From: Oscillospiraceae bacterium
GTDB taxonomy: Bacteria; Bacillota; Clostridia; Oscillospirales; Oscillospiraceae
Assembly (NCBI GenBank): GCA_017509485.1
Contig: JAFWPP010000032.1
Location: 55,961 to 119,960 of the forward strand
DNA: 64,000 bases
Direction: 5' to 3'
Part shown: in pieces, positions 1 through 64,000 of the stretch
How positions within the stretch are numbered: position 1 is the stretch's first letter
Layout: each line of letters starts with the position of its first letter
Translations under genes and position numbers: made by a program
The notes under the pieces: generated by a model
What the model was told of the DNA's origin: nothing
Databases searched by the model: none
The model's input: only the letters and a program-made list of their open reading frames with translations

Positions 1-561
1 GTCTTCGGTCTGTCCTTTATGGCTCTGTTTTCGGCGCTGCTGATTTCCAAGGACCGCAGCTCCGCCCTGCTGCTGCGGCTCTACACCACGCCCCTGCGGC
101 CTGTGGATTACATTCTGGGCTATCTGCTGCCCATGCTGCCCATCGCCCTGGCGCAGACGGCCGTCTGCTATGTCTTCAGTTTGATCCTGGGTCTGGCCTG
201 GACGCCGCGGATCCTCCTTTGTGTGGCGCTCAGCGCTCCGGCGGCCATGGTCTTCCTCTCCGTGGGCCTGCTCTGCGGGTCCCTTCTGAACGACAAGCAG
301 GTGGGCGGCATCTGCGGCGCCCTGCTGACCAATCTCTCCGCCTGGCTTTCCGGTATTTGGTTTGACGTCAGTTTGGTGGGCGGCGTCTTCCGGAGGATCG
401 CGGAGCTGCTGCCCTTCTGGCATGCCGTGGAGCTCCAGCGCGCCGTTTACGCCGGCGACTGGGCTGTCGTCCCCGGTCACCTCTGGTGGGTCCTGGGCTG
501 GGCCGCCGCCCTCACCGCTCTGGCCGTCTGGGCCTTCCTGCGGCAGATGCGGAAGAACTGA
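1..561 (+). CDS. ABC-2 family transporter permease, C-terminal part (5' end outside window)
   Basis: Frame is open from base 1 to the stop at 561. The product is a series of hydrophobic helices (LLPMLPIALAQTAVCYVF, AMVFLSVGLLCGSLL, WWVLGWAAALTALAVWAF) typical of ABC-2 exporter permeases. A terminator follows. Confidence 0.7.
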   Translation, partial: VFGLSFMALFSALLISKDRSSALLLRLYTTPLRPVDYILGYLLPMLPIALAQTAVCYVFSLILGLAWTPRILLCVALSAPAAMVFLSVGLLCGSLLNDKQVGGICGALLTNLSAWLSGIWFDVSLVGGVFRRIAELLPFWHAVELQRAVYAGDWAVVPGHLWWVLGWAAALTALAVWAFLRQMRKN

Positions 562-578
562 ACCGCAGCTCTCCACGC

Positions 579-617
579 AAAAAGACCGTTCCCCACTGTC
601 CGGGAACGGTCTTTTTT
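579..617. terminator. Bidirectional intrinsic terminator between the convergent permease gene and typA
   Basis: AAAAAGACCGTTCCC-cactgtcc-GGGAACGGTCTTTTTT: GC-rich stem flanked by an A-run and a T-run. Confidence 0.8.
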
Positions 618-628
618 GATTCGCGTCA

Positions 629-2452
629 TCAGCCGCGCTTCTTCATCAGCTCGCGCATCCGCTGGCTGTGGTCCAGGATGCGCTTGCGCATCCGCAGGTT
701 CTGGGGCGTGACCTCCAGCAGCTCGTCGTCGGCCAGATACTCCAGGCACTGCTCCAGGGAGAAGACCCGGGGCGGAGTCAGGCGGATGGCGTCGTCGGAG
801 CCGGCGGCCCGCATATTGGTCAGCTGCTTCTTCTTGCAGACGTTGACGGTCATGTCCTCGTTGCGGCTGCAGGCGCCCACGATCATGCCGGCGTAAACCG
901 GCACGCCCGGGGAAACAAACATCTGGCCCCGGTCCTGGACGCCGCCGATGCCGTAGGCGGTGGTCTCGCCGGTCTCATGGGCCACCAGGGAGCCGGTCTT
1001 GCGGCGCTCGATCTCGCCCTTCAGGGGAGCGTAGGAGTCCAGCACGGAGGACATGACGCCCTCGCCGTGGGTGTCGGTCAGGAACTCGCTGCGGTAGCCG
1101 AAGAGACCGCGGCTCGGCACCAGGAACTCCAGGCGGTAGCGGCTGCCCATGGGGGTCATGGAGACCAGGTCGCCCTTGCGCTGGCCGATCTTCTCGATCA
1201 CGGAGCCCATGGCGTTCTCGGGCACGTCGGCCACCATCCGCTCGATGGGCTCGCATTTCACGCCGTCGACCAGCTTGGTCAGCACCCGGGGGGTGGAGAC
1301 GGAGAACTCGAAGCCCTCGCGCCGCATGGTCTCGATGAGGATGGACAGGTGCATCTCGCCCCGGCCCGCCACATTGAAGGCGTCGGTGCCCTGCTCGGTG
1401 ACATGGAGGGACACGTCCTTCAGAAGCTCCCGCTCCAGCCGGTCCCGCAGATTGCGGGAGGTGACGTATTTGCCCTCCCGGCCCGCGAAGGGGCTGTCGT
1501 TGACGGCGAAGGTCATCTCAATGGTGGGGTCGGAAATCTTCACAAAGGGCAGGGGCTCCACAGCCAGCGGGTCGCAGACCGTCCGGCCGATGGTGATGTC
1601 GGCAATGCCGGAGAAGGCCACGATCTCGCCGGCGCTGGCCTCCTGGATGGGGGTACGGCCCAGGCCGTCGAAGGCGTAGAGGGCCACGATCTTGCCCTTC
1701 TGCTGGACGGATCCGTCGTGGAAGTCGCAGATGGTGACCTCCTGGTTCTGGCGGATGGTGCCCCGCTCGATGCGGCCGATGCAGATCCGGCCCACATAGT
1801 CGTTGTAGTCCAGGCTGGACACCAGCATCTGCATGGGACCCGCGGGATCGCCCTCGGGGGCGGGGATGTAGTTCACAATGGTCTCAAAGAGGGGGATCAG
1901 GTCCTTGCCCTCCTCGTGGGGGCCGTAGGCGGAAACGCCCTGCCGGGCGGAGCAGAAGATGGTGGGGGAGTCAAACTGCTCCTCCGTGGCGTCCAGGTCC
2001 AGCAGCAGCTCCAGCACCTCGTCCATGACCTCGTCGATCCGGGCGTCGGGCCGGTCGATCTTGTTGACCACCACGATGACCTTGTGGCCCAGCTCCAGGG
2101 CCTTCTGGAGCACGAAGCGGGTCTGGGGCATGGGGCCCTCGGCGGCGTCCACCAACAGCAGCACGCCGTTGACCATCTTGAGGATGCGCTCCACCTCGCC
2201 GCCGAAATCGGCGTGGCCCGGGGTGTCCACGATGTTGATTTTATAGTCCTTATAATGGACGGCGGTGTTCTTGGCGAGGATCGTGATGCCCCGCTCCCGC
2301 TCCAGGTCGCCCGAGTCCATGACCCGATCGACGACAGCCTGGTTTTCCCGATAGATGCCGCCCTGCTTCAGCATCTCGTCCACGAGGGTGGTCTTGCCGT
2401 GGTCCACGTGGGCGATGATGGCGATATTTCTGATTTTTTCCTGTGGGATCAT
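629..2452 (-). CDS. typA: Translational GTPase TypA/BipA
   Basis: G motifs AHVDHGKTT, DTPGHADF and NKID, with full-length BipA-like sequence. Start set at ATG 2452 (MIPQEKIRN), preceded by AAGGGGAG. Confidence 0.95.
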   Translation of the reverse strand: MIPQEKIRNIAIIAHVDHGKTTLVDEMLKQGGIYRENQAVVDRVMDSGDLERERGITILAKNTAVHYKDYKINIVDTPGHADFGGEVERILKMVNGVLLLVDAAEGPMPQTRFVLQKALELGHKVIVVVNKIDRPDARIDEVMDEVLELLLDLDATEEQFDSPTIFCSARQGVSAYGPHEEGKDLIPLFETIVNYIPAPEGDPAGPMQMLVSSLDYNDYVGRICIGRIERGTIRQNQEVTICDFHDGSVQQKGKIVALYAFDGLGRTPIQEASAGEIVAFSGIADITIGRTVCDPLAVEPLPFVKISDPTIEMTFAVNDSPFAGREGKYVTSRNLRDRLERELLKDVSLHVTEQGTDAFNVAGRGEMHLSILIETMRREGFEFSVSTPRVLTKLVDGVKCEPIERMVADVPENAMGSVIEKIGQRKGDLVSMTPMGSRYRLEFLVPSRGLFGYRSEFLTDTHGEGVMSSVLDSYAPLKGEIERRKTGSLVAHETGETTAYGIGGVQDRGQMFVSPGVPVYAGMIVGACSRNEDMTVNVCKKKQLTNMRAAGSDDAIRLTPPRVFSLEQCLEYLADDELLEVTPQNLRMRKRILDHSQRMRELMKKRG

Positions 2453-2480
2453 TCTTTCTCTCCCCTTTCGCAACTCTCAG

Positions 2481-2509
2481 AATATAGCATATCCCACAAA
2501 AAAATGCAA
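2481..2509 (-). promoter_or_regulatory. Putative sigma-A promoter of typA
   Basis: On the minus strand: TTGCAT, 17 nt, TATATT, about 30 nt upstream of the typA start. Confidence 0.55.
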
Positions 2510-2582
2510 GAGGGTTTGGATACTTTTTCCGGGAAAACGCAGAAGAAATGCGGAATGACCAGCTGTCACGGCATTTTTGTAC

Positions 2583-2610
2583 TTGACAAACAAGAAAAAA
2601 CGTGTAAAAT
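2583..2610 (+). promoter_or_regulatory. Putative sigma-A promoter of the metK leader
   Basis: TTGACA (2583-2588), 16 nt, TAAAAT (2605-2610), directly upstream of the riboswitch. Confidence 0.6.
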
Positions 2611-2629
2611 ATGAGTACAATTTCATAGC

Positions 2630-2719
2630 CTTATCAAGAGTGGCGGAGGGACCGGCCCTGTGAAGCCCGGCAACCTGCATTTGCAAGGTGCCAAATCCGG
2701 CGAGAAATCGGCAGATGAG
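2630..2719 (+). promoter_or_regulatory. SAM-I (S-box) riboswitch aptamer
   Basis: CTTATCAAGAGTGGCGGAGGGACCGGCCCTGTGAAGCCCGGCAACC...GGTGCCAAATCCGGC...CAGATGAG matches the S-box core. P1 is CTTATC/GATGAG. It lies upstream of metK. Confidence 0.9.
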
Positions 2720-2740
2720 GAAGAATCGTTCAACCCGCTG

Positions 2741-2764
2741 CCGCCTTGACAAGGCGGTTTTTTC
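2741..2764 (+). terminator. Candidate riboswitch expression-platform terminator
   Basis: CCGCC-ttgacaa-GGCGG followed by TTTTTTC. The stem is short, so confidence is moderate. Confidence 0.5.
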
Positions 2765-2785
2765 TTATGAAAGGATCAAAACACT

Positions 2786-3928
<1,143 letters not shown>

Positions 3929-3945
3929 GAAGTAACCGGTAAGAA

Positions 3946-3998
3946 AGAAGTAAGAAGTAACGGGGCTCGAAACCTCTTACTTCTTACTTCTTACTTTT
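3946..3998. terminator. Bidirectional terminator-like hairpin between metK and the convergent SLH gene
   Basis: AGAAGTAAGAAGTAA-16 nt-TTACTTCTTACTTCT followed by TTTTTT. Confidence 0.6.
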
Positions 3999-4004
3999 TT
4001 CTTA

Positions 4005-5129
4005 TCACTTGCTTGCCTCGTACAGAAGGCTTGCCGCCTCGAGGCGGGTCAGGGCTGCGTCGGGAGCGTCGCTCAGGGACGCGGGGAGCACGGTATCCGT
4101 GCCGAAGACGCGAGCGGTCAGGACCACGGCCTCCTGACGGGTGATGGCCTCGTTTGGACGATAGACCAAGCCCTCGGCGCTGCGCTCCCCCTCGATCAGG
4201 CCCCGGCGCAGAGCGGAGGCCAGATAGGGACGCAGCCAGGGGGCCGCGTCCTGTGCGTCGGCAAAGGCGGAAACCTGGAGACCGATTTCCGGCTCGATGC
4301 CCTCCAGGTCCATAACCATGGCCAGGAAATCCCCGCGGCTGACGCTCTGCTCAGGGCCGAAGCTCAGGCGGTCGGAAATCAGCTCGCCGCCGAAGAGGCC
4401 GGTCTCCCGCATCCAAAGGGGCGCGAACTGTTGATCCCGGTCCAGATCCGCGTAGGTCTGGGCGTCGCTGGGCTTGCGGATCGTCACCCGGACCGTCGCC
4501 GGTTCGGAGACGTTCCCCGCCTCGTCGGCAACCGTAAAGCTGAAGCTGTCCTCCCCCACCTTGTTCTTCTTGGGCGTATAGGTGAAGCTGCCGTCGGGCT
4601 CCAGCTCCACGCTGCCCCGCCGGGGGCGGTTCTCCAGGCGGAAGCTCAGCGTTCCGGTCCCGGCAGCCCGCAGCTTGCCGGTGTTGGGCAGGTTCCGCCA
4701 GGTTTCGATCTGAGAGGGCAGCGCCTTGGGCGGCTCCGCCTCGGTCTTTTCCAGGTGGAAGGTCAGCACGGTCTGTTCGCCCAGGCAGCCCTCCTCAAAG
4801 GGCAGAAAGGTCAAGGTCGCGTCTCCGCCCTTGACAGGCTCCAGCCGCAGGCGGGAGAGATCCGCCCGGGCCACGGCGTCCCCCACCCGGAGGACCCGGC
4901 TGCCCAGCAGGACCCGCCCGCAGTCCTCCGCGGGCAGGGCCATAAAGAACACGCCCTCCAGATCGCTCCGTCGGTCCAGCTCCTCCCGGGAGAAGCAGTA
5001 GACGCCCTCCTCCAAAGGGGCCTCCGCAGGGGCCTCCACCGCCGCGTCCGCCGCGGCGGGCAAGGCCAGCGCCAGCGTCAGGGCCAGCGTCAGCAGTGCC
5101 CTGCGCAGCCAAATATGATTGCGTCGCAT
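4005..5129 (-). CDS. Secreted protein with an Ig/cadherin-like domain and C-terminal SLH repeats
   Basis: Signal peptide MRRNHIWLRRALLTLALTLALALPAAADA. Ig-like stretch GSFTYTPKKNKVGEDSFSFTVADEAGNVSEPATVRVTI. SLH-like repeats (FADAQDAAPWLRPYLASALRRGLIEG..., ITRQEAVVLTARVFG). Confidence 0.8.
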   Translation of the reverse strand: MRRNHIWLRRALLTLALTLALALPAAADAAVEAPAEAPLEEGVYCFSREELDRRSDLEGVFFMALPAEDCGRVLLGSRVLRVGDAVARADLSRLRLEPVKGGDATLTFLPFEEGCLGEQTVLTFHLEKTEAEPPKALPSQIETWRNLPNTGKLRAAGTGTLSFRLENRPRRGSVELEPDGSFTYTPKKNKVGEDSFSFTVADEAGNVSEPATVRVTIRKPSDAQTYADLDRDQQFAPLWMRETGLFGGELISDRLSFGPEQSVSRGDFLAMVMDLEGIEPEIGLQVSAFADAQDAAPWLRPYLASALRRGLIEGERSAEGLVYRPNEAITRQEAVVLTARVFGTDTVLPASLSDAPDAALTRLEAASLLYEASK

Positions 5130-5131
5130 AA

Positions 5132-5170
5132 AAAACTACCTCCTTCGATATGATCGTCGGAGGTAGTTTT
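5132..5170 (-). promoter_or_regulatory. Hairpin sequestering the Shine-Dalgarno of the SLH gene (also terminator-like)
   Basis: mRNA reads AAAACUACCUCC-15 nt-GGAGGUAGUUUU-UU-AUG. This is a perfect 12-bp stem containing the GGAGG used by the 5129 start. Confidence 0.6.
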
Positions 5171-5265
5171 CTCTGTTTTTTGGAAAGTATGCGGCCCGGG
5201 AAGACGGAAGAAGGAAAAAGTCAGCAGCAAAACGTGATCGAAGACAGCCGCTTCTTACTTCTTGC

Positions 5266-6219
5266 TTATTGCTTCTTACTTTTCTTCGCGCCAAGCTTCT
5301 GCCAGAGGGGAAAGGTCAGGGGCCAGATCGCGCCGGCAAAAACCACCATGCAGAAATAGCGCAGGGCATTCCAATAGAGATCGTCGGAGATCAGGCCGAA
5401 GAGCTTTTTCAGCACAACCCGGAGACCAACCAGGATCGCCAGGCCCAGGACCGTCTTGCAGATCTGCCCCAGCAGAGGCGCCTGCTCGGAGAAGTTCGTC
5501 TTCCGGTCCGCGGTGTAGGACACGATCAGACCCAGCACACAGCCCAGCAGGGTCCAGCCGTTCTTCAGGCCGTCAACCCAGTTGCTGCTCTTGGTAACCG
5601 GGTCCATGAGCCGCACCTCCGCGGGGAAGGGATAGAGCAGAACATAGGCCAGATAGCCCAGGGTGAGCAGCAGCATCACGAAGAGGAAGCCGTACATAAA
5701 CTTCACGCTCTCCCGGGCCTTCCGGATAATGGGATACATGAGCAGCACCGCCCCCACGCCCAGAACCAGACCCACGACGACGTCAGAGGGATAATGGGCG
5801 CCCAGGTACATCCGGGAGAAGCCCACCAGGAGCACCACGACAATCATGATCCAGCGCAGCCAGCTTCGTTTCGTCGTCCGGGCGATGCCCAGGAACGTAC
5901 AGGTCGCGCCCTGGGTATGACCGCTGGGGAAGGAGTAGCCGGTGGCGCCGCTCTGGGCGGACTCCACCACGGTGAAGGAGGGATCCCGGACCCAGGGGCG
6001 GGGGACCCGCCAGATCAGCTTCATGGTCTGGGAGAGGATGGTGCCGAGAAAGCCCGTGGTCAGCAGATAGTAGCCCTTCCACTTGTCCACACACCAGAAC
6101 AGGATGATGGCGAGCACCATGAAGACAGTCTCCTCACCCAGGAAGGTGAAGGCCTGCATGATCCAGTTCAGCACCGGATTGCGGATCGATTCCAACGCTT
6201 TCAGGATTTCCATTTCCAT
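5266..6219 (-). CDS. PAP2-family phosphatase, integral membrane
   Basis: PAP2 motifs KLIWRVPRPW, FPSGHT and SRMYLGAHYPSDV, with multiple TM helices. Confidence 0.85.
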   Translation of the reverse strand: MEMEILKALESIRNPVLNWIMQAFTFLGEETVFMVLAIILFWCVDKWKGYYLLTTGFLGTILSQTMKLIWRVPRPWVRDPSFTVVESAQSGATGYSFPSGHTQGATCTFLGIARTTKRSWLRWIMIVVVLLVGFSRMYLGAHYPSDVVVGLVLGVGAVLLMYPIIRKARESVKFMYGFLFVMLLLTLGYLAYVLLYPFPAEVRLMDPVTKSSNWVDGLKNGWTLLGCVLGLIVSYTADRKTNFSEQAPLLGQICKTVLGLAILVGLRVVLKKLFGLISDDLYWNALRYFCMVVFAGAIWPLTFPLWQKLGAKKSKKQ

Positions 6220-6282
6220 TTTGCTTTCTCCTTTGTTTCAGAGTTGATATGCTGCTGCCTCGGGCCGGCGCTTGCCCTGCAG

Positions 6283-7443
6283 TCAATAACGCGGCTGAAT
6301 ATAGGGCGACTTCGCCTCGGGATCCGGGCGCATGTGGATGCCGGAGACCACGCCCATGGCCAGGAAGACCGTGATGATGGATGAACCGCCGTAACTGATG
6401 AAGGGCAGGGTCAGGCCGATGACCGGCAGAATGCCGATGCACATACCCACGTTGATCATGATTTGGAACACCAGCATGGCGGCAATGCCGATGCAGATCA
6501 GGCGATTCATGTAATTGGGCGTGTGCATGCCCACCCAGATACAGCGGCCCACGATGGCCAGCAGCAAAAGCAGGGTGAAGAGACAGCCCAGGATCCCCAG
6601 CTCCTCGCCGATGGCGGAGAAGATGAAGTCCGTGTGCTGGGCCGCGATGGCATGGACCCCCAGCATGGTCCCCTTGAAGAGACCCTGGCCCGAGATTCCG
6701 CCGCCGGAGAGCATGGCGATGGAGCGATTGGTGTCCCAGCGAACGCCGGTGCCGTCGGGGTCGATGGTGGGATCGAAGGGCACCAGGATTCGGAGCTTCT
6801 GATTGTCCGAGAAAAAGTATTTCCACAGCAGGGGGGAGAGGGCGGCAGCCGCCAGAAAGGCCGCCAGGAACCACCAGGACCGGACCCCGCCCACGAAGGC
6901 CACCACCAGGAAGATGAAGAGGAAGACCAGGGCGGAGCCCACATCCCGGGAGATCACCACGATGAGGCCGATCATCATGACCGCCTGGATGGCGATGGAG
7001 GCCACGGATCTGACGGAGGAAATTTTGCTGCGGTTATTGCTCATGGTCTTCGCCATGGCAATGACAAAGGTGATTTTGCAGATTTCCGCGGGCTGGATGT
7101 ACACCGGCATCAGGGGCAGGTCCAGCCAGGCCCGGTTGCCCACGGAATCGCCTACGCCCCAGATCAAGAGCATGGAGATCAGCAGGACGTTGAAGGCCAG
7201 CAGCAGCTCCCGGTGCTCCGCCAGGATCTCGATATCCAACAGAGACATGGCAATGTAGATCAGGATCCCCAGCAGCAGAGAAGCGCTCTGGACCACGAGA
7301 TACCGGGAGGAGCCGCTGTAGCGGGTTGCGCTGGCGATCATGACGATGCCAAAGACCGTGGCGACCACGCACAAAAACAGCAGCAGCAGATCGCCCCGCT
7401 TAAAGAACTCCGTCAGCCCGTTCCAGATCCTGCGCAAAGCCAC
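6283..7443 (-). CDS. SEDS family protein (FtsW/RodA/SpoVE)
   Basis: 386-aa polytopic ORF with SEDS-like blocks (DLGSALVF-like DVGSALVFLFIF, HTDFIFSAIGEELG, LPFISYGGSS). The start is uncertain: the GTG at 7443 abuts GGGAGG, and the TTG at 7437 has better spacing. Confidence 0.9.
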   Translation of the reverse strand: MALRRIWNGLTEFFKRGDLLLLFLCVVATVFGIVMIASATRYSGSSRYLVVQSASLLLGILIYIAMSLLDIEILAEHRELLLAFNVLLISMLLIWGVGDSVGNRAWLDLPLMPVYIQPAEICKITFVIAMAKTMSNNRSKISSVRSVASIAIQAVMMIGLIVVISRDVGSALVFLFIFLVVAFVGGVRSWWFLAAFLAAAALSPLLWKYFFSDNQKLRILVPFDPTIDPDGTGVRWDTNRSIAMLSGGGISGQGLFKGTMLGVHAIAAQHTDFIFSAIGEELGILGCLFTLLLLLAIVGRCIWVGMHTPNYMNRLICIGIAAMLVFQIMINVGMCIGILPVIGLTLPFISYGGSSIITVFLAMGVVSGIHMRPDPEAKSPYIQPRY

Positions 7444-7492
7444 CCCTCCCTTCGGAATGCAAAATGCGAAATGAAAATGATCGGTTCTTTAT

Positions 7493-7520
7493 ATTATATC
7501 AAAAATTTTCCCTTGTGTAA
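7493..7520 (-). promoter_or_regulatory. Putative promoter of the SEDS gene
   Basis: Minus strand: TTACAC, 16 nt, TATAAT. Confidence 0.5.
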
Positions 7521-7523
7521 AGC

Positions 7524-7570
7524 AAAAAAACAGCCGACGCCCGCAGAGTTCTCCGTGCGGGCAGTCTGGC
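7524..7570 (-). terminator. Candidate terminator downstream of the 2014-aa gene
   Basis: Minus strand: GCCCGCA-cggagaactc-TGCGGGC, then gtcggctg and TTTTTTT. A second hairpin (ACGGGGCCCTC/GAGGGCCCCGT) lies at 7622-7647. Confidence 0.5.
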
Positions 7571-7660
7571 AGATTCGGATCTGGCGAACGAAAAGGTACA
7601 AGCTTCCAGGGATCTGCGGAAACGGGGCCCTCTTGCGAGGGCCCCGTCCGGGGACTTGGC

Positions 7661-10600
7661 TTATTCGGCGGGCTGGACGTAGAGCTGGAAAACGTAGTTG
7701 ACGTTGTCCTTCCAACCGTAGGTGGTAAAGCCGTTGTAGTATTCCAATGCTTGGTTCTTGTTGCCTTCCTGATAGGCGGCGTTGGTGCTGCGGACGAAGA
7801 CGGTCTTGGCGTCGGCGTCCTTGACCTGGAGGTACCAGAGGCTGTACTCGTTGGGGCTGTCCTCAAAGCTCATGCTGTTGCCGGTGGCCCCGGTGGTGAG
7901 ATACTTGCCGTTGGCCATCTTCAGATAGAAGTTGGTGCTATCGCCCTCGGGATACTCCACGGTGTAGACCGCCACGCCTGTCGCAGGCTCCAGCATGCCC
8001 TCCACGGGAGTCACGGAGACCTCGCCGACCTTATTTCCGTTCAGCGTGTCGGCCAGAGCCAGGCTCTTATCCGGGAAGTAGATGATGACCCGGTCGTTGG
8101 CAGCCAGCGCGGTGGCGGCGGCGAAGCCGTTGGTGGGGATTTCCTCCAAGCCGTCCAGGGCGGTGCGGAGGGCGTTGAGGGCTTCGGTGACCATACGCTG
8201 ATCCTTGTTGGGATCGGCCATGACGGCCTGGGCGGCGGCCAGGGCCTCGTCCAGCGCAGCCAGGGAGCTCTCCGTGTAGAGGCTGCGGTCAATGGCCTCG
8301 GCCTCGGCGACGGCGGCCTCCAGCTCGGTGGTGTCCAGCTCGTCGGCCCAGATCTCGATCTCGTCTCTGGAGCGGACGCGCAGACGCTTGATGAAGAGGC
8401 TGGGATCGATGTCGTCGCCGATCTGGCCGTCGGCGCCGCCGCTGGCCTCGTCCACGTCACGGGAGCCGATGCCCACGCCCTCGATGTTCATGCCCACGGC
8501 AATGCCGTCCAGGGCATGGGATTCCTTCTGGATATAGCCGTTGATGAAGAGCATGGCCTCCTCGCCGGAGCCGTCGTCCACGTAGATCATATCCACCACG
8601 CCGGCGGTCTCATGGAAGTCCGTGATCTTGCCGGTGATCTTCATCAGAATGCCGATGTTGTCGTCGCTCATGGCCTCGGCGCAGGTTACGGCCTTGGGTT
8701 CGATGACGGTCAGGTCGTTGGAGATGACCTTGATGGAGCCGTTGTAGTCGGTGGACAGGTTCAGCTCGATCTCGCCGCAGTAGTAGGTCACGCCGCCGTG
8801 GGCGCGGACCTTCATGCCGATGCTGTAGTATCCGGAGACGGGGAAGGCGTTGATGCCCCGGGTCTCGTCCTGGATGTAGATGCAGTCGAAGAAGGCGGTG
8901 TCCTTGTCGTAGTCGGAGGCGTTGGAGGTGACCCAGCCCTCGATGGTGAACTCCTGGCCGACCTCGCCTTTGTGGACGTCAGCGATCGGGGTGATCTCAC
9001 CGTCGAATTCGCCGTCCTTGATGAAGTCCAGGATGTTGCAGACCAGCAGGTAGTTCTCGTACTGCTGGTTGGCGGGATCGCCGTACTTCAGGTCGTAGTT
9101 GGAGATGAAGGTGGCGCCGGAGCAGACCAGCCAGCCGCCGCCGGAAAGCTTCTCGGCTGTGGCCAGTGCAAAGTCGCTGCCCATTTCAGCCATGACCAGG
9201 TCCTTCTCATAGTCGGGCACATAGGAGGAGCCGTCGAAGTTGGCCTTGTAGTTGGCAACCCAGGTGGTGGGATAGGGAGCGATCAGGGTGGTGACAGCGG
9301 TATCGGCCTTGGGCAGCTCGATCTCGGCGTTCTGCACGAACTTCTTCAGGATCACGGCGACCTGGCCGCGGGTGGCAGTGCCCTTGGGCTGGAGCATGGC
9401 GACGCCGTCCACCTTATTGCCGCTGATGAGGCCGTTGGCCACAGCCCAGCTCAGGGGCTTCTTCGCCCAGCCGCTGGCGGTGCCGGCGTCGGGGAAGCCG
9501 GACAGATCCGCTTGAGCACTGATATCCATGCCCTGGAGCTCAGCATACTTGTAAAGGAAGCTGGCCAGCTCCTGCCGGGTAACGTTGCCCTTGCGATCAA
9601 ATTTACCCTCGGCCTTGCCGCTGGTGATGCCGTTCTCAAAGGCCCAGAGGATGGCCTTGTAGGAATAATTGCCTGGCTTCACATCGTTGAAGGGATTCTC
9701 GATGGTGGGCGCGGGCTTGCCGGCCACCTGCCAAAGGATCGTGACAAACATCTCCCGGGTCAGCTTCGCGTTGGGTCCGAACTTGTCCGCGCCGGTGCCA
9801 GACATCAGGCCGTGCTCCAGCACGAAGTCCACGGCGCTGTGATACCAGCTGGTCCGCTTGACGTCGGTGAAGCGGGCGCAGGGATCCCAGGTGATGCCGG
9901 TGCCGTTGTACCACTGGTAGCGGCCGTTGGAGGAGGGAACGATGCCCTCGGTGAAGAGGTGGTCGCCCACCAGCTCCCGGCCGTCAAAGTAGACGCGGTA
10001 GGCCTCGTTGGCCTTCTTGTCGTTGTCCACCACGATGCCGCGGACGAAGCGGGTCTGGGCGCCGATGGCCTCGTTGACCATGTTGGAGAGGTTGGCGGAG
10101 GAGTAGTAATTCTCATAGGGGGCGTCCGCGGGATCGTCCGGGTCGTAGCGGTCGGACTTGGAGAAGCTCAGGATGGTACCGCCGTTGGCCGCGTAATCGG
10201 CCAGGGCCTCCAGCTCCTCGGCGGTCCAGACGGAAGGCAGGCCGTCGCCCTTGACTCTGGGCACGGTGATCAGGACGGCCTTGAAGCGGGCCAGGTTTTC
10301 CTTGGTCATCTCGCCCTTGTCGATGTACTTGCAGAGGATGCCGCGCTGGGCGCAAATGTCGATGAAGTTGCCCTCGTTGCCGGCGTAGTCGCCGGAGACG
10401 TAGAAGTTGTCGTGGCCCTTGTCCAGGCCGATGTAGGTCATCATCTCGGGGGGGTAGGAGGTCTCGGAGATGGTCTTGACATACACCAGCTCCTTGCCCT
10501 TGAAGATCACGTTAAAGGTGACGGTGATCTCGTAGGTCTTCACGGCGGCGGGATCGGTGGCAGAGGGGGTGAAGGGGACCGCAACGGTCTTCACGGTTCC

Positions 10601-13600
10601 GGCCGCCACGGTCTCGGTGAGGCCGGTCCTCTCCTCCAGCACGCGGCCCTCGGCCTCGACCTTGTAGCCAGTGAGGGTCAGGGGCTCGGACTCGGAGCCG
10701 TTGGTCAGCTTGGCGGTGACGGTCTCCTCCTCGCCCTGGGCGGCCACGGCCACGGAGGTCTCCAGGTCGGCGGCCACGGGAACAGCCTCCTTGACCCAGA
10801 CGGGCGCGGTGACGGCGATATCCTTGTCCGCCTCCACAACGCGGATGTAATAGAAGCCCTCGGTATTGGGGATCTCGATCTCCTGCTCAAAGTCGTTGGC
10901 GTCGACTTCGATCTTCTTTACGGACTTGCCGCCCTCGCCGATGATCTCCACGGTGGCGATCTTGTCTGCGCGGTCAGGATCGGAGACATTGACCTTCACG
11001 GTAACCGTCTCGGGCTGATCTTCCTCCTCAATGGGAGCAATGTCGCCCAGCTTGTAGGTCTCGCCGTTGGCCGTCAGCTCATAATGGATCTGGAGGTTCT
11101 GATCCTCGGTGGAGTAGACGCGGCGGGCATCCAGGGCCCGGTAGAGGCCGATCTCGGAGAAGTCGTCGGTCAGGATGACGTCACGGCAGGTGTTGGAGTC
11201 GCCCCAGTTGCCCTTGTGGTTGTCCTGGTTGTTGGTGGGGGCCACGTGCCAGCCCATGGACAGGCAGAGATCGTACTCCTCGTAGGAGGGGAAGTAGGCG
11301 GAGCCGCCCACCTTGCCCTCGCCGTTGCCGACCTCGATCAGGTTCAGCACGTCGTCGCGCTGGGCGGTATAGCCGGCGTAGTTGTCGAAGTTGCCGAAGG
11401 TCTTGCCGGGGTGGTTGAACTGGGAGACCACGGGAACGGAATTGCCGGCCTCGTCGAAGGGGATATACTTGGTGGCGTTGACGCCGGTGACCTCCGCGCC
11501 GCCGCGGGTGGTCTTGGCCTCCTCGCCCTTGTTGTCCAGACCGTGCTCGGCGTTGACCATCAGGTCGTTGTAGCGATGCATGCCCGCGTAGCCGGTCTTG
11601 TTGTTGAGCTCGGCGTTGTTTCTGGAGACCACGCCGTAGGTGTTGAAGGAGTTGGTGTGGCCGGGACCGCCGGACCAGGTCATCTCGTAGCCGTAGACGC
11701 AGAGGAAGTCGTCATAGAGCTCGTTGTATTCCTTGGCGGTGGCCCGGGCCTCCTCCCACTTGGTGGTGGAGCCGGCGGAGTTCTTCAGCAGGGAGCTCAG
11801 ATCGTAGTAGCTGGAGGTGGTGGCGGTGGAGGTGGTATCGAAGTAGTTGGAGTGGTCGGTGATGATGATGAAGTCCAGATCGTCCACGCCCTGGGCGTGC
11901 TCGTAGGCGTCCTCCAGGGTGCCGACGCCGTCGGAGTACTCGGCGGTGTGGGCATGGATCTGACCGAAGTACAGGGTCTCGCCGCCCTCGCCCACAAAGA
12001 AGTTCCAGCTCTTGTTGACGGACTTGCCGTCGGCCCGGGTGATGGTGACGGAGACGGTCTGCTTTCCGTCGGCCAGGTCCGCCGTCGGGGTGTAGGAGTA
12101 TTTGTCGCCCTCCACGGCGCCGGTGACCGCCTCGCCGTTCAGCAGCATCTGGAAGCTGGGGTTCTGCTTGACGTTGGCGAAGGTGACGCCGATCTCAGGC
12201 CTCTTCTCCTCGCCGGTGGCGGAGTTGGCCGCGGGGAAGGCAGTGAGGATCAGGGGCTCGTCCCGGACCGGGAAGGTCTTGATGACGTGCATGGTCTTGC
12301 CCAGGGCGTCCGTGATGCCGATCTCGATGGCAACGGCCTTGCCGTTTTCCAGGTCGGCGGCGGGGATGGTGAAGCTACCCTTGCGGCCGACAAGCTCCGG
12401 CTCGACCTGCTTCGGCGTCTGCGCCGTGTCGTTCTGGTCGGTGACCATGTACTGGGCGAAGATCTCCACGGGATCGCTGACGTCGTGGATCTCAAACTCC
12501 ACCGGGCAGTCGGAGCCAATGGCGGGATCCGGGTCCTTCAGCTCAAGCGTGGGATTCACCACGTAGCCGACGCCGTCCTTGTCCTCCATGGGGATGAAGT
12601 TCATGGCGAAGAGCTCAACGCTGTCCGCCTTGAAGGTCCAGCCGCTGAACACGTCGTTGAAGAACTCAATGCTGCAGTAATAGTTTCCGTATTTGGCGGC
12701 CTTGTTCTTGATCTCATAGCCGCCCGCACGCTCGACCAGCGTCCAGCAGGCGTAGCCCTGCTTTTCCTCGTCCTCGGGCCAGTCGATCATGAGCAGGGTC
12801 TCGTCGTTGTTGACCTTGCCGTTCTCGTCCACGGTGTTCTCCGGCATGGCCAGATACTTGCCGTTGTTCTCAAAGTTGAAGATGGGGTTCTTTTCGGTGC
12901 CGGACTTGTGGACCGTGAAGATCATGCCGCCGTCGGCAACGTCGTAATAGTTGAGGCCGCCGTCGGAATTGAGGGTCGCAGGAGCCGCCAGCAGGGCGGG
13001 CGCCGCCACATCCTCGCCGGTGGGCTGGCCGAAGACCGCCCGGGCGTTGTGATTGTAGATCACATAGGTCTGGCCGTCCACAGGCAGGCTGCCGGCATCC
13101 ATGATCTCGCCCACCCGGCCGTCCTCGTCGGCCGTTGTGGAGAACACCTTGAAGCGGAAGGCGCTGGCGGAGTTGGTGTTGTAGCCCCAGGGCTTGACCG
13201 CGCCGCGATAGACCTCGAGATAGACAGCCTTTCCGTTGTAGGTGTACTCGGCGTTCTTGAGGTTGTACCAGCCGGCCTCGGTTCTGTCCGCCTCAAAGGT
13301 CCACTTGGCACCGCTCTCGGCGGTGTCGGACAGAATCAGCTGCTCCATGTTCTGGTCGTCAAGATCCTTGATCGTCAGATACTTGCCGCCGAGGGTCAGA
13401 TAGTAGTCGCTGTCGCTGAGCTTGAGGAACTTGAAGACAGCGGCGCCATTGGGCAAAGCGTTGATTTTGTCTCCGGACGCGTTCAGGGTCGCAGCTTTGG
13501 CAGGAGCGCTGCCGTCGCTGACATCGGCGCCGACAACGTATCCGTCGATGTTGAACAGCACGCCGTAGGACTGATCCTCCGGCAGACCGTTCACAACGTC

Positions 13601-13705
13601 GGCGCTCTCCCCTTCTTCCGTGGCAAAGCCCAGGACCGGGAACACGGACAGGACCATGACCAGGGCCAGGAACAGGGCAAGCGCTTTGCTGAGATGTTTC
13701 TTCAT
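7661..13705 (-). CDS. Giant secreted multidomain surface protein (PHP/CehA-like metallophosphoesterase, internal SLH triplet, OB-fold-like and FIVAR-like regions)
   Basis: 2014-aa ORF preceded by AAGGAGG and a signal peptide MKKHLSKALALFLALVMVLSVFPVLGFA. PHP-type motif YFGQIHAHTAEYSDG...IIITDHSNY...NHPG at ~11190-11975. Three SLH repeats at ~9331-9873 (FTDVKRTSWYHSAVDF..., FNDVKPGNYSYKAILWA..., FPDAGTASGWAKKPLSWA...). OB-like segment at ~8760-9000. Confidence 0.9.
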   Translation of the reverse strand: MKKHLSKALALFLALVMVLSVFPVLGFATEEGESADVVNGLPEDQSYGVLFNIDGYVVGADVSDGSAPAKAATLNASGDKINALPNGAAVFKFLKLSDSDYYLTLGGKYLTIKDLDDQNMEQLILSDTAESGAKWTFEADRTEAGWYNLKNAEYTYNGKAVYLEVYRGAVKPWGYNTNSASAFRFKVFSTTADEDGRVGEIMDAGSLPVDGQTYVIYNHNARAVFGQPTGEDVAAPALLAAPATLNSDGGLNYYDVADGGMIFTVHKSGTEKNPIFNFENNGKYLAMPENTVDENGKVNNDETLLMIDWPEDEEKQGYACWTLVERAGGYEIKNKAAKYGNYYCSIEFFNDVFSGWTFKADSVELFAMNFIPMEDKDGVGYVVNPTLELKDPDPAIGSDCPVEFEIHDVSDPVEIFAQYMVTDQNDTAQTPKQVEPELVGRKGSFTIPAADLENGKAVAIEIGITDALGKTMHVIKTFPVRDEPLILTAFPAANSATGEEKRPEIGVTFANVKQNPSFQMLLNGEAVTGAVEGDKYSYTPTADLADGKQTVSVTITRADGKSVNKSWNFFVGEGGETLYFGQIHAHTAEYSDGVGTLEDAYEHAQGVDDLDFIIITDHSNYFDTTSTATTSSYYDLSSLLKNSAGSTTKWEEARATAKEYNELYDDFLCVYGYEMTWSGGPGHTNSFNTYGVVSRNNAELNNKTGYAGMHRYNDLMVNAEHGLDNKGEEAKTTRGGAEVTGVNATKYIPFDEAGNSVPVVSQFNHPGKTFGNFDNYAGYTAQRDDVLNLIEVGNGEGKVGGSAYFPSYEEYDLCLSMGWHVAPTNNQDNHKGNWGDSNTCRDVILTDDFSEIGLYRALDARRVYSTEDQNLQIHYELTANGETYKLGDIAPIEEEDQPETVTVKVNVSDPDRADKIATVEIIGEGGKSVKKIEVDANDFEQEIEIPNTEGFYYIRVVEADKDIAVTAPVWVKEAVPVAADLETSVAVAAQGEEETVTAKLTNGSESEPLTLTGYKVEAEGRVLEERTGLTETVAAGTVKTVAVPFTPSATDPAAVKTYEITVTFNVIFKGKELVYVKTISETSYPPEMMTYIGLDKGHDNFYVSGDYAGNEGNFIDICAQRGILCKYIDKGEMTKENLARFKAVLITVPRVKGDGLPSVWTAEELEALADYAANGGTILSFSKSDRYDPDDPADAPYENYYSSANLSNMVNEAIGAQTRFVRGIVVDNDKKANEAYRVYFDGRELVGDHLFTEGIVPSSNGRYQWYNGTGITWDPCARFTDVKRTSWYHSAVDFVLEHGLMSGTGADKFGPNAKLTREMFVTILWQVAGKPAPTIENPFNDVKPGNYSYKAILWAFENGITSGKAEGKFDRKGNVTRQELASFLYKYAELQGMDISAQADLSGFPDAGTASGWAKKPLSWAVANGLISGNKVDGVAMLQPKGTATRGQVAVILKKFVQNAEIELPKADTAVTTLIAPYPTTWVANYKANFDGSSYVPDYEKDLVMAEMGSDFALATAEKLSGGGWLVCSGATFISNYDLKYGDPANQQYENYLLVCNILDFIKDGEFDGEITPIADVHKGEVGQEFTIEGWVTSNASDYDKDTAFFDCIYIQDETRGINAFPVSGYYSIGMKVRAHGGVTYYCGEIELNLSTDYNGSIKVISNDLTVIEPKAVTCAEAMSDDNIGILMKITGKITDFHETAGVVDMIYVDDGSGEEAMLFINGYIQKESHALDGIAVGMNIEGVGIGSRDVDEASGGADGQIGDDIDPSLFIKRLRVRSRDEIEIWADELDTTELEAAVAEAEAIDRSLYTESSLAALDEALAAAQAVMADPNKDQRMVTEALNALRTALDGLEEIPTNGFAAATALAANDRVIIYFPDKSLALADTLNGNKVGEVSVTPVEGMLEPATGVAVYTVEYPEGDSTNFYLKMANGKYLTTGATGNSMSFEDSPNEYSLWYLQVKDADAKTVFVRSTNAAYQEGNKNQALEYYNGFTTYGWKDNVNYVFQLYVQPAE

Positions 13706-13850
13706 AGCGTTTCCTCCTTGTTGATGTTTTTACAGAGGGCATCCCCAAAAAGGGCATACAGCCACCTATAAGGATGATTTTATCATAGCACAGTTTTCCG
13801 TGGATTTCCATAGGAAATTGATTTTTCTTTGTGGATTTTGGCGCGGGAGC

Positions 13851-14095
13851 GGTGTATAATAGAGACGCAAATCGGGATTTGGCAGGATGTTGCGAAAACG
13901 CCCGTAGGGGCCGATGCCCACATCGGCCCTTTCCCGTATCGGTGTGAGGGCCGATGTGGGCATCGGCCCCTACGGTGATTGCTGCATGTTCATTGCTCGT
14001 TGATGGGAAGCACTCTGTCGTCGATACCTCCCCTCATCCGGCGCTTCGCGCCACCTTCCCCCCAAGGGGAAGGCTTTTCCACAAATCCGAATCCG
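13851..14095. repeat. Compound palindromic repeat element, copy A (REP doublet plus conserved ~100-nt module plus GC hairpin)
   Basis: Arms GTAGGGGCCGATGCCCACATCGGCCC at 13904-13929 and the reverse complement at 13948-13973. The rest aligns almost base for base with the reverse complement of 30283-30619. Confidence 0.85.
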
Positions 14096-14121
14096 TCATG
14101 CCGCGCAAACAGGAGATGACT

Positions 14122-14952
14122 ATGAACTGCGACGTATTGATCTGTCCCGTCTGCGGCGGGGCGCTTGTGCAAACAGAGCGCTCCCTGCGCTGCGGGAAAG
14201 GGCACTGCTTCGATCTGGCGAAAGAGGGTTATGTTAATCTCTTGACCGGTTCCCGCCCCGGGGACGCCACCGGCGACAGCAAGGAGGCGGCCCGCTTCCG
14301 CCGCGACTTTCTGAACAAAGGGTATTACGCCCCCCTGCGGGACGCCCTGACCGCCCGCTTTGCCGGACGGACCGGCCGACTGCTGGATCTCTGCTGCGGC
14401 GAGGGATACTACACCGCTGCCCTGGGCGCCTTGCCGGGTCTGCGGGTCTACGGCTTCGATCTGGCCCGGGAAATGGTGCGGCTGGCGGCGAAGCGAGATC
14501 CGAATCTGACGCTTTTTGTGGCGAATCTGACCCGGATCCCGGTGCGGGACGAGGCCTTCGACTGGGCCACCCTGCTCTTTGCTCCCTTTCAGGAGAAGGA
14601 GCTGCTGCGGATCCTGAAGCCTGGCGGGAAGCTGGTGCTGACGGTCCCCGGGAGACGGCACCTCTACGGTCTCAAGCAAGCGGTCTACGACAAGCCCTAT
14701 GAGAACGACGAGGCCCTGCCCCGGACCGAAGCCCTGCGGCTGCTGGGGACGAAGAAGATCCGCGCCCAAATCACCCTGAATGCCCGGGCCGACATCCAGG
14801 CCGTGTTCCGCATGACCCCCTACTACTACCGCTCCTCCCCCGCCGACCGGGCCAAGCTGGAGGATCTGGAGTCCCTGGGCACGGAGATCGAATTCGTCAT
14901 CGCGGAGTATGAGAAATATTTCACAAATATTTTCTTGCATCCCGCGAAATAA
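14122..14952 (+). CDS. rlmA: 23S rRNA (guanine-N1)-methyltransferase RlmA family
   Basis: N-terminal Zn-ribbon CPVCGG...LRCGKGHCFDLAKEGYVNLL and SAM motif LLDLCCGEGYYT, as in RlmA. Start set at ATG 14122, 6 nt after AGGAG. The upstream part of the track ORF is a translated repeat. Confidence 0.9.
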   Translation: MNCDVLICPVCGGALVQTERSLRCGKGHCFDLAKEGYVNLLTGSRPGDATGDSKEAARFRRDFLNKGYYAPLRDALTARFAGRTGRLLDLCCGEGYYTAALGALPGLRVYGFDLAREMVRLAAKRDPNLTLFVANLTRIPVRDEAFDWATLLFAPFQEKELLRILKPGGKLVLTVPGRRHLYGLKQAVYDKPYENDEALPRTEALRLLGTKKIRAQITLNARADIQAVFRMTPYYYRSSPADRAKLEDLESLGTEIEFVIAEYEKYFTNIFLHPAK

Positions 14953-14963
14953 TATGCTATACT
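14935..14963 (+). promoter_or_regulatory. Putative promoter of the small membrane protein gene
   Basis: TTGCAT, 17 nt, TATACT, overlapping the 3' end of rlmA. Confidence 0.55.
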
Positions 14964-14999
14964 GAATTGTAACAAATAATAACAACAGGAGGTATCATC

Positions 15000-15308
15000 A
15001 TGACGAAGACCATCAAGACCGTTTTGGCTGTCATTGGCGCTCTGACCGCCATCTGCGGCGTGCTGCTGCTCCTCAAGAAGCTCGGCCTCATCAAAGTCTG
15101 CTGCAAGAAGTGCGGCAAGGAAAAGTGCGAATGCGACAAGCCCGAGACTGTTGAGGACTTTGTGGAAGAGGCCGCCGAGGCCGTCGAGGACAAGGTCAAG
15201 GAAGTCAAGGAGGCCGTCGAGGAGAAGGTAGAAGAGGCCAAGGAGAAGGCAGAAGCCATCGCCGAGGAGTTCAAGGACTACGCGGACGTGGAGCTTCCCA
15301 AGGAATAA
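15000..15308 (+). CDS. Small membrane-anchored protein with a Cys cluster and an acidic Lys/Glu-rich tail
   Basis: Strong AGGAGG 7 nt upstream. It has an N-terminal TM helix, then CCKKCGKEKCEC and a KE-rich tail. A terminator follows directly. Confidence 0.65.
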   Translation: MTKTIKTVLAVIGALTAICGVLLLLKKLGLIKVCCKKCGKEKCECDKPETVEDFVEEAAEAVEDKVKEVKEAVEEKVEEAKEKAEAIAEEFKDYADVELPKE

Positions 15309-15318
15309 GAAAAGGATA

Positions 15319-15362
15319 CAACGATCCCCGGACCCGTTCAGAACGGATCCGGGGATCGTTGT
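15319..15362. terminator. Bidirectional terminator hairpin
   Basis: CAACGATCCCCGGACCCGTT-caga-ACGGATCCGGGGATCGTTG: ~20-bp stem with one mismatch, followed by TTGTTT. Confidence 0.8.
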
Positions 15363-15424
15363 TGTTTGCAGTCGGACTCACACGGAACGCCCATCAAAAG
15401 ACAGGACTTTACGGGAGCTCCGCA

Positions 15425-16483
15425 TCAGTACCGAAGCTGCTCCACGGTATAGCCGGCGGCGCGGAGCAGCTCTACAAGACCGTCCTCTCCCACCAGGTGG
15501 GCGGCGCCCACGGCAAAGAACACCTTGTCGCCTGCCTCAAGCCATTCAACGGCCCTGTCCCGCATGCCCAGGTTGCGCTGGGTCAGCAGCTTGTCGTAGT
15601 AGTCCGCCATCAGAGCCCGCTCTTCCTCGGTCATATCCTCGGCCTCGGAATCCATTTCACCGGTCAGCAGGATACTCAGCTTGTCGTAGTCTCCCTCCAG
15701 CCAGCCGTTGTAGAGCTCGTCGATGCCGGCCTGGTACTCGTCCAGGTTCTCCAGAGTGCTCCGAATCATCAGCAGATTCAGCTCGTCAGAGAAGGCGGAA
15801 AGCAGCCCGTATTGGAAATTCGCGCTCTCCACGTCCCGGACCTGGATTTTCTTGTCGTTGCAGTGCCGGATCAGGGTGCGGTCCATGCCGGTCTCCACAT
15901 CGTAGTCGGTGCGGGTCATCAACGCGGCCTGCTCCACCAGCTGGGACCACCAGATCAGGTTATAGTGCTCCCAAAGCTGGGGAATGAGGCCGGCTTCGCT
16001 CACCAGGGCGGAGACCTTCTCAAAGAGCTCCTTGGGCATGTGGTCGGAGGCCTTCGTGCCGTCGTTCAGCAGGAAGTACTGGATGCCCTGCATCTGGGCG
16101 GCATAGTCGCTTTCATAGGCCACCACGTCATATTCCACTGCCAGTGCGCTGCAGTCGTCCAAATAGGGCGTCAGCTTGTCCAGGACGGTGTAGATCCGCT
16201 CGTCTCCCACATGGATGGTGCCAAAGAGATACGCCTCCCGGCCATTCTCATCGCTGACGTGAAAGAGCATGGGATGGATCCCTGCCCTGTCCGTGGTATC
16301 GGCGGCGGGATCCGCGGCGGTGGTCCCCGCCGCGCTGGTGCCTGTGCCCCTGGTATCGGCGGACTCGGTCCGGGCGGCGCCGTCGGAGGCAGTCGAAGAC
16401 TGCACGGGCACCGGGCTCTTCCTGCAGCCGGCAAACAGAGCCAAAAGCAGGACCAGGATCAACAGGATATATCGTTTTTTCAT
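15425..16483 (-). CDS. TraB/GumN family lipoprotein
   Basis: Lipobox LALFAGC. TraB/GumN-like blocks (LFGTIHVGDERIY, FFAVGAAHLVGEDGLVELLRAAGYTVEQL). Confidence 0.85.
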   Translation of the reverse strand: MKKRYILLILVLLLALFAGCRKSPVPVQSSTASDGAARTESADTRGTGTSAAGTTAADPAADTTDRAGIHPMLFHVSDENGREAYLFGTIHVGDERIYTVLDKLTPYLDDCSALAVEYDVVAYESDYAAQMQGIQYFLLNDGTKASDHMPKELFEKVSALVSEAGLIPQLWEHYNLIWWSQLVEQAALMTRTDYDVETGMDRTLIRHCNDKKIQVRDVESANFQYGLLSAFSDELNLLMIRSTLENLDEYQAGIDELYNGWLEGDYDKLSILLTGEMDSEAEDMTEEERALMADYYDKLLTQRNLGMRDRAVEWLEAGDKVFFAVGAAHLVGEDGLVELLRAAGYTVEQLRY

Positions 16484-16573
16484 GGTATACTCCTCAAATC
16501 GTCGAAAATTGAAAATGGCTGCGGTTTTTCAAATCTTTTTTGAAACACTCCGCTGTTTTCCGATTCTGTATTT

Positions 16574-17353
16574 TCAATTTTCAATTGTTCTGGGCTGTCC
16601 GCAGCCGGCGCAGATGGAGCGGTCGGCGCGGTTCTGGGTGCCGCAGACCGGGCAGAGCCAGGAGGCGCTGGGCGCGCCCTTGGGGCGGCCGCAGCCGACG
16701 CAGACCCTGCGGCTCTCCCGATTCTCTCTGCCGCAATAGGCGCAGGTCCAGCCATCGGTGCGGCGCTTGGTGCCGCAGAGCTTGCAGGCCTCGGCGTTTT
16801 CGTCGTTGGCTATGCCGCAGACCGGGCAGCTCCAGCCCGGCGCCGAGGCGAAGCGTCTGCGCTGGCAGGCTGTGCAGCGGCTCTCTGTCTCCGGGTTCTC
16901 CGTGCCGCAGCCCTCGCAGATCCAGGTCAGCAGGGGTCGGTCCTTGGGGGCCGCACAGCCCTGGCATGCCTGGGTGCTCTCCGGGTTCTCCGTGCCGCAG
17001 AAGGGACAGCGCCAGGTGGGGACCCTGCGCTGATCCCTGGGGGCGCCGCAGACAGCGCAGCGGCGCTCGTCGGTGTTTTCGCTGCCGCAGGCCGGGCAGA
17101 TCCAGCTGCGTACCAGCGGCGCGGGCGGCTCATTTTCCGGCAAAGCGTCCCGGGATCGCAGGCTCAGGAGCAGCAGGAGCAGGCCGAAGCCGGCCAGCAC
17201 CAGCGCCGCCCAAAAGGCGGACTCCGCCAGCTCTGCAAAATCCGACATGCCCCGGGCCACTTCCCGGGCAAACCAGTCCGAGCGGCGGACAAAATACAGG
17301 AAGACGCCAAGCACAACGCCGGAAACCAAAGCGGATAAGCCGATCTTTTTCAT
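16574..17353 (-). CDS. Membrane protein with six tandem RanBP2-type zinc-finger/zinc-ribbon repeats
   Basis: Two N-terminal TM helices, then six copies of W-x-C-x2-C-x3-N-x5/6-C-x2-C (WICPACGSEN..CAVC, WRCPFCGTEN..CQGC, WICEGCGTEN..CTAC, WSCPVCGIAN..CKLC, WTCAYCGREN..CVGC, WLCPVCGTQN..CAGC). The start lies 3 nt after the GH13 stop. Confidence 0.85.
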   Translation of the reverse strand: MKKIGLSALVSGVVLGVFLYFVRRSDWFAREVARGMSDFAELAESAFWAALVLAGFGLLLLLLSLRSRDALPENEPPAPLVRSWICPACGSENTDERRCAVCGAPRDQRRVPTWRCPFCGTENPESTQACQGCAAPKDRPLLTWICEGCGTENPETESRCTACQRRRFASAPGWSCPVCGIANDENAEACKLCGTKRRTDGWTCAYCGRENRESRRVCVGCGRPKGAPSASWLCPVCGTQNRADRSICAGCGQPRTIEN

Positions 17354-17356
17354 GCC

Positions 17357-19204
17357 TTACACCTCAAAGCACCCGAATCCCCCCGGATGCACCACGAAGC
17401 CGCCGCCGTCCCGGTAGCTGTTCTGGGACAGCAGACTGTGCCGGGCCGTCAGCCGGAAGGGACCGCCCGTGCGGTTGACGCAGCAGAGGACCGTCTGGTT
17501 CCCGCTTTGCCGCAGGAAGGCGATCTTCCCCTCCCCCGCCGCGGTGACCCGGACGGAGCCGGTCCGCAGGGCCTGGGTATTGTTTTTGAGCTGACCCAGA
17601 GCCCGGTAGAACTCCACAAAGCGCCGGTCCTCGCGGCCCCAGGGATAGCAGCCCCGGTTGAAGGGATCCCGGCAGCCCTCCATGCCCGCCTCGTCGCCGT
17701 AGTAGACGCAGGGGCAGCCTGGCAGGGTGTACTGCAGGAAGGCGGCCAGCTGCAGCCGCTCAAAGGCAAACTCCCGCTGCTCCCAGCTGAGCCGGACCTG
17801 GGACTGGTATTCCCGGTCCCCATTGAAATCTCCGATCAGGGTAGTCAGGATCCGGGGCGTGTCGTGGGTGCTCAAAGGATTCATCAGGGCTTGAAGCACC
17901 TGGGGCGGGTAGTTTTCCGCGATGGTCATAATGGTCTCTCCCAGGGCCGTGCCGTCGTCCTGGCTCCGCAGGAAGGCGATGATGGCCGAGCGCCAGGGAT
18001 AGTTCATGACACTGTCCAGCTCGCCGTCAATGAAGTAGCGGCGGCGGACGGAATAGGCGGACTTATTGGAGGCGTCCTCCCAGACCTCGCCCAGGAGAAG
18101 GGCGTCGGGCTTCAGCTGCCGCAGCCGGCCCTTGAAGCGGCGGATGAACTCGTCGGGGAGCTCGTCGGCCACGTCCAGCCGGAAGCCGTCGGCGCCCAGG
18201 GCCAGCCAATGGGCAATGACAGAATCCTCATCCCGGATGATATAATCCAGATAGGCTTCGTCCAGCTCGTTGACATTGGGCAGGGTCGCAAAGCCCCACC
18301 AGCTCTCGTACTTGTCCGGGAAGCGGTGGAAGGTATACCAGCTGTAGTAGGGAGAGTCCTTGCCCCGGGAGATCGCGCCGTTGCCGAAGACGCCGTTCCG
18401 GTCGAAATAAACGGAATTGGAGCCGGTGTGGGAATAGACGCCGTCCAGGATCACCTTCATGTCCAGCCGGTGCGCGGCCCGGCAGAGCGCGCTGAAATCC
18501 GCCTCAGTCCCCAGCATGGGGTCTGGGCGCTTGTAGTCCGCGGTGTCGTAGCGGTGGTTGGAAAAGGCCATAGAGATGGGGTTGAGATAGATCACGCCCA
18601 CGCCCAGGCTGTGCAGATAGGGCAGCCGGGACTGGATGCCCCGGAAATTGCCCCCGAAGAAGTCGTTGCAGAGGATCTCCCCGGTGGCGGGGTCCGGCCG
18701 GAACTCCGGCAGGCCGCCCCAGTCCTCCCGCAGAATGTAGGGCTGCAGCTTGTCCCGCAGCTCCACGCTTCCCTCCCGGGCAAAGCGGTCCGGGAAGATC
18801 TGATACATGACCCGGCCCTGGAAATCCGCAGGCACGGTGAAATCCGCCGGCACTGCGCTGAGCTGCCAGCGGTCCCCTTCTTCCATGTTGGTCTCCCGCC
18901 CCTGCTTGAACAGGCGGAACACGCCATCCCTGCCGGTGATGCGGAACCAATAGAAGTACAGGCCCTTGGCGTCCAGGGAAAACTCGCACTTGAACACGTC
19001 GTAGTCTCCGTCGCCCCCGGCCCAGGTGAAGAACAGCTCCAGCGGAGGATCATCCCCCTCCCGCTCCAGCACCAGCTGCACGAAGCGGGCCTCCACGTCT
19101 CTGGGGATTTTGACCCGGATGGTGCAGGCCTGTCCCACAGTCAGAACGCCGAAGGGCTGCTTATATTCTGTGTCTCTGCTGTCGTATAAAATACGCATAA
19201 GCAC
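17357..19204 (-). CDS. GH13 alpha-amylase family enzyme (neopullulanase/maltogenic-amylase-like with an N-terminal beta-sandwich)
   Basis: GH13 conserved regions DGVYSHTG, GFRLDVADE, LLGEVWED and LSTHDTPR. The ORF is 615 aa. Confidence 0.92.
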   Translation of the reverse strand: MLMRILYDSRDTEYKQPFGVLTVGQACTIRVKIPRDVEARFVQLVLEREGDDPPLELFFTWAGGDGDYDVFKCEFSLDAKGLYFYWFRITGRDGVFRLFKQGRETNMEEGDRWQLSAVPADFTVPADFQGRVMYQIFPDRFAREGSVELRDKLQPYILREDWGGLPEFRPDPATGEILCNDFFGGNFRGIQSRLPYLHSLGVGVIYLNPISMAFSNHRYDTADYKRPDPMLGTEADFSALCRAAHRLDMKVILDGVYSHTGSNSVYFDRNGVFGNGAISRGKDSPYYSWYTFHRFPDKYESWWGFATLPNVNELDEAYLDYIIRDEDSVIAHWLALGADGFRLDVADELPDEFIRRFKGRLRQLKPDALLLGEVWEDASNKSAYSVRRRYFIDGELDSVMNYPWRSAIIAFLRSQDDGTALGETIMTIAENYPPQVLQALMNPLSTHDTPRILTTLIGDFNGDREYQSQVRLSWEQREFAFERLQLAAFLQYTLPGCPCVYYGDEAGMEGCRDPFNRGCYPWGREDRRFVEFYRALGQLKNNTQALRTGSVRVTAAGEGKIAFLRQSGNQTVLCCVNRTGGPFRLTARHSLLSQNSYRDGGGFVVHPGGFGCFEV

Positions 19205-19215
19205 TCCTTGGGAAA

Positions 19216-19244
19216 GCAGGGGCGAACGCGAGGTTCGCCCCTGC
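19216..19244 (-). terminator. Terminator/attenuator hairpin between glgP and the GH13 gene
   Basis: Minus strand: GCAGGGGCGAAC-ctcgc-GTTCGCCCCTGC followed by TTTCCC, then the GH13 RBS AAGGAG. Confidence 0.6.
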
Positions 19245-19252
19245 GGAATGAA

Positions 19253-21649
19253 TCAAAGATTCCAGATGTTCTTGGCGTACTCAGTGACGGACCGGTCGGC
19301 GGAGAAGATGCCGGACTTGGCGATGTTCACCAGACTCATGCGGTTGAAGCCGAGCTTATCGGCATAGGCCTTGTCCGCATCCCGCTGGGCGCGGGCGTAG
19401 TCGTTGAAGTCCGCCAGGGTCATATAGGCGTCGGCCACACCGAAGCGGTTGGTGGTCAGGCTGGCCACGATGTCGTCGAAGCGCTGGCCCAGCACGCCGG
19501 AAGTGAGCATATCCAGCACGCGCCTCAGGTCCGGGGTGATATAGGACTTCGGATCATAGCCGCGGCGCCAGAGCTCCTCGACCTCAGGGGTCTTCATGCC
19601 GAAGAGGAACATATTCTCGTCGCCCACCTGCTCGTGGATCTCCACGTTGGCGCCGTCCAGGGTGCCGATGGTGACTGCGCCGTTGATCATGAACTTCATG
19701 TTGCCGGTGCCGGAGGCCTCCTTGCCCGCGATGGAAATCTGCTCGGAGAGCTCGGCGGCCGGGATGATGATCTCCGCCAGGGACACACGGTAGTCCTCGA
19801 TGAAGATGACCTTCAGCTTATCCCGCACGTCGGGATCGCTGTTGACCAGGTTGGAAACCGCCACGATCAGGCTGATGATCTGCTTGGCGCGGATATAGCC
19901 GGCGCTGGCCTTGGCGCCGAAGATATAGGTCTTGGGCTGCCAGGGCGCGGTGGGGTTGTCCTTGATCTGGTTGTAGCGGTAGAGAATGTGCAGAACGTTG
20001 AGCATCTGCCGCTTGTACTCGTGCAGACGCTTGACCTGGACGTCGAACATGGAGTCCGGGTTCACGTTGACGCCGTTGGCAAAGGCGATATACTTGGCCA
20101 GGCGGACCTTGTTATCCCGCTTGATGGCGGCCAGACGCTCCATGACGGTCTTGTCGTCGGCGAAGCGCAGCAGGTCCTCCAGGGCATTGGCGTCCTTCAG
20201 GAAGCCGTCGCCGATGAGCTCCCGCAGCATCGCAGTGAGCTTGGGATTGGACTGGCAGAGCCAGCGGCGGTAGGCGATGCCGTTGGTGACGTTCAGGAAG
20301 CGCTGGGGCTCGTACTCGTAGTAGTCGTGGAAGATGGTTTCCTTGAGAATCTCGGTGTGCAGGGCGCTGACGCCGTTGATCTTGTGGCAGCAGGCCAGGC
20401 AGAGATTGTGCATCCGGACCTCGTTGTTGGCGATGACCGCCATCCAGTTCAGCTTGCCCTCGTCGTTGCCGTAGAAGGCCCGCAGCTTCTCCATCAGGCG
20501 GCGGTTGATCTCGGCGGTGATGGCGTAGATCCGGGGCAGCTGCTCCTTGTAGAGCTCCACGCTCCAGCGCTCCAGGGCCTCGCTCATAACGGTGTGGTTG
20601 GTGTAGCTGAGGGTGCGGGTGGCGATGTCCCAGGCGTCGTCCCACTCGAAGTCATACTCGTCCATCAGCAGCCGCATGAGCTCGGGGACACAGAGGGCGG
20701 GATGGGTGTCGTTGATGTGGATGGCCACCTTGTCGGGCAGGTTGCGCAGGGTGCCGTACTTCTTCTTGTGGGAACGCAGGATGGTCTGCAGGGAGGCGGA
20801 GCAGAGCAGATACTGCTGCCGCAGGCGCAGCCGCTTGCCCTGAATGTGGTCGTCGGCGGGATAGAGCACCTTGGAGATGGTCTCCGCCATGGTGTTCTGC
20901 TCCAGGGCCCGGACATAGTCGCCCCGGGAGAAGGCCGCCATGTCGAAGCTCTGGGGGAGCTTGGCGGACCAGAGCACCAGCTTATTCACCGCGTCGGTAT
21001 GGTAGCCGGAGATATAGAGGTTGTAGGGCACGGCCATGACGGTGGAATACCCGTGCTGGGCCACCTTGAACTTGCCGTTGTCATACCACTCGTGGACCTC
21101 GCCGCCGAAGCGGACCTCCACGGCGTCGTCTTCCTTGGGGACCAGCCACACGTCGCCCATCTGGAGCCAGTTGTCGGGCAGCTCCATCTGCCAGCCGTCT
21201 ACGATCTGCTGCTTGAAGATGCCGAACTCATACCGGATGGAATAGCCCGTAGCGGGATAGCCCAGGCCGGTGAGGGAGTCCAGATAGCAGGAGGCCAGGC
21301 GGCCCAGGCCGCCGTTGCCAAGACCCGCGTCGGGATCCAGGGCATACAGATCCTTGATATTGATGTTCAGGTCCTTGAGGGCGTCGGTGAAGACTTCCTC
21401 CATGCCCAGATTAAAAAGGTTGTTGCGCAGGCTGGTGCCTACCAGGAATTCCATGGACATATAGTAAACCTGCTTGCGCTGCTCTTCCTGATAGCCCCGC
21501 TTGAAGGCGCGGCGGCGGTCGTACATGCCGTTGCGGATCACGGTGCACAGGGCCTTATATGCCTGCTTGTCGGTGGCCTCGGCCATGTTGCAGCCGAACA
21601 GCCGCATACAGGCTTGATTCAGAAGATCAATGGCTTCTGTTTTTGTCAT
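19253..21649 (-). CDS. glgP: Glycogen/maltodextrin phosphorylase
   Basis: PLP-lysine block EASGTGNMKFMINGA and full-length phosphorylase similarity. Start set at ATG 21649 (MTKTEAIDLL), preceded by GGAGGAAACG. Confidence 0.95.
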   Translation of the reverse strand: MTKTEAIDLLNQACMRLFGCNMAEATDKQAYKALCTVIRNGMYDRRRAFKRGYQEEQRKQVYYMSMEFLVGTSLRNNLFNLGMEEVFTDALKDLNINIKDLYALDPDAGLGNGGLGRLASCYLDSLTGLGYPATGYSIRYEFGIFKQQIVDGWQMELPDNWLQMGDVWLVPKEDDAVEVRFGGEVHEWYDNGKFKVAQHGYSTVMAVPYNLYISGYHTDAVNKLVLWSAKLPQSFDMAAFSRGDYVRALEQNTMAETISKVLYPADDHIQGKRLRLRQQYLLCSASLQTILRSHKKKYGTLRNLPDKVAIHINDTHPALCVPELMRLLMDEYDFEWDDAWDIATRTLSYTNHTVMSEALERWSVELYKEQLPRIYAITAEINRRLMEKLRAFYGNDEGKLNWMAVIANNEVRMHNLCLACCHKINGVSALHTEILKETIFHDYYEYEPQRFLNVTNGIAYRRWLCQSNPKLTAMLRELIGDGFLKDANALEDLLRFADDKTVMERLAAIKRDNKVRLAKYIAFANGVNVNPDSMFDVQVKRLHEYKRQMLNVLHILYRYNQIKDNPTAPWQPKTYIFGAKASAGYIRAKQIISLIVAVSNLVNSDPDVRDKLKVIFIEDYRVSLAEIIIPAAELSEQISIAGKEASGTGNMKFMINGAVTIGTLDGANVEIHEQVGDENMFLFGMKTPEVEELWRRGYDPKSYITPDLRRVLDMLTSGVLGQRFDDIVASLTTNRFGVADAYMTLADFNDYARAQRDADKAYADKLGFNRMSLVNIAKSGIFSADRSVTEYAKNIWNL

Positions 21650-21674
21650 AAACGTTTCCTCCGTTATTGGGTTC

Positions 21675-22580
21675 TTATTTCTCGTAGGCGATGACCACCC
21701 GCCGGTTGGGTTCGGTGCCGGTGGAGTAGGTGGTGACGTTGGGCACATCCTGCAGCGTGGCATGGATCACATGGCGCTCGTAGGCGTTCATGGGCTCCAG
21801 CGTCATGTTCTTGCGGTACTTGACCACCTTGGCGGCCATCTTCCGGGCCAGGTGACGCAGGGACTCCTCCCGCTTGCCGCGGTAGTTCTCGGCGTCCACG
21901 GTAACACGGGTGCGCTTGGAGGAATCGTGGTTGAGCGCGTAGTTCGCCAGGTGCTGGATGGCGTCCAGGGTCTCACCCCGGCGGCCGATCAGAGCGCCCA
22001 GGTCCTCGCCCACCAGCTCCACGCCGATGGTCTCCGCGTCCTTGCGGAAGGCATGGGGCACAGCGTCGGATTCCATCCGCTCCAGCAGGCCCTTGAGGAA
22101 GCGCTCCACCCGCTCCTCCTGGGAGCCGGGCTCGGCGGGGGCATAGGTCTTCTCCGCCTTTGGCGCGGCCTTGGGCGCATCCTTGCGGGGAGCCTGTTTC
22201 CTGGGCTGCTCGGGCTTTTCGGGCTTCTCGGCTTTCTCAAGCTTTTCCAGCTTGGGGGCTTCCTTGCGGGGCTCCGCCTTGGGCGGCGCGGGCATCACGG
22301 GGGGCTTGGGCATCTCCAGGGGCTTCTCCAGCTTGGGGGCCTGCTTCTTGGGCTTGCGGGAAGCAGCGGAGAGAGCGGGGGCGGGTTCCGCGGGCTTGGG
22401 GTCCGGGACCTCATAGCTCACCTTGACCTTGGCGGGACTGGCGCCGATGCCCAAAAAACCGGACTTGGCGTTTTCCAGGACCTCCACGGAGACCGCGTCG
22501 CGGTCCAGGCTCAGCTCAGCCAAAGCGGTCTGGATGGCCAGATCGATGCTCTTGCCGGTGGTAATGATGTATTTCTCCAT
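21675..22580 (-). CDS. jag: Jag/KhpB RNA-binding protein (Jag_N, KH, R3H) with a long Pro/Lys-rich linker
   Basis: N-terminus MEKYIITTGKSIDLAIQTALAELS..., C-terminal KH/R3H region (LEPMNAYERHVIH). It sits directly downstream of yidC. Confidence 0.9.
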   Translation of the reverse strand: MEKYIITTGKSIDLAIQTALAELSLDRDAVSVEVLENAKSGFLGIGASPAKVKVSYEVPDPKPAEPAPALSAASRKPKKQAPKLEKPLEMPKPPVMPAPPKAEPRKEAPKLEKLEKAEKPEKPEQPRKQAPRKDAPKAAPKAEKTYAPAEPGSQEERVERFLKGLLERMESDAVPHAFRKDAETIGVELVGEDLGALIGRRGETLDAIQHLANYALNHDSSKRTRVTVDAENYRGKREESLRHLARKMAAKVVKYRKNMTLEPMNAYERHVIHATLQDVPNVTTYSTGTEPNRRVVIAYEK

Positions 22581-22582
22581 AC

Positions 22583-23989
22583 TTACTCCTTGTTGTTCTT
22601 GTACCGGTTGGGATCAAAGTTTCTGCCGCGGCGGTAAGGACGCTCGCCCTCCAGCTTCGCAGCCTGGGCCTCCAACTCGGCCTCGTGCTCTTCCTGTGTG
22701 ACTTGCGAGGCGAGATACGCGGCTTCCTTGGCGGCCTGCTCGTTCTTCTCGCGCTGCTGCAGCTTCTTCTTGCTGGCGCTGCCCACCATGCCGTCGGGAT
22801 TCTCAGCCCGGCGCTGGGCGCGCTGACGCTCCCGTTCCGCCTCAATGGCGGCCTCTTCAGCGGCTTTCTGCTGCTTGATCGCGTCCTCGGCGTCATAGGC
22901 CTTCTTATAATGCTTGGTCAGGAAAATGTCCTGGATCGTGCTGGTGACAGCCTGGATGCCCCAGTAGAGGGACAAGCCGGCGGGGGCAATGAAGCCGATG
23001 TACACGGAGAACAACGGCATCATGAAGGTCATGGCCTTGTTGTTCATGCTGGACTTCTTGGCCATTTCGGCGTCCTGTTCGCCCTTTTCGTTGACGATGA
23101 CCTTGCTGTTCATCTTCTGGCTGATCCACATGCTGAGCATGTTGACGCCGCCGGAAAGCAGGGGCAGGAGGAACTGACCGATGGAGTTCCAGACGCCGTG
23201 CATGTCGAAATACTTCCAGAACATCAGGTTGGGCACCGTGGCCAGCTCCACGCCCGCAAAACGGGTGTTCATGGCCTCGATGGCCGGGGAAATGGCGGCC
23301 AGCTCCGACTTGACCGTGTCAATGAAGGGCAAGGCCTCCATCTGCCAGTAGAAGCCGGTGGCGTTGAGATTGGCCAGAGCGGAGTTGGGATCCGTCAGGA
23401 ACGCGTTGTTCCTGGCGTTGATGAACACGTTCTGGATCTCTCCCACAGTCCTGGCGTTCACGTTGCCGTGGAACATCAGCCAGGTAATGGGTTCGCGGAT
23501 GATGTAGTACAGGGGGATCAGCAGGAGCATGGGCAGCAGAGACCAGAGGCAGCCGCCGCAGCCGCCGGCGCCTTCCTCTTTATAGAGCTGGCTGACGGCC
23601 TGCTGGTAGCTCTGCTTGTCGTCGCCGTATTTTTCCTCCAGGGCCTTGACTCTGGGGGTGAGGCGGGACATCTTCATCATGCTCTTCTTGCTCATGGCGG
23701 AGGTGGGGAAGAGGATGATCTTGACGATGATGGAGAAGAGGATCAGCGCCCAGCCGTAGCTGTGGGTCAGATCGTAGAGAAAGCGCAGCAGATAGGAGAA
23801 GGGCAGCTTGATGTAGTCGAATACGCCCAGCTTGACCTCCTCGGAAAGGGCAGCGGTCTCCACCAGCTTCAGGGTTCCATCCTCGTTGGCGGCCTGGGTC
23901 GTGTTGCCCATGCAGCCGGTAAAGACCAGCAGGAACATCACCAGGACCAATCCCAGGCAGAGATAGCGGGAAATGTGTTGTTTTTTCAT
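22583..23989 (-). CDS. yidC: Membrane protein insertase YidC/Oxa1 family (lipoprotein type) with a basic C-terminal tail
   Basis: Start at ATG 23989 (MKKQHISRYLCLGLVLVMFLLVFTGC lipobox). YidC core (LILFSIIVKIILFP, PAGLSLYW). Position is after yidD/rnpA. Confidence 0.92.
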   Translation of the reverse strand: MKKQHISRYLCLGLVLVMFLLVFTGCMGNTTQAANEDGTLKLVETAALSEEVKLGVFDYIKLPFSYLLRFLYDLTHSYGWALILFSIIVKIILFPTSAMSKKSMMKMSRLTPRVKALEEKYGDDKQSYQQAVSQLYKEEGAGGCGGCLWSLLPMLLLIPLYYIIREPITWLMFHGNVNARTVGEIQNVFINARNNAFLTDPNSALANLNATGFYWQMEALPFIDTVKSELAAISPAIEAMNTRFAGVELATVPNLMFWKYFDMHGVWNSIGQFLLPLLSGGVNMLSMWISQKMNSKVIVNEKGEQDAEMAKKSSMNNKAMTFMMPLFSVYIGFIAPAGLSLYWGIQAVTSTIQDIFLTKHYKKAYDAEDAIKQQKAAEEAAIEAERERQRAQRRAENPDGMVGSASKKKLQQREKNEQAAKEAAYLASQVTQEEHEAELEAQAAKLEGERPYRRGRNFDPNRYKNNKE

Positions 23990-24077
23990 TGTGTGTTCTC
24001 CAATACACAAGTGGATTTTGACCGATTTGCTCGGCCGCGATGGGTTGTCTCGCTTGTTGGAGCGCTTGCGTGCCGGA

Positions 24078-24290
24078 TCACGGCACAGGATCGTAGTAGT
24101 CCCTTTTGGAAAACGGTTGGCAGCGGCAGATCCGTCTGGCAGCCAGGGCGCCGCCCTTGAGGGCGCCGTACTTGCCGATGGCCTGGACCGCGTATTCGCT
24201 GCAGGTGGGCTCAAAACGGCAGCGGCGGGGAAAGGCGGGGGAGATATGGCGCTGATAGAAGCGGATCAAAGCCAAAAACAGCTTTTTCAT
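24078..24290 (-). CDS. yidD: Membrane protein insertion efficiency factor YidD
   Basis: 70-aa product [38 protein letters not shown]... It overlaps the rnpA stop by 4 nt (ATGA). Confidence 0.9.
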
Positions 24291-24670
24291 GCCCGATCCT
24301 CCTCCTTTAACAAATGGAGTTTCCTGCATTGCCGCAAAAAGCTCCTGCCCATTTCGTTGAAATCCCCGTCGATGGCGGCGGTCCGGGCCACGATCACGAT
24401 GTCGCATCCGGGCTTCAGAGCGCTCTCGTGCAGGCGGTAGCTCTCCCGGATGCGGCGGCGGGCCCGGTTGCGGTCCACCGCGCGGCCCAGCTTGACCCCG
24501 GTGGTAATGCCCAAGCGGTTGACGCTCAGGCCATTGCGTCTGGCATAGACAACGACAAAACGGCCAACGGCGCTTTCGCCCTTGGCGTAGAGCCTGCGGA
24601 ATATGTGGTTTTGCTTCAGCGGAACGGTAAATTCCACGGAAAACATCTCCTGTTGCAGCACGTGGCGCAC
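24287..24670 (-). CDS. rnpA: Ribonuclease P protein component
   Basis: Basic protein with [18 protein letters not shown] (RNR-motif region). It lies downstream of rpmH. The start is uncertain (GTG 24670 or ATG 24646). Confidence 0.9.
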
Positions 24671-24830
24671 CCTGTGCGCCGCTACAGTTGCCTGAACGCA
24701 AAGAGTCGCGGGCTATGCCTGTTTTCGGCCGCCTGATGATAAAGTTTCGGGGCGAACAGATTGACCATCCGTTCACCCCGAATCTTTCAAAGGCAATTCA
24801 ACGGACTGCCTGAACCGTTTTCCGATCTGT

Positions 24831-24965
24831 TTAGGCGGAAAGGACAGCTCTGCCCTTGGCGCGGCGGCGGGCCAGGACCTTCCGGCCGTTGGCGGTAGCC
24901 ATTCTCTTTCTGAAGCCGTGGACTTTGGATCTGTGACGCTTTCTGGGCTGATAGGTACGCAGCAT
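24831..24965 (-). CDS. rpmH: 50S ribosomal protein L34
   Basis: [44 protein letters not shown], preceded by AGGAGGTG. Confidence 0.95.
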
Positions 24966-25057
24966 GTGGTTACACCTCCTATGGTAGAATATGCTCAACA
25001 GCTGTGAAACAGCCGCAGCGAGTGAAATCAAGAGCCTTTTTGACTCATACGGCATAT

Positions 25058-25087
25058 ATTATAGCCTGAACAGGGGGGAAATGTCAA
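25058..25087 (-). promoter_or_regulatory. Putative sigma-A promoter of rpmH
   Basis: Minus strand: TTGACA, 18 nt, TATAAT, about 90 nt upstream of rpmH. Confidence 0.55.
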
Positions 25088-25146
25088 GAATTATTTTTTC
25101 CTTCCGCCGCCCGGGGGAAAAACCGGGCGGCGGCACGCTCCCGTTC

Positions 25147-28100
25147 TCAAACGGAACCGGGGTCATCCTCCTCTTCCCGCAGCAGCTGCTCCAGCCGCTC
25201 CAGATGCTTGAGGGCGTCGAAGCTGGAGCCGCGGCCTTCCTCGCCGGCGCGGGAGAGGGTGGTGGGGTCGAAGACCCCCGTGGTGGTCAGCGGCTCCCGG
25301 GCGGCGGTCTCCCCGACCGGCTCCGGCCGGGGCGCGGACTCCCGGAGCGTCTGCTCCGGCGGCCGGACGGGCTCCGGGACAGGCGGCCGGTCAGGCGCCT
25401 CTCCCTGCTGGGCGGCGGACTTGCCCGTATCCCAGGATTGGGTCAGATCCATCCGGGGCATGGTGGTGAAGGCGTCCGGGGGCGGCATGGGCTCGGCGGC
25501 GGGCGGCGCATCCGGATCCGGCTCGTCGACGCCCCGGCGGGGATCCGCCAGCTTCACGGGGAGCTTGACGATGGGGGGCCGGGAGAAGCGGGTCAGCAGA
25601 GCCACGATCAGGAAGGCCAGAAAGCCCGCCAGGGAAATCACGCTGATTTTCAGCCCCAGGGCAAAGCCCGGAGCTTCATAGTCCAGGGCGATGGCGTGCA
25701 GGCCAGGCTCCAGATGGACGGCGATCATGGCGTCGCCCAGGGGGGTGATCCGGCGGGCCTCCCCGTCCACGGTGAGTCTCCAGCCCTCGTCGGCGGGAAT
25801 GGAGAGGTAGAGCAGGCTTGGCTCATGGACGCGGACGGCGCCCTCCACGTGGGTGTCGGTGACCTCGGTGGGGATCATGGAGCCCTCGCTCAGCTGCCCA
25901 TAGGCCTGATCGAAGAGACCGGTGCGGAAGAGGGCGGCGCCCAGGGTGACGCTGCCGGTGGTGTCGCTCTTTTTGGCGCGGTAGCGCAGGCTGATCTTGT
26001 CTCCCACGGAAAAGGCGCCCATGCAGCGGTTGTAGCCGTAGCTGTCGGACCAGGTGTACTGCCGCTCCCCGTTGAGGAAGAAGGTCACGTCGCTGGTTCC
26101 GGAGCCCTTGGAATACACGCAGAGGGTCCCGTCGGCGGGCATGACGAAGCTGGCCTCCACATAGTTGTCGTCGTTGCAGACACCCTTGACCTGGAAGCCG
26201 GTGGAGCTCTTGCCGCTGAGCTCCGCGGTGCCCACGGCCTTTACGTCGGAGATTTTTACGTTGCTGTAGAGGGGCTCTTCGATGCCGGTCATCTCCCGGA
26301 ACAGGCGGTTGAGCCGGTCAAAGGGAATGCCGGAATTCTGGGACGCGTCGTATTCCAGCGCGTTGTCGTTCACCAGGAAGCCCAGGCTCAGATAGGCCTT
26401 GTTCTCCAGCAGCAGCACCTCGCCCTTCCGGGCCACCTGGCGGAAGTAGAGGGTGTCCAGATTCCGCCCGTTGCGGTCGATCAGATATTTGACGCCCAGC
26501 AGCAGATTGGTGAAGGGATCCGCCTCCTGGTAGACGTAGCGATTGCCCGCCACGGAGGCCGCCATGCCGATGCTCTGCAGGAAGGCGGAGACCCGGCTGT
26601 TGGCGGCGGAGGAGAAGACGGAAACACCGTTGTAGCCCAGCAGGGTCCCGTCGTTGAGGGTCTGCTTCATGGCCACCTCGGCCCGCCAGAGATCCACAGT
26701 CTCGCTCTCCCGCTGCTGCATGATCTCCACGATCTCCTTGCTGTTCTCCTTTTTGGTGGGATAGTAGGAGGAGTCGGTGAAGCCGATCTTATTGACGCCC
26801 AGGGCCATACAGCCCAGGGACTCGCAGAGCATGCAGAAGCAGAGGCTCAGCACCAGCAGCTCCTTACGGATGACGCGGAAGGCGTAGAGCAGCAGCACCG
26901 CCAGCGCCAGCAGCGCAACGGCGGTGGTCGTCAGAACCACCAGCTTTTCCCCGGAATGGATGACGCAGTAGAGCAGCAGCGTGACGGGAACGATCAGCGC
27001 CAAGGCCCGCCATTTGGGCAGATGATCCAGCTCCGTATAGGCCCGGAATGCCATAAAGATCACCGTAAAGGACCAGAGGAAGCTGAAGCGGTAGGGCAGC
27101 ATATTGGGGAAGTGCAGGCCGTGCCAGAGATAATCGAGGGTACGGAAGAGAAAGCTGTTGGCAAAGAACAGCAGCAACAGCACAGTAAAGATCCGCTCCC
27201 GCCGGGGTATGCGCTTACAGAACAGATAGCAGGTCGCCAGGATCAGGGTAAAAAAGCCGCAGAAGATGTTGGGCAGGCCCTCCATGGTGGTGGGCTTGGT
27301 CAGGGTCCCGGCGTTGGAAAGCACGTCCCGGATGCCCTGCAGCGGGACGCGGAAGGAGGAGAAGAAGGCGCCGACGTAGCCCAGACGGAGGCTCAGCAGG
27401 GCCTCATGGGCGCCGATCCAGCTGGGATAGGTCACAGACTCTCCGGTGAATTCCGGCACCTGCTTGCCGAAGAAGGCGTACAGATCCGCCACCTTGCCCT
27501 TGGCGATCAGCTCGATGCCGGCCTGGTGGGTCATCTCCGGGATTTTGACGATGTTCATCGCGTAGGCGTTGGGAAATTTGTTGACGGCGGAGGAGGTGGC
27601 CTGCAGGCCCAGATAGGCGGGAACCGTCAAAAACGCCGTCATCCCCAGCGCCACCAGCGTAAAGACGGCAATCCGCCAGAAGCGGGTCCAGAGCCCCGCC
27701 AGATCATCCCAGTTGACGACGTGCCAGCCGAGGAACAGCAGCAGCACGAAAATACAGACAAACAGGCCGATGTAATAGCTGCAGTAAACCGACATCGCCA
27801 GGCTCACCACATAGAGCACATAGCGGCGTTCCCGCATCAGCTCAAAGGTCCCCAGCGTCACCAGGGGCAGCAGAGCCACGGTGTCCAGCCAGATGGCGTT
27901 CCAGTAGTAGCCCATCAAAAAGGCGCAGAAGGCGTAGGCCGTGGAAAACACCGCCACAGCAAGCTCCTCCCGCCCGAAGGTCTTCCGCAGGAAGTGGGCG
28001 CAAAACAGCCCCGCCAGGCCCAGTCGAACCAAAACCATCAGATTGTACCAGGGCATCACAAGGCCCTCCGGCAGCAGGACCGCCGGGAGGTTCAGCGGGC

Positions 28101-28428
28101 TCGCCAGATAGTATGCAAAGAGGGAAAGGTAATTGGTCCCCATGCCCGTGGTCCAGGAGTGGAGCAGGGAGTTTCCGTTCTGCAGCCTGGTCCGCAGATC
28201 CAGATAAAAGGGATAATACTGGTGCCACTGGTCGTGGGCCAGGATCATCCTGCTGCCGAAGGGGATGACGCCGCAGCAGGCCCAGACCACGCCCATGATC
28301 AGCAGCGGCAGGAAAAAGGCGGTCAAATACAAATAGCGGGCCTTCCGCGGGCGGGAGAGAAAACCGCCCGCGGCATAGAATCCCCTCAGGGATTTCCGGG
28401 CCGCAGATTGGATCGTCATATCGGTCAC
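25147..28428 (-). CDS. YfhO family membrane glycosyltransferase-like protein with a Pro-rich C-terminal tail
   Basis: 1093-aa polytopic ORF. The N-terminal region (ILAHDQWHQYYPFYLDLRTRLQNGNSLLHSWTTGMGTNYLSLFAYYLASPLN) is YfhO-like. It lies 18 nt downstream of the GH2 gene. Confidence 0.85.
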   Translation of the reverse strand: MTDMTIQSAARKSLRGFYAAGGFLSRPRKARYLYLTAFFLPLLIMGVVWACCGVIPFGSRMILAHDQWHQYYPFYLDLRTRLQNGNSLLHSWTTGMGTNYLSLFAYYLASPLNLPAVLLPEGLVMPWYNLMVLVRLGLAGLFCAHFLRKTFGREELAVAVFSTAYAFCAFLMGYYWNAIWLDTVALLPLVTLGTFELMRERRYVLYVVSLAMSVYCSYYIGLFVCIFVLLLFLGWHVVNWDDLAGLWTRFWRIAVFTLVALGMTAFLTVPAYLGLQATSSAVNKFPNAYAMNIVKIPEMTHQAGIELIAKGKVADLYAFFGKQVPEFTGESVTYPSWIGAHEALLSLRLGYVGAFFSSFRVPLQGIRDVLSNAGTLTKPTTMEGLPNIFCGFFTLILATCYLFCKRIPRRERIFTVLLLLFFANSFLFRTLDYLWHGLHFPNMLPYRFSFLWSFTVIFMAFRAYTELDHLPKWRALALIVPVTLLLYCVIHSGEKLVVLTTTAVALLALAVLLLYAFRVIRKELLVLSLCFCMLCESLGCMALGVNKIGFTDSSYYPTKKENSKEIVEIMQQRESETVDLWRAEVAMKQTLNDGTLLGYNGVSVFSSAANSRVSAFLQSIGMAASVAGNRYVYQEADPFTNLLLGVKYLIDRNGRNLDTLYFRQVARKGEVLLLENKAYLSLGFLVNDNALEYDASQNSGIPFDRLNRLFREMTGIEEPLYSNVKISDVKAVGTAELSGKSSTGFQVKGVCNDDNYVEASFVMPADGTLCVYSKGSGTSDVTFFLNGERQYTWSDSYGYNRCMGAFSVGDKISLRYRAKKSDTTGSVTLGAALFRTGLFDQAYGQLSEGSMIPTEVTDTHVEGAVRVHEPSLLYLSIPADEGWRLTVDGEARRITPLGDAMIAVHLEPGLHAIALDYEAPGFALGLKISVISLAGFLAFLIVALLTRFSRPPIVKLPVKLADPRRGVDEPDPDAPPAAEPMPPPDAFTTMPRMDLTQSWDTGKSAAQQGEAPDRPPVPEPVRPPEQTLRESAPRPEPVGETAAREPLTTTGVFDPTTLSRAGEEGRGSSFDALKHLERLEQLLREEEDDPGSV

Positions 28429-28446
28429 CTCATTCAGGGATAGGGA

Positions 28447-30267
28447 TCAAGGATCGGAAAAAAGCTTTCTATGTATTATACCACAATCGTTCTGAAGTTT
28501 CAACTGTTTCCTATCGTATGTGGTCAGGCCGTTGGTCTCGTCCTCCACGTCGGAGAGCTGGGTGTAGACGGCGGCGCAGAGTCCCCGGGGCACGGCGGGC
28601 GTGATCTGCTCGTCAAAGAGGGCCTTCACCGCGGCCTGCCAGGCCTCCCGGGTCTCAAGCGTCTTATACCCGTAGGTCTGCGCCTGATTGAAGCTGTGGG
28701 CCGGGTCCTTCCAGACATAACCGCCAAACTCCGAGAGCACCACGGGCTTCCCCGTAGCCGCCGCGTTCCGGAAGCGCGGCAGGCGTCCGGGCATCCGGAA
28801 GCGGCCGAAATATACGTGTCGGCTGTCCACATCCGTTTTCCCGACCCGGAACCAGCCGGAGGCCGTGTCGATCACCCGGGTGGGATCCAGGGTCTTCAGG
28901 GTCTCGTAGGCCCGGGTGCTGTACTGCTGCCCCCAGCCCTCGTTGTAGATGGTCCAATAGACCACGGAAGGGTGGCTGTAAAGGCGGCGGACCGTCGCCT
29001 CCATGTGAAGACGGAACCAGTTCCAGCGGCTGCGGCTCCGGGTCCGGAACAGATGGGGGAAGCGCTGGAAGCCCACGGTGGGCAGCACCGTGTCCCGCAG
29101 ATAGCCGTAGGGGCCGCAGTTGATCATGTCCTGGAAAACGGCCACGCCCAGCCGGTCGCATTCGTAATAGAACAGCTCCGGCTCGATTTTGATGTGCTTG
29201 CGGACCATGTTGAAGCCCGCCCGCTTCGCCAGAAGCAGATCGTCGGCAAAGCAGGCCGGGTCCGCGGGGGTCCAGAGCCCGTCGGGCCAGTAGCCCTGGT
29301 CCAGCAGGCCGTTGAAAAAGTACGGCTTCCCGTTCAGCAGCAGCCGGGGGATCCCGTCCGCGAGGCCGGTCCCGATGGTCCGCAGGGCGAAATAAGACCG
29401 GACCCGGTCCTCCCCGCAGACCACGGTGAATTCATACAAATACGGGTCCTCCGGGGTCCAGAGCCGGGGGCTTTCGGGCCTCAGCACGGCCTTCCCGTCC
29501 TCGACGGGCCATTCCTTCCCCTCGAAGAGAATGCTTCCCTTCCGGACGGCCATACCCTCCGGGTGATTGTCCATATATTCCCAGGGGTCAAGCTCCGTCT
29601 CCTCCCGGCCGGGGAAGGCGAAGAGCTCTACCGTCACGTCTTCCAGAGACGGAGTGCAGCGGAGCTCCGTGATAAAGGTCTCGGGGACCCATTCCAGCCA
29701 GACCGTCTGCCAGATGCCGGAGACCGGGGTGTACCACATACCGCCCCGTTTGTCCCGCTGCTTGCCCCAGGGGTACTCCGTACCGCCTTCATCCGCGACG
29801 CACAGCACCAGCAGGTTCTCCCCGGAGCAGGGACTTTTCAGCTCCACGGTCAGCGGTCCCCAGAGCAGGGTCTCGGCGTTCCCGAGAGGCGTCCCGTTGA
29901 AGAGGATATGCGTGATGCGCTGGTCCGCCCCGCCGCAGTGGAGCAGCAGCCGCTTCCCCGCGGGGATCTCCTCCAGGAAGAAACGCTTTTGGTAGCAGAG
30001 AAAGGGCGTTTGTTTCCCATCGAAATCCCCGACGCCGGACAAAGCGCTCTCCGGCGGGAAGGGCACCAGGATCCGGCGGTCACAGGCCAGTTCCCAGCTG
30101 TCGTTGGCGCCAAAATCCCAATAACCGTTCAGATTGATCCAGCCCTCCCGGACCAGCCGGGGCCGGGGATAGACGTCCCAGGGCTTGAACGCCGGATTGG
30201 CGTTCAGCCGCTCCCGCAGCGCCTCGCCGCGCTCCGTCCAGAGCTGTACGGTGTTTGCTTCCTTCAC
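28447..30267 (-). CDS. Glycoside hydrolase family 2 protein
   Basis: GH2-like blocks (GFNMVRKHIKIEPELFYYECDRLGVAVFQDM, WTIYNEGWG). Start set at GTG 30267, 9 nt after GGAGG. The upstream 46 codons of the track ORF are translated repeat sequence. Confidence 0.85.
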   Translation of the reverse strand: MKEANTVQLWTERGEALRERLNANPAFKPWDVYPRPRLVREGWINLNGYWDFGANDSWELACDRRILVPFPPESALSGVGDFDGKQTPFLCYQKRFFLEEIPAGKRLLLHCGGADQRITHILFNGTPLGNAETLLWGPLTVELKSPCSGENLLVLCVADEGGTEYPWGKQRDKRGGMWYTPVSGIWQTVWLEWVPETFITELRCTPSLEDVTVELFAFPGREETELDPWEYMDNHPEGMAVRKGSILFEGKEWPVEDGKAVLRPESPRLWTPEDPYLYEFTVVCGEDRVRSYFALRTIGTGLADGIPRLLLNGKPYFFNGLLDQGYWPDGLWTPADPACFADDLLLAKRAGFNMVRKHIKIEPELFYYECDRLGVAVFQDMINCGPYGYLRDTVLPTVGFQRFPHLFRTRSRSRWNWFRLHMEATVRRLYSHPSVVYWTIYNEGWGQQYSTRAYETLKTLDPTRVIDTASGWFRVGKTDVDSRHVYFGRFRMPGRLPRFRNAAATGKPVVLSEFGGYVWKDPAHSFNQAQTYGYKTLETREAWQAAVKALFDEQITPAVPRGLCAAVYTQLSDVEDETNGLTTYDRKQLKLQNDCGIIHRKLFSDP

Positions 30268-30282
30268 TGTGCCCAACCTCCA

Positions 30283-30619
30283 GATTCGGATTTGTCGGGA
30301 TGCCTTCCCCTTGGGGGGGAAGGTGGCGCGAAGCGCCGGATGAGGGGAGGTATCGACGACAGAGCGCCCCCCATCAACGAGCATTGAACATGCAGCGCCC
30401 CTCATCCGTCATCCGGCTTCCGTGAGACGCCGGATGCCACCTTCCCCCGAGGGGGAAGGCTTTGCGGAGAGCAATCACCGTAGGGGCCGAACTCGAAGAG
30501 TCACGAATGTATGCCTACATCGGCCCTATCCCGTATCGGTGTGGGGGCCGATGTGGGCATCGGCCCCTACGGGCGTTTTCGCAACATCCCTACAAATCCC
30601 GATTTCTGCAGTTATCATA
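30283..30619. repeat. Compound palindromic repeat element, copy B
   Basis: REP arms at 30480-30526 (interrupted by a 21-nt insert at 30491-30511) and 30545-30570. The conserved module at 30303-30400 and the flanks match the reverse complement of copy A. An extra ~75-nt two-hairpin module lies at 30400-30475. Confidence 0.85.
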
Positions 30620-30656
30620 CACCTTAGACGTCGAAAAAACAAGCTCGTTCAAAAAA

Positions 30657-30690
30657 ACACGCGCCGTTTTGCGGCGCGTGAGGAAATCGC
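30657..30690 (-). terminator. Intrinsic terminator of the upstream membrane-protein gene
   Basis: Minus strand: CACGCGCCGC-aaaa-CGGCGCGTG followed by TTTTTTT. Confidence 0.6.
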
Positions 30691-30794
30691 ATCCCGTTCC
30701 CGGGTCTCTATCTCTGGCTTATAGGATGTGGAGAAAAGAACAAATTATTCTGTTTTCAAGTCGCGCCGCGAAAAACCATGCGCTTTTTCGTTTG

Positions 30795-31616
30795 TCATTC
30801 TGCGTTCTGTGTTTCAGCTTCCGCTTCCTGCTCCGGTTCGGCGGGAGCTTCTTCTGTCTGCACCCGTTCCCGCAGCAGCTCCAGGCCTGCGTCGGCGCAC
30901 CAAAGGGCGACGCCCAGCAGCAGCACCAGATCCGCCAGACTGTCCTGCAGGCGCAGGAAGTAATCCGGCACGGACATGCAGGCAAAAACGCCGGTGCTCA
31001 GCCCAAAGAGTACGGCGCTGCGGCGGTGTCCGGCCTCCAGAGGGAAGCCGCAGAGCAGCATCATCTCCACCATGGCGCAGGTCCAGGCCAGCAGCAGGGG
31101 TGTGATGTGGATCACCAGGGGATCGTGGCTCCAGACCCGGAAATAGAGGATCAGCAGAGCCCCGGTACAGAGGGCCGGCAGCAGCCGCAGCCAGAAGAAA
31201 TGGGGGCCCCGCTCCGCCGTGACGGCGGTGAACAGCATACAGAAGCCCGCGCCGATCCCGGCGAAGGCCGTCAGGCGCTGCGCCAGATCCGGGACCTTCT
31301 GCCCGTTCACAAGGGTCAGCGCGGCGCCCAGGATCACCAGGATCGCCGCGGCCATCTTGCAGCCTGTGCTGACCGGATGCTGGGTGAAGCAGCGTTCCGT
31401 CCCCGGCAGGCGGTTAAGCCGCAGCGAAAGCAGGCAAAGGACCGCGAAGACGCAGACGCAGAAAAAGACCGTCAAGGGCAGCACAGGGCTCCCCTGCGGA
31501 AGCAGGCCGTTCTCCTGAAAGGCGGTCTTCAATGTAACGATTCGCAGCGCGGTCAAGGCCGCCGCGCAAATCGGCGCCGCCCATCGCAGCGCACCGGCAG
31601 CTCGCGTATGCTTCAT
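30795..31616 (-). CDS. Hypothetical polytopic membrane protein with an acidic C-terminal tail
   Basis: Start at ATG 31616 (MKHTRAAGALRW). About 8 hydrophobic helices. No family recognised. Confidence 0.6.
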   Translation of the reverse strand: MKHTRAAGALRWAAPICAAALTALRIVTLKTAFQENGLLPQGSPVLPLTVFFCVCVFAVLCLLSLRLNRLPGTERCFTQHPVSTGCKMAAAILVILGAALTLVNGQKVPDLAQRLTAFAGIGAGFCMLFTAVTAERGPHFFWLRLLPALCTGALLILYFRVWSHDPLVIHITPLLLAWTCAMVEMMLLCGFPLEAGHRRSAVLFGLSTGVFACMSVPDYFLRLQDSLADLVLLLGVALWCADAGLELLRERVQTEEAPAEPEQEAEAETQNAE

Positions 31617-31683
31617 GTTCGATCCCTCTTTTGTTTTTTCTGTATTATAGCACCGACCCAAAGGGCTTGTCAATTCTCATTTC

Positions 31684-32199
31684 TCAGGGATCGTCCTCCG
31701 CCAGGACCAGGCTCAGGCCGTCGGTCCGCAGCAGTCCCTCCGCCCTGGCCAGGGCGGCGTTTTCCAGCAGACGAAAGCGGCCCAGCTCGGTTTCCCCCCG
31801 GTACAGGCTGTATTGCCCCGGGACCAGGGGCCCCAGCGCCGCGGCGCCTCCGGCGTCGGTTGAGATCTCCTCCAGGGGACAGCCCTCGGCGTCGCAGAGG
31901 AACAGTCGGCCCTTCACCGGCGCCTCCAGCCGCAGGGCCACGGAAAAGCGTCGGGGCGCCTCCTCCGCCATCACGGGGACTGCCGCCTCGTCCTCGCTGA
32001 AAAAGACCTCCTTTTCCGCCGCCCCCGTCCCCTCGGCGCGGGCCTCGGAGGCAAACGCGGCCCTGGCCTCAGGCGCTCCGCTCCCGCTCCCAGCGTCCCG
32101 ACGGACCGGCGGTCGGGTCTTTGCAAATACGGTGGCGCTCAGCACCAAGACGCCGAGCACCGCCCCGATCCAAGCCAGCCGTATGGATTCGTTTTTCAT
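31684..32199 (-). CDS. Hypothetical signal-anchored protein
   Basis: MKNESIRLAWIGAVLGVLVLSATVFA anchor. RBS AAAGGAGA. No family recognised. Confidence 0.6.
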   Translation of the reverse strand: MKNESIRLAWIGAVLGVLVLSATVFAKTRPPVRRDAGSGSGAPEARAAFASEARAEGTGAAEKEVFFSEDEAAVPVMAEEAPRRFSVALRLEAPVKGRLFLCDAEGCPLEEISTDAGGAAALGPLVPGQYSLYRGETELGRFRLLENAALARAEGLLRTDGLSLVLAEDDP

Positions 32200-32280
32200 A
32201 TTCTGTCTCCTTTCCGTTGTTGGCTCCAGTATAGCGCAGACAGGAGACGGATGCTGTCGATGCGTGGATACGCCCGGAAA

Positions 32281-32373
32281 AATTCGGATTTATCAAGTGA
32301 AAAGGCGCAAGGTTCCGGGGATCTGCTGTCTTCCGCCTTGAGCCTTGCACCTTGGCGCTGCAAATCCCGAATT
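32281..32373. repeat. Possible core-less relative of the palindromic elements (outer inverted repeats only)
   Basis: AATTCGGATTT (32281-32291) and AAATCCCGAATT (32362-32373) form the same outer inverted repeat seen around the REP doublets. No GTAG arms lie between them. Confidence 0.35.
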
Positions 32374-32376
32374 GCG

Positions 32377-32405
32377 TTGACTTTTTTGCAATTATTCTGT
32401 ATGAT
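32377..32405 (+). promoter_or_regulatory. Putative promoter of the YibE/F gene
   Basis: TTGACT, 17 nt, TATGAT. Confidence 0.6.
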
Positions 32406-32433
32406 TAAGAAAAAAGCAAGCGGAGGTGGCCCT

Positions 32434-33645
32434 ATGAAAAAAAGCACGACCGAAGCGTCAGCCCCGGAACGAAAAAGACGTCTGCCCGCCTGGCTGCCGC
32501 CGGCTCTGATTCTGCTGGTTTGCGGCGCGATCCTTCTGTATCTGTTCCTGAGCGCCCGGGAGGGCGAGATCTACAATCCCTCACGGCTGCAGAGCGAGTT
32601 CGTGACCGTGGAGCAGGCGGAGGTGCTCAACATCTCCTACGACAGCGTGGAGCCCGACCTCAATTCCCCCGACGGCGTGGAAAAGGGCAACCAGCGAGCC
32701 CTGGTCCGTTTGACTTCCGGCGTCTTCACGGGCACGACCCGGGAGCTCTACTACATGATCGGCTACTTCGTAGGACCGAAGCTGGCGGCGGGCGATCGGA
32801 TCACGGTGCTCCAGATCCGGGACGAGGACAGCGGCGAGCTGCAGACAATCAGCTACTTCCAATATGACCGGATTCCCGCTGTGCTGTTGGTGATGGGCCT
32901 TTTTGTCCTGGCGGTGCTGCTGGTGGGCGGCAGAACGGGTCTGAAATCCCTGCTGGGTCTGGCGGTGACCGTAGTGGCCCTGATCTGGATTTTCTGCCCC
33001 CTTTGGATGAAGGGCGCGGACCCGGTGTGGCTGGCCCTGGGACTCTGCGCTCTGGTAAGCGTCATGAGCTTCGTGATCCTGAGCGGCTGCTCCAGGAAGA
33101 CCCTCTGCGCCGTGCTGGCCACCCTGGCAGGCGTGGGCCTGGCGGCGCTCTTTGGCGCCCTGGCCCAGCGGATCTGCCGCGTCACCAGCTTTGGGCTCTA
33201 CGACGTAAACGGGGAGATCGCGGAGCTGGTGAACCTCCAGACCCGCGGCTATCCCGTCCGGGTCCACGGCATTCTCACCGCCGGGATCCTGATCGCCTCC
33301 CTGGGCGCGGTGATGGACGTGGCCATGAGCCTGTCCTCCGCCGCGGCGGAGCTGAAGCGGGTCAATCCGGAGATGCGCCGCGGCGCCCTCTGGCGCTCGG
33401 GCATGAACATCGGCCGGGATATGGTGGGCACCATGACCAATACCCTGATTCTGGCCTTCGTGGGCACCAGCCTGGTGACGGTGATTCGTCTTTGGGCCCA
33501 GGGCCCCACCTGGCGGATGCTCCTGTGCTCCACCTATTTCTCCGTGGAGCTGATCGCCGCCGTGTCCAGCTCCATCGGTGTGATCCTGGCGGTCCCCCTG
33601 ACGGCATTGATCGCCGCGGCGCTATACGGACGCGGAAAACAATAA
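32434..33645 (+). CDS. YibE/F family membrane protein
   Basis: Start at ATG 32434, 5 nt after GGAGGTG. An external N-terminal domain is followed by ~6 TM helices with YibE/F-like layout. Confidence 0.8.
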   Translation: MKKSTTEASAPERKRRLPAWLPPALILLVCGAILLYLFLSAREGEIYNPSRLQSEFVTVEQAEVLNISYDSVEPDLNSPDGVEKGNQRALVRLTSGVFTGTTRELYYMIGYFVGPKLAAGDRITVLQIRDEDSGELQTISYFQYDRIPAVLLVMGLFVLAVLLVGGRTGLKSLLGLAVTVVALIWIFCPLWMKGADPVWLALGLCALVSVMSFVILSGCSRKTLCAVLATLAGVGLAALFGALAQRICRVTSFGLYDVNGEIAELVNLQTRGYPVRVHGILTAGILIASLGAVMDVAMSLSSAAAELKRVNPEMRRGALWRSGMNIGRDMVGTMTNTLILAFVGTSLVTVIRLWAQGPTWRMLLCSTYFSVELIAAVSSSIGVILAVPLTALIAAALYGRGKQ

Positions 33646-33674
33646 GCGGTGTTCTTGCGCCGGTTCATGCAAAA

Positions 33675-33712
33675 GCAGAGCGGGAGTCCGGCTCCCGCTC
33701 TGCTTTATTGTT
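33675..33712 (+). terminator. Intrinsic terminator
   Basis: GCAGAGCGGGAG-tccg-GCTCCCGCTCTGC followed by TTTATTGTTT. Confidence 0.7.
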
Positions 33713-33868
33713 TGCTTGATTCCACATCGTCAGCAGGGCAAGCAGGAGGATTGGCGCAGGAAACCCTGTGCGGCAGGGATTCATCGTCGTTGTCCTCCCC
33801 GTTTTGTCTTGTTTACAGCGAAATTCCCATAAGCGGCTGGCATTTTCAAGAAAAAACGCAGTTTCTTC

Positions 33869-33897
33869 TTGTACTTTCTCCGCTTTTCTGTTATAAT
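33869..33897 (+). promoter_or_regulatory. Putative promoter of rlmB
   Basis: TTGTAC, 17 nt, TATAAT. Confidence 0.6.
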
Positions 33898-33919
33898 ATG
33901 TGGGATATTGTGAGAAAGT

Positions 33920-34747
33920 GTGTCTATCAGCATGAAAAACGAAAGCTTTGATCAAAAGAGAGGCAAATTCGGCACGGAGCGGCGCCCGGAGCGGCCCGAG
34001 GAGCTGGCGGAGGGCCTGATCGAGGGCCGCAACGCCCTGACGGAGGCCCTGAAGAGCGGCCGGACCATCGACAAGCTCTACGTGGCCGAGGGCAGCACCG
34101 ATCGCTCCCTGGCCCGTCTGGCGGCCCTGGCGAAGGAAGCGGGCGCCGTGGTGGTCCCCACCGACCGGCGGAAGCTGGACCAGATGAGCCCCACCGGGGC
34201 CCACCAGGGCGTCATCGCCGCCGTGGCCGCCCATGCGTACGCCTCCGTGGATGATATTCTGGCCCTGGCAGCCGAACGGGGCGAGGCCCCGCTGATCGTG
34301 ATCTGCGACGAGCTCTCCGATCCCCACAACCTGGGCGCCATCCTCCGCACCGCCGAGTGCGCCGGCGCCCACGGTCTCATCATCCCCAAGCGGCGCAGCG
34401 TGGGCCTGACAGCCGTGGTGTCCAAGACCTCCGCCGGAGCGTTGGAATATCTGCCCGTAGCCCGGGTCAGCAACATCGCCAACACCATCCGCGAGCTGAA
34501 GGAAAAGGGCGTCTGGGTCTACGGCACCGCCGCCGACGCCGACAGCGGCCTCTACCGCACGGACCTCACCGGTCCCGCTGCCATCGTCATCGGCAACGAG
34601 GGCGAGGGCATGAGCCGTCTGGTGCGGGAAAGCTGCGACGTGCTGGTGAGCATTCCTATGAAGGGGAGGATTTCCTCCCTCAACGCCTCAGCCGCCGCCG
34701 CGATCCTGCTCTACGAGGCCCTGCGCCAGCGGTCCTCCGGCCGCTGA
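33920..34747 (+). CDS. rlmB: TrmH-family 23S rRNA 2'-O-ribose methyltransferase (RlmB group)
   Basis: SpoU/TrmH blocks (LGAILRTAECAGAHGLI, IVIGNEGEGMS, IPMKGRISSLNASAAAAILLYE) and an N-terminal substrate-binding domain. Start is GTG 33920 or ATG 33932. Confidence 0.88.
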   Translation: MSISMKNESFDQKRGKFGTERRPERPEELAEGLIEGRNALTEALKSGRTIDKLYVAEGSTDRSLARLAALAKEAGAVVVPTDRRKLDQMSPTGAHQGVIAAVAAHAYASVDDILALAAERGEAPLIVICDELSDPHNLGAILRTAECAGAHGLIIPKRRSVGLTAVVSKTSAGALEYLPVARVSNIANTIRELKEKGVWVYGTAADADSGLYRTDLTGPAAIVIGNEGEGMSRLVRESCDVLVSIPMKGRISSLNASAAAAILLYEALRQRSSGR

Positions 34748-34833
34748 ACCCGCACGGCTCCGCCCGGAGCCGCCGCCCGCTCTGTCTTTGCGGACAGGAC
34801 GGGCAATGACAATCGTATGGAGTGCGTTTATCT

Positions 34834-37800
34834 ATGAAAAAGCGCAAGGAAAAACTCAATATCACGCAGCCGGAGACGCCGCGCCCCGTGCCGCAGCCCG
34901 ATCTGGAGCAGCAGTCCGCCGCGGACTTTGCGAAGCATCTGGCCGAGCTGTTCCGCACGGAGCTGGGCGAAGAGGAACTCTTCGCCCAGCCGCCCCGGAC
35001 GGAGCCGGAGCCTTCCGAGCCGGAGCGCTCCCCCGCCTCCGCCGTGTCGGAGCCCGCGGAAGGGCCTGCCGCCCAGGAGCCGGAGCCTCCCGTGGAGGAA
35101 CCGGAGCCTTTGACGGCGGAGCCGGAGTCTCCCCCGGAGGAACCGGAGCTGTTGATGACAGAGCCGGAATCTCCCGCTGCGGAGCCTGCGGCTCCGGCGG
35201 CCGTGGAGCCGGATCCCCGGTCGGAGACCAGGGTTTCCCGGCCGGAGCCCCTCACAAAGAGGCTCTCCGAGGAGCTGCTGCAGGAGCCGACAAAGACGGT
35301 GCTTCCGGCCTTTGATGACAAGCCCTTCATCCCGCCCCAGAAGGATCCCACCCTGGAGGAGCTCTTTGGGCCCATCGGGACGGAGGGCGCGTCGGAGGAC
35401 GGCGAACCGACGGACCGGAAGCTCAGAGAATCGCCGCCCCCGGAGACGGTGCGGGAAGCCGTCGAGACAGCCCCCAGGACAGAGCTCCCGACGGAACCGG
35501 AGCCCGATCCCGAGGCCGCCGAGGCAAAGGTGCCGGAGCATCGTCCGGCCCCGCCCTCCGGCCTGGGAAAGCTCCGCGGTCGGCTGCAGGGCCTCCTGGC
35601 GACGATCCGCCAGGCGACCGCGCCCGCGGAAGACGAGTCGGAGTGGGATGCGCCCGCGCCGGAGCCCGGACTTCCGACAGAGACGACGGAAGACTCCGGG
35701 CCGGAAACAGAGCTCCCCGCAGCGGAGCCCGCGCCCTCCCCGGAAAGCACGCCCAGCGAAACGGAAGCAATCCTTCTGCAGCTCCCCCCACAGGAGACGG
35801 AAGCGGCCGCGCCTGCCGCCCCTTCCGCGCTGAAGATCAAGCTGGAGGAAAGCGGCTTCGCGGCGGAGACCTCGGAACAAGCCGCTGCCGACCGAAAGCC
35901 CTTTGCTCTGACCCTTCAATATGAAGCCCCGGAGCCAGACGCGGAGGCCCGCCCGCAAGTCCTCGACGAACTGTTCCGGGAGGCCCTCTCCGAGCCCCCC
36001 ACGGACAGCCCCGTACCGGAAGAAGCCCCGGCGGCATCCTCCCTGGAGCTGCCGCCCGAGATGCGGGACGAGCTCGCCGCGGAACCCGCGGACCAGAGCT
36101 CCCACGCGCCGGAGCTCTGGGACCCTCACTCCCTGTTCAGTGCGCCGGAGGACGAGGGTCCCCCGCCGCTGACGCCCCTCTCCCGGGATACCACCGGCTC
36201 CCTGCCCTCTCTGGAGGATCTGTTCGGCGTCCTGCCGGAAGCTGAAGCGGAGCCGGAGCCGGAGCCAGAGCCCGAGCTGCGCGTCCGACCCAAGAAACAG
36301 CGCGGCTGGCTTCGGAGCCTGTGGAGCGGCGTTGCCGCCCGTCTGCGCTCCGTCCCGGAGGAGGACGGGGACGAGCCGCTCGAGGAGCCCGGCCCCGACC
36401 TCGCTGAAATCTCCGTGGAGCCCGAGGTCGCCGCCCTGCTCTCAGATTCCGAGCTTGCCGCGGCCTTCCCGGAGTCCGGGCCGATCGATTCGCATACAGA
36501 AACCGCCGCGGCAGAGGTCCCAGCGGAGCCTGCCGCCATCGAAGCACCCGCCGTGTCCGAGGCCGCGGACGCGGCCGCGGAGCCTGCCGCCATCGAAGCA
36601 CCCGCCGTATCCGAGGCCGCGGACGCGACCGCGGAGCCTGCCGCCACCGAAGCACCCGACGTATCCGAGGCCGCGGACGTGACCGCGGAGCCTGCCCCAC
36701 AGCCTGAGACAGCGGAGCCTGCCGCCGAAGAAACGGAAGACTGGGATCCCCTGGCCCTCTTTGGCGGGCAGGCGAAGGACGCGGAGCTTCCCACCTGGGA
36801 AGAATACGTCCGGGCCAGCAAGTCCGCCCAAGCGGGAGCGGAGCCGCCCGCGGCAGAGCCGGAAACAGACGCCCACGAGGCGCCCGCCGCAAAGCCGGAT
36901 GCGGCTGTCGCCGTACCGCCCGCCCCGGCATCTGGGAAGACTCCCGACAAGCCCTCCGCAGACGCCGCGGACGCGCCGCCCCAGGCCCATCCCCCCATTC
37001 AAAGCATGCAGGAGCTGGACGCGTATCTGGCCGAGCTGGGGATCCGCGTAGAACCGGAGACGCCCGCGCCCACGGCGGAGCTCCCTGCTTCAGAGATACA
37101 GACCGCCGCTCCGACGGACACGGCGGCGCAGACCGTCCCCATGGATCTCTCCTCGCCCGCGGCACAGCCCGCCGCCCCGCGGACCCGGGCCCGAAATGCC
37201 CAGGGCAAGGGCGAGGCCCTGACTTTGGAGGACTTCCTGGCTGCCGCGGTCCCCATGGAGGATGCAAAGCCTCCCCAGCAGAAGCCTCCCGTCAAGGAAC
37301 GGGAGCCGGGCCGGAAGAAGGCCCCCGCCGCGGAGACCATCTCCACCGTGCGGGAAAACCCCGACGGCCTGATCCTGGCCCGATCCGACCGCCCGGAGGC
37401 AAAGGGCGAAGCTGGACGGAACGCCAACGACGAGGCCCGCAAACGGGCCCGCGAGGCCGCCGCTCCCGTACCCTCCGCCGACGTTCGGCCCTCCCAGAGC
37501 CCCAAGCTCCGCCATCCGGCCCCGCAGCAGGAGCCGGAACCGATCCCAGAGGAGCCGGCGATCCTCCATCCGGAAGAAGCCTATCGGATCTACGCCAAGC
37601 CCCTGGACGCCGTCGGCTCTCATTTGATCCTCACAGGTCTGTTTACGCTTTTAAGCCTGTTCTTTACCCTGTATCTCTCCCAGCATTGGAGCTTCCTGCC
37701 GGAAATCTTCTCCGGCGGCACCACGGTCTATATCCTGCTGGCCCTGCTGATTGCCATGGTGCTGGTGAATCGGAAGCTCTACTTCCGCCAGTGGCGGAAC

Positions 37801-39177
37801 GAACACGGGCTGCGGCCTGAGCTGCTGATCGGCGTCGCCACCCTCTTCACCGCCCTGGACTGCTTCCCCGCCGCCTCAGCCCTGCGGCCGCCCTTCACCG
37901 TGGTGGTGGGCGCCCTGCTGCTGATCGCCCTCTGGGGGCGCTATGACCGGGGCCTGGGCCTGATTACCACCGTCAAGGTCCTGCGGGCCGAGCAGCTCTC
38001 CGCGGGCGTCAGCGAGGTGCAGGACATCACCAAGGGCAGCCGCGGTCTGATCCGCACCGAGCCGGACGTGGATCAGTTCATGTCCAAGCTGGAGACCCGG
38101 GATCTGACCGACCGGGTGCTGCGAATCTATACCCCCATCGCCCTGGGCGTAGGCTTTGCCCTGACCCTGGCGATCAGCATCTGGCTGAAGCGCTCCTTCC
38201 TCTGGACCGGCGCCTTGGTCTTCCTGGGCAGTGTTCCGGTGACGGGTCTGCTGGCCTTCCCCCGGCTCTTCTGTCTGCTGGCCGGTCGGCTCTCCGGCGC
38301 CCAGGCCGCTCTCTGCGGCTATCACGGCGCGGAGGTATTTGGCGGGGAGCACTCGATCCTGATCGGGGACGAGGACATCTTCCCCGCGGGTTCTCTGACC
38401 CTCAACGGCTTTAAGGTCTACAACGGGAACCCCGATCGGGTGATCGCCTACGCAGCCGCGGCCTGCCGCAGCTCCGGAAGCGCCCTGGATCCGGTCTTTG
38501 AGGATCTGCTGGTGACCCACAACGGCCGCCACTACACGGTGGACAACTTCCGCTTCTACGACTCCGGCGGCATCGGCGCCAGCATCCAGCAGGACGTGGT
38601 GCTGCTGGGCTCCCTGGACTTCATGCGGCGCATGGGCGTTCATATGGACCGGGGCGCCCGGGTGAAGCAGGCGGTCTATATGTCCCTGAACGGAGAATTG
38701 GCCGCGGTCTTCGCCGTGCGCTACGCTCCCCCGGAAAACCTGCGCAAGGGTCTGGCCGCCATCGCGGGCAACCGCCACTTCAAGGGCATCCTGGTGACCC
38801 GGACCTTCCTGGGGACCCCGGGTTTCCTGAAGGCCAAATTCGGCATCCCCACCAGTGCCTTCCACTACCCCTCCACCAAGGAGCGGATCCGTCTGTCCGA
38901 GGCGGAGATGAAGCGATCCGGCGCCCAGGGCGCCATCCTGGCCCAGGACAGCTTCTCGGGCTTCGCCCAGGCAGCCGCCGGCGGTCGGATGCTCCGTTCC
39001 GCCACCCTCGGCGCGGCCATCCTCACGGTGCTGAGCGGCCTGGCGGGACTGGGATTGATGGCCATTCTGGCCGCCCTGCCGGCTACCGAGACCGCGACCG
39101 CTGTAAACCTGCTGCTCTACGCTGCGGCCTGGTTGGCCCCGACCCTGCTGCTGACCGCCTGGGGACGGCATTTTTAG
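34834..39177 (+). CDS. Large membrane protein: ~900-aa Pro/Glu/Ala-rich low-complexity region fused to an 8-TM P1B-ATPase-like module lacking catalytic motifs
   Basis: Single 4.3-kb ORF. The C-terminal ~540 aa show a 4+2+2 TM layout with a large loop. That loop aligns to the P-type ATPase P/N domains, but reads SVPVTGLLAFP where CPC-ALGLATP is expected and ILIGDEDIF where FDKTGTLT is expected. Confidence 0.8.
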   Translation: MKKRKEKLNITQPETPRPVPQPDLEQQSAADFAKHLAELFRTELGEEELFAQPPRTEPEPSEPERSPASAVSEPAEGPAAQEPEPPVEEPEPLTAEPESPPEEPELLMTEPESPAAEPAAPAAVEPDPRSETRVSRPEPLTKRLSEELLQEPTKTVLPAFDDKPFIPPQKDPTLEELFGPIGTEGASEDGEPTDRKLRESPPPETVREAVETAPRTELPTEPEPDPEAAEAKVPEHRPAPPSGLGKLRGRLQGLLATIRQATAPAEDESEWDAPAPEPGLPTETTEDSGPETELPAAEPAPSPESTPSETEAILLQLPPQETEAAAPAAPSALKIKLEESGFAAETSEQAAADRKPFALTLQYEAPEPDAEARPQVLDELFREALSEPPTDSPVPEEAPAASSLELPPEMRDELAAEPADQSSHAPELWDPHSLFSAPEDEGPPPLTPLSRDTTGSLPSLEDLFGVLPEAEAEPEPEPEPELRVRPKKQRGWLRSLWSGVAARLRSVPEEDGDEPLEEPGPDLAEISVEPEVAALLSDSELAAAFPESGPIDSHTETAAAEVPAEPAAIEAPAVSEAADAAAEPAAIEAPAVSEAADATAEPAATEAPDVSEAADVTAEPAPQPETAEPAAEETEDWDPLALFGGQAKDAELPTWEEYVRASKSAQAGAEPPAAEPETDAHEAPAAKPDAAVAVPPAPASGKTPDKPSADAADAPPQAHPPIQSMQELDAYLAELGIRVEPETPAPTAELPASEIQTAAPTDTAAQTVPMDLSSPAAQPAAPRTRARNAQGKGEALTLEDFLAAAVPMEDAKPPQQKPPVKEREPGRKKAPAAETISTVRENPDGLILARSDRPEAKGEAGRNANDEARKRAREAAAPVPSADVRPSQSPKLRHPAPQQEPEPIPEEPAILHPEEAYRIYAKPLDAVGSHLILTGLFTLLSLFFTLYLSQHWSFLPEIFSGGTTVYILLALLIAMVLVNRKLYFRQWRNEHGLRPELLIGVATLFTALDCFPAASALRPPFTVVVGALLLIALWGRYDRGLGLITTVKVLRAEQLSAGVSEVQDITKGSRGLIRTEPDVDQFMSKLETRDLTDRVLRIYTPIALGVGFALTLAISIWLKRSFLWTGALVFLGSVPVTGLLAFPRLFCLLAGRLSGAQAALCGYHGAEVFGGEHSILIGDEDIFPAGSLTLNGFKVYNGNPDRVIAYAAAACRSSGSALDPVFEDLLVTHNGRHYTVDNFRFYDSGGIGASIQQDVVLLGSLDFMRRMGVHMDRGARVKQAVYMSLNGELAAVFAVRYAPPENLRKGLAAIAGNRHFKGILVTRTFLGTPGFLKAKFGIPTSAFHYPSTKERIRLSEAEMKRSGAQGAILAQDSFSGFAQAAAGGRMLRSATLGAAILTVLSGLAGLGLMAILAALPATETATAVNLLLYAAAWLAPTLLLTAWGRHF
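36523..36700 (+). repeat. In-frame 54-nt tandem repeat (3.3 copies)
   Basis: Units start at 36523, 36577, 36631 and 36685 (GCGGAGCCTGCCGCCATCGAAGCACCCGCCGT...). They encode AEPAAIEAPAVSEAADA(A/T). Confidence 0.9.
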
Positions 39178-39208
39178 CAATTGACCGTTGAGAATTGACA
39201 ATTGCCAA

Positions 39209-39237
39209 TTGACTTTTTGAGCTTCTTCCTATATAAT
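39209..39237 (+). promoter_or_regulatory. Putative promoter of the EF-G paralogue
   Basis: TTGACT, 17 nt, TATAAT. The -35 overlaps a run of AATTG(A/C)C heptamers. Confidence 0.6.
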
Positions 39238-39295
39238 AAGTACCAATTGTGGCTGAAATTGGAGTTTTCATCCGCGTGAAAGGAGAATTTTATAA

Positions 39296-41338
39296 ATGTA
39301 CACTGCGAAGGATATCCGCAACATCGCCCTGCTGGGTCACGGCGGCGACGGCAAGTCCGCCCTGTGCGAGTGCATGCTGTTCAATACCAAGGTGATCACC
39401 CGTCTGGGCAGGCGTGCCGACGGCACCACCGTCTCCGACTTCGACGACGAGGAGAAGAAGAGACAGTATTCCATCAAGACCTCCGTGATCCCCGTGGAAT
39501 ACAACAAGACCAAGCTGAACATTCTGGACAACCCCGGCTACTTTGACTTCGCCGGCGAGGTGGTCCAGTCCCTGCGTGTGGCCGACAGCGGCGTCATCGT
39601 TCTGACCGCCAAGTCCGGCATCGCCGTCGGCACCGAGAAGGGCTGGAAGGCTCTGGCCGACCGGGAGCTGCCCGCTATGTTCTATATCTCCAAGCTGGAC
39701 GAGGAGCACGCCAACTTCTTCGGCACCCTGCAGAGCCTGCGGGATACCTTCGGCGCTTCTGTCGTTCCCTTCACCTTCCCCATCCTCAGCGGCGAGCAGC
39801 CCGTGGGCGTCGTCGATCTGATCGAGAAGAAGGCCTATGACGCCAGCGGCAAGGAGATCGCCCTGCCTGCCGACGCCGAAGAGAAGATCGAAGAGTATAT
39901 GATGGAGCTCAACGAGCAGGTCGCCGAGACCGACGAGGAGCTCATGGAAAAGTTCTTCATGGAAGAGCCCTTCACCGACGAAGAGCTGGCCCGCGGCATC
40001 AAGGCCGGTCTTGCCACCCGCACCATCACCCCCGTGTTCTGCGGCTGCTCCACCTCCGGTCTGGGCGTCAACAGCTTCATGGCCAACCTGGTCAAGTTCG
40101 CCCCCTCCCCCCTGGAGGGCAAGCCCATGGTCACCGTGGACGAGGACGGCAACGAGGGCGAGTTCCAGCTGAACCCCGCCGGCAGCCCCATGGCCTTTGT
40201 CTTCAACACCATGTCCGACCAGTACGGCAAGAACTCCTACTTCAAGGTCATCTCCGGCGACATTGAGGACACCCTCACCGTCGTCAACGGCCGCACCGGC
40301 TCCAACGAGAAGCTGGGCAACACCTTCTTCCCCCGCGGCAAGGAAAACATGAAGACCTCCAAGGTCTGCTGCGGCGACATCGGCGTGTTCACCAAGCTGG
40401 CCTCCGTCCGCACCGGCGACACCCTGGGCCTGGCGGGCAAGGTCGTGAACCTGAAGCCCATGGAGTATGACGAGCCCTGCTACCGCATGGCCATCTACGC
40501 CAAGACCAAGGGCCAGGAAGACAAGGTCGCCGCCGGCCTCGTGAAGCTCAACGAGGAAGACGCCTCCTTCACCTACGGCAACGATCCCGAGACCAAGGAA
40601 ATGATCATCGCCGGCGTCTGCGACATTCACCTGTCCGTCATCATCGCCAAGCTGGCCTCCAAGTACAAGGTCGAGGCCGAGCTCCGTCCCGCCAAGATCG
40701 CCTACCGCGAGACCATCAAGCGGAAGGTCGAGCAGCACGGCCGTCACAAGAAGCAGTCCGGCGGCCACGGCCAGTTCGGCGACGTCTATATCCGCTTCGA
40801 GCATCAGGATGAGCAGGAAGACATGATCTTCGCCGACGAGACCGTCGGCGGCTGCGTGCCCAAGAACTTCATCCCCTCCGTCGAAAAGGGCCTGCGCAAC
40901 TGCGTCAACAAAGGCGTGCTGGCCGGCTACCCCGTGGTGAACCTGAAGGCCACCCTGTACTTCGGCTCCTCCCACCCCGTTGACTCCTCCGATATGGCCT
41001 TCCAGACCGCCGCGGGCATCGCCTACAAGGAGGGCCTGCCCCAGGCCGGCCCCACCATCCTGGAGCCCATCGCCGAGCTGAAGGTCTTCGTGCCCGACTC
41101 CTACACCGGCGACGTGGTCGGCGACCTGAACAAGCGCCGCGGCCGCGTGATGGGTATGGGCGGCGGCGTCATCGAGGCCGAGGTCCCCATGGGCGAGATG
41201 AGCTCCTACGCCATCGACCTGCGCTCCATGACCCAGGGCCGCGGCTCCTACAGCATGAAGTTCGTCCGCTACGAGGAGGTTCCCCAGATGAATCAGGCTA
41301 AGATCATCGAGGAAGCCAAGAAGGACGAGGAAGAATAA
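39296..41338 (+). CDS. Elongation factor G family GTPase paralogue with divergent G motifs
   Basis: 680 aa with five-domain EF-G-like length and blocks. G1 is GHGGDGKS, G3 is DNPGY (Tyr where the catalytic His is normally found), G4 is SKLD. Confidence 0.9.
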   Translation: MYTAKDIRNIALLGHGGDGKSALCECMLFNTKVITRLGRRADGTTVSDFDDEEKKRQYSIKTSVIPVEYNKTKLNILDNPGYFDFAGEVVQSLRVADSGVIVLTAKSGIAVGTEKGWKALADRELPAMFYISKLDEEHANFFGTLQSLRDTFGASVVPFTFPILSGEQPVGVVDLIEKKAYDASGKEIALPADAEEKIEEYMMELNEQVAETDEELMEKFFMEEPFTDEELARGIKAGLATRTITPVFCGCSTSGLGVNSFMANLVKFAPSPLEGKPMVTVDEDGNEGEFQLNPAGSPMAFVFNTMSDQYGKNSYFKVISGDIEDTLTVVNGRTGSNEKLGNTFFPRGKENMKTSKVCCGDIGVFTKLASVRTGDTLGLAGKVVNLKPMEYDEPCYRMAIYAKTKGQEDKVAAGLVKLNEEDASFTYGNDPETKEMIIAGVCDIHLSVIIAKLASKYKVEAELRPAKIAYRETIKRKVEQHGRHKKQSGGHGQFGDVYIRFEHQDEQEDMIFADETVGGCVPKNFIPSVEKGLRNCVNKGVLAGYPVVNLKATLYFGSSHPVDSSDMAFQTAAGIAYKEGLPQAGPTILEPIAELKVFVPDSYTGDVVGDLNKRRGRVMGMGGGVIEAEVPMGEMSSYAIDLRSMTQGRGSYSMKFVRYEEVPQMNQAKIIEEAKKDEEE

Positions 41339-41352
41339 TCCCGATCTGCGCC

Positions 41353-41387
41353 AAAACGCGGGAAGCCCACAGCTTCCCGCGTTTTTC
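41353..41387 (+). terminator. Intrinsic terminator
   Basis: AAAACGCGGGAAGC-ccaca-GCTTCCCGCGTTTTT. Confidence 0.85.
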
Positions 41388-41646
41388 TTGTCTGCGGAGG
41401 GATTTCTACGATTCATACGAATATTTGATAAAAAAGTCAGAAACTTTTTTATCCGGCATCCACTTTCTGTGGTTGCCGCCCGGCGCAAAGAGATGAAAAA
41501 GACCCAGAAGGAGCTGGCGGAACGGGCGGCGGTGGATTTCTGGCATGGGATGAAGTTTGCCGCCCTGGTCGCCGTTCTCCTTTCAGCGGCCGTGAGCGCT
41601 TCGCTCCGGGGATAGCCGCTCCGTTGTTTCCGCCTCCCGCTTCGTC

Positions 41647-42042
41647 TCAGAGCTTCCCCCGCTCCCGCAGGATCCGTTCCACCAGCTCCACGCACTCAAA
41701 GACCAGCGCATCGCAGTGGGGCTTCTTTTCCCGGCCCAGCTCCTTGTTGCGGCGCAGCAGATCCGCGCAGTCCAGCATGCCCTCGTGCCGTTCCCGGAGC
41801 AGCCCATAGTACTCCGCAGGATTGTCGATGCCGAACAGGCCCAACACCACCAGGCCCCCCGTAATGGCGCCGCAGGCGGAGGCCCGTTTCAGCCCGCCGC
41901 CGAAATTCGCGCAGATGCCCAGAGCCTGGGCCTCCGTAAGGCCGGCGTCCGCGGCAAAGGGCAGCACCACCGACTGCCCACAGTTGTAATGGGGCGTAAC
42001 GATGGCCCGCAGTTCTTTCGCTCTGTCCAGATATTTGCTCAT
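41647..42042 (-). CDS. C_GCAxxG_C_C family protein
   Basis: HYNCGQSVV... and ACGAITGG motifs characteristic of this family. The ORF is 131 aa. Confidence 0.8.
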   Translation of the reverse strand: MSKYLDRAKELRAIVTPHYNCGQSVVLPFAADAGLTEAQALGICANFGGGLKRASACGAITGGLVVLGLFGIDNPAEYYGLLRERHEGMLDCADLLRRNKELGREKKPHCDALVFECVELVERILRERGKL

Positions 42043-42137
42043 GGTTTCCTCCTATAACATGTCGCAGTTGTGATGCCCCCTTCGGCCCGTTTCCCTGTCT
42101 CGTCAGGAGGGCAGCCGGGGGCATCGGCCCCTGCGGA

Positions 42138-42641
42138 TTACAATTCCAGCGTCATGCAGTCCACGTCGTAATATTTCCCGCCGATTTTGAAGTACTTGGG
42201 GAAGGTGCCGTAGCTGGTAAAGCCGAACTTTCGGTAGAGGGCCTTGGCCCGCTCGTTGTCGGCCCGGACCTCCAGGGAGACCAGCTCCGCGCCGCTCTCC
42301 TTCGCAAAGGCCAGCATTCGCTCCATGAGGCCGCTGCCGATGCCCCTGCCCCAGTAGTCCCGCAGAACGGAGATCGCCAGGTTGCGGCGGTGGGTCAGGC
42401 GGGGGTTGCCGTTGCCGTCCACACAGGCGTTGCCCACGATCTTCTCCCCGTCCAGGGCCAGAAAGAACCGGCTGTGGGGGCTCCTGGCCATCCGCTCCAG
42501 CAGGGCCGCCTCCTGCTCCACCGTGAAGGGGATGCCTTGGGCGCCGAAGGTCAGATTGTCGGTCTCCCCGCCCACCTGCTTCAAATACTCCAAAAGCCTG
42601 GCCGCATCAGCGGGTCCGGGCGTGCGATAGACGATCTCCAT
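42138..42641 (-). CDS. GNAT family N-acetyltransferase
   Basis: Acetyl-CoA binding block VLRDYWGRGIGSGLMERMLAFA. Start at ATG 42641, after GGAGGAGG. Confidence 0.85.
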   Translation of the reverse strand: MEIVYRTPGPADAARLLEYLKQVGGETDNLTFGAQGIPFTVEQEAALLERMARSPHSRFFLALDGEKIVGNACVDGNGNPRLTHRRNLAISVLRDYWGRGIGSGLMERMLAFAKESGAELVSLEVRADNERAKALYRKFGFTSYGTFPKYFKIGGKYYDVDCMTLEL

Positions 42642-43188
42642 AGCCACCCCTCCTCCGGTCGATTTCATAGTCTTCCTTCCTCAGCTCCATCTGCACCATG
42701 CCGTTCTCCACGCCGCGCTCCTGAAAGCCCACAGCCTTGTGGATGCGGAAGGCCGCGTCCCGGCTGGTCTCAAATTCGTTGTGCAGGCGCGAAACGCCGG
42801 CCACCCGGAAGGCCCGGTCCAGCAGCAGACGAAGACCTTGCTTTCCATATCCCTTTCCCCGCTCCGGGGCGTAGATCACGATGCCCATGTCCCACCAGTC
42901 CCGCTCCGGATTGTAGTGGAAATTCACGTCTCCCACAAGGGCCCCGTCGGCTTTGCGGCGCAGAAAGGCGTAGAAGCGTCTGGGCTCGGCACCGATCCAA
43001 TTTGCTTGCAGGTCCAGCCATTCCTTCTCCGGCTCCGGAATGCAGCCGTCCGGTGGGAACCAGGGTGCGTTATAGGCCATCGTCGCCGGGTCGGACAGCA
43101 TCTGCACATAGAACCAGCCGTCCTCCGGCCTCGGAATATAAAGCTCCAGAGCCTCTGCCCAGTGCTCAAAGTCCTTTTGATCCGGCAT
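42607..43188 (-). CDS. GNAT family N-acetyltransferase (RimJ/RimL-like)
   Basis: Block IVIYAPERGKGYGKQGLRLLLDRAF. Its 3' end overlaps the next GNAT gene by 35 nt. Confidence 0.8.
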   Translation of the reverse strand: MPDQKDFEHWAEALELYIPRPEDGWFYVQMLSDPATMAYNAPWFPPDGCIPEPEKEWLDLQANWIGAEPRRFYAFLRRKADGALVGDVNFHYNPERDWWDMGIVIYAPERGKGYGKQGLRLLLDRAFRVAGVSRLHNEFETSRDAAFRIHKAVGFQERGVENGMVQMELRKEDYEIDRRRGGYGDRLSHARTR

Positions 43189-43204
43189 CGGATCCCCCCC
43201 TTCC

Positions 43205-44089
43205 TTATAGGGTCAATCTCGTCTGCTCCCAGGGCTCCGGCAGCTCCGCCATCCAGCGAAAGCAGGCCTCGGGACTGTGAAGCAGCTTGTGGGTCTCGCA
43301 AAATTCGTGGAACAGGGCCATCAGTCGGTCCCGCCTGGGGCTGGAAAGCTCGTAGGCGTTCCCGTAGGTACGGATATAGCGCTCCTTGAGGCCGGGGAAA
43401 TGCCGGTCCAGGGCCGCGTAATAGTATTCCCGGTCCCCCTCCCGCAGGGTCAGGCCCATGTCGAAGCAGATGATCCCCTGTACCCCCGCCTCCGCGCAGG
43501 CCTCCAGAATGGCCGAGACGTTTTCTTCCCTGTCGTTGATCCAGGGCAGAATGGGCGTCAGCCAGACCAGGGTGGGGATGCCCCGCTCCCCCAGGGCCGC
43601 CAGCACCTCCAGCCGCCGCTGGGTGTTGCAGACCCGGGGCTCCAAAATCGCGCAGAGGGCCGGATCCCAGGTGGTGAGGGTCATCTGCACCACGCACTTT
43701 GTCCGGCGGTGGATTTCCTCCAGCAGGTCCAGGTCCCGGAGGATCCGGTCGGACTTGGTCTGGATCGCGGCCCCGAAGCCGTACTGCCGGATCAGCTCCA
43801 GACAGCGCCGGGTCAAGCCCAGCTCAGTCTCACAGTGCATATAGGGGTCCGACATGGAGCCGGTGCCGATCATGCAGGGCTTCCGGCGGGCCTTCAGCAC
43901 CGCCTCCAGCAGGGCCGGAGCGTTGCGCTTGACCTCGATGTCCTCAAAGGCATGGGTGAAGCCGTAGCAGCGGCTGCGGCTGTCGCAATAGATACAGCCG
44001 TGGCTGCAGCCCCGGTAGACGTTCATCCCCAGCAGCCCCCCGCTGTTGTGCAGCAGACTTTTGGCTTCAATGAAGTGCATGGACGCCAC
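43205..44089 (-). CDS. Radical SAM protein, SPL/DNA-photolyase-like family
   Basis: CxxxCxxC cluster motif CSHGCIYC near the N-terminus. 294 aa with a TIM-barrel-like layout, as in COG1533-type proteins. Confidence 0.85.
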   Translation of the reverse strand: MASMHFIEAKSLLHNSGGLLGMNVYRGCSHGCIYCDSRSRCYGFTHAFEDIEVKRNAPALLEAVLKARRKPCMIGTGSMSDPYMHCETELGLTRRCLELIRQYGFGAAIQTKSDRILRDLDLLEEIHRRTKCVVQMTLTTWDPALCAILEPRVCNTQRRLEVLAALGERGIPTLVWLTPILPWINDREENVSAILEACAEAGVQGIICFDMGLTLREGDREYYYAALDRHFPGLKERYIRTYGNAYELSSPRRDRLMALFHEFCETHKLLHSPEACFRWMAELPEPWEQTRLTL

Positions 44090-44106
44090 CTCCCGGGCAA
44101 ATGAAA

Positions 44107-44493
44107 TCAGAGCCCCAGTACGCCGGTATCATAGCCGTAGGCGGCGCAGAGCTCCTTCAGGCCGCTCAGAATCTCCTCCCGGGAGAAGTCTGCTCTGCCC
44201 AGGGCTTCATCGCTCATCCCGTTGAGCGCCTCGTAGAAGCCCAGACCGGCGGGCAGGGCCTCCGGGTCGCCCTCCTCCACGGCGGCGAACAGCAGATTCT
44301 CGGCCTCGCCCACTCGCCCCGCCTCCAGCAGGGCTCCCAGCCGGAAGCTCAGGGTGTTGGCGTCTCCCGGCTCGGGCTGTTTCGTTTCCAGATGATAGTC
44401 GCTGCGGAGCTCTGCCCCCTTGCCCAGGAGCAGGGAAAACACGTAGCGCGTGATGGTCTCAATCTGCCGCATCAGCCAGTCCTGCCGATACAT
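44107..44493 (-). CDS. Hypothetical protein
   Basis: Start at ATG 44493 (MYRQDWLMRQIE), 8 nt after GGAGG. No family recognised. Confidence 0.6.
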   Translation of the reverse strand: MYRQDWLMRQIETITRYVFSLLLGKGAELRSDYHLETKQPEPGDANTLSFRLGALLEAGRVGEAENLLFAAVEEGDPEALPAGLGFYEALNGMSDEALGRADFSREEILSGLKELCAAYGYDTGVLGL

Positions 44494-44963
44494 CGCCCTC
44501 GCCTCCGCTTCGGCGGTCCGGTCCCGCCTGTTTTTTCCCATTCTACCACAAAGCGGCTCCGGATGCAAGCTCCCGCGGCCTCTTTCTGCGGCCCGGAGCT
44601 TCGGACTGTCGAAGAAGCGGCGAAGCAGGCAGGACAGTCAGGCATGAAACAGAGCGCCGGCAGCGTGGAACAAATGCAAAAAACACGGCGCAGAGTTGTT
44701 TCGCCCCGTCGAAGCGCTCGGAGCTCGACACGCTTCGACGCGGCGGAAGAAGTCTATAAACAGTTTTTTTACAAGCCCTCCCTGCAGGCGGGTTCTTCCG
44801 GGCAGCGCGGCACCGGAGGCATGCCTTGTGCAGGAATCCGCGTCCCCGCCGTTGAAAACGGGAAAGCGCAGCTTTTTTGCAGGAAGGGATAGCTTTTTTC
44901 GGAAAAGCGTGCTATAATAGCGGATACTTGAACGAGATAACGCTTTTGAAAGGAGGCGGCAAT

Positions 44964-46010
44964 ATGTATTTTGACGCCGACGCGATCTCCTTCCCCGGGT
45001 TGGGGATCCAGGAGATCAATCCGCCCCGGACCTTGCCCTTCTCCATCTTCGGCAAGGAGATCTATTTCTACGGGCTGATCATCGCCCTGGGCTTCCTGCT
45101 GGCCATCCTCTACGCAAGGAAACGGGCCAAGGAGTTCGGCACCGATTTTGACCGGGTGACGGACGCGATCCTTTTCGCGGTTCCCATGGCCATCATCTGC
45201 GCCCGGATCTACTATGTGGTCTTCCGGTGGGACAACTACAAGGACAATCCCATCTCAGCCCTCTACATCTGGGAGGGCGGCATCGCCATCTACGGCGGCG
45301 TCATCGGCGCCATCCTGGGCCTGCTGCTCTTCGCCAAGCTGAAAAAGCAGAAGCTTAGCCCCTATCTGGACATCATGGCCCTGGGCCTGCTGATCGGCCA
45401 GTGCATCGGCCGCTGGGGAAACTTCTTCAATCGGGAGGCCTACGGCGCGGAGATCTTCAACGATTTCTTTCTGCGCATGGGGCTGACGGACCGCTTCGGT
45501 GTGCTCCGCTACTGGCACCCCACCTTCCTCTATGAGTCCGTCTGGAATCTGATCGGCTTCGTGCTGCTGCATTGCCTGTCCAAGAAGCGGAGGTACGACG
45601 GCCAGACCTTCCTGCAGTACCTGGCCTGGTACGGCCTGGGCCGGTTCTGGATCGAAGGGCTGCGGACCGATTCCCTCTATCTCTTCGGCACCGGCATCCG
45701 GGTGAGTCAGCTCCTGGCGGGCCTCAGCTTCCTGTTGTCCGTGGGCGTGATGCTCTATATCCGCCTCTACAAAAACCCGGACGGCAGCGGAATGCTGGTC
45801 AATCAGGCAGCCAAAAGCGGGGAAGCGGAAACGGAGGAAGCGGATGCGCATGTGGAATCCGCCGCAGATGCCCCTGTGGAATCCGCCGCAGATGCCCCTG
45901 TGGAAGACGCTGCAGATACCCCTGTGGAAGAAGATGCTGCAGATACCCCAGTGGAAGAAGATGCTGCAGAACCTGCCGAAGACGCAGATGTCTCTGACAG
46001 CGCTGAATAA
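44964..46010 (+). CDS. lgt: Prolipoprotein diacylglyceryl transferase with an acidic repeat tail
   Basis: Lgt signature GRWGNFFNREAYG and GGIAIYGGVIGAILG. Start at ATG 44964 after AGGAGG. The ~70-aa C-terminal D/E/A/P tail is encoded by tandem repeats. Confidence 0.92.
   Translation: MYFDADAISFPGLGIQEINPPRTLPFSIFGKEIYFYGLIIALGFLLAILYARKRAKEFGTDFDRVTDAILFAVPMAIICARIYYVVFRWDNYKDNPISALYIWEGGIAIYGGVIGAILGLLLFAKLKKQKLSPYLDIMALGLLIGQCIGRWGNFFNREAYGAEIFNDFFLRMGLTDRFGVLRYWHPTFLYESVWNLIGFVLLHCLSKKRRYDGQTFLQYLAWYGLGRFWIEGLRTDSLYLFGTGIRVSQLLAGLSFLLSVGVMLYIRLYKNPDGSGMLVNQAAKSGEAETEEADAHVESAADAPVESAADAPVEDAADTPVEEDAADTPVEEDAAEPAEDADVSDSAE
45852..45977 (+). repeat. Degenerate 24-27-nt in-frame tandem repeats (5 units)
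   Basis: GTGGAATCCGCCGCAGATGCCCCT twice, then GTGGAAGACGCTGCAGATACCCCT, then two GTGGAAGAAGATGCTGCAGA... units. Confidence 0.85.
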
Positions 46011-46016
46011 CCAAAA

Positions 46017-46062
46017 CCCATCAAAAGGGCCCGCGGATTGCTCCGCGGGCCCTTTTGATGGG
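46017..46062. terminator. Bidirectional terminator hairpin
   Basis: CCCATCAAAAGGGCCCGCGGA-ttgc-TCCGCGGGCCCTTTTGATGGG: perfect 21-bp stem between convergent genes. Confidence 0.85.
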
Positions 46063-46065
46063 CGA

Positions 46066-46569
46066 TTATTCCTCGGGCTTGGCTTCCTCGGCGGGAGCTT
46101 CGGGGGTGATGTCGTCCACCACCTCAAAGACAGCCGCCTGGACCTCCTCGGCCTTCTCCTCCACGCCGTCCAGCTTGGACAGATCCTTTTCCAGCTCGTC
46201 AAGATCCTTGTGCAGCTGTTCCAGCTCCGCGTCCAGATCCGGCACGGGCTCCTCCTCCGGAACAGGCTTGGCAAAGGCGGCCTTGGCCTCCTCCACCTCG
46301 CCCCGCAGGGCCTCGATGTTCTTGGCGGCCTCGGTGATGGCGTCGCAGAGGGGCAGATACTCGGCGTCGTCCGGCTCCTCGCCGGTGATAAAATCGCGGT
46401 AGTAGAGCTTGCCCAGCTCCAGGTAGGCCTTCTTCTGCTTCTCCTGTTCGCTGAGAATGCTGATGTTGGACTTGGTAACGGAAGCAGCGCTCTTGGTCAC
46501 ACGGGTCGCTGCCTGCACTGCGTCGGCAACCAGGCCCTTCAGGGCTTCCAGACTATCGTTCCATGCCAT
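46066..46569 (-). CDS. Hypothetical coiled-coil/acidic protein
   Basis: Start at ATG 46569 after AAGGAGA. 167 aa. No family recognised. Confidence 0.65.
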   Translation of the reverse strand: MAWNDSLEALKGLVADAVQAATRVTKSAASVTKSNISILSEQEKQKKAYLELGKLYYRDFITGEEPDDAEYLPLCDAITEAAKNIEALRGEVEEAKAAFAKPVPEEEPVPDLDAELEQLHKDLDELEKDLSKLDGVEEKAEEVQAAVFEVVDDITPEAPAEEAKPEE

Positions 46570-46663
46570 GATGCTATCTCCTTTCAGTCGGTGGGTGTTT
46601 GAGTGTCCGTCTGTCTGCATTATACCAGAGCTTTCGGAAATTGGAAGACATTGGGAAGAAATT

Positions 46664-47671
46664 TTACAAAAAATTCGCAGGCCGTTCATTTTGCTCCGGT
46701 CCCTGGACAGGAGCGGGGTCCCTGGGCTTCAGGGCCAGTACGACGCCCAGCGCGGCCAGAAGAACAACGGTGGCGCAGATGCTGGCCTGGGGGCCGTAGA
46801 TCCCGCCGGTCAGCAGCGGCCGATAGGGATCCGCGTCCAGGTCCGCCAGACGAATGCCGGTGTGGGCTCCCGCCTCCGCCGCGTCAAACAGGAAGCTCGA
46901 AGCGAAGAACCAGGCGCCGCGGAAGGCACAGGCACCCCAGAGATTCCCACGCTTGAGCACCCAGATCCCCAGAAGCAGAGCCAGCAGGAAGCTGTTGAGG
47001 CCGCTGATGGAGAACAGGGTACTGTCCGCCTGAAAAACCGCGGGGAGCAGCGCGGACATCACCAGGGCAAAGATTACCGGATAGCGGGCGCCCACGGAAG
47101 GAGCAAAATAGCCGTGGAGCAGCAGCTCAACGGAGCTCCCCTTCACGGCGCAGCCCAGCAGGGCCAGCAGCACCAGCAGCAGCATCCGTCCCGAAGGATC
47201 GACAGGCACCAGGCGGAAGCCCTTCACCCCCACCCCCAGGGCAAGGACCGTCAGAAAGCAGAGCAGTCCCGCCGCCAGGCCCAGCAGGGATTCTCTCAGG
47301 ACTCCCGCTTTGCCCAGGCCCATGGAGGCCAGATCCCGCTTTTGGAAGCGCTTGCAGTAGATGACGGCGGCAAGGCCCATGGTGAAGGTGGCGAACAGGG
47401 ACACCAGAGCCATCCAGTCGGGCATCCGCTCCATCATGGCGATTACCATACTCTGGGGGGAGGCGCCGGAGAAAAAGCTTGTCATCAGATCCTGCCCCTG
47501 CTCCCCCAGCATCCAGGCGGACAGGGGAACGGCCAGGATCAGGGATTGCGCGATGGTGGAGATCAGATAGAGCAGCAATAGGATCAGCATTTCCCCGAAC
47601 AATGAAAATCGGGTCTTGCACTGGGCCGCAGCATCCGCCCAAAACCGGGGCTTCGGCAGCATTTGATTCAT
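46664..47671 (-). CDS. CPBP (CAAX protease)-like intramembrane protein with substituted catalytic motifs
   Basis: Polytopic. Blocks align to the CPBP motifs but read SVELLLHGY (expected EExxxR), LLPAVFQ (expected FxxxH) and AFRGAWFF (expected HxxxN). RBS AGGAG lies 9 nt upstream. Confidence 0.6.
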   Translation of the reverse strand: MNQMLPKPRFWADAAAQCKTRFSLFGEMLILLLLYLISTIAQSLILAVPLSAWMLGEQGQDLMTSFFSGASPQSMVIAMMERMPDWMALVSLFATFTMGLAAVIYCKRFQKRDLASMGLGKAGVLRESLLGLAAGLLCFLTVLALGVGVKGFRLVPVDPSGRMLLLVLLALLGCAVKGSSVELLLHGYFAPSVGARYPVIFALVMSALLPAVFQADSTLFSISGLNSFLLALLLGIWVLKRGNLWGACAFRGAWFFASSFLFDAAEAGAHTGIRLADLDADPYRPLLTGGIYGPQASICATVVLLAALGVVLALKPRDPAPVQGPEQNERPANFL

Positions 47672-47702
47672 GGATCAATTCTCCTGTATCATTTTTTCAT
47701 CT

Positions 47703-47731
47703 ATTATGCCACAAGCCCGGCCCTCTGTCAA
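47703..47731 (-). promoter_or_regulatory. Putative promoter of the CPBP-like gene
   Basis: Minus strand: TTGACA, 17 nt, CATAAT. Confidence 0.6.
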
Positions 47732-47796
47732 TCTTTTTGCGGTCCGTGTTCTGTTTTTGCTTTTCTGATCACGCGGCGAGCCTGGAAGCCGCCTCC

Positions 47797-48363
47797 CTAC
47801 GAGCAGTGACTTTTCCGGTCCCCGTCCCCTACGGCCTGGTGATAGAGCCCTGCCAGAAGCTGCCAGAGGCCCTTGTCGAGGATACCTGAGGGCTCCGCGC
47901 CGCAGCAGCGCTGGAGGCTGCGAAGGGCTTCGGCGGTGGTCTCGTCGCAGACCCCGGAGAGGGGGCAGTCCGCCACGTTGGGGTAGACCTGGTGGAGGAT
48001 GTGGAGCATGGCCTGGATCAGCAGCACGTGGAGGTTGTCGCTGCCCTCCAGGATGGCCTGGTTGGGGTTCATCACGATGTCCAGGGGCGCGGCGGGCTCC
48101 ACCTCCACGGCGGCGGTCCGGTAGGCGGCGCAGATCGCCTGCCAGGTGGCGAAGTCGGTGATCCCCGTCTGGGGCAGGCCGGCCCGCTTCTGCTGGAGCG
48201 AGACGGCCTTGGCGGTCTGGGGCCCGTAGATTCCGTCCGGAATCACCCGGGGGCAGTTCTTGTCATGCAGGGCGATCACCCGCAGCATGGTCTGCAGACT
48301 GGTAACGGATCGGCCTGAGAAGCGCGCATCGTTGTTGGGGTCCGTAGGTACTCCTCCTTTCAA
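47797..48363 (-). CDS. Protein with two PG_binding_1 (peptidoglycan-binding) domains
   Basis: Repeats GRSVTSLQTMLRVIAL...DGIYGPQTAKAV...TGITDFATWQAI and LHVLLIQAMLHIL...CDETTAEALRSLQ...GILDKGLWQLL. The only in-frame start is the TTG at 48363, which sits upstream of an AAAGGAGGAG. The start is unresolved. Confidence 0.75.
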   Translation of the reverse strand: MKGGVPTDPNNDARFSGRSVTSLQTMLRVIALHDKNCPRVIPDGIYGPQTAKAVSLQQKRAGLPQTGITDFATWQAICAAYRTAAVEVEPAAPLDIVMNPNQAILEGSDNLHVLLIQAMLHILHQVYPNVADCPLSGVCDETTAEALRSLQRCCGAEPSGILDKGLWQLLAGLYHQAVGDGDRKSHCS

Positions 48364-48487
48364 AATCGGGGTTTGCCGGGCTCATTCGTAGGGGCCGATG
48401 CCCACATCGGCCCTCCCGATTGACCGGGGCAAGGGCCGATGTGGGCATCGGCCCCTACGGGTTGGAGCGCCCGACAAATCCGAATTG
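48361..48487. repeat. REP doublet (REPIN-like element), copy C
   Basis: Arms at 48388-48413 and 48433-48458, 19-nt spacer. Outer inverted repeat CAAAATCGGGGTTTGCCGGG / CCCGACAAATCCGAATTG. Confidence 0.85.
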
Positions 48488-48493
48488 TCCTCC

Positions 48494-49843
48494 CTACCTT
48501 GCGTCCCGGCTGCCCAGGGCCAGGGGCGTGCCGGGGTATTGCGTCATACGTGTGGCTGCGCTGTACTGCAGCGCGCGGTATTGCAGGGTGATCGCACGGG
48601 CGGTTTCGTCGCTCAGACGGCCTGTGACAGAAAGGCTGTTGGCCTGCTGGAAGCGCCGGATCGCCTGCTGGAGCGTGCTCCCGGCGTAGCCCAGAGCCTC
48701 CAGCCTGGACTTCGCGTTGGCCGAGGTGGTGGCGGAAGCGTCGACAGCCGGGAAGAGGCTCCGGTTTTGCAGGACCCGGTCCTCAATGCCGGAATAGAGA
48801 TCGTAGAGGGCGTCCCAGCTCCGATCATCCGCCTCCCCGGTAACAGCAAAGCCTTCGTAGCCCTGAAAGGCCGCTACCGCGTCCCGGGTCAGGGGACCAA
48901 AGATCCCGTCTACTGAAACCGACGGCACCTCCTGCACAAACTGGGCCACGACAGCCAGCATGTACTGGAGCTGGCGAACCCGGTCGCCCCGGTCCCCCAC
49001 CCGCAGGGGCTCCGGGAATTCCCACCCCAGGTCCTCATAGCGCAGGCCCTGGGAGCGGAGCTCCGACAGCGCCGTGACCCCGGTGAAGACCCGCTCCGTC
49101 TCGTACCAAGTCTGGCGGCCCACGATGCCGTCCTCCGTCAGGCCAAAGACCCGCTGGAAGACCCGGACCGCCGCTTCGGTGCCGGGACCGAAGATCCCGT
49201 CCACCCGCAGCTTGGGGATGGCGGGAAAGCTCTGGGAGATCCGGTTCAGGGCCGTCTGGAGCTGCGCCACGCTGCGGCCCCGGCTGCCCACCCGCAGGGC
49301 GGCGCCGGGGTAGGACTCCCGGTAATCGGCCTTTGGGGCGTCGGAAACAATCTCGATGTTCCGGCCGTAGTAATTCCGGAGAATATTCAACCAGCCCCAG
49401 CCCTGGGCTGCCAGATTTTGGGAGCCCCACTGGGACAGGCCCTCGCAGGTAACAGTGGTGCCGCTGCAGAACTTGGCCGCCAGGGGCTCAATGTAGCCCA
49501 CCCGGCGGATGTAGTCGTCAAAGAGGCCGTCCACCAGCCGGGAGATATTGGCAAAAAAGCTGCGGCCCTTGTAGAACTGCTGGTCGTAAGCCGTGGAGGA
49601 GGTGATGTCGAAGGGATAGCCCCGGACCCGATAGAACTCGGTGTAGACCCGGTTCAGGGCGAAGGAGGTAATGGCCAGGATGTTGGCCCGCAGGGCGTCC
49701 TCATCCCAGGTGGGATAGACCTCGCTGGAGGCCACATTCTTCACATAGTCCGGGAAGGATACCGTGACATTCTCCGCCGGGACCGCGGGCGGTCCCAGGT
49801 GGACCGTGATGTAAGACGGGATGTAGGGTAAGCTCACCGCCAT
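48494..49843 (-). CDS. sleC: SleC-like spore cortex-lytic enzyme, catalytic and peptidoglycan-binding portion
   Basis: IPSYITVHLGPP...VTVSFPDYVKNVASSEVYPTWDEDALRANILAITSFALNRVYTEFYRVRGYPFDITSSTAYDQQF matches the central region of clostridial SleC as I recall it. It is followed by PG_binding_1 repeats. Its own GGAGGG lies 6 nt upstream. Confidence 0.75.
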   Translation of the reverse strand: MAVSLPYIPSYITVHLGPPAVPAENVTVSFPDYVKNVASSEVYPTWDEDALRANILAITSFALNRVYTEFYRVRGYPFDITSSTAYDQQFYKGRSFFANISRLVDGLFDDYIRRVGYIEPLAAKFCSGTTVTCEGLSQWGSQNLAAQGWGWLNILRNYYGRNIEIVSDAPKADYRESYPGAALRVGSRGRSVAQLQTALNRISQSFPAIPKLRVDGIFGPGTEAAVRVFQRVFGLTEDGIVGRQTWYETERVFTGVTALSELRSQGLRYEDLGWEFPEPLRVGDRGDRVRQLQYMLAVVAQFVQEVPSVSVDGIFGPLTRDAVAAFQGYEGFAVTGEADDRSWDALYDLYSGIEDRVLQNRSLFPAVDASATTSANAKSRLEALGYAGSTLQQAIRRFQQANSLSVTGRLSDETARAITLQYRALQYSAATRMTQYPGTPLALGSRDAR

Positions 49844-49855
49844 GGGCCGCCCTCC

Positions 49856-50245
49856 CTACAGGTCCTGGGGCGGGGTGGTATAGTCCTCCGTCTCCCCAAG
49901 ATCCGTGGGCATCCCGCCCCGGGGCACCAGTCGCAGGGTCTGGATCGTAGTGACGCCGGGGAAGATCTGCACATCCCGGCTCACCACCCCGTCGAAATCC
50001 GGGTGGCTGGCGGCAATCTGAACGTCGGTCCAGCCCCGAGGCAGCTCCGGGGACAGGGAGTTGGACAGCTCCGGCGTGGGCACGGAAATCAGCTCCGTCA
50101 TGCCGCTCTCGTCCGTCCGCTGGACGTTCAGGAGCTCCCGTCCGCCCCCAGCCCGGGCTGCGGACACCGAAACCACAGCCCCCGCCACGGGCAGCTCCGC
50201 CCGGGAGGTCAGCGTCTGTACCTTGAGAAAGCCTGTTGATGGCAT
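49856..50245 (-). CDS. SleC N-terminal prepeptide-like protein (carboxypeptidase-regulatory-like beta-sandwich), separate ORF
   Basis: 129 aa: GFLKVQTLTSRAELPVAGAVVSV...DESGMTELISVPTPE...IFPGVTTIQTLRLVP. This resembles the N-terminal region of prepro-SleC. Start at ATG 50245 after AGGAGGG. The stop is 12 nt before the next start. Confidence 0.7.
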   Translation of the reverse strand: MPSTGFLKVQTLTSRAELPVAGAVVSVSAARAGGGRELLNVQRTDESGMTELISVPTPELSNSLSPELPRGWTDVQIAASHPDFDGVVSRDVQIFPGVTTIQTLRLVPRGGMPTDLGETEDYTTPPQDL

Positions 50246-50248
50246 AGA

Positions 50249-50290
50249 AAATCCCTCCTGTTCGCACCATCCTATGCGAACGGGAGGGAT
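50249..50290 (-). promoter_or_regulatory. Shine-Dalgarno-sequestering hairpin in the leader of the sleC-prepeptide gene
   Basis: mRNA reads AUCCCUCC-C-GUUCGCA-uaggaugg-UGCGAAC-A-GGAGGGAU-uuucu-AUG. This gives 15 bp with one mismatch. Confidence 0.6.
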
Positions 50291-50469
50291 GTGTGAATGC
50301 AGCATGCATAGTGCAAAGTGCAAAATGGTTCAGGGTTTGAGGTTTTCTGATACAGCTAACCCGATCTCGCGCACGGCAGAAAAGCTCGTAAGGGCGCTTC
50401 TCGCGTTGGCAGAAACGCGGATGCGGGCATTGTATGAATAAAAAAGCGCCCGCGCTGCGGACGGACGGG

Positions 50470-50720
50470 GATTTCCAAAAGGGGGATGACCCCTTTTGGC
50501 CGTTTGAATGAGGGGCGAGGTCCGGGGAGGGGGGAGAGATTCGGAATCTTCCCCCTCCCCGGCCGGTTCTTTTCCCCCTTTCTTGCCGGAACAAGAAAGG
50601 GGGCCGCCGGAGGCATGCCTGCCTTTGATGGAGGCAGCTGCCTATCCGCCCCCTCATCTGTCATCCGCCTTGCGGGGGACGGCGGATGCCACCTTCCCCC
50701 CAGGGGGAAGGCTTTTGGGT
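50470..50720. repeat. Cluster of at least six consecutive GC-rich hairpins, including a member of the GCCACCTTCCCC hairpin family
   Basis: Hairpins at 50475-50499, 50522-50562, 50574-50603, 50619-50637, 50662-50688 and 50689-50716. The last two modules recur at 30410-30463, and the final hairpin recurs at 14050-14081 and 30303-30327. Confidence 0.7.
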
Positions 50721-50723
50721 GGC

Positions 50724-51689
50724 CTACAGGGTGAACTGGACAGCGCAGAAGGCGGCGTAGATCAGCAGCAGCAGGATGCCCTGGGCCCGGGAGAGCTTGC
50801 CCTTGAGCAGGGCGGGCAGGGTGAGGATCAGCATGACGGTGATCATCAGGGGGATTTCCAGCACCAGGCTGGCGTTGTGGCCGAAGAGCATGGCGCTCTG
50901 AGGCACCTTGAAGGGGGCCAGGGTCACGGAGACGCCGCTGACCAGCACCAGGTTGAACACGTTGGCGCCGATGACGTTGCCCAGAGACAGATCGCTGTGG
51001 CCCTTCACCAGGGAGGTGATGGCGGTGACCAGCTCCGGCAGGCTGGTGCCCAGGGCCACGAAGGTCAGGGCAATGACGGACTCGGGCACGCCCAGGGCCT
51101 GGGCAATCTTGGTGCCGTTGTCCACCAGCAGCTTCGCGCCCACGGCGATCAGGGCCGCGCCCACCACCAGGAAAAGGATCATCTTCCAGGTGGGCATCTC
51201 CTCGGCTTCCTCGGTCTCCGCCTCCACGGGCTGGGGATTCTTCTTCATCTGCCGCACGGTGACGATCATATAGGCCACGAACATGGTCAGCATCACCAGG
51301 CCCAAAATCCGGGTGAATTCTCCCAGCAGATAGGCCGCCACGCAGTAGATGGCCGCCGCCAGGAAGAAGAAGAGCACGGGCATTTTCAGGGTCTTGGGGT
51401 CCGCCTTGCCGGGCCGCACCGCCAGGGTGACAGCGGCGATCAGGGCCGTGTTGCAGATGACGGAGCCGATGGCGTTGCCGTAGGCGATTTCGCCGTGACC
51501 TTCCACGGCAGAGATCGTGGAGACCATGACCTCCGGCAGGGTGGTGCCGATGGACACCACGGTGGCGCCGATCAGCAGCTCGGGCAGATGGAATTTGCGG
51601 GCCAAGGCGCTGGCGCCGTCCACGAACCAGTCTCCGCCCTTGATGAGGCAGACCAGACCGACGATAAACAGTAATATCGGGACAAGCAT
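50724..51689 (-). CDS. CaCA family cation antiporter (YrbG-like)
   Basis: Two alpha-repeats (GATVVSIGTTLPE and FVALGTSLPELV). Start at ATG 51689 after GGAGGA. Confidence 0.9.
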   Translation of the reverse strand: MLVPILLFIVGLVCLIKGGDWFVDGASALARKFHLPELLIGATVVSIGTTLPEVMVSTISAVEGHGEIAYGNAIGSVICNTALIAAVTLAVRPGKADPKTLKMPVLFFFLAAAIYCVAAYLLGEFTRILGLVMLTMFVAYMIVTVRQMKKNPQPVEAETEEAEEMPTWKMILFLVVGAALIAVGAKLLVDNGTKIAQALGVPESVIALTFVALGTSLPELVTAITSLVKGHSDLSLGNVIGANVFNLVLVSGVSVTLAPFKVPQSAMLFGHNASLVLEIPLMITVMLILTLPALLKGKLSRAQGILLLLIYAAFCAVQFTL

Positions 51690-51754
51690 ATACGTTCCTC
51701 CATTTTCAAAATCAAACTGTGTAATTGGACAAGCTCCATGGGCGTTCATCCCAT

Positions 51755-51811
51755 AGAAAAGGCGAGACCTTCGCCGCGGACAGAGCAAAGCTGTGCGGCA
51801 AAGGTCTCGCC
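51755..51811 (-). terminator. Riboswitch expression-platform terminator
   Basis: Minus strand: GGCGAGACCTTTGCCGC-17 nt-GCGGCGAAGGTCTCGCC followed by TTTTCT. The 5' arm is shared with the 3' end of the aptamer. Confidence 0.7.
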
Positions 51812-51890
51812 TCTTCGTCCCGCGCCGGGTCCTAAGACCGTACTGACGGCGGCGGGAGCGTCCGATGGACGCTGGCTACTCCCCAATGCT
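51797..51890 (-). promoter_or_regulatory. yybP-ykoY (Mn2+) riboswitch-like aptamer
   Basis: The leader begins GCAUUGGGGAGUAGCC (hallmark GGGGAGUAGC), continues with nested hairpins, and ends GGCGAGACCUUUGCC (compare conserved CAAGACC plus the P1 3' strand). It lies upstream of a cation transporter. Confidence 0.65.
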
Positions 51891-51896
51891 GGGAAC

Positions 51897-51925
51897 AATA
51901 TACCAGATTTCCGGGGACTTGTCAA
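51897..51925 (-). promoter_or_regulatory. Promoter of the riboswitch-CaCA transcript
   Basis: Minus strand: TTGACA, 17 nt, TATATT, ending ~7 nt before the aptamer. Confidence 0.65.
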
Positions 51926-51955
51926 GGCGTTTGTGCGCATCATCGTTGAGAAAAA

Positions 51956-52087
51956 CAGGATTTGTCGAAATCATCCGCAGGGGCCGAACTCGAAGAGTCA
52001 CGATGTATGCCTACCTCGGCCCTCCCTGTGGGCAGAGGAAAGGGCCGCTGTGGGCATCGGCCCCTACGCCTCCGCAAATCCGAAAAT
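51956..52087. repeat. REP doublet (REPIN-like element), copy D
   Basis: The 51977-52022 arm starts GCAG and carries a 20-nt insert at 51988-52007. The second arm is at 52042-52067. The element lies 19 nt downstream of the MATE stop. Confidence 0.8.
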
Positions 52088-52106
52088 GACGGCCGGATTG
52101 CCCGCG

Positions 52107-53468
52107 CTACACTGTGTTGGCGCGCATTTTCCGCCAGACGACAAAATACATCGTGGTGAAGCAGGCGCTGGCGCCCACCAGCTGGCTGATGAATTCAGCC
52201 CAGAAGACGCCCTCGACGCCCAAGCCCAGGCCGGGCAGCAGCAGGGTCAGCGGAGCCACCAGGATCAGCTTCCGCAGCGTAGAGAAGAACAGGGCGTGCC
52301 TGGGGTGATTCAGGGCCACAAAGGTGTGCTGGCCCGTGACCTGGAGGGCCATGAAGGGGAAGGCGCCGAAATAGATCCGTGCGCAGCGAACCGTCAGCGC
52401 CACCAGGGCCTCGTCCCCGGTAAAAACCCGGATCAGGACCTGGGGGCAGAACATGGCCATGGCCCACATGAGGGTATTGATGACCAGACCGCCCAGCAGG
52501 ACAAAGCGGATGCCGTCGGAGACCCGACGGTAGCGCCTGGCCCCATAGTTGTAGCTCATGACAGCCTGGCCGCCCTGGGTCACGCCGTTGATGGGCAGGC
52601 TCATGATCTCGCGCATGGAGTTGATCAGGCCCATAGCCCCAATGTAGAGGCTGTCGGGACCGCCCCAGGCCTTCAGCATCACATTGACGATGGCTTGGGT
52701 GACGGAATTCGTCACCTTGAACATAAAGCCTGTGACGCCCAGCTTCATGACGTTCTTGAGCTGGGGCCAGTCGATTCCGAGCCCGCGCAGGCGAACCGGA
52801 GGCCGTTTCCCGGTAAGGAAGCGGAGCACCCAGAAGGCGCTGGCCGTCTGGGACAGGACCGTCGCCAGGGCCGCGCCCCGGACACCCATTTCCAGAGCAT
52901 AGATGAAGATGGGATCCAGAACGATGTTCAGGGCGGCGCCCAGGATCACCGTCACCATGCCAACCCGGGGAAAGCCCTGGGCGTTGATGAAGGGATTCAT
53001 GCCAAGGCTGATCAAGACGGGAATGGTGCCCGCCACGTAAATGCGGAAATAGTCCAGGGCGTAGGGCAGCGTGGTCGCATTGCCTCCCAGGAGGGTCAGA
53101 GTCCAGGGGGCCGTGGTAAAGAGCAGGAGCATCAGGGTCCCGCCGATGATAAGCAGGCAAGTAAACGCTGTCTGCATGATCCGTCCGGCCCGCTCGTCGT
53201 CCCCCTCGCCCCGGGCGATGGTGGAGAGGGTGGCGCCGCCGGTGCTGCAGAGGTTGGCAAAGGCGCCGATCAGAGTGATCAGCGGGAAGCAAACCCCGAG
53301 ACCGATCAGGGCGTTGGTGCCCTCCGGCTCCGGCAGGTGGCCGATGTACATGCGGTCCACGATGTTGTAGAGGACGTGTACCAGCTCGGCCAGGATGATG
53401 GGCAGCCCCAGCTTCAGGATCAGCGCTGAAACCCTGCCTTGTGAAAAATCGCCTTTTGCGGCGGCCAT
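52107..53468 (-). CDS. MATE family efflux transporter
   Basis: 453 aa, 12 TM, with MATE-like N-terminus (LILKLGLPIILAELVHVLYNIVDRMYIGH). Confidence 0.92.
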   Translation of the reverse strand: MAAAKGDFSQGRVSALILKLGLPIILAELVHVLYNIVDRMYIGHLPEPEGTNALIGLGVCFPLITLIGAFANLCSTGGATLSTIARGEGDDERAGRIMQTAFTCLLIIGGTLMLLLFTTAPWTLTLLGGNATTLPYALDYFRIYVAGTIPVLISLGMNPFINAQGFPRVGMVTVILGAALNIVLDPIFIYALEMGVRGAALATVLSQTASAFWVLRFLTGKRPPVRLRGLGIDWPQLKNVMKLGVTGFMFKVTNSVTQAIVNVMLKAWGGPDSLYIGAMGLINSMREIMSLPINGVTQGGQAVMSYNYGARRYRRVSDGIRFVLLGGLVINTLMWAMAMFCPQVLIRVFTGDEALVALTVRCARIYFGAFPFMALQVTGQHTFVALNHPRHALFFSTLRKLILVAPLTLLLPGLGLGVEGVFWAEFISQLVGASACFTTMYFVVWRKMRANTV

Positions 53469-53484
53469 ATTGTTCTCTCCTTTA

Positions 53485-55014
53485 TCAGAACCAGTTTTTC
53501 AGAATACCCAGGATGCCTCTTGTGAAGCTTCTTCCGATCTCCCGGCCGACAGCGTTGAGGGCGGAGTTTTTGATTTTGGAGGAGGCGGAGCGGCGCTTTT
53601 TCGCTTCCTTTGCCCGCTCTTCCTTCTCCCTCTCCCGCTGGGCCTTTGCTTTTTCCTTTTCCTCCTGCTCCCTTTGCTTCCGGGCCAGCTTTTCGGCCTC
53701 AGCCTGTGCGGCGGCTTCGGCCTCCTTTTCCCGGTCCGCGTTGATGATCTCGTAGGCGGACTCGTTATCCACCGCTGTCTCGTACTTGCCGAAGAGCTCG
53801 TCGTAGCGGATCTCCGCCTGGCGGCGGCCCTCGTCGATGGGACCCATCAGGGACTGGGGCGGAAGAATCGTAGCCCGCTCCACCACAGAGGGACGGCCTT
53901 TCTCGTCCAGGAAGCTCACCAGCGCCTCGCCGGTACCCAGATCCAGGATGGCCTCCCGGGTGTCGAACTTGGGATTGGGCCGGAAGCCGTCCGCTGCGGC
54001 CCGGACCGCCTTCTGCTCGTTGGGTGTGTAGGCCCGCAGCGCGTGCTGGACCTTGTTGCCCAGCTGGGCCAGGACGGAATCCGGCACGTCGGAGGGCTGC
54101 TGGGTAATGAAGAAGACGCCCACGCCCTTGGAGCGGATCAGCTTGACCACCTGCTCCACCTTTTCCGTGAGGGCCTTCGGGGCTCCCTTGAAGAGCAGAT
54201 GCGCCTCGTCGAAGAAAAAGATCAGCTTGGGCTTTTCGGGGTCGCCAACCTCGGGCAGGCGCTCGAAGAGCTCCGCCAGGAGCCAGAGCATAAATGTGGA
54301 ATAGAGCAGCGGGGACTGATAGAGCTTTTCGCAGTGGAGAATGTTGATATAGCCCCTGCCCTTTTCGTCGCATTGGAACCAATCCATTGGATCGATGTCC
54401 GGCTCGCCGAAAAAGATGTCGCCGCCGGCATCCTCCAGCTGCAGCAGGGCCCGCTGGATGGCGCCAGCGGACTGCTTGGAGATATTGCCGTACTCGTTCA
54501 GCAGCTCTTTGGCGTGCTCGGTCACGTAGGCTACCATGGAGCGAAGGTCCTTGAGGTCCGTCAGCAGCCAGCCCTTGTCGTCCGCTACCCGGAAGACGAT
54601 GGCCAGAACGCCGGTCTGCACGTCGGTCAGGTCCAGCAGCCGAGCCAGCAGGGACGCGCCCATCTCGCTGACGGTGGTGCGGACCGGATGGCCCATCTTC
54701 CCGAAGACGTCCCAGAAGCGGACAGGGAAGGGACGAAAGGCAAAGGCCTCCGGCGCAAGGCCCAGCTTCATCAGCCGTTTGTCGATGGCCTCACTCCGTT
54801 CGCCGGTGCGGCAGCAGCCCGCCAGGTCGCCCTTGACGTCCGCCAGAAAGACCGGAACGCCCAGGTCGGAAAAGGACTCCGCCATCACCTTCAGGGTGAT
54901 GGTCTTGCCGGTGCCCGTGGCGCCGCAGATCAGGCCGTGGCGGTTGGCCATATTGGGCAGCAGATACGCGGGCGCCTCTCCTACGCCGATGAGCAGTTTC
55001 CCGTCTTGCAGCAT
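53485..55014 (-). CDS. DUF853/HerA-like P-loop ATPase (YjgR family)
   Basis: [41 protein letters not shown] Walker A region, [10 protein letters not shown] Walker B, and a basic K/E-rich tail. Confidence 0.88.
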
Positions 55015-55085
55015 AGCACGTTCCTCCGTGTTGCATTTTTGTTATTATATCAGATTTGCGCCTGTGCTTCAAGCGTTTTCTTCTG

Positions 55086-55203
55086 AAATACGGATTTGGC
55101 GATTTCATCCGTAGGGGCCGATGCCCACATCGGCCCTCTCTGTCGAGCGGGGCAAGGGCCGATGTGGGCATCGGCCCCTACGGCTCTACAAATCCCGATT
55201 TTA
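55086..55203. repeat. REP doublet (REPIN-like element), copy E
   Basis: Arms at 55111-55136 and 55156-55181, 19-nt spacer. Outer inverted repeat ATACGGATTTGGCG / CTACAAATCCCGAT. It lies between the metG stop and the next gene's start. Confidence 0.85.
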
Positions 55204-55250
55204 CGGCCCGCAAAAAAGAGGAGACCCCCGAAGGAGTCTCCTCAATACTC

Positions 55251-57284
55251 TCAGCAAAGTCTGCTGCCGGCGGGGATGGCATCGTCCAGGATCAGCAGAT
55301 GCAGCTTTTCGCCGCGCTCGGCGGAGAGCAGCATGCCGCAGCTGAGCTGCCCCATCATCTTCCGGGGGGCCAGGTTGGTGACGGCAACCAAGGTCTTGCC
55401 GATCAGCTCCTCAGGCTTGTAGAACTTGGCGATGCCCGAGAGGATCTGGCGGGGGGTGCCGGTGCCGTCGTCCAGCTGGAACTTCAGCAGCTTCTCGGAC
55501 TTCTTCAAGTTCTCGCAGGCCAGGACCTTGACGACGGTCATCTCGACCTTGGTGAAATCGTCAAACACGATCTCGGGAAGCGGCTCCGGCAGAGGGGCCT
55601 CCTCCACGGGGGCGGCAGGGCCGATGTGGGCATCGGCCCCTACGGCAGCGTCCTCCTGTGGCGCACACTGTGCGCCGCTACTGGCAGCGGCCTGGGCAGC
55701 CTGGAGCTTTTCCAGCTCCTCCAGTTCCTTGGCGGCGTCAATGCGGGGGAAGAGAGCAGGGCTGTTCTCCACCTTGGCGTCCCGGTAGAGAGTGCCGAAG
55801 AAGGCCAGGGAATCCCAGTCGTACTCCGTGGCTCCGATGCGCTTCATGATCTCTGCGGAGGTGGCGGGCATGAAGGGCTGCAGCAGGCCGCCGCAGATGC
55901 GGACGGTCTCCAGCAGATTGTAGAGCACCCGGGCCAGACGGGGCTTCTTGTCCTCGTCCTTGGCCAGCTTCCAGGGCTCGTTCTCGTCGATATATTTGTT
56001 GGCCCGGCCGATGACCTTAAAGATTTCGCCCAGAGCGTTCTGGAAAGCGTACTTCTCCATCTGCTCCTCGTAGACGTGGACCAGATCGCAGGCCATGGTA
56101 ATCAGCTCGTCGTCCTTGGCCTCATCCTCCTGCTGCTCCAGGGGCAGCTGGCCGCCGAAGTACTTGCCCGCCATAGCCACGGTGCGGCTGACCAGGTTGC
56201 CCAGATCGTTGGCCAGATCCACGTTGATGGTATTGATCAGCAGCTCGTTGGTAAAGTTGCCGTCGGAGCCGAAGGGGAAGGTCCGGAGCAGGAAGAAACG
56301 CAGAGCGTCCACGCCGTAGCGCTCGGACAGCAGATAAGGATCCACCACGTTGCCCTTGGACTTGGACATCTTGTCGTTGTTGAACAGCAGCCAGCCGTGG
56401 CCGTAGATCTTCCTGGGCAGAGGCAGGCCCATGCTCATCAGGAAGGCGGGCCAATAGATGGCGTGGAAGCGGACGATCTCCTTGCCGATGAAATGCACGT
56501 CGGCGGGCCAGAAGCGCTTCCAGTCCTCGCCGTTCTCGTTCAGATAGCCCAGGGGGGACAGGTAGCTGAACAGGGCGTCCAGCCAAACATAGACCACGTG
56601 TTTTTCGTCGAAATCCACGGGCACGCCCCAGGTAAAACTGGTACGCGAAACGCAGAGGTCCTGCAGCCCGCCCTCGCAGTCGATAAAGTTGTTGACCATC
56701 TCGTTGACCCGGCTTCTGGGCTCCAGAAAATCGGTTTCGGTCAGCAGCTTCCGCACCTGGTCGGCATACTTGCTGGCCCGGAAAAAGTAGGCCTCCTCCC
56801 GGGCAGGCTGAACCTCGCGGCCGCAGTCGGGGCATTTGCCGTCCTTCAGCTGGCTCTCGGTCCAGAAGGACTCACAGGGGGTGCAGTACAGGCCCTCGTA
56901 GCTGCCCTTGTAGATGTCGCCCTTCTCATACATGGTACGGAACACAGTCTGGACCGTTTTCAGATGGGACTCGTCGGTGGTGCGGACGAAGCGGTCATAG
57001 GAAATATTCATCAGCTTCCACAGGTCCTTGACGCCCTTGGGCGCCTCCACAATGCTGTCCACGAACTGCTTGGGAGTGACGCCGGCCTCTTTGGCCTTGT
57101 TCTCGATCTTCTGGCCGTGTTCGTCGGTACCGGTGAGGAAGATCACATCGGCGCCCCGCATTCGCTTGTACCGGGCCATGACGTCCGTGGCCACGGTGCA
57201 GTAGGCATGGCCGATGTGGAGCCGGCTGGACGGATAGTAGATGGGGGTGGTGATAAAGAATTTTTCTTTGCAGGTATCACACAT
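55251..57284 (-). CDS. metG: Methionine--tRNA ligase with a C-terminal tRNA-binding (EMAP/Trbp111-like) domain
   Basis: HIGH (RLHIGHAY) and KMSKS motifs, Zn knuckle CPDCG. Start at ATG 57284 after GGAGGA. Confidence 0.95.
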   Translation of the reverse strand: MCDTCKEKFFITTPIYYPSSRLHIGHAYCTVATDVMARYKRMRGADVIFLTGTDEHGQKIENKAKEAGVTPKQFVDSIVEAPKGVKDLWKLMNISYDRFVRTTDESHLKTVQTVFRTMYEKGDIYKGSYEGLYCTPCESFWTESQLKDGKCPDCGREVQPAREEAYFFRASKYADQVRKLLTETDFLEPRSRVNEMVNNFIDCEGGLQDLCVSRTSFTWGVPVDFDEKHVVYVWLDALFSYLSPLGYLNENGEDWKRFWPADVHFIGKEIVRFHAIYWPAFLMSMGLPLPRKIYGHGWLLFNNDKMSKSKGNVVDPYLLSERYGVDALRFFLLRTFPFGSDGNFTNELLINTINVDLANDLGNLVSRTVAMAGKYFGGQLPLEQQEDEAKDDELITMACDLVHVYEEQMEKYAFQNALGEIFKVIGRANKYIDENEPWKLAKDEDKKPRLARVLYNLLETVRICGGLLQPFMPATSAEIMKRIGATEYDWDSLAFFGTLYRDAKVENSPALFPRIDAAKELEELEKLQAAQAAASSGAQCAPQEDAAVGADAHIGPAAPVEEAPLPEPLPEIVFDDFTKVEMTVVKVLACENLKKSEKLLKFQLDDGTGTPRQILSGIAKFYKPEELIGKTLVAVTNLAPRKMMGQLSCGMLLSAERGEKLHLLILDDAIPAGSRLC
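55618..55643 (-). repeat. Single REP unit embedded in frame in metG
   Basis: Exact 26-mer GGGCCGATGTGGGCATCGGCCCCTAC on the plus strand. On the coding strand it reads A-V-G-A-D-A-H-I-G-P in the linker before the C-terminal domain. Confidence 0.9.
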
Positions 57285-57319
57285 GAGTGATTTCCTCCCT
57301 TGGTACAAGATTGGGCTAT

Positions 57320-57348
57320 ATTATAGCGCCTTTTCCCGAAAAGGGCAA
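57320..57348 (-). promoter_or_regulatory. Putative sigma-A promoter of metG
   Basis: Minus strand: TTGCCC, 17 nt, TATAAT, about 35 nt upstream of the start. Confidence 0.65.
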
Positions 57349-57360
57349 GCTTTATTTGCA

Positions 57361-57393
57361 GAAAAATGCGCAGCAGGGATCAGGCATCCCTGC
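57361..57393 (-). terminator. Candidate terminator of the small ORF
   Basis: Minus strand: GCAGGGAT-gcctg-ATCCCTGC, then tgcgca and TTTTTC. Confidence 0.45.
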
Positions 57394-57497
57394 CGTGCCG
57401 GCAGGCTGCCGGTCCATCTTCGCGCGGCAAGAGAATTCTGCGAAAGCGGGGCTTCCCTTCTCAGGAAGAAATATCAAGCAGAATGACGCAGGAAATA

Positions 57498-57725
57498 TCA
57501 GAACACATGGAAAAACAGGCAGCCGACCAGGGCCAGAATCCCGAGCACGACCACGGCTGGGAGAAAAATGGTGAGGAAGGAGGCCAGGAGCATGGCAAAG
57601 GCGTCGCCCTTTTCGAGCTCGATCCGCTCCTCCTTCTCCCGGACGTCGGCGCCTAAATCCTCATCCAGCCCGGCTTTGTAGCGCTGGGTCCTCCGGGCAC
57701 GATTCAATTTTTCTTGTAAGAGCAT
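57498..57725 (-). CDS. Small hypothetical membrane protein (75 aa)
   Basis: Strong AAGGAGGAGG upstream. It has a charged N-terminal half and one C-terminal TM helix. Confidence 0.55.
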   Translation of the reverse strand: MLLQEKLNRARRTQRYKAGLDEDLGADVREKEERIELEKGDAFAMLLASFLTIFLPAVVVLGILALVGCLFFHVF

Positions 57726-57807
57726 GGGCTTCCTCCTCCTTTGATCGAATGCAGTCCGGCGGCCGCCGAAGCGGCCGCCGGTGTTTTCGCCTGTGAGCGC
57801 GGTGGAA

Positions 57808-59340
57808 TCAGGTCTCGGGCTTTGCCTTGATATCGAGACCGTTCATCAGCTTATGGTGGCAAGCTACAAAGTGGTCGGGGCCAACCTCTTCCCAGTCGGG
57901 AACGACCTGCTCGCAGATCTCGGTGCAATACTTGCAGCGGGTGTGGAACTTGCAGCCCTTGGGCGGATTCACCGGGCTGGGAATATCGCCTTCGAGGATC
58001 TGAAGGTTCTTGTCGCAGTCGGGATCCGTGGTGGGGATGGCGGCAATCAGAGCCTGGGTGTAGGGGTGGACCGGGTTCTTGAAGATCTCAGCGGAATCCG
58101 CCAGCTCCACCATGTTGCCCAGGTACATGACGCCGATCCGGTCGGAGATGTACTTGACGACGGACAGGTCGTGGGTGATGAAGAGGTAGGTCAGGTCCTG
58201 CTTCTCCCGCAGATCCTGCAGGAGGTTGATGATCTGGGACTGAATGGACACGTCCAGAGCGGAAACCGCCTCGTCGCAGACCACGAACTTGGGCTCCACC
58301 GCCAGGGCACGAGCGATACTGATTCTCTGCCGCTGGCCGCCGGAGAACTGATGGGGGAAGCGATGCAGGAAATAGGGGGCCAGACCGCAATCGTCCATGA
58401 CCTTCAGAATGTAATCCTGCATTCTGGCGTTGTTCTTGCGGTAGATGCTGTGGGCCCGAAGACCCTCGCCGATGATCTGGCCGATGGTCATACGGGGGTT
58501 CAGCGAGGAGTAGGGATCCTGGAAGACAATCTGCAGATCCTGACGGAGCAGACGAATCTCGTTGTAGGTCAGGCGAGCCAGATCGATGCCGTCGTCCCGG
58601 AGCTCGTCGAACTTCTGGAAGTCCGGATCATTCGCGTGGGCCTGACGGAGCTCTTCGATCTGCTTTTCCGCCACGTCCAGCTCTTCGTCCAGCTTTTTCA
58701 GTTCTTCATCGATCTCGTTCAGCTTGCTGCGGAAACCGTCGGTGTTCTTCTTGGCGTATTCGGCGTCGTCGAAGCGAACCTGGATGTCCTTCCGCTTTTC
58801 GCGAAGCTTTCTGCGCTTCAGGGCGATCTGATACTTCTTTTCATAAGCCTGGGTAACGGGACCGTAGTCCTTGGCCACCATCAGGCCGCCGATGATGTTG
58901 CCCACATCCAGCAGCGCGTCGTTGGCGGCCTTCTCGGCGGCGACCATCTCCGCGTGCTTGGCGTACTGCTCCTTCTCGGACAGGGACTCATAATGGGCCT
59001 TGACCTCGTCGCGCTTCTTTTCCAGCGTCTTCAGCTGCTCGGTCTTCTTGTGCAGATTGCGGATGGTCTTCAGCATATAGTGAGGTGCCAGATCATCCAG
59101 AGTCTTGCCGTAATACATGGAGCGGCCGTCGGTCTGACGGTAGATCTGCAGCAGGGTACGGCCCAGGGTGGACTTGCCGCAGCCGGACTCGCCCACGAGA
59201 CCGAAGACCTCGCCCTCGTAGATGTTCAGGGTAATGCCATCGTTGGCCTTGACATAGAGGCCGCGCTTCTTCAGCGGGAAGTACTGCTTGAGGTTGGTGA
59301 TCCGAAGCAGAACTTTCTTTTCCTGTTTATCTTGTTGCAT
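57808..59340 (-). CDS. oppF: Oligopeptide/dipeptide ABC transporter ATP-binding protein (OppF-like) with a ~170-aa coiled-coil insertion
   Basis: Walker A GESGCGKST, FQDPYSSLNPR, signature FSGGQRQR, Walker B FVVCDEAVSALD and a C-terminal Opp-type Cys motif. Start at ATG 59340. It overlaps oppD by 14 nt. Confidence 0.9.
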   Translation of the reverse strand: MQQDKQEKKVLLRITNLKQYFPLKKRGLYVKANDGITLNIYEGEVFGLVGESGCGKSTLGRTLLQIYRQTDGRSMYYGKTLDDLAPHYMLKTIRNLHKKTEQLKTLEKKRDEVKAHYESLSEKEQYAKHAEMVAAEKAANDALLDVGNIIGGLMVAKDYGPVTQAYEKKYQIALKRRKLREKRKDIQVRFDDAEYAKKNTDGFRSKLNEIDEELKKLDEELDVAEKQIEELRQAHANDPDFQKFDELRDDGIDLARLTYNEIRLLRQDLQIVFQDPYSSLNPRMTIGQIIGEGLRAHSIYRKNNARMQDYILKVMDDCGLAPYFLHRFPHQFSGGQRQRISIARALAVEPKFVVCDEAVSALDVSIQSQIINLLQDLREKQDLTYLFITHDLSVVKYISDRIGVMYLGNMVELADSAEIFKNPVHPYTQALIAAIPTTDPDCDKNLQILEGDIPSPVNPPKGCKFHTRCKYCTEICEQVVPDWEEVGPDHFVACHHKLMNGLDIKAKPET

Positions 59341-60319
59341 GGCGTTCCCTCCTGTCAGGATAGAAGCATCTGATCTGCTGCTGATCGTTGACCTGCACAA
59401 GCTTGGGTTCCTCTTCGAGGCAGCGCTCTGTGCAGTACTTGCAGCGAGGTGCAAACTTGCAGCCCTTGGGCAGATTCAGAGGATGGGGGACTGCGCCGGG
59501 GATGGACTCCAGACGCTCGTTGGTGTCGGCATCCAGACGGGGAATGGACCGCAGCAGACCTTCCGTATAGGGGTGCATAAAGTCCGCGCCAGCGAAAATG
59601 TGGCGGACCGGAGACATTTCCACGATCTGGCCGCAGTACATGACGGCCACGTCGTCGGCCATCTGGTTGATAACGCCCAGGTCATGGGTGATGAACAGAA
59701 TGGAAGTGCCGTGCTCCTTCTTCAGATCATTCATCAGGTGCAGGATCTGCGCCTGAATGGTGACGTCCAGAGCCGTGGTGGGCTCGTCCGCGATCAACAG
59801 CTTGGGCTTGCAGGCCAGGGCCATGGCGATCATGACACGCTGGCGCATACCGCCGGAGAGCTGGTGAGGATACTGCTTGGCCACGACCTCGGGATTCGGG
59901 ATCTTGACGTCGGCCAGCATCTCCACGACCTTCTCGGCCGCTTCCTTTTTGGAAAGGCCCTGGTGGATGATGAAGGGCTCGGAGACCTGCTTTTCCACCG
60001 AGAAGACCGGGTTCAGAGAGGTCATGGGCTCCTGGAAAATGACGGAGATCGCGTTGCCGCGGATCTTGTACATCTCATGCAGAGGCAGATCCACAAGCTC
60101 TCTGCCGTCGAATATCACGGAGCCGCTTTCGATGTAGCCGTTGCCATCCAGCAGATGGAGGATGGACATGGCGGAAACGCTCTTGCCGGAGCCGGACTCG
60201 CCGACCAGGCCCAGCGTCTTGCCCGCTTCTACAGAATAGGAAACGTCATTGACCGCCTTCACGATACCGCGCTTGGTGGTAAAGTAGGTGTGTAGATTTT
60301 TGACTTCAAGAAGTGCCAT
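59327..60319 (-). CDS. oppD: Oligopeptide/dipeptide ABC transporter ATP-binding protein (OppD-like)
   Basis: Walker A GESGSGKS, signature LSGGMRQR, Walker [13 protein letters not shown] and a C-terminal Opp-type extension. Confidence 0.92.
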
Positions 60320-60331
60320 CTTTTACCTCCT

Positions 60332-62161
60332 TTAGCGTCCAATGGATTTCGGATCGACGGCGTCACGAATGGCATCGCCAATCAGGTTGATGCAGATTGT
60401 GCAGATGCCGAAGATCGTAGCGGGGAAGACCCAACGCCACCAATACTGCTGAATGACGATCGAGTTGTTGGCGCCGGTGAGCATATTGCCCCAGGTCGGC
60501 GTCGGGGGAGAGATACCGAAGCCCAGGTAGGACAGAGAGGACTCGGTAAGCATGCAGGTCGCGAAGCTCAGGGTCGCCTCGACGAGCAGGATCGACAGCA
60601 CGTTGGGAAGGATGTGCCTGAAGATGATCGAGCCCTCGCGTACGCCCATGGCCTGGGCCGCAATGACAAACTCCTTCTCACGTTCGGCCAGGATCTGTGC
60701 ACGGACCAGGCGGCAAATGCCGGTCCAGCTCAAAACACCCAAGACGATCATGATCAGGTACATTCGCAGCTCCACGCTGATTCGTGTGCCGATGATGGCT
60801 GACAACAGTAAGGCGAAGGGCAGGAATGGCAAGCTGCCGATGACCTCGGAGATACGCATGACCACCATATCGACCTTGCCGCCAAAGTAGCCGGCCAGGC
60901 CGCCCATGATGACGCCGATGACCAGAGAGATCACGACTGCCACGGCGCCGACGGTCATGGTGACCTTACCGCCGTTGACAATACGGGTCAGGACGTCGCG
61001 GCCCTTGTCGTCGGTGCCCAGCAGGTGACCCTTCAGGCCCCAGGTGTGGACCTTGCCGCCCTTGTCCACGGCGTAGTTCTGATAGAAGCCCGCATAGACG
61101 GTTTCAATGTCCGCGTTATGCACATCGGAGGCAACGGAGGCCTGGCCGTGGCTGTCGTCGCCCCAGCTGAATACGTCGCCGTTCTCCATCAGCGCGGTGT
61201 AGTGGAAGCGGCCGCCGTAGAGCTCCACAGGCTTGCTCTCACTCTGGGGAACATCGGCTTCGCCGTGATAGGCGTTGCCCCAGACGATGATCTTGCCGTT
61301 GTGGTCGATGGCCGCCATGGTCTCGCCGCTGGCCGCGATATCAACGGTGTCGGCGGAGAGGGCCGCGGGAATCTTTGCAAAGGGGTTGTCCTTGCTCTTG
61401 CCGGCGTAGACGACGGAACCGTCGTCCATCAGCAGAACGTAGTTGTAGGTGGCGATGGCGATCTTCTTGATGTGACCCTGAAGCTCCTTGGACTTCATGA
61501 TCTTCAGATCCGCCATGTTGCCGTTGCCCCAGAAATATGCCTTGCCTTCATCGGTAACGACGCCGGAGAACTGGTTGCCGGCCTCGATCTGAATGATATG
61601 GGGCTTGTTTTTGCCCTTCAGCTCGGTCGGGATCCGGTCCTGGCCCAGACGGGTGTTGCCCCAGACGTAGATGTTGTTGTCCTCGTCCAGCGCGACGATG
61701 TGGTCATAGCCGGCAGCCAGGTCCACGATCTTGGCGTTCAGGACCTCCTCCGGGATATTGCGCAGGTCGATGGTGTCGGTGATCTTGGTGTAGCCCCACA
61801 TGTAGACCTTGCCGTTCTTGTCGCAACCGACGCCGAAGGTGGGGCCTGCGGCGATGGCCTGGATGTTGCCGTCCAGGGCGCTGGGAACTTTCAGCATGGA
61901 CTGGGAGGGAGGTACGTTCTGCTGGGTGCCGTCGGTATCGCCCAAATCAATGGGGAGGATCATGGGACCAACAACGACAAAGATCAGGATCAGCAGGAAG
62001 ATGATCAGACCGGTCATGCCGAGCTTGTTGTGAAGGAAGTTGTTGAGCATCATCTTGCCGGGGCTCTGGATCTGCTCTTCCTTCATCAGGTCCTCGACCG
62101 TCTTGTTGCGGTTGCCGAAGAGGCGACCGAAAAGGGAAGGTTTCTTTTGCTTCTTAGCCAT
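60332..62161 (-). CDS. OppC/DppC-type ABC permease with a seven-repeat RCC1-like domain in the first external loop
   Basis: TM1 GLIIFLLILIFVVVGPMILP, then seven blades ending KVYMWG, NIYVWG, KAYFWG, SVVYAG, KIIVWG, DVFSWG and KVHTWG. The canonical core follows from LGTDDKGRDVLTRIVNGGKVTMTVG to the C-terminus. Start at ATG 62161 after AGGAGGG. Confidence 0.9.
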   Translation of the reverse strand: MAKKQKKPSLFGRLFGNRNKTVEDLMKEEQIQSPGKMMLNNFLHNKLGMTGLIIFLLILIFVVVGPMILPIDLGDTDGTQQNVPPSQSMLKVPSALDGNIQAIAAGPTFGVGCDKNGKVYMWGYTKITDTIDLRNIPEEVLNAKIVDLAAGYDHIVALDEDNNIYVWGNTRLGQDRIPTELKGKNKPHIIQIEAGNQFSGVVTDEGKAYFWGNGNMADLKIMKSKELQGHIKKIAIATYNYVLLMDDGSVVYAGKSKDNPFAKIPAALSADTVDIAASGETMAAIDHNGKIIVWGNAYHGEADVPQSESKPVELYGGRFHYTALMENGDVFSWGDDSHGQASVASDVHNADIETVYAGFYQNYAVDKGGKVHTWGLKGHLLGTDDKGRDVLTRIVNGGKVTMTVGAVAVVISLVIGVIMGGLAGYFGGKVDMVVMRISEVIGSLPFLPFALLLSAIIGTRISVELRMYLIMIVLGVLSWTGICRLVRAQILAEREKEFVIAAQAMGVREGSIIFRHILPNVLSILLVEATLSFATCMLTESSLSYLGFGISPPTPTWGNMLTGANNSIVIQQYWWRWVFPATIFGICTICINLIGDAIRDAVDPKSIGR

Positions 62162-62177
62162 TTTCACTCGCCCTCCT

Positions 62178-63203
62178 TTACTTGTTGATCCGGACACGCG
62201 GGTCGACCAGGCCGTAGCTCAGGTCGATGATCAGCATGCCCACAAGGCTGACGACCGTGTAGAACATCTGGATCGAAAGCGCCAGGTCAAAGTCATGGTT
62301 GTTCAGGGCGCTGATATAGAGCTTGCCCATGCCGTTGAGGTTGAAGGTATTCTCTATAATCACGGAGCCGCTGAAGATGCTCAGGAACCAGCCGATGATC
62401 AAGGTGATCACGGGCAGCAGGGCGTTGCGCCAGGCGTGGGAGTAAATGACGACCTTCTCCTTGACGCCCTTGGCACGGGCCGTCTTGATGTGGTCCATGC
62501 TCAGCGCGTCGACCATAGAGGCTCGGACGTAACGGGTCATGCCGCCCAGAGATGCGAAGGTCATAACGATCAGGGGCAGGCAAAAATAGTAAAGCGTGTC
62601 CGTGAACTTCCGGAATCCCGTGTAATTGGCGCCGGGAGTCCCCATGCCGCCCACCGGGAAGATCCGCAGCAGCACAGCGAAAATGTAGATGAAGACCAGG
62701 GCGACGATGTAGATCGGGATACTATAGCCCACGATGGTAAAGACCTGGGTGAAGTTATCCAGCTTTTTACCCTTATGGACAGCGCAGTATATTCCAAGTG
62801 GTATGGTGATGCCGAGGGCGAGGATGGTGGCGAATATGTTGATCAATACCGTATTCCCCATCGGCGCGCCGACGACTTCTATAACGGGTTTTTTGTAGAA
62901 GGAAGAATTGCCGAAGTTACCCTCCAGCAAGCCGCTGATTTTTCCAGTCTGTTTTTGTTTCGCCAGGCCCATCCATCGGGCATAGCGGACAATAATGCTG
63001 TCGTCCAGACCCATTTCTTCACGCAGCTCTTGATACATACGCTGATATACCTCAGGCTTCAGCGATTTCTTCTGGGCTTCCAGCTGGTTACGCGCGGGGT
63101 CGCTGGGAACCAGGTTGTAAAGAGCGTACATCAGGAATGAGACGACAAAGAAGACGACGACCATGTAGACTAATCTTTTTAAAATGTACTTTCCCACTGT
63201 CAT
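62178..63203 (-). CDS. oppB: OppB/DppB-type ABC permease
   Basis: 341 aa with typical OppB N-terminus (YILKRLVYMVVVFFVVSFLMY) and an EAA-loop region. The start may be the GTG at 63197, because the ATG at 63203 abuts GGAGGG. Confidence 0.9.
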   Translation of the reverse strand: MTVGKYILKRLVYMVVVFFVVSFLMYALYNLVPSDPARNQLEAQKKSLKPEVYQRMYQELREEMGLDDSIIVRYARWMGLAKQKQTGKISGLLEGNFGNSSFYKKPVIEVVGAPMGNTVLINIFATILALGITIPLGIYCAVHKGKKLDNFTQVFTIVGYSIPIYIVALVFIYIFAVLLRIFPVGGMGTPGANYTGFRKFTDTLYYFCLPLIVMTFASLGGMTRYVRASMVDALSMDHIKTARAKGVKEKVVIYSHAWRNALLPVITLIIGWFLSIFSGSVIIENTFNLNGMGKLYISALNNHDFDLALSIQMFYTVVSLVGMLIIDLSYGLVDPRVRINK

Positions 63204-63229
63204 CCCTCCAATTAGTTTGCTGTTTGCTT

Positions 63230-63277
63230 GGTTCTTTCAGCGCGGGAGCTTGCAAGGGCTCCCACGCTGAAAGAACC
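63230..63277 (-). promoter_or_regulatory. Long intercistronic hairpin between the binding-protein gene and oppB
   Basis: GGTTCTTTCAGCGCGGGAGC-ttgcaa-GGGCTCCCACGCTGAAAGAACC: ~20-bp stem with one mismatch. Confidence 0.6.
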
Positions 63278-63435
63278 AAGCATGGAGCCTGCATCGGAAT
63301 GAGTAATATGACTCGTACGACTGCTGAAAGCAGCAATTATTTGCCGTAAAGGTAAGAATGAATAGACCGCCGCATATCTGTATCGGATGTGCCTCCACTA
63401 CAGGGTATGCGTTGATCTATTCATGTTGTCCGGCC

Positions 63436-63466
63436 GGAAACAGGGAGGCGGGGCCTCCCTGTTTCC
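63436..63466 (-). terminator. Terminator-like hairpin 3' of the binding-protein gene (no clear U-tract)
   Basis: GGAAACAGGGAGGC-ggg-GCCTCCCTGTTTCC: perfect 14-bp stem, 46 nt after the stop. Confidence 0.5.
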
Positions 63467-63511
63467 ATTGGCCGTTAAGTATGGATTATTTTGCTGTCAG
63501 TCAGGAGTTGA

Positions 63512-64000
63512 TCACTCAATGGTGGCGTAAACAACAGCCTGCTGGAAGTCCCACAGAGCGTTGCACTCGAGGTTGTGGATCTTGGCAGCCATTACATCGT
63601 AGTAGATGTTGGAGTACAGGGGAACCTCGGGGAGGTAATCGTTCCACTCGTCGATGAAGTCGACCCACAGCTTCAGGTACTGCTCGGAGTCGCCGGCTTC
63701 CACGCCGTAGACCATGTTCATGGACAGGTCGTCGAGCTCCTTGCTGTTGGTGAAGTTGCTGTTGTAGCCCATCTCGTAGTACTTGGTGCCGGGCAGGCAG
63801 TAGTTGAAGGACATGTCGTAGGCAGCGGTGAAGTTGGTGGCCAGGTTGTACATGCCGTAGGTCTTGACGCCGTACTGCTCGCCGACGGAGGAGTCACGGT
63901 ACATGTAGTTCAGCAGGTCGTCGAAGGACATGATGTTCTGGTTGATCTGCATACCAGCCTTGGCAGTCTGCTCGCCGTTGGCCAGCATAACAGCCAGCAG
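63512..64000 (-). CDS. ABC transporter substrate-binding protein, family 5 (OppA-like), C-terminal part (5' end outside window)
   Basis: Frame is open to the window edge. Sequence has SBP-5 C-terminal character (YNLATNFTAAYDMSFNY..., LPEVPLYSNIYYDV). It is the first gene of the opp-like operon. Confidence 0.8.
   Translation of the reverse strand: MLAVMLANGEQTAKAGMQINQNIMSFDDLLNYMYRDSSVGEQYGVKTYGMYNLATNFTAAYDMSFNYCLPGTKYYEMGYNSNFTNSKELDDLSMNMVYGVEAGDSEQYLKLWVDFIDEWNDYLPEVPLYSNIYYDVMAAKIHNLECNALWDFQQAVVYATIE

Follow-up and report, generated by a model that had tools for sequence, protein, structure and literature searches.

Similar leaders upstream of rlmA and GH2-yfhO are probably copies of a mosaic palindromic repeat family in an uncultured rumen Oscillospiraceae bacterium

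Two genes with the same upstream sequence

The 64-kb stretch of DNA analyzed here (the window) carries the rRNA methyltransferase gene rlmA on the plus strand and, on the minus strand, a GH2 gene with yfhO next to it (Table 1). The identities that the first-pass annotation gave to both genes hold, that of rlmA through the Pfam domains listed in the table and that of the GH2 gene through a Glyco_hydro_2_C domain. Close RlmA homologs are labeled "MAG: Oscillospiraceae bacterium," on contigs from ruminant gut samples. The same annotation had reported a common sequence upstream of the two genes, with its modules in the same order, and we found that positions 13851 to 14095 (plus strand, copy A) do align with 30283 to 30623 (minus strand, copy B) in this manner. 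The spacing to the start codons was also correct, with 27 nt from 14095 to the rlmA ATG at 14122 and 16 nt from 30283 to the GH2 GTG at 30267.

A repeat finder recovered two pairs of arms that are complementary between the strands, one of 113 nt (13851-13963/30511-30623, 81% complementarity) and one of 89 nt (13981-14069/30308-30396, 93%). A 45-nt block (14013-14057/30320-30364) is identical in copies A and B, with 0 such blocks expected from 100 shuffles. The extra module described for copy B exists (about 30397-30470) and turned out to be an inverted copy of the right-side hairpin module, serving as left arm in a larger palindrome. Within its second REP unit, copy B also has an insert of ~21 nt. 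The GGTGTAT(A/G)AT box, which had been counted as part of the common leader, is indeed present 8 nt ahead of the repeat in A and B alike, but it is not part of the repeated element itself.

TABLE 1 Positions of the genes, promoters, and repeat elements in the window
Feature	Position	Strand	Remarks
rlmA, downstream of copy A	14122-14952	+	Zn_ribbon_RlmA and methyltransferase domains (Pfam)
GH2 gene, downstream of copy B	28447-30267	-	
yfhO, after GH2	25147-28443	-	
Intrinsic terminator belonging to the gene that precedes copy B	30658-30680	-	9-bp GC-rich stem, then T run
GGTGTATAAT, -10-like box of the native rlmA promoter	13851-13860	+	Outside the repeat; aligns with TGTGGTAGAAT of an element-free relative
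GGTGTATGAT, -10-like box of the native GH2 promoter	30614-30623	-	Outside the repeat
Copy A, whole end-bounded composite	13869-14092	+	224 nt
Left inverted end (TIR-L) of copy A, AAATCGGGATTTG	13869-13881	+	
GTAG-tagged REP doublet of copy A	13902-13975	+	16-nt spacer
Right-hand part of copy A (type II 94-205)	13981-14092	+	Loop core M5, two-hairpin right arm, right end
Right inverted end (TIR-R) of copy A, ACAAATCCGAAT	14081-14092	+	Pairs with TIR-L in predicted folds
Copy B, whole end-bounded composite	30284-30605	-	322 nt
REP doublet of copy B	30478-30572	-	Second unit with insert of roughly 21 nt, ACATTCGTGACTCTTCGAGTT
Type II 20-205 in copy B	30284-30470	-	Left arm (about 30397-30470), M5, right arm, TIR-R
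Basic member (ends and REP doublet only)	48363-48485		Between two same-strand genes, adjoins the downstream RBS
Basic member	55086-55201		Flanked by the metG terminator and the next gene's TTGAAG-17-TATAAT promoter; not in a leader
Member with variant REP units	51952-52085		22 nt after a stop codon
End-bounded element with a different core of ~70 nt	32277-32374		Between divergent genes, then a TTGACT-17-TATGAT promoter
Solitary two-hairpin arm module	50650-50715	+	Just after the stop codon of the minus-strand gene 50724-51788; 89% identical to the arm of copy B

Anatomy of the element family

Copies A and B belong to a set of elements closed by common inverted ends, AAATC-GGGATTTG ... CAAATCC-GAAT, in which, as in MITEs, terminal inverted repeats surround a short non-coding element. 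The right end ACAAATCCGAAT is the inverted repeat of the left end AAATCGGGATTTG. Pairing between GGGATTTG and CAAATCC, seen in all predicted folds, closes each element as a rod, with the pair AAATCGGGATTTG ... CAAATCCGAAT as its basal stem. The end motif has 10 matches in the window at up to 2 mismatches, against 1.2 expected, and a total of six end-bounded elements were found in the 64 kb. The TIR-R motif of copy A also closes elements at 48474-48485 and 30284-30295.

Between these common ends lie different cores, namely, a GTAG-tagged REP doublet (REPIN-like), a 205-nt core designated type II, and composites. The REP unit, GTAG-GGGCCGATG-CCCA-CATCGGCCC, is a 26-nt palindrome with the GTAG tag unpaired. 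There are eight exact units in the 64-kb window, seven of them intergenic and one in a linker of metG, and more are present in related loci; the high copy number and the mostly extragenic location are those of REPs. In the doublets two inverted units are separated by spacers of 16 to 17 nt, as seen at 13902-13975 (copy A), 48387-48459, and 55109-55183, and in all three the repeat finder gave 29-nt arms with 100% complementarity. The metG unit (window 55613-55645; gene 55251-57308, minus strand) is a single REP lying in-frame in the linker that connects the anticodon-binding and the C-terminal tRNA_bind domains, where it is translated as ...EDAAVGADAHIGPAAPVEE... in the protein.

A full type II element of 205 nt consists of the left end, a two-hairpin left arm, the loop core, an inverted two-hairpin right arm, and the right end. 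In blastn comparisons with the plain type II element of locus L012, copy B corresponds to type II positions 20 to 205 (96% identity) and copy A to positions 94 to 205 (92% identity); a type II covariance model matches copy A at E = 2.6e-19. Ahead of the type II part, both copies carry the left end, a linker, the REP doublet, and GGTGATTGC. As read from these alignments, A and B are one composite subvariant, a type II element with a REP doublet close behind its left end, and copy A has additionally lost the left arm of 74 nt that forms the extra module of B. Among the sequences compared, the left part of the two copies, which contains the linkers GATGTTGCGAAAACGCC and GGTGATTGC, was seen nowhere else. 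The REP variant with the ~21-nt insert found in copy B recurs at 51972-52016 and, in strain L015, in the first REP unit of copy A.

Insertion downstream of existing promoters

Empty versions of both sites were found in related genomes, so that presence/absence polymorphism at orthologous positions, a feature of MITEs, was seen at the rlmA and the GH2 sites alike. A relative with the same gene order (a gene for a large SLH-domain surface protein divergent from rlmA; RlmA 82% identical) has an element-free intergenic region of 204 nt versus 416 nt in the window. Its collinearity with the window runs up to ...TGTGGTAGAAT AGGGATCA, aligned to GGTGTATAAT AGAGACGC upstream of rlmA. Empty rlmA sites are those of L022 and L082. 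For GH2, empty sites were found in four other species (L076, L078, L080, and L084). In L076/L077, which keep the GH2-yfhO-rpmH synteny, AAGGTGTAGAAT AGGGATCAG... is followed by an RBS and a GTG with no element, and the box of the window, GGTGTATGAT, aligns with AAGGTGTAGAAT (L076) and AAGGTGTATAGT (L078), from species without the element.

Since the -10 boxes and the 8 nt that follow them are collinear with the element-free orthologous promoters, the element was inserted downstream of boxes that already existed. Judging from these alignments, the insertion lies ~8 nt downstream of the -10 boxes, roughly at +3 of the putative transcript, and brings no promoter. The distance from the -10 hexamer to the left end is exactly 8 nt in A, B, and the type II copy of L014 (where TTGACA-17-TACAAT and 8 nt precede the left end) and 1 nt in L081.

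The first-pass annotation had proposed, as one of two readings, a mobile cassette that delivers a promoter plus a structured leader. Part of this stands: the element is a mobile or repeated cassette, its place at both loci is between the RBS and a plausible -10 box, and if those promoters fire, it is the 5' leader of both genes. Delivery of the promoter does not stand. A cassette with its own promoter would place GGTGTAT(A/G)AT at the same 8-nt distance from the left end, as is the case in A and B; however, both boxes and the sequence upstream of them are collinear with the promoters of element-free orthologs, the spacer between box and left end is identical at just 2 of 8 positions between A and B, and no such box accompanies the other copies. 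Besides, no sense-strand sigma-70-type site passed the criteria of our scan at either locus, inside or outside the element, and no promoter was found within the repeated unit. We regard this origin of the promoters as exceedingly unlikely.

In element-free relatives, the rlmA and GH2 promoters resemble each other (GGTAGAATAGGGATCAG(G/A)(G/A)ATCAG, L022 9946-9990 and L076 9952-9990). The common stretch (GGTAGAATAGGGATCAGrrATCAG) covers the -10 box and the first ~16 transcribed bases, and within 2 mismatches only these two matches occur in ~400 kb, together with a weaker match at 4 mismatches in L055. This likeness implies that the two target sites were already similar before the insertion.

Other copies and their genomic context

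A search for copies with the 55-nt loop core as a pattern returned seven loci in the metagenome collection, one of them (L015) being copy A's ortholog from a different strain. The other six are M5-bearing copies from one metagenome. Plain type II elements without any REP are found in L012, L013, L014, and L017, while the copy in L016 has the same left half as type II and ends at the contig end, and the core-bearing copy in L011 is another mosaic. The loop-core pattern had 0 matches in the representative genome contigs, which indicates that the source species, or these repeats, are absent from the representative genomes. An end-to-end pattern gave 49 matches in the same contigs, nearly all of them due to chance; the real relatives among them were only L043, L055, L065, and L069.

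The location of the copies relative to genes was diverse. A forward position between promoter and RBS was found in copies A, B, and L014. The element at the end of L011 adjoins an RBS in reverse orientation, and the one at 48363 is intercistronic and adjoins the next RBS. Upstream of a good promoter we found those of L017, L012, 55086, and 32277, and a further group is located after a stop codon or between a stop and a terminator (L016, L013, 51952, 50650, and the L011 mosaic). This mosaic (945-1200 of L011, oriented) comprises four tandem REP units in the same orientation, one arm module, and an end-like motif, all between a stop codon and an intrinsic terminator, i.e., in a 3' UTR. Among the core-bearing copies, five are forward and three reverse. 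The RBS adjoins several copies, within 3 to 10 nt of an end in B, L014, L011, and 48363.

In many independent assemblies, the contig breaks inside the element, either 77 or 102 nt before rlmA. These breaks and the variety of contexts and orientations form the pattern of a dispersed repeat. Copies in varied orientation relative to genes had been named at first pass as one observation that would refute a leader role, and such copies are what the search found; a fixed position and orientation with respect to the downstream gene, as in leader RNAs, was not observed.

Site history and mosaicism

Both copies are kept in strains 97.8% and 98.7% identical to the window, copy B being conserved in the one at 98.7%. 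The differences within the element among strains are indels (a 20-nt REP insert and single-base changes in length) and the swap of a linker. Beyond the species of the window, the rlmA site is occupied in two further species, L081 and L018, with the same right junction (...CCGAAT..CATGCCGC..AACAGGAG) and different cores. In L081 there is a REP doublet of a different REP type that starts 1 nt after TATAAT, while L018 has several elements, including a diverged type II. In a tree of RlmA, the three occupied species make up one clade and three empty ones its sister clade, a pattern that, together with the common right junction, fits one old insertion whose content has turned over since. The rlmA site has been occupied throughout speciation, and the GH2 insertion is confined to the species of the window. 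Consequently, conservation upstream of orthologs, a feature of leader RNAs, was not found: none of the four other species has the element at GH2, and at rlmA two of six other species are occupied, with different cores.

The right-hand part of the element differs at 9 positions between A and B, at 3 between B and an unrelated copy (L013), and at 5 between A and L014. With B closer to L013 and A closer to L014 than they are to each other, the two leaders are themselves mosaics.

Predicted structure

Copies A and B are each predicted to fold as one closed rod, with energies of -124.7 and -184.6 kcal/mol. Compared with shuffled sequences, the leader windows 13867-14130 (copy A) and 30258-30607 (copy B) have z values of -7.5 and -8.9. 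All members of the family are predicted to form very stable closed rods, and the three that were tested against shuffles gave z values of -6 to -9. The reverse complements fold as well as the forward strands, with similar numbers of G-U pairs. The type II covariance model detects diverged relatives in three other lineages (L018/L065/L069, L055, and L043), where its scores are nearly equal on both strands.

The covariation analysis suggested at first pass was also run. A MAFFT alignment of the four lineages was too poor on the right side for this purpose and was replaced by one fitted by the covariance model, which leans toward the structure by construction. In this structure-fitted alignment of nine copies from four lineages, canonical pairs occupy 96% of the cells, and 36 of 58 pairs have changed on both sides, versus 3 to 8 when the partners were slid. 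On these model-based measures the rod architecture is maintained and bears no mark of a strand-specific RNA, and a palindrome at the DNA level would fit equally well.

The loop core YCGTTGNNTGGGAGCRC is conserved in three lineages. A mini-ORF within it (ATG TTC ATT GCT CGT TGA after GAGGGG) was considered and rejected because in other lineages the corresponding G-run is followed by ORFs of entirely different length and sequence.

At gathering thresholds over the window, Rfam gave only a SAM riboswitch (RF00162, 81 bits) at 2628-2721, upstream of the gene 2771-3928, and none at the element; E-value scans of B and L012 returned only noise (best E = 0.095, a CRISPR repeat). The RBS is outside the rod in the predicted folds of both leaders, and no terminators were predicted in either of them on either strand. 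Thus, nothing like an expression platform, whether terminator/antiterminator or RBS sequestration, was found.

The second reading offered at first pass was a shared cis-regulatory RNA, that is, a dedicated riboswitch- or attenuator-like leader that would co-regulate an rRNA methyltransferase and an envelope glycosylation operon. At both genes the -10 box and the RBS enclose the same sequence in the same orientation; this arrangement, the strong predicted structure, and the loop core conserved across lineages are what such an RNA would look like. Yet the GH2 orthologs of all four other species and the rlmA sister clade are without the element, and the core at rlmA differs among species. In addition, members in either orientation appear in 3' regions (behind stop codons or ahead of terminators) and upstream of promoters, forward and reverse strands are alike in fold and score, and neither a terminator nor an Rfam family was detected. 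This reading, largely refuted by the context of the copies, is in our judgment very improbable.

A mosaic repeat family and its possible use by the host

With a good degree of confidence, we assign the two regions to a family of mosaic, palindromic, non-coding repeats with abundant copies in the genome of this uncultured rumen Oscillospiraceae bacterium. The element is of the REP/BIME/MITE kind and is probably co-transcribed. Regarding its spread, the REP part most likely moved by hairpin or single-stranded DNA transposition via a RAYT-type tyrosine transposase, with recombination or gene conversion among the copies by way of their common ends and arms. The combination of single-stranded DNA transposition with recombination or gene conversion would best explain the swapping of cores and the concerted evolution. 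RAYTs are single-copy genes, and the cognate RAYT gene is usually flanked by the same REPs. Searches (tblastn) with approximate RayT and IS608 TnpA queries found none in the window and the related loci gathered. No direct repeat that could be a target-site duplication was seen when the flanks of A, B, L012, and L014 were read directly, the exact boundaries being uncertain.

Given their position ~8 nt downstream of the genes' own -10 boxes, A and B would probably form, once transcribed, a self-contained hairpin rod with which the mRNA begins. Any effect on expression, such as 5' stabilization or processing, would then be a generic by-product of having a stable hairpin at the 5' end. Nothing in the analysis points to a specific regulation of rlmA or GH2-yfhO by the element.

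An end-bounded rod at +3 and next to the RBS could nevertheless have been exapted as a 5' UTR module and retained for changing expression, for example, by protecting the 5' end against 5'-exonuclease/RNase or by creating an RNase III site. Under this explanation, rlmA, GH2-yfhO, and the other leader-type genes would have a generic post-transcriptional property in common. The 8-nt distance from the -10 box in A, B, and L014 favors this possibility, as do the paired ends, which would enclose the RNA's 5' end in a highly stable rod, the occupancy of the rlmA site in the whole three-species clade, and the closeness of the RBS in four copies. However, the distance is 1 nt rather than 8 in L081, most copies are outside leaders, the GH2 insertion is found in one species only, the core at the rlmA site is not conserved, and there is no strand asymmetry. 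Overall, we think that exaptation is unlikely.

The repeat-family interpretation still has room for some target preference or 5' UTR selection, left by the 8-nt spacing, the long occupancy at rlmA, and the adjacency to the RBS. That the leader-type copies have been put to use has, in our estimate, a rather small chance, which derives from the spacing, the target sites that were alike before insertion, and the long occupancy at rlmA. Just as doubtful is the idea that the ends persist as a "landing pad" at transcript starts while the cores are swapped, with the host using the rod as a 5' UTR stabilizer or processing signal, or the ends as an operator. If true, the landing pad at rlmA would have been kept since before the three species diverged. 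Should the leader-type copies alter the fate of the mRNA, they would be a simple natural source of modular 5' UTR hairpins. For annotation, the elements should be masked as repeats, and not be taken for riboswitch-like leaders or small ORFs; they also break metagenome assemblies.

Other repeats in the window and related loci

A second kind of intergenic repeat was observed, consisting of arrays of 7-nt units (AAGTAAG, AGGCAAT, GGGATCA, TGAATAA, and GAAAGTT). In the window they are located at 3922-4015 and 5251-5281, and in relatives at L018 5660-5760, L055 4841-4930, L080 5560-5620, and L083 2885-2975. They often form hairpins with an inverted copy and, in several relatives, start right after the -10 box. 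In L080 (5500-5830), repeat elements seem to have entered the GH2 gene right behind its first ~9 codons, and the gene is called from a start about 300 nt further downstream. A Clostridium MAG (L048, 705-926) contains an AT-rich perfect palindrome that starts with the AAATCGGGATTTG motif inside longer inverted ends. Lastly, a 40-nt motif appears six times in the window (16624-17107, spacing of 84 to 90 nt) within the minus-strand gene 16574-17356, where the copies probably reflect a repeated protein domain.

Comparison with known repeat systems

Literature searches for MITE or REP families in Oscillospiraceae and Clostridia gave no description of this family. GTAG-tagged REPs, REP dimers in palindromic targets, and intragenic REPs have been described (PMC3733652), as have REPINs (PMC3116915). 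The GTAG tag is the site that RAYT transposases recognize and cleave on single-stranded DNA, and REP dimers within a larger palindromic "target" are known from Anabaena, Thermomicrobium, and Halothiobacillus (PMC3733652). Group 1 RAYTs occur in Clostridia (PMC5581495). The elements described here agree with REPs and REPINs in the short imperfect palindrome (20 to 40 bp) with an unpaired GTAG tag, in the inverted units that form one hairpin with a short spacer, and in the occurrence as head-to-head doublets, singlets, tandem arrays (four units in L011), and an in-frame unit in metG. As in those families, the units are common to related species and mostly extragenic. They differ in the host, a Clostridia-class Firmicute, which is outside the REP survey cited (PMC3733652). 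They also differ in that the REP doublet is one of several cores that can occupy the space between the same ends. Our analysis extends elements of the GTAG-tagged REP/REPIN type to rumen Oscillospiraceae.

Among the other families of small repeats, the MITEs found in 5' UTRs include the Correia elements of Neisseria and the enterobacterial ERIC/IRU. The similarity covers size (100 to 320 nt), the non-coding nature, the terminal inverted repeats, and the long hairpin that would form if transcribed, together with the insertion polymorphism between species and the frequent location between promoter and gene. Unlike these MITEs, no target-site duplication was seen and no promoter elements were found inside the ends.

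The BIMEs of enterobacteria and the pneumococcal BOX elements are mosaics of a few hairpin modules, intergenic and often co-transcribed. The family described here is likewise a modular and intergenic mosaic, in which a few kinds of hairpin modules and linkers are combined in different ways. However, the sequences of the modules are different, the type II core forms a long palindrome with two arms around a conserved loop, and the whole mosaic is closed by inverted ends. The family provides a clear example of one pair of inverted ends around interchangeable cores and, at one orthologous site, of the turnover of the content between them.

Follow-up and report, generated by a model that had tools for sequence, protein, structure and literature searches.

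A P1B-ATPase-derived membrane pseudoenzyme with a long disordered arm in Oscillospirales

The protein encoded at positions 34834..39177 (+) of the window, the 64,000-nucleotide stretch of Oscillospiraceae DNA that was analysed, is an inner-membrane pseudoenzyme of 1447 aa, whose C-terminal ~540 aa derive from a CopA-like P1B ATPase. With high confidence it can be placed in a family of P1B-derived proteins that have a degenerate core and are not pumps. All four traits of this rlmB-linked pseudo-P1B family were found in it, namely the degenerate core, a D/E-Φ-F loop, an arm carrying (S/T)LE(D/E)ΦΦ peptides, and rlmB adjoining on the 5' side. Descent, fold and the eight transmembrane (TM) helices of P1B ATPases are present, while the DKTGT, TGES and TGDN/GDGxNDxP motifs of a functional pump are lacking, as are the P1B features CPx with the M5/M6 ligands, SEHPL, and an N-terminal CxxC domain (the last being common, not universal, among P1B pumps). 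Since DKTGT, the A domain with its TGES, TGDN, GDGxND, SEHPL, CPC, YN and MxxSS are all gone, the protein cannot carry out ATP-driven metal pumping.

The ORF search gave an open frame spanning 34822-39177 (+). The ATG at 34834, already chosen as the start in the earlier note, is the likely start of the 1447-aa ORF (followed by a stop codon), because a GGAG ribosome-binding site (34820..34823, +) was read 10 nt upstream and homologues begin with MKKR. The exact product is encoded on eight public contigs, where its sole label is 'hypothetical protein [Oscillospiraceae bacterium]'. The earlier note had considered that two genes might have been joined by an error; this fails, as relatives in the genus show the same architecture in open frames of 1100-1813 aa and the identical protein occurs in several independent assemblies. 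The ORF is a single genuine gene. Its occurrence on the eight contigs, its single copy across the order and its synteny with rlmB show that this P1B-derived gene is real and under selection.

The family is restricted in its distribution. It was present in single copy in 146 of the 151 genomes of the order (125/127 of those of high quality), covering 30 families, and, with a threshold of E<=1e-28, in none of 193 genomes from different orders of the same class. Judging by record titles, the order is Oscillospirales, one of the main clostridial orders of the gut and rumen. An rlmB-type SpoU rRNA 2'-O-methyltransferase gene (33920..34747, +; Pfam SpoU_methylase 6.9e-44, and SpoU_sub_bind) lies directly 5', in the same orientation, at nearly all related loci, those of distant families among them. 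A terminator was found ahead of rlmB (33672-33706) and none between rlmB and the pseudo-pump gene; judging from the sequence, the two appear to be co-transcribed. Downstream lies a gene for an EF-G paralogue (39296..41338, +; five EF-G Pfam domains) in which the catalytic His is replaced by Tyr, its switch II reading DNPGYFDF versus DTPGHVDF in the two other copies of the genome. It has its own strong sigma-70-like promoter (39209..39237, +; TTGACT-17-TATAAT, 11/12 matches) and thus forms a separate transcription unit. The earlier note had named both genes as neighbours whose conservation should be checked; rlmB is placed as described above, and the EF-G paralogue is present downstream in most Oscillospiraceae loci.

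The P1B-derived core comprises aa 912-1447 (37567..39174, +) and was delimited by AF2, Foldseek, hhalign and a profile search of the PDB. The AF2 model of the core (pLDDT 87.9, pTM 0.82) was compared with the PDB using Foldseek, and the best 13 matches were all P1B ATPases (CopA, ATP7B, HMA4 and ZntA structures), the best being 4bbj with an E of 4e-14 and the TM score reaching up to 0.51; KdpB followed, and then P2/P3 pumps. When the family profile was searched against the PDB with hmmsearch, the Cu-ATPases HMA4 and ATP7 came out on top, with E values of 1e-4 to 3e-3 and two stretches of collinear alignment. Alignment of 103 family cores with 26 genuine P1B pumps encoded in related genomes by hhalign gave a probability of 99.5%, an E of 1.5e-21 and 505 collinear columns (98.7% in local mode), and the family profile also retrieved true DKTGT/CPC/TGES/GDGxND pumps in other orders, with per-genome E values down to 1.7e-27. 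The similarity to P-type ATPases on which the earlier note had staked its case for a P1B-like eight-TM module is therefore strong by both profile and structure.

Across the 103 members the core is 537-551 aa long, with all eight helices (including MA and MB) kept and almost no indels. In the AF2 model the TM helices are arranged 4+2+2, with a ~40-aa loop past TM4 and a cytosolic insert of ~220 aa past TM6. The arrangement and the short loop had been correctly described before, but the second loop had been put at ~270 aa. Within the genus, the cytosolic P/N head (identity 0.7-0.89) is better conserved than any other part of the protein, the membrane part reaching 0.42-0.75.

The first four membrane helices (MA, MB, M1 and M2; 37570..37983, +), located from the alignment and the AF2 helices (31-67, 80-106, 114-134 and 140-168 in model numbering), are collinear with those of HMA4 and of P1B pumps of related genomes, and contain the conserved D1009 (81/103) and R1018-x-P (R1018 65/103). 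The A domain has been reduced to a stump consisting of a beta hairpin and a short helix (37984..38103, +; model strands 175-180 and 188-193), and in the hhalign alignment the gap of ~40 aa between M2 and M3 left ~100 template residues, including TGES, unmatched. M3 and M4 (38104..38298, +) were placed by hhalign column mapping. M4 reads GSVPV, compared with SCPCA in pumps, so that both Cys are lost and the helix-breaking Pro (P1135) is kept, as it is in 93 of the 103 members. M5 and M6 (38953..39171, +; model helices 492-532 and 541-564, and hhalign) contain the conserved N1425 (82/103), W1433 (100/103) and P1436, and neither hhalign nor the residue frequencies showed a conserved polar residue aligned with the YN and MxxSS ligands of Cu pumps. 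The conservation of P1135, D1009, N1425 and W1433 makes the membrane domain a candidate for retained binding or conduction, an observation that counts against the scaffold role discussed below.

The P and N domains (38299..38952, +; hhalign and residue frequencies) are without catalytic motifs. Reading of the protein sequence gave no TGES, DKTGT, CPC or GDGxND, so that no intact motif had been overlooked in the earlier note, and the strings it quoted from the TM6 and phosphorylation regions (GSVPVTGLLAFPRLF and HSILIGDEDIFPAGSL) are both present. The DKTGT site reads ILIGDEDIFP; hhalign sets G1178 on the pump Asp, with low posterior confidence at this loop, which is one residue shorter than DKTGTLT. 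K-T-G-T was found in 0/103 members. Instead, an acidic loop with the sequence G-D-E-D-I-F-P (aa 1178-1184; 38365..38385, +) is conserved there; D1179, D1181 and P1184 are each found in 100/103 members and F1183 in 98/103. In distant families, position 1178 or 1179 is still an Asp and D/E-Φ-F is retained. SEHPL reads SGSAL (G 77/103, S 80/103), of which distant branches keep x-P-L only, TGDN reads TRTF (family consensus TRDF), and the GDGxND segment is deleted, with ~28 aa gone from the P domain. R1351 is invariant (103/103) and T1322 is found in 84/103. The conservation of D-x-D-Φ-F-P, T1322 and R1351 would also be compatible with a residual catalytic or small-ligand site, and in this respect also counts against a scaffold. 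The term 'catalytically dead' used previously holds firmly for pumping, but the acidic loop may have kept some phosphatase-like function or the ability to bind a ligand.

The Pfam and NCBIfam libraries contained no model that recognises the family, as anticipated by the earlier failure to assign it to a described one. PF00122 matched the protein only at E=1.1 and missed the gene in a genome-wide search, and the Pfam Hydrolase (HAD) model gave no match even at E<=10. The genome holds two intact P-type ATPases elsewhere.

The first ~905 aa (34834..37548, +) form an acidic, disordered arm rich in Ala, Pro and Glu, defined by its composition (A 17%, P 17%, E 16%), charge (192 D+E versus 76 K+R), in-frame GC3 (0.80) and conservation, and bear out the ~900-aa Pro/Glu-rich low-complexity region described before. 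Outside short islands the arm shares 10-25% identity with same-genus homologues, compared with 60-89% for the core. One conserved peptide, AADFAKHLAELFRTELGEEELF (aa 27-50; 34912..34983, +), aligned with the N-terminal (S/T)AEDFAxHLAAMFRAELGEE of homologues from the genus. TRF detected two in-frame tandem repeats, one of 42 nt in 2.4 copies (35076..35175, +) and one of 54 nt in 3.2 copies (36523..36696, +); the latter had been reported as exact, but its copies match at 95%. A near-identical public variant is without one 42-nt unit (14 aa, residues 96-109), and one 54-nt unit (18 aa, residues 564-581) is absent from two near-identical public variants. These unit indels between near-identical strains indicate that the arm is fast-evolving, growing and shrinking by 42- and 54-nt in-frame repeats. 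The N-terminus is disordered; no Pfam HMA match to a ferredoxin-like metal-binding domain (CxxC) was obtained there, and Cys is absent from the composition table of the arm.

The arm carries four copies of a signature peptide, (S/T)LE(D/E)ΦΦ, which were detected by pattern search (+ strand): TLEELFGP (aa 173-180; 35350..35373), VLDELF (aa 376), SLEDLFG (aa 459) and TLEDFLAAAV (aa 797). The pattern [STLV]L[ED][ED][ILFM] was observed four times versus 0.08 expected, a count reached in 0/20000 shuffles, and [DEAS]LF seven times versus 0.48 expected. The peptide is internal in same-genus homologues too. In short-arm homologues it forms the N-terminal tip, Y(S/T)LE(D/E)IMxEFG, in a single copy. When a short homologue was modelled at full length with AF2, this tip was not docked with confidence (a helix was predicted at residues 29-35 with pLDDT <50), which counts against the scaffold role discussed below.

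From the anatomy of the protein alone, we infer tentatively, at somewhat below even chances, that it is a membrane-anchored scaffold or regulator. Binding would take place at the highly conserved P/N head in the cytosol, where the invariant acidic stretch D1179-x-D1181-Φ-F-P and R1351 occupy what was once the phosphorylation pocket. The disordered arm would present the signature peptides, which may bind either a partner in the cytosol or the head itself, and would be a fast-evolving spacer with its length set by the in-frame tandem repeats. The arrangement of rlmB, pseudo-pump and His-less EF-G may, though this is improbable, reflect a hub at the membrane for the translation machinery that is peculiar to this lineage. 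In it the dead pump would act as an anchor, its long acidic arm would hold ribosomes, the EF-G paralogue or factors of ribosome maturation at the membrane by means of multiple (S/T)LE(D/E)LF peptides, and the former site of phosphorylation would serve as a switch. If this were true, the P-type ATPase fold would have been put to a new use in an order-defining, possibly essential gene of Oscillospirales.

Two other readings give the conserved residues a more direct function. The P domain could have been re-tooled into a HAD-type enzyme at the membrane, acting as phosphatase or phosphotransferase, or into a receiver-like phospho-acceptor, with D1179 as nucleophile and D1181 as acid/base, which we consider unlikely. 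In HAD enzymes an Asp at +2 does away with the external water-activating Glu; D1181 could substitute for it in this way, and the lost TGES loop would then be unnecessary. The near-invariance of both Asp, the presence of T1322 and R1351 at the places of HAD motifs II and III, and a T-x-D kept at the TGDN position in distant families are consistent with such an enzyme, although the protein itself has T-R-T, with T where D is expected. The low confidence of the loop register and the missing residue would allow D1179 to occupy the nucleophile position, whereas hhalign and the hydrophobic strand pattern set residue 1178 there, which varies between G, R, T, S and E. The loop also varies in distant members (DGSFIFP, SEEEFLG, DNEIFS), motif IV (GDGxND) is deleted, the nearest acidic residue, D1372, being D/E in only 66/103, and the lack of any Hydrolase match argues in the same direction.

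It is less probable still that the membrane domain has kept a role in moving or detecting an ion or a small molecule, as a passive channel, uniporter or sensor with the head as no more than a gate or relay. The retention of the helix-unwinding Pro of M4 at the canonical binding site, of the polar residues D1009, R1018 and N1425 together with W1433 within the membrane or at its interface, and of all eight helices in a core of nearly constant length would fit this. Against it, the CPC, YN and MxxSS ligands have all disappeared, conservation is lower in the membrane part than in the head, and neither an energy source nor a partner channel is encoded nearby.

The protein can be set beside three known systems. 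HAD phosphatases (motif I DxDx(T/V)) have in common with the pseudo-pump the Rossmann-like fold of the P domain, with D-x-D beside the first beta strand and Thr and Arg at approximately motifs II and III, but the pseudo-pump is without the motif IV acids, its D-x-D register is uncertain, and the domain is embedded in an eight-TM P-type frame. P1B pumps (Legionella CopA 3RFU/4BBJ, ZntA 4UMW, HMA4 8Q73, ATP7B 7SI3) are the best Foldseek and HMM matches, and are alike in MA, MB, M1-M6, the M4 proline kink and the P- and N-domain folds, with a collinear profile alignment of ~505 columns. Unlike them, the pseudo-pump has lost the catalytic and ligand motifs (DKTGT, TGES, TGDN, GDGxND, SEHPL, CPC, YN, MxxSS), has an A domain reduced to a ~40-aa stump and a P domain ~28 aa shorter, carries an acidic arm with short peptide motifs in place of a metal-binding domain, and is encoded next to rlmB, outside any cop or czc operon.

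The third system is the degenerate P4-ATPase module of the alveolate ATPase-guanylate cyclase chimeras (P4GC), where some lineages have altered or lost the Asp of DKTGT and the Glu of the A domain, and Cryptosporidium 'essentially lacks this motif' (PMC13466520). These modules occur in eukaryotes, descend from P4 ATPases (flippases), are joined to a cyclase as output domain and are degenerate in some lineages only, whereas the pseudo-pump is bacterial, of P1B ancestry, without an enzymatic output domain and degenerate family-wide. In both, a P-type scaffold is kept under selection despite motif loss, which points to a regulatory or structural role other than pumping.

Single-sequence searches were almost blind to the C-terminal core (aa 912-1447) of the 1447-aa protein encoded by ORF 34834-39177 (+). 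Pfam gave no significant match for the full protein or the core (best hit E1-E2_ATPase, E = 1.1) and none for 23 family members, NCBIfam gave none for either the protein or the core, and phmmer with the core sequence found nothing in the PDB. A family profile did succeed against the PDB. The homologue search yielded 44 relatives, and an exhaustive search yielded 1865 cluster representatives at E<=1e-3, the weak tail of which may contain genuine pumps, and 453 at E<=1e-30. When a 29-member profile was compared with PDB sequences, the Cu-ATPases HMA4 and ATP7 took ranks 1-3, with two collinear matching stretches, MA-M2 and the N/P domain. Alignment by hhalign of 103 family cores with 26 genuine P1B (heavy-metal P-type) pumps, all carrying CPC and DKTGT and taken from related genomes, gave 99.5% probability (E 1.5e-21) over 505 columns from MA to M6, and 98.7% (E 3.7e-16) in local mode. 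In other orders, the family profile retrieved true pumps with DKTGT, CPC, TGES and GDGxND, at per-genome E-values down to 1.7e-27.

Residues 883-1447 were modelled confidently with AlphaFold2 from the family alignment (pLDDT 87.9, pTM 0.82). The model has 4+2+2 membrane helices, a small beta hairpin following helix 4 and, after helix 6, a Rossmann-like domain carrying an inserted beta-rich domain. In a Foldseek search of the PDB with this model, the top 13 positions all went to P1B ATPases (LpCopA, 4bbj, E 4e-14, then ATP7B, HMA4 and ZntA), followed by KdpB, CadA (7qbz) at rank 15, and then P2/P3 pumps. A chance resemblance to P-type ATPases was ruled out by Foldseek, hhalign and the retrieval of true pumps. 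The P-type ATPase scaffold proposed in the earlier note was thus borne out by hhalign, the PDB profile ranks and Foldseek; among the profile and structure comparisons it had suggested, the Pfam E1-E2_ATPase model stayed insignificant, and the family profile and Foldseek led to P1B. Both sequence and modelled fold show the C-terminal part to be a genuine, though degenerate, P1B-type ATPase.

The extent of the degeneration was mapped from hhalign columns and residue frequencies over 103 members, plus distant branches. The M4 motif SCPCA of pumps reads GSVPV here, with both Cys lost and the Pro kept in 93 of the 103 members, and DKTGTLT is replaced by G-D-E-D-I-F-P, shorter by one residue. SEHPL reads SGSAL, TGDN reads TRTF (family consensus TRDF), and the GxG loop of the N domain is kept as GGIGA. 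The motif III Lys is not conserved; R1351, two residues on, is invariant (103/103). The GDGxNDxP segment (~28 aa) is deleted, the actuator (A) domain is a stump of ~40 aa from which ~100 aa including TGES are gone, and the M5/M6 ligands YN and MxxSS are absent. The motif losses show that the protein is unable to pump. By descent and fold it belongs to the P1B branch of the P-type ATPase superfamily, and by every functional criterion it falls outside it. Two intact P-type ATPases are encoded elsewhere in the genome, and the gene is an extra, non-pump copy beside them.

Distant branches of the family (L014-L017, L125, L128, L129, L136 and L137, from other families of the same order) were more pump-like, retaining x-P-L for SEHPL, PGKG for the GxG loop and T-x-D for TGD, and five of the nine have an Asp immediately following the first P-domain strand. 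These residues fit descent from a working pump, and the branches look like intermediate stages in the decay of a P1B pump.

The core is preceded by an arm of ~905 residues, and the two lie in one open frame, 34822-39177 (+), with no stops across 1451 codons. ATG 34834 is the likely start, as the earlier note had it, with GGAG 10 nt upstream and a product N-terminus, MKKR(K/N)..., that aligns with those of same-genus homologues. The 1447-aa translation from this ATG has exact copies on eight public contigs (NCBI and ENA), where it carries no name but 'hypothetical protein [Oscillospiraceae bacterium]', and the sequence strings quoted in the note were found in the protein. An assembly or fusion artefact, or a pseudogene, was ruled out by the eight exact contigs, which come from several sources, by 20 same-genus representatives sharing the N-terminal MKKR... 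peptide, long arm and C-terminal core, by the stop-free frame and by the in-frame GC3 of 0.80. The suspicion that two genes had been joined by error was rejected on the same identical contigs and same-genus architecture. That translation starts internally and leaves the arm untranslated was ruled out by protein-level conservation of N-terminal and internal peptide islands, all indels being in frame.

Ala and Pro each make up 17% of the arm and Glu 16%, and acidic residues outnumber basic ones by 192 to 76. GC3 is 0.80 throughout in this frame and GC2 is lowest, a pattern expected of this genome's coding DNA. Arm identity within the genus is only 10-25%, versus 60-89% for the core, with conserved islands at the N-terminus (AADFAKHLAELFRTELGEE) and at LPSLEDLFG, WDPLALFGG and ALTLEDFLAAAVPMED. 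The pattern [DEAS]LF occurs seven times against 0.48 expected (0/20000 shuffles) and holds half of the arm's 14 Phe; [STLV]L[ED][ED][ILFM] occurs four times against 0.08 expected. Between one and three copies of DP(S/T)LEE(L/I)FGP, LP(S/T)LEELFG or LTLEDFLAAAV occur in each same-genus homologue, and short-arm members have just one copy, Y(S/T)LE(D/E)IMxEFGGW, at the N-terminal tip. The peptide is therefore a family signature, (S/T)LE(D/E)ΦΦ, that has multiplied in this genus. A strict N-terminal pattern matched only 10 of 176 representative proteins, and a looser pattern and alignments were used instead. An AlphaFold2 model of a full-length short homologue gave no confident docking of the tip peptide on the head: the peptide formed a short helix (pLDDT below 50), and a basic helix just ahead of the membrane was predicted confidently.

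Arm length ranged from ~100 to ~1200 aa (median 182) among 103 complete representatives, and same-genus open frames reached 1813 aa. Two tandem repeats lie in the arm, of 42 nt (35076-35175, 2.4 copies) and of 54 nt (36523-36696, 3.2 copies). The latter had been described as exact; the repeat is present, and its copies match at 95%. Near-identical public variants lack exactly one 18-aa unit (aa 564-581; 36523-36576) or one 14-aa unit (aa 96-109; 35119-35160). These missing segments are single units of the two repeats, indicating that arm length changes in frame by repeat gain and loss. In individual cases, collapse of the repeat by assemblers is an alternative to strain-level copy-number polymorphism.

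The gene directly follows a SpoU/RlmB rRNA methyltransferase gene, in the same orientation, in nearly all loci whose flanking sequence is long enough, distant families included. A very strong intrinsic terminator (33672-33706, +; 16-bp stem with nine GC pairs, and a T tail) follows a YibE/F-family gene (32251-33645) and appears to define the 5' boundary of the operon. No terminator was found between rlmB and the gene in the window, and just past the stop codon there is a near-consensus sigma-70 promoter (39209-39237, +; TTGACT-17-TATAAT, 11/12), inside an AATTG(A/C)C heptamer run. With a terminator before rlmB, none between and a promoter after, rlmB and the gene appear to form a single operon, and the gene that comes next appears to be separate. 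That next gene (39296-41338, +) encodes an EF-G paralogue and is conserved in most Oscillospiraceae loci, so that both neighbours named in the earlier note proved to be conserved. Its P-loop is unusual (GHGGDGKS) and its switch II reads DNPGYFDF versus DTPGHVDF, with Tyr for the catalytic His, suggesting that it may be a GTPase-impaired factor; the two other EF-G-like genes of the genome are canonical and keep the switch II His. Elsewhere in the window, two candidate ORFs, 24991-28443 (+, 1150 aa) and 30462-32000 (+, 512 aa), had no Pfam match at E<=1e-5 and are overlapped by opposite-strand ORFs in GC-rich DNA.

Distribution, a check raised in the same note, was counted with a 23-member profile that included distant branches. 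In the order Oscillospirales, to which many dominant bacteria of the gut and rumen belong, one match at E<=1e-35 was found in 146 of the 151 genomes sampled, across 30 families and nearly always in single copy; among high-quality genomes 125 of 127 were positive. Of 193 genomes representing the other orders of the class, none had a match at E<=1e-28, and in a phylum-wide sample full-length matches were confined to the four genomes of the same order. Related loci came from Oscillospiraceae, Ruminococcaceae, Acutalibacteraceae, Faecousia and Avoscillospira, of rumen and gut. The family is not a rare relic; being single-copy and near-universal in the order, it probably has a central function.

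In sum, the gene encodes a strongly conserved membrane protein that descends from P1B ATPases but does not pump, and whose disordered cytosolic arm bears short motifs. We tentatively favor a membrane-anchored scaffold or regulator, at somewhat less than even confidence. The cytosolic head (P and N domains), the most conserved part, would serve as a binding module whose former phosphorylation pocket carries the acidic loop and R1351, and the arm's signature peptides would either dock in cis or bring in a partner from the cytosol. Purely through guilt by association, RlmB and the EF-G lacking the catalytic His give a hint of a connection with the translation machinery.

The acidic loop also bears on an unlikely alternative, a re-tooled HAD-like phosphatase or phospho-acceptor. 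The loop is non-random, with D1179 (100/103), D1181 (100/103), F1183 (98/103) and P1184 (100/103) near-invariant, and D-x-D is how motif I of HAD phosphatases classically reads; an Asp at +2 would remove the need for the lost TGES loop. Against this, both hhalign and the pattern of hydrophobic residues in the strand set the variable residue 1178, not D1179, at the nucleophile position (posterior confidence there being low), motif IV is missing, and the loop varies among distant members. The description of the scaffold as catalytically dead consequently holds for pumping, and the lack of any chemistry at all is only probable. A membrane domain with residual channel or sensor function seems very improbable.

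P-type ATPases are textbook pumps, and the family offers a natural experiment on what their scaffold does without ATP. Identifying its partner could disclose cell biology peculiar to the lineage, in organisms that do not lend themselves easily to study. The family also provides a marker gene for the order, and it clearly illustrates how a disordered arm can evolve through repeat expansion and still preserve a short peptide motif.

Searches of the literature on FUPA families and on bacterial P-type ATPases that are dead or pseudoenzymes found nothing relevant, and neither the literature nor Pfam or NCBIfam yielded a description of a bacterial family with the whole P-type fold minus catalysis, in agreement with the earlier note, which could assign the protein to no described family. 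The nearest precedent for a scaffold kept without catalysis is in some alveolate ATPase-guanylate cyclases, which retain a P4-ATPase module without catalytic residues (PMC13466520). That module is eukaryotic, of other ancestry and fused to an enzyme, whereas the present family is bacterial and derived from P1B.

Follow-up and report, generated by a model that had tools for sequence, protein, structure and literature searches.

The GTAG-headed palindromes in a 64-kb stretch of Oscillospiraceae DNA (referred to here as the window, meaning the whole stretch that was analysed) are very probably REP units, mostly arranged as REPIN- or BIME-like doublets, and belong to a family recognised by a lineage of RayT-type Y1 HUH transposases that is widespread in the Oscillospiraceae. 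A REPIN/RAYT interpretation had been put forward in the initial annotation of the window, and it is supported by the architecture of the repeats, by RayT-like genes which themselves carry the unit, by the co-variation of the hairpins, and by insertion polymorphism.

The repeat unit and its copies in the window

Each unit consists of a GTAG foot followed by a short perfect palindrome, and a search with the 26-mer GTAGGGGCCGATGCCCACATCGGCCC returned nine matches in the window at no more than three mismatches (eight exact copies and one with a single mismatch) compared with none in 100 shuffles of the same DNA, which has a G+C content of about 62%. Folded on its own, a unit forms a hairpin (-11.9 kcal/mol, z -5.1) whose 9-bp stem is capped by a loop of 4 nt. 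When interrupted units are included there are 11 GTAG-type units (one of them headed GCAG) at six places in the 64 kb, in the form of five inverted doublets with the GTAG outermost (heads-out) and spacers of 18–19 nt, plus one solo unit inside metG. The self-complementary hairpins and the five inverted pairs, with their positions and spacing, had been described before and are reproduced by the fold and by the 26-mer search. The earlier count of five full copies and one singlet is likewise correct, but the singlet is not intergenic and lies in frame within metG.

Around the doublets there is an imperfect inverted repeat of 12–18 bp (AAATCGGGATTTG ... CAAATCCCGATTT), which we refer to as the frame. 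The elements (E1–E5) and related features of the window are as follows:

E1, 13869–13983: half-frame AAATCGGGATTTG at 13869–13881; units at 13904–13929 (+) and 13948–13973 (-) with an 18-nt spacer; flank GGTGATTGCT at 13974–13983, common to E1 and E2; located between the divergent genes for a 2014-aa SLH protein and an RlmA-like methyltransferase.
E2, 30470–30605: of the E1 subfamily in the opposite orientation, with flank AGCAATCACC; left unit at 30480–30526 with a 21-nt insert at 30491–30511; right unit at 30545–30570 (-); 18-nt spacer, which has the inverted orientation with respect to the flanks of E1; half-frame at 30593–30605.
Frame without a REP doublet, 32281–32373: AATTCGGATTTA ... 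CAAATCCCGAATT around an unrelated core with no GTAG unit.
E3, 48363–48486: frame halves at 48363–48375 and 48475–48486; units at 48388–48413 (+) and 48433–48458 (-) with a 19-nt spacer; begins 7 nt past the stop codon of a 449-aa SpoIID/PG_binding gene.
E4, 51954–52087: frame halves at 51954–51964 and 52075–52087; left unit at 51977–52022, with a GCAG rather than GTAG head and a 20-nt insert at 51988–52007; right unit at 52042–52067 (-), with one mismatch to the 26-mer; located between the end of MatE and the promoter of a Mn-riboswitch-like leader.
E5, 55086–55202: frame halves at 55086–55098 and 55189–55202; units at 55111–55136 (+) and 55156–55181 (-) with a 19-nt spacer; located between the metG intrinsic terminator (55218–55243) and a herA-like promoter (55044–55072), 50 nt past the metG stop codon.
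Solo unit, 55618–55643 (-): exact 26-mer, in frame in the metG linker, where it encodes VGADAHIGP.
Second-type GTAG hairpin GTAGCGGCGCACAGTGTGCGCC, 55660–55681 (-): in frame in the metG linker, where it encodes SGAQCAP; the other copy is at 24664–24685 (-).

The left units of E2 and E4 are both split after GGGCCGA by the insert ACTCGAAGAGTCACGA(A)TGTA, in agreement with the earlier report of a common insert of about 21 nt in two copies, and aligning E2 and E4 by their flanks puts the split unit on the same side of each. The same insert occurs at the same position in two unrelated contigs of a viral collection (L025 and L029), and a slightly altered form is present in another strain of the window's species (L160), and so we regard it as a variant of the unit that has been propagated, and not as one that arose locally by accident. 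The copies are clustered, and no further 26-mer units were found in approximately 16 kb of flanking sequence added to the window.

We note several other hairpins in the window. At 42109–42134 (-) there is a degenerate unit (GCAGGGGCCGATGCCCCCGGCTGCCC) whose 3' arm is broken, the second hairpin type (GTAGCGGCGCACAG(T/G)GTGCGCC) is close to GTAGGGGCGCACAGTGTGCGCCC, the unit of the RayT-like genes in L236 and L241, and a perfect palindrome with a head at both feet (GCAGGGGCGAAC-GCGAG-GTTCGCCCCTGC, 19216–19244) is found between two long ORFs, its arm GGGCGAAC being that of the RAYT-associated hairpin type of L201 and L233.

The genes said to precede three of the elements (sleC-like, MATE and metG) were those we found, with E3 starting 7 nt after the first, E4 lying downstream of MatE, and E5 50 nt past the metG stop and beyond its terminator. 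Three copies occupy the space between the end of a gene and the promoter that follows, the stability of the hairpins is very high (the whole 118-nt E5 element folds with -45.9 kcal/mol, z -9.4), and roles as transcript-end stabilisers, terminators or insulators have been credited, in some accounts, to REPs elsewhere, all of which would suit elements that were mainly host-selected structural signals and no longer mobile. However, a scan for intrinsic terminators did not pick out the elements, metG has a terminator of its own upstream of E5, E1 is situated between divergent gene starts, copies occur in frame within genes, and the sites are polymorphic between close relatives (see below), and we consider this explanation improbable beside that of a REP family served by a RayT-type enzyme.

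An Rfam search of the whole window at gathering thresholds found only a SAM riboswitch (2628–2721 (+), 81 bits), which is upstream of an S-adenosylmethionine synthetase gene (2786–3928). At permissive thresholds, applied to 51600–52200 (the E4 region) only, the element itself was unmatched. The leader upstream of the Na_Ca_ex gene at 51784–51896 (-) gave a sub-threshold match to the Mn2+ (yybP-ykoY) riboswitch (22.8 bits with a gathering score of 45, E 3e-4), and near-identical leaders precede a CitMHS transporter gene in L250 and a Na_Ca_ex gene in L251.

RayT-like transposase genes in related genomes

When E. coli RayT (K-12 record) was used as a tblastn query against all of the loci that we had fetched, it matched ORFs of approximately 160 aa in the unit-bearing loci L156, L070, L049 and L072. 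These match the NCBIfam model NF047646 for REP-associated tyrosine transposases (REP_Tyr_transpos; E 7e-21 and 5e-18) just below its curated cut-off (74.7 bits, with 80 required), and also Pfam Y1_Tnp just below its own (21.6, with 23 required). A comparison with the PDB gave a single relative, E. coli TnpA_REP (4ER8, E 1.4e-9). Conserved in the RayT-like proteins are the HUH motif, the tyrosine of the Y...NP motif (Y139), W118, Q119, D124, H125 and R128. The W-Q, D-H and R residues are among those listed as contacts of the GTAG in PMC6006769.

The genes are single, occur between housekeeping genes and have no tnpB, with uvrB and a ybaK-like gene as the neighbours in L070, and nadC and rubrerythrin in L156. 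A profile search of public data recovered at least 6,729 related proteins, including one which is called 'REP element-mobilizing transposase RayT' in the JGI naming. Only three RayT-like relatives were found in a viral collection of 2.9 million contigs, which indicates that the gene is chromosomal and not phage-borne, and carriage of the RAYT by phage was rejected on this count. It was also seen that most of the RayT-like genes (L163–L242) have a lower G+C content than the surrounding DNA (e.g. 0.48 compared with 0.60), and that the in-gene hairpins are GC-rich.

The initial annotation had recorded no transposase in the window, and a tblastn search with the RayT-like proteins was indeed empty there at E <= 1e-3, as it was in two 10-kb extensions, from the same contig or a sister contig, which provide the approximately 16 kb of extra flank. 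The search for a Y1 transposase which it had proposed was successful in related genomes having matching units, and negative in the window and this flank; the genome from which the window comes presumably encodes such a RAYT elsewhere.

Units within the transposase genes and co-variation of the hairpins

The RayT-like genes contain units in frame at two fixed sites flanking the HUH motif. Site 1 is before the HUH strand and encodes VGADAHIGP, and site 2 is after the HUH, where the inverted unit encodes GPMWASAPT or a variant of it; in alignment with E. coli RayT, each of these peptides is an inserted segment. The window's own unit is found in or next to the RayT-like genes of L156, L163, L164, L070, L072 and L165–170, with the identical 26-mer in the genes of L156, L163, L164 and others. 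L164 also has a doublet with a 19-nt spacer 800 nt downstream of the gene.

The two in-gene units are heads-out and approximately 127 nt apart, and because the gene has the same pair in the same orientation as the doublets, these might be seen as decayed internal-deletion remnants of RayT-like genes. Yet the 18–19-nt spacers of the window bear no relation to the coding spacer, the elements are not bordered by the flanks of the gene, and there are several copies within 64 kb, making such an origin scarcely credible, and it was rejected given that no RayT-like match was returned by tblastn in the window. Units of a REP family acted on by a RayT-type enzyme remain our preferred explanation for the doublets.

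A metagenome scan in which the query was an alignment of four RayT-like proteins provided at least 80 further genes (537 confirmed candidates). At least one perfect GTAG hairpin was present at the two sites in 48 of 84 genes, and at both sites in 36 of the 84, with more than 20 different arm sequences among them. For the 35 distinct genes with both sites occupied, the arms were identical in 22 and differed by no more than one mismatch of eight in 34, compared with 5% and 13%, respectively, of arm pairs taken from different genes. Similarly, 56% of GTAG hairpins outside the gene matched the internal arm of their own gene, in comparison with 7.7% for other genes. Where units have drifted, both arms have changed together and the stem has been kept, as in L156 at site 2 (GGCTCGATG/CATCGAGCC) and in L072 at site 1 (GGGGCGATG/CATCGCCCC). 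It should be noted that the identical 26-mer is common to genomes whose RAYTs are only about 50–58% identical. Some homologues have two to five tandem copies of VGADAHIGP at site 1 (P0134, P0142, P0148, P0172, P0176 and P0232), which points to repeated insertion at this site.

Distribution of the unit

Scanning species-representative genomes with the 26-mer identified at least 117 stretches, and nearly all of those listed come from Oscillospiraceae, Ruminococcaceae or 'Clostridiales' gut or rumen MAGs, with Flavonifractor plautii ATCC 29863 and Pseudoflavonifractor MSJ-30 also among the unit-bearing genomes listed; a further 40 stretches with the unit were found in contigs of the viral collection. 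The fetched sequences contain 286 units in all, which include 59 heads-out doublets, seven heads-in pairs, eight tandem pairs, six double-foot hairpins (with GTAG and CTAC feet) and 129 singlets. Three spacer classes can be distinguished amongst them (19 nt, about 55 nt, and about 125–150 nt), the last of which corresponds to the pair of units inside the RayT-like genes. In the class of about 55 nt the spacer is conserved across genomes (GGCAGAATG...TTCGGCGAATTCGCAACTTCCCA) and occurs in both orientations, and these doublets are often flanked by GCGAATTCG-like outer repeats (L003, L031, L084, L094, L119, L131 and others). Proteins of the window are present on ENA metagenome contigs (e.g. ERZ27256869:k141_1273214, 167 kb), and the nearest block in the genome collection belongs to an Oscillospiraceae MAG from water-buffalo rumen (86% identity over 3.8 kb).

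Insertion polymorphism at orthologous sites

Comparison of orthologous regions, which had been suggested as a means of looking for presence or absence of the elements, revealed polymorphism at E3, at E4, in the core of E5 and in the metG linker. The relatives used here were fetched through their metG homologues (91% identity for L249 and 82% for L250). At the E3 site in L250, only 19 nt separate the 449-aa SpoIID/PG_binding gene from the next gene, so that this is a clean empty site, and in alignment the window is longer by approximately 129 bases, namely the doublet inside its frame, the insertion having GGAGGA at either side. E4 is also absent downstream of MatE in L250. At the E5 site, L249 has kept the metG terminator, both halves of the frame and the herA promoter, but the core is a palindrome array of approximately 190 nt in place of the doublet. 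No empty site for E5 was found in the relatives, as L249 keeps the frame, and L250 and L251 have two extra genes.

Several further differences were noticed at these junctions. In L250 the 188-aa PG_binding_1 gene starts with an ATG following AAGGAGG, and the window has ACG at this position (48340–48366, the start of a minus-strand gene), where the inserted element's final bases supply the sole upstream in-frame start, a TTG. The replacement core of L249 (12140–12330) consists of the self-complementary modules CCTCCCCTGCAAAGGGGAGG, GGACCGCCCGCAAGGGCGGT and CCCCAGTGTGCGCACTGGGG, suggesting that there are further palindromic repeat families in these genomes. The gap between metG and the herA-like gene is occupied by DUF4956 and VTC-domain genes in L250 (11972–13674) and in L251 (12074–15342, plus others), which are lacking from the window (55015–55250) and L249, and in these two a framed element is at that junction.

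The metG linker (55560–55700, minus strand), which joins the MetRS core to the tRNA-binding domain at the C terminus, is a hot spot for the in-frame insertion of palindromes. It is approximately 33 aa long in baseline metG homologues and 41–82 aa in close relatives, and the close homologues (P0001–P0047) differ by 8–50 aa of palindrome-encoded modules in varying combinations, among them VGADAHIGP, SGAQCAPQ and ACRDEHCSSADKQ..GADKQCLSLQ (a whole in-frame doublet). These insertions were confirmed at the DNA level in L243, L249 and L251, and the solo unit encoding VGADAHIGP is itself present in some and absent from other close homologues. The mobility of the doublets is supported by these comparisons of the empty site, the absent E4, the swapped cores, and gain or loss in the metG linker.

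The outer inverted repeat

It had been claimed that an outer repeat framed every doublet. This holds for E3, E4 and E5, the only three with both halves of the frame, but not for E1 and E2, which have one half each plus the common short flank. The supposed core-less relative at 32281–32373 does have the outer repeat, but this encloses an unrelated core. When E1 and E2 are compared, the flanks are mutually reverse-complementary and the spacers have the same plus-strand orientation, which means that the spacer is inverted relative to the flanks. Such an arrangement would fit recombination between the two inverted 26-mers, and would equally fit a symmetrical doublet that had been re-inserted in either orientation.

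The joint absence of frame and doublet from the empty E3 site raises the possibility that the unit which moved was a framed composite with ends other than the GTAG hairpins, i.e. a MITE with the outer repeat AAATCGGGATTTG ... CAAATCCCGATTT mobilised by another transposase and with the doublet as one possible core or passenger. The GGAGGA on both sides of the E3 insertion would agree with this, as would the variety of cores found within frames, which include the one at 32281–32373, those at two sites in L249 (E5 and a frame with yet another core downstream of MatE), and a doublet from a different GTAG REP family in the sheep-rumen MAG L048. Against it, we found no consistent target duplication when the flanks of the other elements were read directly, and neither an empty frame nor a long element bounded by frame repeats in 1.9 Mb of related sequence, nor, in the fetched loci, any autonomous element terminated by the outer repeat. 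Furthermore, doublets without a frame are found in other genomes (e.g. L164, L052 and L111), and the solo and in-frame units are left unexplained by a frame. A framed MITE is on balance unlikely, and the preferred interpretation is still that of a REP family recognised by RayT-type transposases.

The frame itself appears to be distinct from the REP and to form a layer of its own. It may be a persistent, lineage-specific structure with an exchangeable interior, in which frames act as landing pads or exchange cassettes for hairpin DNA processed by the RAYT, and we offer this as a speculative and rather doubtful suggestion; if true, it would amount to a two-layer, site-directed form of REP insertion that is undescribed for REPINs. 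An in-gene ...QIP... segment of the RayT-like gene also has a weak resemblance to the outer repeat (chance probability ~0.04).

Proposed mechanism

The doublets, the co-variation of hairpins across approximately 80 genes, the conservation of residues and the presence or absence of elements can all be read directly from sequence comparison. The repeat architecture, the enzyme family and the gene-specific hairpins agree with the published model of REP-RAYT systems, in which a folded single-stranded hairpin with a 5' GTAG is recognised by a Y1 HUH enzyme that cuts and rejoins it. In the mechanism we propose for the window, the hairpin would likewise be bound and cut by a RAYT acting in trans, such that doublets were copied or moved as non-autonomous elements. 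Non-autonomous copying of doublets is what has been proposed for the REPs and REPINs of E. coli and Pseudomonas. Co-evolution between perfect-palindrome REPs and their enzymes has been described (PMC8266576, PMC3333891).

Comparison with known systems

The elements resemble the GTAG-type REPs, BIMEs and REPINs of E. coli and Pseudomonas fluorescens in having a 5' GTAG foot on a GC-rich palindrome and in forming inverted doublets, and the HUH/Y1 enzyme with its REP-specific pairing, found here in related genomes, is another feature held in common with the REP-RAYT systems of these species. Most copies lie outside genes and a few are in frame within them, as described for GTAG REPs (PMC3733652). 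The systems differ in that the host here is a Bacillota (Oscillospiraceae) anaerobe, one 26-mer is common to RAYTs that are as divergent as noted above, and the doublets have the additional outer inverted repeat; the palindrome, moreover, is perfect and short (9 bp) and has no bulge, in contrast to the REPs of E. coli.

The arrangement is that published for subclass 2.4 of the TnpA_REP proteins, for which in-frame REPs in the transposase gene and double-foot REPs are the hallmark (PMC6006769, Quentin 2018), as we too find in-frame REPs in the gene, further copies flanking it, and double-foot GTAG...CTAC hairpins. This subclass has been described as abundant in Cyanobacteria and Bacteroidetes and we place the Oscillospiraceae genes beside it by their features. 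Insertions in subclass 2.4 are generally between the HuH and the Y (PMC6006769), whereas here they occupy two fixed sites, one of which is before the HUH. The combination of a hairpin with a short guide or cleavage motif on single-stranded DNA and a related HUH enzyme (the Y1 TnpA) is also a property of IS200/IS605 elements; in contrast to these, the hairpins do not bound the transposase gene as its ends, there is no tnpB, and the gene stands by itself among housekeeping genes. Longer repeated structures with inverted repeats, formed from GTAG units and unrelated stem-loops, have been reported by Di Nocera et al. 2013 (PMC3733652) and are similar to the framed elements, although in our case orthologous sites retain the outer repeat around differing cores, and this repeat is lineage-specific.

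Since in-gene REPs (PMC6006769) and in-frame REPs in other genes (PMC3733652) have already been published, our findings extend a known system. Our search of the literature for REPs in Oscillospiraceae or Faecalibacterium produced nothing relevant, and the REP-RAYT papers we examined say of Clostridia only that some RAYTs occur there. We found no prior description of the abundance of these repeats in the Oscillospiraceae, of a fixed insertion site ahead of the HUH, or of an outer frame with exchangeable cores.

Biological significance

The study of REP/REPIN-RAYT systems has been almost entirely confined to Proteobacteria. No new mechanism is implied by our analysis. It brings a major group of gut anaerobes within the scope of REP-RAYT biology, and shows that the Oscillospiraceae of gut and rumen have a large and diverse population of these systems, whose genes each display their own substrate hairpin in frame. 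The cognate REP of such a genome can be read directly from its RAYT gene. The repeats also explain the odd peptides VGADAHIGP and GPMWASAPT in predicted proteins as well as some assembly breaks, and REP insertions lengthen protein linkers in these bacteria, as exemplified by the linker of metG.

Follow-up and report, generated by a model that had tools for sequence, protein, structure and literature searches.

The stretch of DNA that was analysed (64,000 nucleotides, hereafter the window) carries on its minus strand a five-gene operon that encodes an Opp/Dpp-type (PepT-family) ABC importer, very probably one for peptides, in a rumen/gut Oscillospiraceae bacterium. The gene for the substrate-binding lipoprotein (SBP_bac_5 family) comes first; its 3′ end occupies 63512..64000 and it runs off the window end, the full gene (663 aa) lying directly upstream of OppB on the same contig. 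The protein has a lipobox (LAMFAGC) followed by a Pro/Thr-rich linker of ~45 aa, its mature part comprises residues about 67-663, and its closest PDB relative is an OppA (9p48_A, 3e-28); every substrate-binding protein (SBP) inspected across the family is a lipoprotein with a low-complexity linker. The OppB-type permease, a 341-aa ORF at 62178..63203, contains BPD_transp_1_N and BPD_transp_1 domains, and its best NCBIfam match is Opp4B (244 bits, under the cut-off of that profile). Downstream of the OppC gene, the OppD ATPase (59327..60319) is of ordinary length (330 aa), combines ABC_tran with oligo_HPY, and scores 397 bits against the OppD subfamily profile. Its translation contains a C-terminal Cys motif, C-X5-C-X6-C-X17-C, the spacing of which matches the [4Fe-4S] ligands of E. 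coli DppD (PMC12136057). The last gene specifies a long OppF ATPase of 510 aa (57808..59340). No riboswitch or leader was found upstream of or within the operon (Rfam, E<=0.01). The window also encodes a 2014-aa SLH/FIVAR wall-associated protein.

The OppC-type permease gene, assigned by domain, profile and fold matches, occupies 60332..62161 and encodes 609 aa plus a stop codon; this product and the seven repeat motifs quoted for it in an earlier sequence-only reading are all present. The ATG at 62161 is separated by a 10-nt spacer from the ribosome-binding site AAGGAGG (62172..62178, read from the sequence), which overlaps the OppB stop codon TAA. The protein begins with a cytoplasmic N-terminal tail (residues 1-48; 62018..62161) that contains 10 K/R in 48 residues and carries a family-specific motif, RLFGNRN...EEQIQSPG, conserved across 57 operons. 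It is followed by TM1 at residues about 49-71 (61949..62017; hydropathy peak 3.1, AF2 helix 46-68) and by an insert of 291 residues (85-375; 61037..61909), located between TM1 and the conserved LGTD motif preceding TM2, which RCC1_2, AF2 and Foldseek identify as a seven-bladed RCC1/BLIP-II-like beta-propeller and which is extracytoplasmic by predicted topology. The last blade leads into TM2 through a tight, highly conserved junction, LKGHLLGTDDKGRD (residues 376-389; 60995..61036), in which L376, G378, G382, D384, G387, R388, and D389 are invariant and which includes the ordinary OppC LGTD motif. The alignment with E. coli OppC starts at this junction, residue 377 corresponding to E. coli residue 80. 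The remainder (residues 390-609; 60335..60994) forms the OppC core, comprising TM2-TM6 with the EAA coupling loop. The earlier reading had placed the propeller at 60977-61909; the 61909 end stands, but 60977 (residue 395) also takes in the junction and the start of TM2, and the boundary should be 61037 (residue 375).

Opp/Dpp importers are textbook systems that function in nutrition, peptide signalling, and cell-wall recycling and serve as entry routes for peptide antibiotics, and their architecture is treated as settled in recent cryo-EM work. The gene product described here is an OppC-type ABC permease of this PepT family. OppC_N (PF12911) matches residues 33-85 over the full model (1-53) with 43.9 bits against a cut-off of 23.9, beginning only at residue 33 of the 609-aa protein; BPD_transp_1 (PF00528) matches residues 416-605 with 100.5 bits, and the core retrieves E. 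coli OppC (8z21_B) from the PDB at 1.3e-60. The equivalog level of a named OppC, DppC, NikC or Opp4C is not reached: the best NCBIfam match, Opp4C, gives 318 bits against a cut-off of 350, and scores against all other NCBIfam profiles are far below their cut-offs. The closest permeases are E. coli OppC (8z21_B; 41% identity over the aligned core by Foldseek), DppC (8z1v_B), M. tuberculosis OppC (8j5q_C), and S. aureus Opp4C (NF045476). The OppC_N TM1, the LGTD motif, the six-TM BPD_transp_1 core, and the EAA loop are shared with OppC/DppC permeases, and the operon with OppB, two oligo_HPY ATPases, and an SBP_bac_5 protein is shared with Opp/Dpp/Nik importers. Where the propeller-bearing OppC has its 291-residue insert, however, ordinary OppC/DppC proteins have a loop of roughly 20 residues, which accounts for the total of 609 aa versus 278-302 aa; the lengths of ordinary chains and profiles thus agree with the earlier statement that the TM1-TM2 loop is normally short. 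Ordinary OppC/DppC proteins also lack the extra conserved cytoplasmic N-terminal motif.

With regard to topology, hydropathy and AF2 helices give six TM segments (TM1 and five core TMs), and the insert is acidic (net charge -11), compared with the K/R-rich N-terminal tail. In the solved DppB/DppC structure, the TM1-TM2 regions are periplasmic and DppA caps DppB/DppC (PMC12136057). The positive-inside distribution of charges and the homology to solved OppC/DppC support a predicted extracytoplasmic location of the insert, as originally proposed, and rule out a cytoplasmic one.

The insert contains seven repeats, ~24% identical to one another, which end in the motifs KVYMWG (118-123), NIYVWG (163-168), KAYFWG (207-212), SVVYAG (249-254), KIIVWG (290-295), DVFSWG (329-334), and KVHTWG (370-375). 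In Pfam, RCC1_2 matches it at E=3.8e-32 (109.7 bits, cut-off 22), RCC1 with 23.8 bits (cut-off 21.7), and WD40_RLD at E=5e-40 (138.3 bits, under its 150-bit gathering cut-off), scores that place the repeats far beyond chance. The AF2 model (pLDDT about 90 over residues 90-380) is seven-bladed, DSSP counting three strands in every blade, and the top Foldseek match is BLIP-II (E=7e-20, TM 0.76-0.79), with UVR8, RCC1, and HERC2 also among the matches. Both the repeat signature and the propeller fold that had been read from the letters are therefore borne out, and the insert is, as modelled, an RCC1 propeller that resembles BLIP-II in having seven blades, each of them three-stranded. AF2 confidence is low in the linkers at residues 72-81 and 381-390, so that the model does not fix the orientation of the propeller relative to the transporter.

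Among characterized proteins, BLIP-II of Streptomyces exfoliatus (1jtd_B, 3qhy_B) is the best match in both sequence (2.6e-19) and fold (TMt 0.79). Its seven blades have three strands apiece (PMC6121496) and, as in the OppC propeller, are short (about 40-45 aa), and BLIP-II too is an extracytoplasmic bacterial protein. It is, however, free and secreted and binds class A beta-lactamases, whereas the present propeller is internal to a permease and only 24-26% identical to it; there is no reason to assume that the latter binds beta-lactamases or PBPs. RCC1, the HERC2 RLDs, UVR8, RPGR, and CRINKLY4 (7a0j) share the RCC1/RCC1_2 repeats and the seven-bladed fold, but the eukaryotic RCC1-like domains have four-stranded blades of 50-60 aa and, unlike the OppC propeller, occur in Ran-GEF, ubiquitin-ligase or photoreceptor contexts. 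In the CRINKLY4 receptor kinase, the propeller is likewise outside the cell on a membrane protein, although it forms a terminal ectodomain there rather than an insertion between two transporter TM helices. A comparable arrangement in a transporter is MalF P2 of E. coli MalFGK2-E, also a large folded extracytoplasmic domain within a type I importer permease subunit. MalF P2 is Ig-like, lies in the TM3-TM4 loop, and belongs to another transporter family, whereas the propeller is in the TM1-TM2 loop, so the likeness would be one of analogy and not homology.

The same architecture is found well beyond this contig. At least 24 contigs, independent of one another and drawn from different samples (GCA_017540945.1 among them), encode the identical 609-aa protein, the identical domain set recurs in 120 of the 120 best homologues, and 197 GTDB species are positive for the propeller-bearing OppC. 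Carriers belong to Oscillospiraceae, Lachnospiraceae, and Erysipelotrichaceae/Solobacterium. Of the 197 positive species, 80 were examined through a representative genome, and every one of these contained the complete operon (SBP, OppB, OppC with propeller, OppD, and long OppF); its layout is unchanged in divergent members at 48% and 41% identity. A search with the propeller alone returned mostly giant multi-propeller proteins and few family representatives and is thus not a measure of family size. The propeller is under purifying selection (dN/dS about 0.3; 68 invariant residues in OppC 85-389), and its mean pairwise identity within the family, 0.60, is close to that of the SBP body (0.645), the OppC core standing at 0.80. 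An artefactual origin of the fusion, whether through chimeric assembly, a frameshift joining two genes or decay to a pseudogene, was a prior concern for a sequence from a metagenome-like contig and can be dismissed with near certainty, given the intact frame with its ribosome-binding site, the uniform GC content across the insert, a dN/dS well below 1, and the recurrence in independent samples, homologues, and species just described; misassembly, which the sequence-only reading had wished to see excluded, is ruled out on the same grounds. The architecture is an old one, conserved by vertical descent and maintained by purifying selection across about 200 species. In the databases, family members are called nothing more than 'ABC transporter permease subunit', and literature searches on RCC1 or other propellers combined with Opp/ABC permeases yielded no description of such an architecture. 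Its occurrence in about 200 species, together with this lack of a description, makes the propeller-bearing OppC a real, uncharacterised, and apparently undescribed variant of a well-known transporter, in line with the earlier suggestion of an Opp subtype, although the family proved to be large.

A further departure from the ordinary layout lies in the ATPase OppF. The best PDB match of the long OppF is E. coli OppF (8z21_D), of which it is an orthologue, and its ABC_tran match is split in two, with oligo_HPY coming after it. AF2 predicts a helical insertion of ~170 residues (about 80-250; 58591..59103), which separates the Q-loop from the strand that follows the Walker A helix, with four long helices at 96-119, 122-155, 160-195, and 201-233 (pLDDT >90). 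In a PDB fold search with the whole OppF model, all 50 of the matches listed were ABC ATPase chains (215-611 residues). The insertion is conserved in length across the family (175-190 aa) but only 46% identical in sequence. Whether the fusion always co-occurs with the long OppF had been raised as a question at the outset, and it does so in 73 of 73 loci. When the OppF insert by itself served as the query, only 23 fragmentary matches were obtained, two of which were checked and lie within propeller operons; as the word-index search is insensitive to low-complexity helical sequence, long OppF proteins without a propeller may exist elsewhere. The Mollicutes OppF profile MMSYN1_0168 is likewise long (649 positions versus about 330 in ordinary ones) and matches the long OppF in three separate stretches with 316 bits, which does not imply homology of the inserts; the OppC profile of Mollicutes, with 307 positions, is no longer than usual and hence lacks a propeller. 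Altogether, about 200 species of abundant rumen/gut Firmicutes carry three additions on one half of the transporter, namely the propeller, the N-terminal motif, and the ATPase insert.

Genes for the peptidases M3, M42, TldD/PmbA, and M29 flank the operon in many loci, and such frequent cytoplasmic peptidase neighbours point to peptide import. The assignment of peptides as substrates derives from family membership and neighbouring genes, with an OppA as the best PDB match of the SBP.

The pattern of conservation on the propeller suggests how it may be placed. On the face where the chain exits to TM2, the loops are as conserved as the strands (0.97 bits), whereas the turns on the opposite face contain no invariant non-Gly/Pro residue (1.68 bits). 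Among the loops of the conserved face are GPT 106-108, GYDH 151-154, Q197, GGRFH 316-320, and QNY 361-363. The conserved face would thus lie next to the transporter and the variable face toward the cell wall, an assignment made from the beta-meander topology rather than from coordinates; conservation of the GxxH-type loops is partly structural, as in all RCC1 repeats. The reading that we favour, though tentatively, is that the propeller serves as a fixed docking and retention platform for the cognate lipoprotein SBP. On the outer face of the OppC/OppF half, it would stand beside the site where the SBP caps OppB/OppC, its two faces turned as just described. The propeller would be a permanent platform that docks and retains the SBP, which hangs on a flexible linker of 25-45 residues, and would thereby raise the local concentration of the SBP and orient it for delivery, as MalF P2 does for MalE; substrate capture and ATP-driven translocation would otherwise proceed as in the ordinary Opp cycle. 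MalF P2 is known to bind MalE throughout the transport cycle (PMC6906923). In a mirror-tree analysis of 57 operons, the partial r was 0.56 for propeller and SBP, 0.47 for propeller and OppB, and 0.46 for propeller and OppF insert, values (0.45-0.56) that differ too little, and are too confounded by evolutionary rate, to single out the partner of the propeller. The docking hypothesis leaves the need for the OppF helical insert unexplained. Should the propeller be a landing pad for the SBP, it would represent a second, independently evolved solution to the problem solved by MalF-P2 and would show how monoderm bacteria keep tethered SBPs at the translocator.

Alternatively, the propeller could be a binding module in its own right whose partner is not the cognate SBP, which we consider unlikely, if still worth weighing. 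It might dock a protease or a PBP-fold enzyme, secreted or bound to the wall, at the importer; it might be tethered to a polymer of the cell wall or S-layer; or it might itself capture substrates, whether peptides or proteins. Propellers of the RCC1-like and BLIP-II kinds serve as scaffolds for protein binding, and BLIP-II binds penicillin-recognising enzymes. The closest non-fused relatives are the giant multi-propeller proteins (2000-7000 aa), which we take to be surface proteins, a wall-associated protein (the SLH/FIVAR one) is encoded in the window, and Opp systems elsewhere import cell-wall peptides, the E. coli OppF entry in NCBIfam being named a 'murein tripeptide/oligopeptide' ATPase. 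A conserved external ligand, however, fits poorly with the variability of the face that presumably points away from the transporter, and in the loci examined genes for proteases, PBPs or wall enzymes are not found as conserved neighbours; M3, the recurring peptidase that was checked, has no signal peptide. Moreover, a dedicated SBP is encoded in every operon, so direct substrate capture by the propeller is not needed. Binding of another partner would physically link peptide import to that extracellular partner.

More doubtful still is a reading in which the propeller, the OppC N-terminal motif, and the OppF insert form one trans-membrane axis that regulates transport or signals to a cytoplasmic partner (a gated importer or 'transceptor'). 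In E. coli Dpp, the permease DppC and the ATPase DppF, the counterparts of OppC and OppF, pair with and contact each other (PMC12136057), so that all three additions sit on the half-transporter paired in solved structures, and they always co-occur in the loci examined. In such a device, the propeller would sense or dock a partner (the loaded SBP, a polymer of the wall, or a peptidase or PBP-fold enzyme bound to the wall); OppC, with its conserved N-terminal motif in the cytoplasm, would pass that state on to the OppF insert, which would gate ATPase activity or recruit a cytoplasmic partner. According to work cited in PMC6906923, MalF-P2 has been reported to signal to the MalK dimer whether substrate is available. 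Distances for the OppF insert give a partial r of 0.53 with the OppC N-terminal region, 0.46 with the propeller, and 0.04 with OppB, but these correlations are weak and confounded by evolutionary rate. No regulator or kinase gene is a conserved neighbour among the loci examined, and the poor sequence conservation of the OppF insert (0.46) suits a structural spacer better than a specific signalling surface. We consider it improbable that the OppC/OppF half amounts to such a trans-membrane device instead of one half of a plain importer, and that these operons constitute a new regulated or 'transceptor' class of Opp systems specific to gut/rumen Firmicutes.

Whatever its partner, the propeller is exposed and family-specific and varies on what appears to be its outer face, which makes it a candidate receptor for phages or bacteriocins and a candidate marker for uncultured lineages. 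A cultured carrier of the propeller-bearing OppC is Erysipelotrichaceae bacterium NK3D112.

The right end of the window carries a five-gene operon on the minus strand, which encodes a substrate-binding protein (SBP; SBP_bac_5 in Pfam, 3′ end of the gene at 63512..>64000), OppB (62178..63203), the permease OppC::propeller (60332..62161; ORF reading and Pfam), OppD (59327..60319), and a long OppF (57808..59340). An AAGGAGG site overlapping the OppB stop codon lies 10 nt before the ATG at 62161, so the 609-aa permease described in the sequence-only reading is read correctly, and the seven repeat motifs quoted there all occur at their assigned places. In Pfam, this product matches OppC_N (residues 33-85), RCC1_2 (E=3.8e-32; 109.7 bits against a cut-off of 22), RCC1 (23.8 against 21.7), WD40_RLD (E=5e-40), and BPD_transp_1 (residues 416-605). 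The NCBIfam Opp4C, OppC, DppC, and NikC profiles align only from residue ~377 onward, which corresponds to residue 80 of E. coli OppC (8z21_B); the insert therefore takes the place of a short loop, in keeping with the 278-302 aa of ordinary OppC/DppC proteins and with the short TM1-TM2 loop that had been assumed. The upper end of the propeller, originally placed at 60977-61909, holds, but the lower end reaches past the conserved OppC junction into the first part of TM2; the propeller proper covers residues 85-375 (61037..61909).

An AF2 model built with 50 homologues bears out the RCC1-like fold, with seven blades of three strands each and a pLDDT of ~87-94 over residues 90-380. Its best PDB match is BLIP-II (E=7e-20, TM 0.76-0.79), further best matches being UVR8, RCC1, HERC2, RPGR, and the CRINKLY4 ectodomain, while the core best matches E. 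coli OppC/DppC and M. tuberculosis OppC. BLIP-II has been described as a propeller of seven blades, each three-stranded (PMC6121496), which agrees with the short 39-45-aa repeats of OppC::propeller. The blades are only ~24% identical to one another, indicating an old, differentiated propeller rather than a recent amplification. The 48 N-terminal residues ahead of TM1 (~49-71) contain 10 K/R, the insert has an acidic net charge of -11, and beyond it lie five more TM segments and the EAA loop. Structures of E. coli DppABCDF show DppA as a cap over both permeases, DppB and DppC, whose TM1-TM2 regions lie in the periplasm (PMC12136057). Taken with the charge pattern, this shows by homology that the propeller is extracytoplasmic and adjoins the SBP docking site, as had been proposed.

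Across 57 complete operons, mean pairwise identity is 0.60 for the propeller, 0.645 for the SBP body, 0.72 for OppB, 0.80 for the OppC core, and 0.81 for both OppD and the two OppF nucleotide-binding segments flanking its insert. NG86 dN/dS is ~0.30 in the propeller against 0.13 in the OppC core, both rough values with dS near saturation. Residues 85-389 include 68 invariant positions, among them the junction W374, G375, L376, G378, G382, and D384. The strand 1-2 loops of the blades (GPT, GYDH, GNQ, GRFH, FYQNY) are conserved like the strands (0.97 bits), whereas any invariant residue in the strand 2-3 turns on the opposite face is Gly or Pro (1.68 bits). A beta-meander has its 1-2 loops on the face where the chain exits after strand 3, and here the chain passes from the last WG of the propeller directly into LGTD, the ordinary OppC motif, and TM2. 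Judging from this strand topology, the conserved face would adjoin the transporter and the variable face would be exposed to the wall.

The cognate SBP (complete at L001:6659-8650 in the fetched contig) is a lipoprotein whose mature part begins after a low-complexity, Pro/Thr/Glu-rich linker of 25-45 residues that varies in sequence; past this linker comes an N-terminal segment that is very conserved, IIYGSTTELSGDLGNAWWTNNA. Among solved structures, an OppA is the best relative of the SBP, and the operon likely serves peptide import. Genes for an M3 oligoendopeptidase without signal peptide adjoin the operon in 21 loci, an M42 aminopeptidase in five loci plus L086, TldD/PmbA in five, and M29 in L087 (examples in related genomes: L026:598-2478, L020:10459-11592, L042:1096-2460, L086:10027-11061, and L087:90-1313). 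We tentatively favor, at somewhat short of an even chance, a propeller that would give the tethered SBP a fixed place to land and be retained. The model would be the P2 loop of MalF, an Ig-like domain that stays MalE-bound throughout the cycle and has been called 'unique' among type I importers (PMC6906923), the likeness being a functional analogy only. A rather unlikely alternative is an independent module that would bind something else: an enzyme (peptidase or PBP-fold), a polymer of the wall, or the substrate directly.

The suspected co-occurrence with the long OppF is found in 73/73 loci reaching that gene. Every fetched locus with enough flank keeps the order SBP (~630-690 aa), OppB, OppC::propeller (605-622 aa), OppD, and long OppF, even in members only 48% and 41% identical. 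The OppF insertion of ~170 residues (~80-250; 58591..59103, minus strand) separates the Q-loop from the strand that follows the Walker A helix; four long helices are predicted (pLDDT >90), and its length is conserved with only 46% sequence identity across the family (pairwise mean 0.46). All 50 PDB matches listed for the whole OppF model are ABC ATPase chains, with E. coli OppF the best; a weak SMC_N match results from the insertion layout. Searching with the insertion alone retrieved only fragments of such OppF proteins, and the two traced adjoin OppC::propeller genes. Since DppC touches DppF and DppB touches DppD in E. coli (PMC12136057), the modified OppC and OppF belong to the same transporter half. 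OppC residues 1-32 (62066..62161, minus strand) form a family-specific cytoplasmic extension upstream of the OppC_N region, with a conserved motif (RLFGNRN...EEQIQSPG); the strongest correlation of its evolutionary distances is with the OppF insertion (partial r 0.53), which hints at contact between the two. A trans-membrane regulatory axis joining propeller, OppC N-terminus, and OppF insert is improbable, more so than an independent binding module. The C-termini of OppD (59327..59440) and OppF (57808..57950), both on the minus strand, end with C-X5-C-X6-C-X17-C, the spacing of the [4Fe-4S] ligands in E. coli DppD/DppF, and each protein probably binds an iron-sulfur cluster. Solobacterium MAGs (L009-L012) carry a second, ordinary SBP/OppB pair (~26-28% identical) downstream of the operon, and locus L021 an extra OppD/OppF pair of ordinary length upstream; the propeller system thus coexists with standard Opp systems.

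That the fusion is an artefact has a negligible probability: a misassembly, a fusion by frameshift, or a pseudogene is ruled out by a GC content equal to that of the flanks, by an identical protein with the same neighbors in independent samples (at least 24 contigs, MAG GCA_017540945.1 among the sources), and by its spread, with relatives of the insert in 197 species (one genome per GTDB species, queried with an alignment of the insert). The best 80 of these are rumen/gut Oscillospiraceae/Ruminococcaceae, Lachnospiraceae, and Erysipelotrichaceae/Solobacterium, including the cultured Erysipelotrichaceae bacterium NK3D112 and Firmicutes bacterium CAG:124. OppC_N, RCC1, and BPD_transp_1 co-occur in all of the best 120 database homologues (64-100% identity), which their sources name simply 'ABC transporter permease subunit'. 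OppC::propeller belongs to both the OppC/DppC permeases and the RCC1-repeat propellers. It matches none of the named OppC proteins of NCBIfam as an equivalog, nor is it a BLIP-II, that protein being a free secreted inhibitor. No account of an RCC1 propeller within an Opp permease or any other ABC permease turned up in our literature search; the proposed distinct Opp subtype is upheld as a known kind of transporter in a widespread yet undescribed form. At E<=1e-3, the propeller has 57,763 matches among representative proteins, which makes propellers of the RCC1 type a very common feature of prokaryotic giant proteins. Among the matches listed (P0121-P0270), the closest non-fused relatives are giants of 1,300-7,200 aa, in each of which 5-36 RCC1-like stretches match.

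Approximately 30 nt past the OppF stop codon, a perfect 11-bp all-GC hairpin, CCGGCGGCCGC-CGAA-GCGGCCGCCGG (57756..57781), is likely the operon terminator. Just downstream of OppF lies a small ORF of 75 aa (57500..57730, minus strand; L001:14437-14664), which encodes a TM helix at its C-terminus. Outside close relatives it is kept at a single distant locus (L081, 40%), and it is therefore probably not part of the Opp system. In the window, rimM/trmD/SIR2 and metG flank the operon, with no adjoining peptidase genes. A 2014-aa ORF (7661..13705, minus strand) with SLH and FIVAR domains encodes a large wall-anchored surface protein, indicating SLH-type anchoring to a secondary cell-wall polymer. 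Finally, a 1093-aa glycosyltransferase-like membrane protein of the YfhO family (25147..28428, minus strand) has an equally long shadow ORF on the opposite strand that lacks a Pfam match, as seen elsewhere in this GC-rich window.
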